This document shows, in pieces, positions 1 to 36,032 of a DNA stretch of 36,032 nucleotides. Each line of letters opens with the position of its first letter. Within the stretch, counting starts at the first letter, position 1. Origin of the DNA: Octopus sinensis (lineage: Eukaryota); assembly GCF_006345805.1 (NCBI RefSeq), contig NW_021833488.1:1-36032 (forward strand), in the 5' to 3' direction. Under the pieces are notes generated by a model. The model saw nothing but the letters and a program-made list of their open reading frames with translations, was not told the DNA's origin and made no database searches. The position numbers and the translations under genes are program-made.

Positions 1-10153: not shown

Positions 10154-11479
10154 TGTAATTTTATTAATTCCGCCGAGGAGTGTTTCAAATTCTTTTAATT
10201 TCTCTGCCCCATTCCATAGAATGAAAGCAATCGTCGAGGTACATTCTCAATCTTTTTGTATATATTTAAAGAAAGAGTTTCCATGTTTTCGTAGTGATTT
10301 TTTGATGCATCGTAGTCTCTAGGCAGCCCCGTAACTAGATTTGCAACGGACAGGATTCTTTGCATCCCCAGCACACTCCCAGATTTCTTTCGTGAAAAGT
10401 TGTCATTGAACAGTAAATGATTATCCCTTTGAATAAACTTTAGTCTTCCTATGATTAATTCTTTTTTTTATGCGATGGTGAAGCTAACCTGTATATTTAT
10501 TCAACCAGAATTGACTGGCTTCAGTTCTTAAGTCTTGATGAATATTTGAATAGAGATTTGTTACATCGAAAAAAGCCGTCAAATTGTTTTTCTTTGACTA
10601 TTTTCGGAAGATCTGTCTTTGTGTGTGTGTGTGCACGCGTGCGTGTGCATGTGTGTCTGTGTGTGTGCGTGCGTGTCTGTGCATGCGTGCGTGCGGGCAG
10701 AGTACGTATGTGTGTATGTATGTGCGTGCGTGCGCGTATGTATGCGCGCGCGCGTGTGTATGTAAGCAACTGGATGTAAAGACATCAGTGCAAACAAGAA
10801 GGAAGCAATAAAAATGGTATTCGATATACAACTTAGAGTTTCAAGATATACATGTGGTGAAAAAATGGTTAGATATTTCTGCATATAAACAAAAATAGGT
10901 GAAAATGCACAAAACATTAAGAGAGTTATTGCAATTTTTTAAGAAAAGTTAAAGAGACAAAAAAGGTGTAACATCATATACAAATGCATTGAATTTTTTT
11001 TCTTAAATTAAGTAATAGCTTTCATCCAGGTATCAGGATTTTTCAAATGATTTTGTAGCTGGACAGGAAAATCTGTTTATAGTGATCACAAAATATAAAT
11101 TTGATTTATGCCATAACATGCTGTGGATGCTTACATAACTACATCGGATAGACGGGATTAATGCTTCGCAGGAGTGTAACCGTGCACAAGCAAGAAATAA
11201 ATAATGAAAAAAAATCAGGTAAATTCCATTAAGTGAACATATAGCAATATGTGCTGGAATGGTGCCTCCCAAAAGTTGAAGAACAGAACAGCAAAGAATA
11301 AAAGAAAAAAGACAGTTTATTACGCAATCTAAACCTTGAGTGAATGGTTAATAAACAATTTCTTCGACTTAGGGGTAATTTCAGATACGCTTGCATGGAT
11401 GCAAACACAAATATTCACATATTATTTGGATTTGGATATATACAATATATCATCAATTTGTGTGTATGTATGTATGTAT

Positions 11480-12650
11480 GTATGTGTGTGTGTATGTGTG
11501 TGTGCGTGCGTGCGTCTGTGTGAGTGCACGCATGTGTCTGCGCATGTTCGAATAAATATATGCACGTATGTATATATATGTCTTTCTATACCTTATAAAG
11601 ACTCTCTCTCTTTTACTCTTTTACTTGTTTCAGTCATTTGACTGCGGCCATGCTGGAGCACCACCTTTAGTCGAGCAAATCGACCCCGGGACTTATTCAT
11701 TGTAAGCCTAGTACTTATTCTATCGGTCTCTTTTGCCGAACCGCTAAGTGACGGGGACGTAAACACACCAGCATCGGTTGTCAAGCAATGCTAAGGGGAC
11801 AAACAACACCACACACACAACATACACATACACACACACACATATAGGTGCAGGCTGGTATTTATGTGTAAGAACTTTGCTTCCCATCTAGGTGATCCTG
11901 AGTTCAGTCTCACTGCGCGGCAACTTGGACAAATATTTTTTACTATAGTTCCAGGACGACCAAAGCCTTGTGAGTGGAATTGGGAGACGGAACTGTAAGA
12001 AGCCTGTCTTGTGTGTGTGTTGTGTGTGTGTGTGTGGTGTGTGTGTGGTGTGTGTGTGTGTGTGTGTATGTGTGTGTGTATGTGTGTGTGCGTGCGTGCG
12101 TCTGTGTGAGTGCACGCATGTGTCTGCGCATGTTCGAATAAATATATGCACGTATGTATATATATGTCTTTCTATACCTTATAAAGACTCTCTCTCTTTT
12201 ACTCTTTTACTTGTTTCAGTCATTTGACTGCGGCCATGCTGGAGCACCACCTTTAGTCGAGCAAATCGACCCCGGGACTTATTCATTGTAAGCCTAGTAC
12301 TTATTCTATCGGTCTCTTTTTGCCGAACCGCTAAGTGACGGGGACGTAAACACACCAGCATCGGTTGTCAAGCAATGCTAAGGGGACAAACACACACACA
12401 CACACACATACATACACATACACACACACACACATATAGGTGCAGGCTGGTATTTATGTGTAAGAACTTTGCTTCCCATCTAGGTGATCCTGAGTTCAGT
12501 CTCACTGCGCGGCAACTTGGACAAATATTTTTTACTATAGTTCCAGGACGACCAAAGCCTTGTGAGTGGAATTGGGAGACGGAAACTGTAAGAAGCCTGT
12601 CTTGTGTGTGTTGTGTGTGTATTGTGTGTGTGTGTGTGTGGTGTGTGTGT
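11480..12650. repeat. ~590-bp tandem duplication; each unit has a SINE B 3' half (minus) and a SINE B 5' part (plus)
   Basis: tgagtgcacgcatgtg at 11521 and 12107; ttcccatctaggtg at 11881 and 12473; differences are mainly run-length indels. Confidence 0.9.
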
Positions 12651-12860
12651 GTGTACATGTATGTGCCTATGCGTGAGTGTTTGTGTTTGTCCTCCACCAG
12701 TGCTTGATAACCGGTGTTGGTTTGTTTGAGTCCATGCAACTTGGCTGTTCGACAAAAAATAGCGAAGGTATAAATAAGTACCAGCTTTAAAAGAAGCCAA
12801 AGGTGTCAGTTTGTTCGACTAAATCGTTCAAGGGCATAGCTGCAGTTCGATGATTGGAAC
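12439..12860 (+). mobile_element. SINE family B, diverged full-length copy
   Basis: ggtgcaggctgg..gtaagaactttgcttccca..aaagccttgtgagtgga..ttcgactaaa..gcatagctgcagttcgatgattggaac. Confidence 0.8.
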
Positions 12861-13962
12861 GTGTGTGGCATGTGTGTGTATGTGTGGTATGTGTATGTGT
12901 GGAATGTGTGTGTGTGTGTCGTATGTGTGGTGTGTGTGTGTGTGTGTCGTATGTGTGTGTGTGGAATGTGTGTGTATGCGGTATATGTGTGTGTGTGTGT
13001 GTCTCAATATCTACACACACAAACAGACGCAACTGTACACACAAAGCAATATGCAATATATATAAAATGCGCACGCGCGTGTATTGTATACTGCTTCGTG
13101 TGTGTGTGTGTGTGTGTGTACGTGTGTACATTTGAATATATGGCTTACAATACAGGAAGCGCAATTTATGTAACTGCAACACAGGTATTATAACTGTGTA
13201 TGTGCGTGTTTGGGTGTATATGCGTATATGTTTATGTGTTTGTGTATATGTATTTATGTGTGTTGTGTGTGTTCGTGTATGTATATGATGTATTCAATGT
13301 TTCCATATAATTCTTTGTCAATATTTCACAGCCTCCATCTTGTAGGAAGCGCAAATCTTTAATTATCTCGATATTCATCTTCCAGGCATGATTTTATTAA
13401 AAATAGAAACAGGTCACTTGTCCATTTACTCAACTCTAATATCAACAACATTTCCTGCAACTATTCAAACATTCCTTTTCGTTTTTTCACCATTTCCTTT
13501 GAGATGCTTTCCGAAAACTCACCTTAAAAAACGTTTAACTTCCCTATGATTTCATTGCTTTTTGTTTTTCTCCCTTTAATATTTTGCTTATTTCCCCATT
13601 TAATTTTTACTTTTTTTAAAGTATTTTTCGAATCAAATTTTATTTTACGAATTCGTTTTTATATACTTATTTTATTGTTTCTATTTTAAACGTTCGAGTT
13701 GGTAGAAATCGTAAACCACTGGACAAAATACCTGGAGTATTGTCCTTCATCTTTTCCAGATCAATATTCCGCCCTTCCGTTAAAATATTCCCTGAACACA
13801 TTTTGTATTAAGAATCTTCTAGAAAAGAGTTTAGCTGAAGAATATAATCATTTTACGTCCTGTCTTTCTCTCTATTTACTTCCCGTTTTGCGTAATAGTT
13901 TAATATCTGTGACTAACTTGTTCATAGTTTGTATTTTTCTCATTCGTTTTGAAGTTGTATAA

Positions 13963-14291
13963 GCGTGGCTGCGTGGTAAGAAGTTTGCTTCCCAACTACT
14001 CGATTCCGCGTTCAGTCCCATTGCGCGGCACCTTGGGCAGATGTCTTCTACTACAGCTTCCGGCAAACCATCGCCTTGCGAATGGGTTTGGTGGTCGGAA
14101 AGAAACCAGTCACGTGTGCCTGTGGTTTTGTGCTGTGTTCGTAACCCACAACCATTGTTGGTTGGTTTACGTACCAGTAACTGAGCACTTCGGCAAAAGA
14201 CGCCGAAAGAATAATTACTGGGGTCAATTCGTTCGACTAAAACCCTTCAAGGTGATGCTCCAGCATGGCCGCAATCGAACGCCTGATACAA
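13963..14291 (+). mobile_element. SINE family B, diverged
   Basis: gcgtggctgcgtggtaagaagtttgcttcccaac..ttcagtccca..ccttgggca..gctccagcatggccgca. Confidence 0.85.
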
Positions 14292-15002
14292 ATACATTAT
14301 ATGCTGCACCCCAAAGCTCTCTGCCAAGTAGTCACGGTGTGTCGAATTTAATACAAATGAATAGGCCCAGAAGGAAACGCATCGAAAGATGAAACCATCG
14401 CTCGAGACTATTCCACGCGAAGTCATGATTGGTCAGATTGTGTCGATCACGTGGGCAATATTCAAGCGAATCGCGATATTGGGCGAATCGATGTGACTGC
14501 TGAACGTTTCCACTACAAATTCATGTGGTCTATAGTAACATGGACATTCCCTTGGTGTTGCCAGAGAACAAATGTGTTGTCCACGTATCATTAGCAATCC
14601 GATGGTTTCCCTTTTAGGAGTTAGTCTTCCAAGTGCATCGCATAGATGCTAGTCGATAACCAATGATAATTGTGGACACATCAAAAACTCTTCAATATGT
14701 CGGCAAATTTCATTGGCCGTTCTTAGGTGCACTGCTGACGTCAGCATGATAATATTATTCATCATTTTAATTTATTCGTTTTGCAAACTAGAAAAGACCC
14801 AAAGTCATTTCGACATTTTGTAACAGCAAACTAACGAAGCCGAAAATAAACAGCCTAATGTCTCCAACAGTGCCTTTGTAGATATAATAGATATATATGC
14901 ATATTCATAAACCCAAAATAGAATATATGCATATGTATATGTGTATGCATGTAAGTATGTATATAATACATGTAAGTATATATATATATATATATAATGA
15001 CC

Positions 15003-15076
<74 letters not shown>

Positions 15077-15262
15077 GTAAAAATGGTAAGATAACAAAAG
15101 AAGAAAGAGACCTCAATATTATGTAAATAGAAGAAATTTATCTGTAAAATAATATGTGATAAATATTCGGTAGCCAAGATAAAACTCTGAGTTTCGGATG
15201 CCAAGGTGGAAATCCACAACACCATCTATTTGGTTATCTGGCCATCTCTATAGTTACTATAG

Positions 15263-15782
15263 ATGGCCGGATAACCGAAGAGATGGTGGTGTGGATTTCC
15301 ACATGGCCAGATAACCGAAGAGATGGTGGTGTGGATTTCCACATGGCCAGATAGCCGAAGAGATGGTGGTGTGGATTTCCACATGGCCAGATAACCGAAG
15401 AGATGGTGGTGTGGATTTCCACATGGCCAGATAACCGAAGAGATGGTGGTGTGGATTTCCACATGGCCAGATAACCGAAGAGATGGTGGTGTGGATTTCC
15501 ACATGGCCAGATAACCGAAGAGATGGTGGTGTGGATTTCCACATGGCCAGATAACCGAAGAGATGGTGGTGTGGATTTCCACATGGCCAGATAACCGAAG
15601 AGATGGTGGTGTGGATTTCCACATGGCAGATAACCGAAGAGATGGTGGTGTGGATTTCCACATGGCCAGATAACCGAAGAGATGGTGGTGTGGATTTCCA
15701 CATGGCCAGATAACCGAAGAGAGATGCTGGTGGGATTTCCACATGGCCAGATAACCGAAGAGATGGTGGTGTGGATTTCCAC
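15263..15782 (+). repeat. 13 copies of a 40-bp unit (atggccagataaccgaagagatggtggtgtggatttccac), equal to the 5' half of a hammerhead
   Basis: Units start at 15263, 15303 ... 15743; near-identical, no spacers. Confidence 0.95.
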
Positions 15783-15816
15783 CTCGGCATCCGAAACTCA
15801 GAGTTTTATCTTGGCT
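15745..15816 (+). ncRNA. Type I hammerhead ribozyme, U4C core variant
   Basis: GGCCAGATAA-CCGAAGA(15755-15761)-GATG..GTGGA tt TCCAC..CATC-C-GAA-ACTC a GAGT-T(15805)-TTATCT(t)GGCT: ~10-bp stem I, extended stem II, near-palindromic stem III. The left-arm copy (15172-15243, minus) has the broken core CCAAATA. Confidence 0.75.
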
Positions 15817-15889
15817 ACCGAATAATTGTCACATTTTATTTTACAGATATATATTATATATAATTATATATATAGATATATATATATAT

Positions 15890-15921
<32 letters not shown>

Positions 15922-15963
15922 ATATATAGCAGCATCAGCGCCAAACAGTAATGTAGAATAAAC

Positions 15964-16237
15964 GAACTTTAGTTTAGTTAAAATATGTTGGTGACATGTT
16001 TTAACTTCCAAGGCAAATTCACTGCAGTTATTAACTGCGGAGAAAAAAAATTTCTTTATGGAAAAAGGTGTTTTTCTATAGTTTATTTCCAGACACGTTT
16101 CTGGCTCTTTAGCCTTCCTCGATGAGAAATACCGAAGGGAGACAACCCAGGGCAGATTCAAAGCCGTTTGTTTTATCAAAAAGAAAAAAAAAACTAGCCA
16201 ACATCAATGACCAGGCGACCCACTAGCACAACTCAGT
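15964..16237 (-). mobile_element. Solo arm of foldback family 3 with HHR-like motif at 16086-16129
   Basis: Reverse complement matches 18155-18446; motif TTTCTCA-TCGAGGA-A-GGCT aaag AGCC-A-GAAACGTGTC-TGGAAA. Confidence 0.7.
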
Positions 16238-16244
16238 CTTATAG

Positions 16245-16665
16245 AATACCTATTTCTTTACTACCCACAAGGGGCTAAACACAGAGAGGACAAACAAGGA
16301 CAGACAAACGGATTAAGTCGATTATATCGACCCCAGTGCGTAACTGGGACTTAATTTATCGACCCCGAAAGGATGAAAGGCAAAGTCGACCTCAGCGGAA
16401 TTTGAACTCAGAACGTAACGGCAGACGAAATACGTATTTCTTTACTACCCACAAGGGGCTAAACACAGAGAGGACAAACAAGGACAGACAAACGGATTAA
16501 GTCGATTATATCGACCCCAGTGCGTAACTGGTACTTAATTTATCGACCCTGAAAAGGTAAAAGGCAAAGTCGACCTCGGCGGAATTTGAACTCAGATCGT
16601 AACGGCAGATGAAATACCGCTAAGCATTTTGGCCGGCGCGCTAACGATTCTGCCAGCTCGTCGCC
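16245..16665 (-). mobile_element. SINE family A, head plus two tandem ~185-bp body units
   Basis: Head ggcgacgagctggcagaatcgttagcgcgccgg; B-box-like gagttcaaattcc; unit junction at ~16430-16440. Confidence 0.9.
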
Positions 16666-17139
16666 TTAAAGAATACCGTCACTTCTACAGGAAAATGCAA
16701 ATCTCTTGGTAGATGCTGTAGAGGGCAACAGGGACATTGTTCTAATCTATCATTATTTTATATCTATATGAAGATCTCTGGTAGTATTGGCTTGCTTGAT
16801 ATTAAACTACGACCACAGTAGCACTCCATAAATGTGTGGTTATATTAGTGTACTAGTTTGCCTGCAACTAAACACGTGGCGATGTCTAGAAAGTTAGCTT
16901 TTAACTAGAAACGATCACTAGCCAGACTAAAGGTTTCACTGTTGAAGTAGACTATATATTAGTCATAAATATTTATAGTTAATTGATCAGTTCATTGTTT
17001 ATTTGAGTAATTGTATTCCATTCCCTGACAAGGATTTGCTTTTAGAGAGGAAAATAATAGATGTTATATATGCAGAATGGATTTATGCGTGTGTGAGCAT
17101 ATGTACGTCTGTGTGTGTGTGTATGTGAGAGAGAGAGAG

Positions 17140-17177
<38 letters not shown>

Positions 17178-17259
17178 TGCCTGTATGTGTTGCATGCGTG
17201 TCTATACGTTTGCATTTGTGATTGTAAATGAATATATAGATATACGTACAAACACACAC

Positions 17260-17260
17260 T

Positions 17261-17317
<57 letters not shown>

Positions 17318-17415
17318 GTATATACAACATATACATATATATATTTATATATATATTTATATATATGCGCGCACTTCTATAACGTAAAATAGTATACATG
17401 TGTATATATGTAATG

Positions 17416-17453
<38 letters not shown>

Positions 17454-17819
17454 TACATACATATATATATATATATGTGTGCATGTGCATGTATGTATTC
17501 ATATATACATACACACATATATACTTACATATATACATACATACATACATACATACATATAACATACATACATAATATATATATACATACATACATATAT
17601 ATATATACATACATACATAATACATACATACATATATACATAATACATACATACATATATACATACATACATACATATATATCATACATACATATATATA
17701 ATACATACATACATATATATATACCTACATACAAATATATATATACATACATACATATATATATACATACATATATACATACATACATACATATATACAT
17801 ACATACATACATACATACA

Positions 17820-17850
<31 letters not shown>

Positions 17851-17885
17851 TATATATATGTATATTATATATATATATATATATA
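17260..17885. repeat. (TA)n/(TACA)n microsatellite
   Basis: Direct reading of the sequence. Confidence 0.9.
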
Positions 17886-17901
17886 TCAGCGCGCCATCAG
17901 T

Positions 17902-18448
17902 GAAGTTGGTTAAAATATGTTTCTGACCATGTGTTAACTCCTAAAGCAAACTCAATGCAGTGACCATGGAAAAAAAAATTGTCACGTAAGCTAGAGGTGT
18001 AAAAGCTCCATATCTGTGCAGTTCTTCCATCTAGCAGGTTGCCAGATACGGTTTATGGCTCTTTGGCCTTCCACAATGGGAAATACTAAAGAGAGATAAC
18101 CCTGGGCAGATTAAAAGCCGTAAATTTATCTAAAAAAAAACAGTCAAAATCTGTAACTGAGTTGCGCTAGTGGACCGGCTGGTCATTGATTGTTGACTGT
18201 CGATTTTAGATAAAGCTATGCCTTTGAATTTACCCAAGTTTATCTCTCTTCGGTATTTCCCATTGATAAAGGGTAGAGAGCTAGAAACATGCGTCTAGGA
18301 ATCCGCTAGAGCCAAGCACTGAACAGATATAGTGTTTTTACACCTCTTACCGCAAGAGAGAATTTCTACTCCTCCTTAACTAAAATGAAGTTGCCTCGTT
18401 TAGAAGTTAAAACATGTCACGAATATATTATAGCCAACTTAAAGTTCA
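17902..18448. mobile_element. Foldback element 3 (diverged arms) in (TA)n with HHR-like motif in each arm
   Basis: aagttggttaaaatatg/tatattatagccaactt, gggaaatactaaagagagataa/ttatctctcttcggtatttccc, tttatctaaaa/ttttagataaa; motifs at 18039-18083 (minus, broken) and 18257-18301 (plus). Confidence 0.8.
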
Positions 18449-18671
18449 TATATATATATATCATTTTAAATTTTATATTTTATTTTTTATTTTTTATTTT
18501 ATATTTTATTTTTTGTTTTTTTTATTTATGATTTGGTTTATGTCTATCATTGTTTGAATTGCATAATAGTGTTTTTTCTCTAATTTATATATATATTTTA
18601 TATTTATATAGTGAAATTTGATTTAATACTAAATTGAATTTTACCCTGTAAGTTTGGAGTAATATTACCCA

Positions 18672-18714
<43 letters not shown>

Positions 18715-18997
18715 GGACAATTACAATGAATACGGAGACTGGTACATCTGCATATTTTTTATATCTATTTTGATTTTTTTTACAATTAATTATACAACAT
18801 GATTCGTTTAGATGCGACCGATACGTGTTTTTGCTGCATAGAGAATATTCAGCAGCATTTGCACCCTGCTATGCACCTTTGTTCAAAGTCTGTCCGCAGA
18901 AGTGGTTCGAAGAGAACTTTGTGCGTGGTTAACGTGTATTGCTAAGTTACTACAGTCTTTGATTAGTAAAAGAAAGTACATAATTTATTCCTATGAA

Positions 18998-19346
18998 GGC
19001 ACATGGCTCAGTGGTTACAGCATCGAGCTTACAATCATGAGGTTGTGATTTCGAATCCTGGACCGGGCTGCGTGTTGTGTCCTTGAGCAAGACACTTTAT
19101 TTCACGTTGCTCCAGTTCACTCAGCTGTAGAAATGAGTTGCAACATCACTGGTGCCAAGCTGTATCGGCCCCTTGGGGAACATCAGTGGTGTGGAGAGAG
19201 GATGCTGGTATGCATGGGCGACTGTTGATCTTCCATAAAAACAACCCTAGGTTGGGCGTTCGCCAGCGAGGCGACTTTCCGCCCAGACTTGTACCCTGGA
19301 GGGAATCTCTTGGGTGCACCCATAGTCATTCGTGACCGACGGAGTC
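18998..19346 (+). mobile_element. tRNA-derived SINE, family C
   Basis: A box TGGCTCAGTGG (19004-19014), B-box-like ATTTCGAATCC (19048-19058), then gttgtgtccttgagcaagacacttta. Confidence 0.8.
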
Positions 19347-19419
19347 GAGAGTTTTGAACTTATCCCTATATACTCATCGTATAAATAAATGTATATAAAT
19401 ATACATGCATGCATACATA

Positions 19420-20713
19420 CGAGGGGCGTTCAATAAGTAATGCCCCTGACCCACTTCCCATAGCAGTAGAGCAACGAAACATGGCACAGTTATTAGTCCT
19501 TGTGTACATAGGAACCACCCTGAGTTACGCATTTCTCCCATCGTTTGATACAGCTCTGGAGACCGTTTTTGTAGAAGACCCCAGCTTGGTCCTCCAACCA
19601 CGACGTGACTTCAGAAATCAAGGCTGCATCATCTGGGAAACGCTTTCCTTTCAAAAACAACTTCATGGCTGGGAAGAGGTGAACATTAGACGGTGCAAGG
19701 TCAGGAGAGTAGGGGGGATGGGAGAGGAGTTCATAGCCGCACGCCTCTGCTTCTGATCTGGCGACATGCGAGTTGTGGACCGGAGCGTTGTCTTGCAGGA
19801 GGAGGATGCCTTTGCTGATCTTGCCCCGCCTCTTGATTTTGATAGCTTCTCTTAATTTACTCAAAAGTGAAGCATAATAGGCTCCTGTAATTGTGGTATC
19901 CTTTGCCAGGAAATCTGTCATCACTACTCCATCCTGGTCCCAGAAGACTGTGAGCATGACCTTGCCAGCGGAGGGCTGCACCCTCGCCTTCTTTGGAGGA
20001 GGTGAGTCACGGTGCTTTCACTACATTGACTGGGGTTTGGTCTCTGGATCATAGTGATGGACCCAGGTTTCATCCTGTGTATCAGTCTTTGAAAAAATTT
20101 TGACTCATCTTCTTGGGCACATCTCCAAATTCATCCTCGAGCACTCGACGCGTTTCTTTTGCCTTCGGAAAGGTATGACAACCTGGGAATCCATCTGGCA
20201 GACACCTTTTGCATATGCAAATGGTCATGAATGTAGTTTCCACAGACCCGGTACTAATCTTGACCTCATGGGCTATTTAGTGAATAGTTATGCATCGATC
20301 TTCCAAAATGGCAGCCCCAACTTGACGGACAGATGCCTCATCAATGGCAGAAGTAGCGATACCAGATCTGGGAGCTGTTTCCACAGAGTTCCGACCATGT
20401 TTGAATTCACGATGCCAGCGTTTTACAAGGTCATATGATGGGGAATCATCACCATAAGTTACTTTGATTTCATCCAAAGTCTCCCGTGGTGTGCGTCCTT
20501 TCAAATACAAAAACCGGATCACTGCTCGACACTCAACAGGCTCCATTTCACACTTGACTCAGTTCAAACACCTGTAAATCGGAAACCACAATTAGTTCAG
20601 AGCTGTAATTTGCCACTTATTCTAGAGAGATATAAATAATTGCACATGCAACATTTCAGCTAGATCAAACAACTGGAAGTGGGTCAGAGACATTACTTAT
20701 TGAACGCCCCTCG
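19420..20713 (-). mobile_element. Full-length mariner (DD34D, irritans/Hsmar2-like), 1294 bp
   Basis: 39-bp TIRs CGAGGGGCGTTCAATAAGTAATGYCYCTGACCCACTTCC (2 mismatches); TA duplication at 19418-19419 and 20714-20715. Confidence 0.97.
19493..20546 (-). pseudogene. Mariner transposase, disrupted
   Basis: HTH MEPVECRAVIRFL.., WIPR, QDETWVHHYDPE, QDNAPVH, PPYSPDLAPSNVHLF (third catalytic D changed to N); stop at 20277-20279 and frameshifts. Confidence 0.95.
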
Positions 20714-20845
20714 TATCTTGACAAATCCATCCATCATTCCATATATACATACTATTATATATATCTGTATGTATGTATGATGTTTATGTATATATATATA
20801 TCTATATCTATATATATATATGCATATATATATTATTTATATTAT

Positions 20846-20877
<32 letters not shown>

Positions 20878-21037
20878 CATATATGCATATATGCATGTAT
20901 GTATATCGTATATTTTATATATATATGTGTGTGTATGTGTGTGTGCGTGTACTCTTGACGGAACAGCCTTTTTTAATACACGTGGGGTATTATAATCATT
21001 TTATGAATGATTTTTTCCATTTGTCCTTTATATTTAA

Positions 21038-21403
21038 CTATCACTATGACCCGGCAACGCCGGGTCATAGTGCTAGTGCATGCATATACAGCTGCGTGCG
21101 TGAGCACATACACGCGAGTACTGTCCAAATCTCCGACCAATCACATAAAGATCGCTGGCATTCAACTGGCGTATCAAGTTTCGGGCATTTTGATTGGGTT
21201 TTGGATAGAAAATTCACAAAAAAGTCACTTCTATTGATTTTTTAATGGCTTTGCGTGGTGACTGGGGAAATGTAAAGATGTGCACGACCATCCTTGGACG
21301 GTTTTGAATGACCATAGAAAGTGCGAGTTCTCTAACTGAAAAATTGTGGATTTGTATAAAAGACACACACACACAGACATTTTGCTGTTTATATATAGAG
21401 AGA
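21038..21403 (-). mobile_element. Non-autonomous Helitron-like element
   Basis: Minus strand begins A|TCTCTCTATATATAAAC and ends with a GC-rich hairpin (GACCCGGC/GCCGGGTC) then ATAG|T (CTAG variant); no TSD. Confidence 0.7.
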
Positions 21404-21588
21404 TTTCAAATATTAACGTTCCGAGGTTCATAAGCACTTCAAGAAATTCTCCATATCGTGTTCAATGTGATCGTGTATTTAAGTGTATATGTAGATGTGT
21501 ATAAATTTATGCGTATAGAAGTGTATGTATATTTGTGAATATGTATATGTATACTTCCCTCTCCCTTTTTCTCTCTCTCTCTATATGG

Positions 21589-21622
<34 letters not shown>

Positions 21623-22052
21623 TATATATATATACACGTGTGTCTGTGAATGCGTGTTAACATAGTTTTAAATAGGTTTAAAATCCATGTAGCTTCAACT
21701 TTCCATCAATTATGATTAGTGGTTGGTTATAAATTTGACGGTCAATATTGCGATATGTCATTCGGGAATAACCATCCATAAATCAGGGCTTGGCAGTAAA
21801 CCGAGAATCCACGGGAGACATTGATATCAATCCTTTTACAGGCACATGTCTGCAATGAGAAAGTGGTTATGCTCGGATATGAATTTAACGACCGCCCCCA
21901 TAATATACATATAATGTGTGCAGGAGCGAGGCATATGTTGTACAGCATTGATTGTAAGGAGAATGTTTAATCAGGAGAGTTGGTTTATTCCTAATAATTT
22001 TCGAAACGTGTTTCGATCGCGTTAATGGCATACTATTGCATCTCTATATGTA

Positions 22053-22149
22053 TATCCTATCTATCTATCTATCTTATTGTTTCTATCTATCTATCCTATT
22101 GTATCTATCTATCTATCTATCTATCCTATTGTATCTATCTATCCTATTG

Positions 22150-22185
<36 letters not shown>

Positions 22186-22416
22186 CTACTGTATCTATCT
22201 ATCCATCTATCCATCTATCTAATCTATCTAATCTATCTACCTACCTATCTATCTATCCTCTATCTAATCATCTCCAGCCATTTGAGTCTGACCAGTCGCT
22301 TATAAGCTAAGCGTTAACAAACAACATATTAGATTTATAAATATAGGTGCGTGTGTGCGTATTACATATACATATATACACAGATTATATATATATATAT
22401 AATATATGTATATATA

Positions 22417-36032: not shown

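What the first reader, a model, noticed from the sequence alone, without database searches (positions are those of the whole stretch)
15263..15816. 13-fold amplification of half a ribozyme inside a palindrome
The 40-bp unit is the 5' strand of stem I, the core strand CCGAAGA and most of stem II. Only the last unit is followed by the GAAA/stem III/cleavage-site half. A transcript would present 13 interchangeable 5' halves to one 3' half, which could give register-shifted folding or trans-acting pairing. The extra units could also absorb the antisense left arm and free the last unit to fold. The amplified arm retains the core, while the unamplified arm has lost it (CCAAATA). The array may instead be a neutral RT or replication slippage product at the GTGGAttTCCAC hairpin.
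Basis: partly seen in the sequence, partly recalled or inferred. Interest (0 to 1): 0.8.

Follow-up and report, generated by a model that had tools for sequence, protein, structure and literature searches.

The report
Penelope junction stutter turned minisatellite
The 13 half-ribozyme repeats are real and sit at the broken front end of a common jumping-gene copy; they likely began as a copying stutter when that copy was inserted and likely grew afterwards as an ordinary tandem repeat, and they are predicted not to help the ribozyme fold.

Summary
The array is real: 13 x 40 bp. Its junction is covered by contigs of 1 of 4 public runs; the unit number is not pinned. It is the 5' end of a short insertion of a Hydra-clade Penelope-like retrotransposon family (at least 2,481 exact core copies), in the usual layout: inverted arm, tail, (TA)n target. 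The motif is that clade's minimal hammerhead; U4C is the family's majority state. Duplications of the core recur: 18 other events, 17 at an insertion's 5' junction, each with its own breakpoints; a second one reached 21 x 59 bp. Folding does not support a device: the left arm holds the 3' half at 99.9% with 1 or 13 units, extra units do not raise the hammerhead fold, and the array adds no second stem III for a dimer. Best reading: integration-stage stutter, then neutral minisatellite growth. Open novel reading: telomerase-like reiterative copying by the Penelope RT. This scan noted a similar array in another genome (e1-8578567, unchecked).

The parts
14977..15073 (.). (TA)n target microsatellite, left side
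   Evidence: TRF; (TA)n is the listed target of Hydra-clade elements
15075..15247 (-). Inverted 5' arm: pLTR copy ending in the long 'tail' form (about 15075-15140 has no partner in the right arm)
   Evidence: same long end in many family copies
15227..15233 (-). Decayed core of the left arm (CCAAATA instead of CCGAAGA)
   Evidence: nearest other copies of this arm are 95-96% alike
15248..15262 (.). Palindrome tip: short non-element filler forming its own hairpin (6 bp, 3-nt loop); last two bases may be element-derived
   Evidence: not in the long family copies read
15263..15782 (+). 13 x 40-bp array: 5' strand of stem I, core CCGAAGA, 5' strand and tip of stem II
   Evidence: junction in contigs of run X1
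15744..15817 (+). The one complete minimal type I hammerhead motif: stem I 15744-15754 with 15806-15817, core 15755-15761 (U4C), stem II closed by 15762-15765 with 15788-15791, one extra C at 15792, GAA 15793-15795, palindromic stem III 15796-15804, predicted cut after 15805
   Evidence: layout compared with File S2 of PMC8557442
15818..15849 (+). Rest of the pLTR, ending at the short (tail-less) 3' end
15847..15928 (.). (TA)n target microsatellite, right side
   Evidence: TRF

Best explanation
The array is the front end of a short, 5'-truncated and inverted insertion of a Penelope-like retrotransposon, where a 40-base stretch was likely copied twice during integration and likely expanded later to 13 copies as a neutral minisatellite. 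Shown: family membership, sense strand, the inverted-arm/tail/(TA)n layout, clustering of 5' ends just upstream of the hammerhead core, and recurrence of core duplications at 5' junctions with locus-specific breakpoints. Inferred: reverse transcription ran from the short 3' end to the start of stem I, the polymerase (RT or a repair polymerase) stalled or ran off, re-engaged 40 bases back and recopied, and the junction was then closed on the inverted arm through a short hairpin filler. Inferred: the two-copy seed, hairpin-rich and inside a palindrome, grew by slippage or unequal exchange in DNA. Predicted: the RNA, if made at all, is a long hairpin that buries the cut site, so the array has no ribozyme role.
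For: Family: 2,481 exact copies of the core 28-mer, 44 of the first 100 listed lie in inverted pairs within 3.5 kb. Parent ORF with RT and C-terminal GIY-YIG lies upstream on the same strand in long copies. 5' ends: 20 of 45 sampled copies end within 16 nt upstream of C3, 4 in the next 48 nt (p = 3e-9). Duplications: 18 other events (7, 4 events at 5 loci, 2 new, 1 new, 3, 1 seen); by my reading of the loci 17 of 18 sit at the 5' junction, 1 is internal, although 16 of 30 sampled copies run on more than 64 nt upstream (p = 2e-5). In L047 and L145 sequence of the duplication joint and of the inversion tip is shared, which points to one integration event. DNA-level turnover: the sister array of 21 x 59 bp has a two-base variant in 3 scattered units and another variant in 2. 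Window array: 3 substitutions in 520 bp against 6-7 between the arms (p = 0.02-0.009). Folding.
Against: No unit-to-unit shared variant exists in the window's own array, so DNA-level growth is shown only for the sister array. The array is not measurably younger than the right arm's 3' half alone (3/520 against 1/68, p = 0.39); the age argument rests on the left arm. There is no clear microhomology at the window's joint. The search patterns need an intact duplicated core word, so duplications elsewhere in the element were not counted, and all counts are lower bounds. Folding is an equilibrium model without tertiary contacts, protein or co-transcriptional kinetics; a related ribozyme needed the element's protein to cut (PMC11167929).
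Confidence: 0.72

Rival explanations
1. All or most of the 13 units were laid down in one integration by the Penelope RT repeatedly copying the same short RNA stretch (reiterative template jumps, or rolling over a small RNA circle), in the manner of telomerase repeat addition.
For: 17 of 18 other duplications are anchored at the 5' end of an insertion; L035 has three copies with unequal joints; two events join within one base of the predicted cut site (L141, L142); PLE RTs are the sister group of telomerase RTs (PMC8557442 abstract); template jumping and snap-back are described for R2 (passages of PMC11371274 and PMC3774820).
Against: 14 of 18 other events stop at two copies; shared scattered variants in the 21-unit array need DNA-level exchange after mutation; the window's units are more alike than the two arms; the 13 joints are all the same, whereas L035's repeated jumps are not.
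Confidence: 0.14
2. The array is a selected RNA device: spare 5' halves soak up the antisense arm or offer shifted registers so that the ribozyme can cut or act in trans.
For: All 13 units keep CCGAAGA while the left arm does not; 13 units do capture the arm's last 40 nt, raising the modelled fold from about 1e-61 to 1e-34; a kinetic window during transcription was not modelled.
Against: The 3' half is 99.9% paired to the left arm either way; without the arm the total fold falls with unit number and the last unit is disfavoured (1e-7 or less); metazoan PLE hammerheads with short palindromic stem III act as dimers and cut poorly (PMC4209133), and the array supplies one stem III only; breakpoints are unique to this locus; the junction was covered in 1 of 4 runs laid; U4C lowers activity in vitro in a viroid ribozyme (passage of PMC3088659).
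Confidence: 0.04
3. The duplication is real but the number 13 is inflated or unstable in the assembly (long-read consensus errors in a palindrome).
For: The window is a whole unplaced 36-kb contig; indels in units 10 and 12 look like unpolished read errors; junction depth in X1 is only 3.3-3.6 times the tip depth.
Against: The junction is present in an assembly-independent set of short-read contigs at several times the depth of the unique tip; those depths are sums over overlapping contigs and only about 76% of X1 was read, so the ratio is no copy number; the right flank has no second near-identical copy among the 40 best candidates scored; a chromosome-scale contig holds a like array.
Confidence: 0.1

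Closest known systems
Hydra clade of Penelope-like elements, e.g. Hydra-1_Obim and Penelope-3_HM (Craig et al. 2021, PMC8557442; seen: passages, section 11, supplement part 2 and search hits)
   Same: RWK, DKT, CxCX5C linker, CxxC and CxH around the GIY-YIG domain in the parent ORF; (TA)n target; inverted 5'-truncated copy and tail; hammerhead at the 3' end with palindromic stem III. Penelope-3_HM has the same stem III and cut site; 19 of 26 listed Hydra rows have an extra C or T before GAA.
   Different: All 26 listed Hydra rows have CTGA cores; here CCGA dominates (2,481 against 340). The family's own motif words were not found in that supplement. No short arrays at the 5' junction in the passages I read.
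Minimal type I hammerheads in pLTRs of metazoan PLEs (Cervera and De la Pena 2014, PMC4209133; seen: parts 1-2 of 4)
   Same: Type I layout, long stem II, short palindromic stem III suited to dimers, many single or opposite-strand copies tied to truncated elements.
   Different: U4C core; the extra base lies 3' of stem II, not between positions 9 and 10.1; here half the motif is repeated, which cannot build a dimer.
Non-LTR retrozymes derived from PLE pLTRs (Li, Clavereau, Pollet 2026, bioRxiv 10.64898/2026.07.22.740005; seen: part 1 of 5 and passages)
   Same: Tandem repeat made from the hammerhead region of a pLTR.
   Different: Retrozymes need a complete hammerhead in each unit; the 40-bp unit has only half. 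The 59-bp and 111-bp arrays elsewhere in this genome come closer.
Tandem repeats derived from parts of retroposons (SINE-derived satellites, PMC10702118, abstract and outline only; PMC3389668, search listing only)
   Same: Independent births of tandem arrays from one portion of an abundant interspersed repeat.
   Different: Here the seed is tied to the 5' integration junction and to a ribozyme edge.
5' junction snap-back, template jumps and short tandem duplications of R2 retrotransposons (PMC11371274, PMC3774820; passages only)
   Same: Fold-back synthesis, non-templated filler and short direct duplications formed at the 5' joint.
   Different: R2 duplications mostly involve target rDNA and a fixed ribozyme cut; not reported there to grow into 13-21 copies in the passages read.

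Membership tests
Hydra-clade Penelope-like element | RT followed by C-terminal GIY-YIG endonuclease in one ORF upstream of the pLTR | tested here: met
   Parent copies L085/L086: RT motifs and GIY-YIG (Pfam PF01541 E = 0.011, below the curated cut-off). The window copy itself has no ORF and is 88% alike to the parent's end.
Hydra-clade Penelope-like element | RWK and DKT motifs | tested here: met
   MRWK read in L086 DNA; DKT in P0002
Hydra-clade Penelope-like element | CxCX5C linker; CxxC and CxH beside the conserved E and N | tested here: met
   All three read in P0001 against section 11 of PMC8557442
Hydra-clade Penelope-like element | Insertion in (TA)n; inverted 5' copy and tail; length under 3 kb | tested here: met
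   L086 arm about 2.7 kb from tail to 3' end
Hydra-clade Penelope-like element | Placement in the Hydra clade on an RT tree | not tested
   No tree built; assignment rests on motifs
Minimal type I hammerhead ribozyme | Core CUGANGA | tested here: not met
   CCGAAGA (U4C) in the window and in 2,481 copies; 340 copies of the same family have CTGAAGA, far more than the 89 mirror CpG changes
Minimal type I hammerhead ribozyme | GAAA, stems I and II, palindromic stem III, NUH cut site | tested here: met
   Last unit plus 3' half only; one extra base before GAA as in 19 of 26 Hydra rows; fold energy alone is not significant (z = -1.37)
Minimal type I hammerhead ribozyme | Match to an Rfam hammerhead model | tested here: not met
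   No hammerhead family among 15 hits at E up to 10; none among the 150 of 160 rows shown for the whole window
Minimal type I hammerhead ribozyme | Self-cleavage | not testable with these tools
   No RNA reads; needs a bench assay
Non-LTR retrozyme | At least two consecutive tandem units each with a complete hammerhead | tested here: not met
   Only the last of 13 units has the 3' half
Retroposon-derived minisatellite | Head-to-tail copies of a 10-100 bp part of an interspersed repeat | tested here: met
Retroposon-derived minisatellite | Length variation among alleles | tested here: inconclusive
   Junction covered in X1 only, X2-X4 zero; contigs cannot give unit numbers

The most novel reading that the evidence does not exclude
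The Penelope RT, sister of telomerase, adds repeats processively: on reaching the 5' edge of the hammerhead it re-engages the same RNA and lays down 13 (here) or 21 (C27) copies in one integration. The same reaction, when the jump lands past the cut site, makes arrays of whole minimal hammerheads (59 bp at C27, 111 bp at C15), which would be the birth step of retrozyme satellites caught in one genome.
Probability: 0.15. Interest if true: 0.72.

Novelty: new member of a known kind. Interest (0 to 1): 0.3.

Why it matters
As a single locus it is a neutral repeat. The family-wide pattern is the useful part: 5' ends pile up at the ribozyme's front edge, short duplications are seeded there again and again, and a few grow into arrays, some holding whole hammerheads. 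That gives a countable natural record of how Penelope elements close their 5' junction, which the papers read call unresolved, and a concrete route from pLTR to ribozyme-bearing satellites. It also shows a family that spread to thousands of copies with a U4C core, in line with the report that hammerhead cutting is not needed for insertion in vitro (PMC11167929). I found no description of 5'-junction arrays in PLEs in searches; the library lacks most subscription journals.

Tried and rejected
Rfam: only microRNA-type hairpin hits, no hammerhead. Haplotype duplicate of the locus in the assembly: none among the 40 best candidates for the right flank, best other hit 77% over most of the query. No RNA holder listed; no conclusion on expression. 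Single-copy depth for X1: nothing laid on 14290-14880, so the junction depth could not be turned into a unit number; lack of cover in X2-X4 is not proof of absence. Distant relatives in metagenome contigs: 144 stretches, none confirmed. Duplications of the 3' half alone, period 17-47: 0. Sequence look-up of earlier findings: none; eight notes on this genome concern other elements. Lunse et al. 2016 on dimeric PLE hammerheads is not held; seen only as cited in PMC6765202, so tested core variants there remain unknown to me. Covariation within the family was looked at and is too slight to test the fold; support comes from the published Hydra rows. Microhomology at the window's joint: a 6-base likeness to the upstream sequence of some copies would give a different joint letter, so rejected as proof. 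MITE or DNA-transposon origin rejected: arms are unequal, have tail and short ends, and lead to an RT ORF. Supplements of the bioRxiv preprint were not seen and may list short retrozyme units.

Full report
Observation. The window is a whole unplaced contig, G000:C9959, of a 2.72-Gb animal genome. Tandem Repeats Finder gives 13.0 copies of a 40-bp unit at 15263-15782. Nine units are identical; four differ by one to three changes, three of them indels of the kind long reads leave. The array lies inside a palindrome with arms 15127-15245 and 15743-15861, between two (TA)n tracts.

Is it in reads? Laying short-read contigs on 15083-15322, the bins past the first unit junction have summed depth 193.6 and 173.3 in run X1 and 0 in X2, X3 and X4; the unique tip has 53 in X1, 7 in X3, 0 in the others. 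So the junction exists outside the assembly and in several copies. X1 may be the source sample, depths are sums over overlapping contigs, and I got no single-copy depth, so 13 is not confirmed.

What the element is. The last unit plus its 3' flank has 1,022 first-look candidates; the 28-mer from core to stem II tip occurs exactly 2,481 times. Of the first 100 listed, 44 lie in inverted pairs within 3.5 kb. Copies end at one of two 3' points about 70 bases apart and run into (TA)n. [quoted passage not shown] It has RWK, DKT, CxCX5C, CxxC and CxH, the marks given for the Hydra clade in section 11 of PMC8557442. Inverted 5'-truncated copies and a tail at one end are described as typical of these elements (passages of PMC8557442 and PMC3846280), and the tail is explained by two RT start sites (PMC11167929, parts 1-2 of 4). 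The palindrome is therefore the ordinary form of this family. The window's subfamily is 88% alike to the coding one at its end; its longer copies that I read (L016, L018, L024) have non-coding upstream sequence, so it is probably non-autonomous.

Is the motif a hammerhead? Rfam has no hit. File S2 of PMC8557442 lists 26 Hydra rows with the same layout at the same place; 5 have stem III ACTC-N-GAGT, one with the identical loop and cut site, and 19 have an extra C or T before GAA (my counts). All 26 have CTGA. Here 2,481 copies have CCGA and 340 CTGA, against 89 with the mirror CpG change CCAA, so an older subfamily had the canonical core and U4C spread later; this is inference from counts and from the more diverged look of the CTGA copies. 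It is a hammerhead by descent; activity is untested. U4C lowers activity of a viroid ribozyme in vitro (passage of PMC3088659).

Where the array sits. In 45 copies sampled by pattern, 20 have their 5' end within 16 nt upstream of C3 and 4 in the next 48 nt. The window's unit starts inside this cluster. Pattern searches for a doubled core found 17 other events and one more was seen. Periods run from about 20 to 111 bp and no other has period 40. Reading them, 17 of 18 lie at the 5' junction and one (L032) is internal with a 4-base microhomology, although 16 of 30 sampled copies extend well upstream (p = 2e-5). Fourteen have two copies, L035 three, L156 3.4, and L140 20.9 copies of 59 bp; two loci are one event copied with its flanks. 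In L047 the inverted arm begins with the duplication joint and in L145 the joint holds an inverted piece of the tip, which ties the duplication to integration. No duplication of the 3' half alone was found: the 5' half is repeated because duplications start at the 5' end. Caveat: the patterns see only duplications with an intact core word.

How two became thirteen. The 21-unit array has a two-base variant in units 11, 14 and 20 and another variant in units 0 and 15, which needs exchange between units in DNA. The window's array has 3 substitutions in 520 bp, against 6-7 between its arms (p = 0.02 or 0.009), but is not distinguishable from the right arm's 3' half alone (p = 0.39). Later DNA-level growth is thus favoured, not proven; one-step reiteration by the RT stays open.

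Does it help the ribozyme? With the left arm, the 3' half is 99.9% paired to that arm in the 13-unit RNA and in two natural one-unit palindromes; the spare units match only the arm's last 40 nt. Without the arm, the natural array gives a joint stem I + II probability of 1e-7 against 0.009 for one unit, partly through the odd unit 12; with idealised identical units the full fold goes from 0.0042 (1 unit) to 0.00094 (13), carried by the first unit, while the last falls to 1e-7 or less because each joint lengthens the hairpin of the unit before it. Metazoan PLE hammerheads are reported to need two copies of the palindromic stem III and to cut poorly (PMC4209133; review passages); this array has one. 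These are equilibrium models; a kinetic or protein-assisted window is not excluded.

Verdict. A real minisatellite born at the 5' inversion junction of a Hydra-clade Penelope insertion; most likely neutral (0.72). It is not a retrozyme by the two-complete-units rule (preprint methods). The family-wide stutter and the whole-core arrays at C27 and C15 are the parts worth following. An unchecked note of this scan reports a like array in another genome; I did not test it and it does not enter the score.

Noticed in passing
L140:1620-2845 (G000:C27:2868119-2869344, minus strand): 20.9 x 59-bp array of the same family in which each unit has the whole core, stem II, GAAA, palindromic stem III and cut site; the joint is a short palindrome that can serve as stem I. 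A natural two-unit stretch gives the outer ribozyme of a dimer probability 0.01, three units 5e-7. Candidate minimal retrozyme-like array, with U4C core.
   Followed up: partly
L156:1421-1799 (G000:C15, near 40873000): 3.4 x 111-bp array of whole hammerheads with the canonical CTGAAGA core at a 5' inversion junction.
   Followed up: partly
L142, L122 and L141: Two-copy duplications whose joint lies at, or one base before, the predicted cut site; may record cleaved RNA ends used for template jumps.
   Followed up: no
family-wide, just upstream of window 15263: The 5' breakpoint cluster follows a pyrimidine run ending in AG in long copies, like a splice acceptor; in Drosophila Penelope an intron ends at helix I (PMC4209133). 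Not tested with RNA.
   Followed up: no
window 15763-15825: A 20-codon frame starts in stem II; 3 of 5 differences to the coding subfamily are synonymous by my reading. In other PLEs the ORF starts in the pLTR.
   Followed up: no
L024 (about 760-940 in sense orientation); window 849-1045, 2588-2719, 8236-8314: A second repeat family with a hammerhead-like motif bearing an A6U-type core in L024, nested in an internal (TA)n; pieces of it lie in the window.
   Followed up: partly
window 16245-16618 and 23094-23641: Tandem 184-bp copies (2.0 and 3.0) of an abundant SINE-like repeat.
   Followed up: no
window 19496-20017 (-) and 34016-34534 (-): Open frames that look like a mariner-type transposase piece and a LINE piece (labels recalled, not searched).
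   Followed up: no
window 29730-33566: 3.8-kb TA-rich tract with extreme C over G skew.
   Followed up: no
L002-L007: One palindromic insertion present six times with identical flanks, five on unplaced contigs: segmental duplication or redundant assembly.
   Followed up: no
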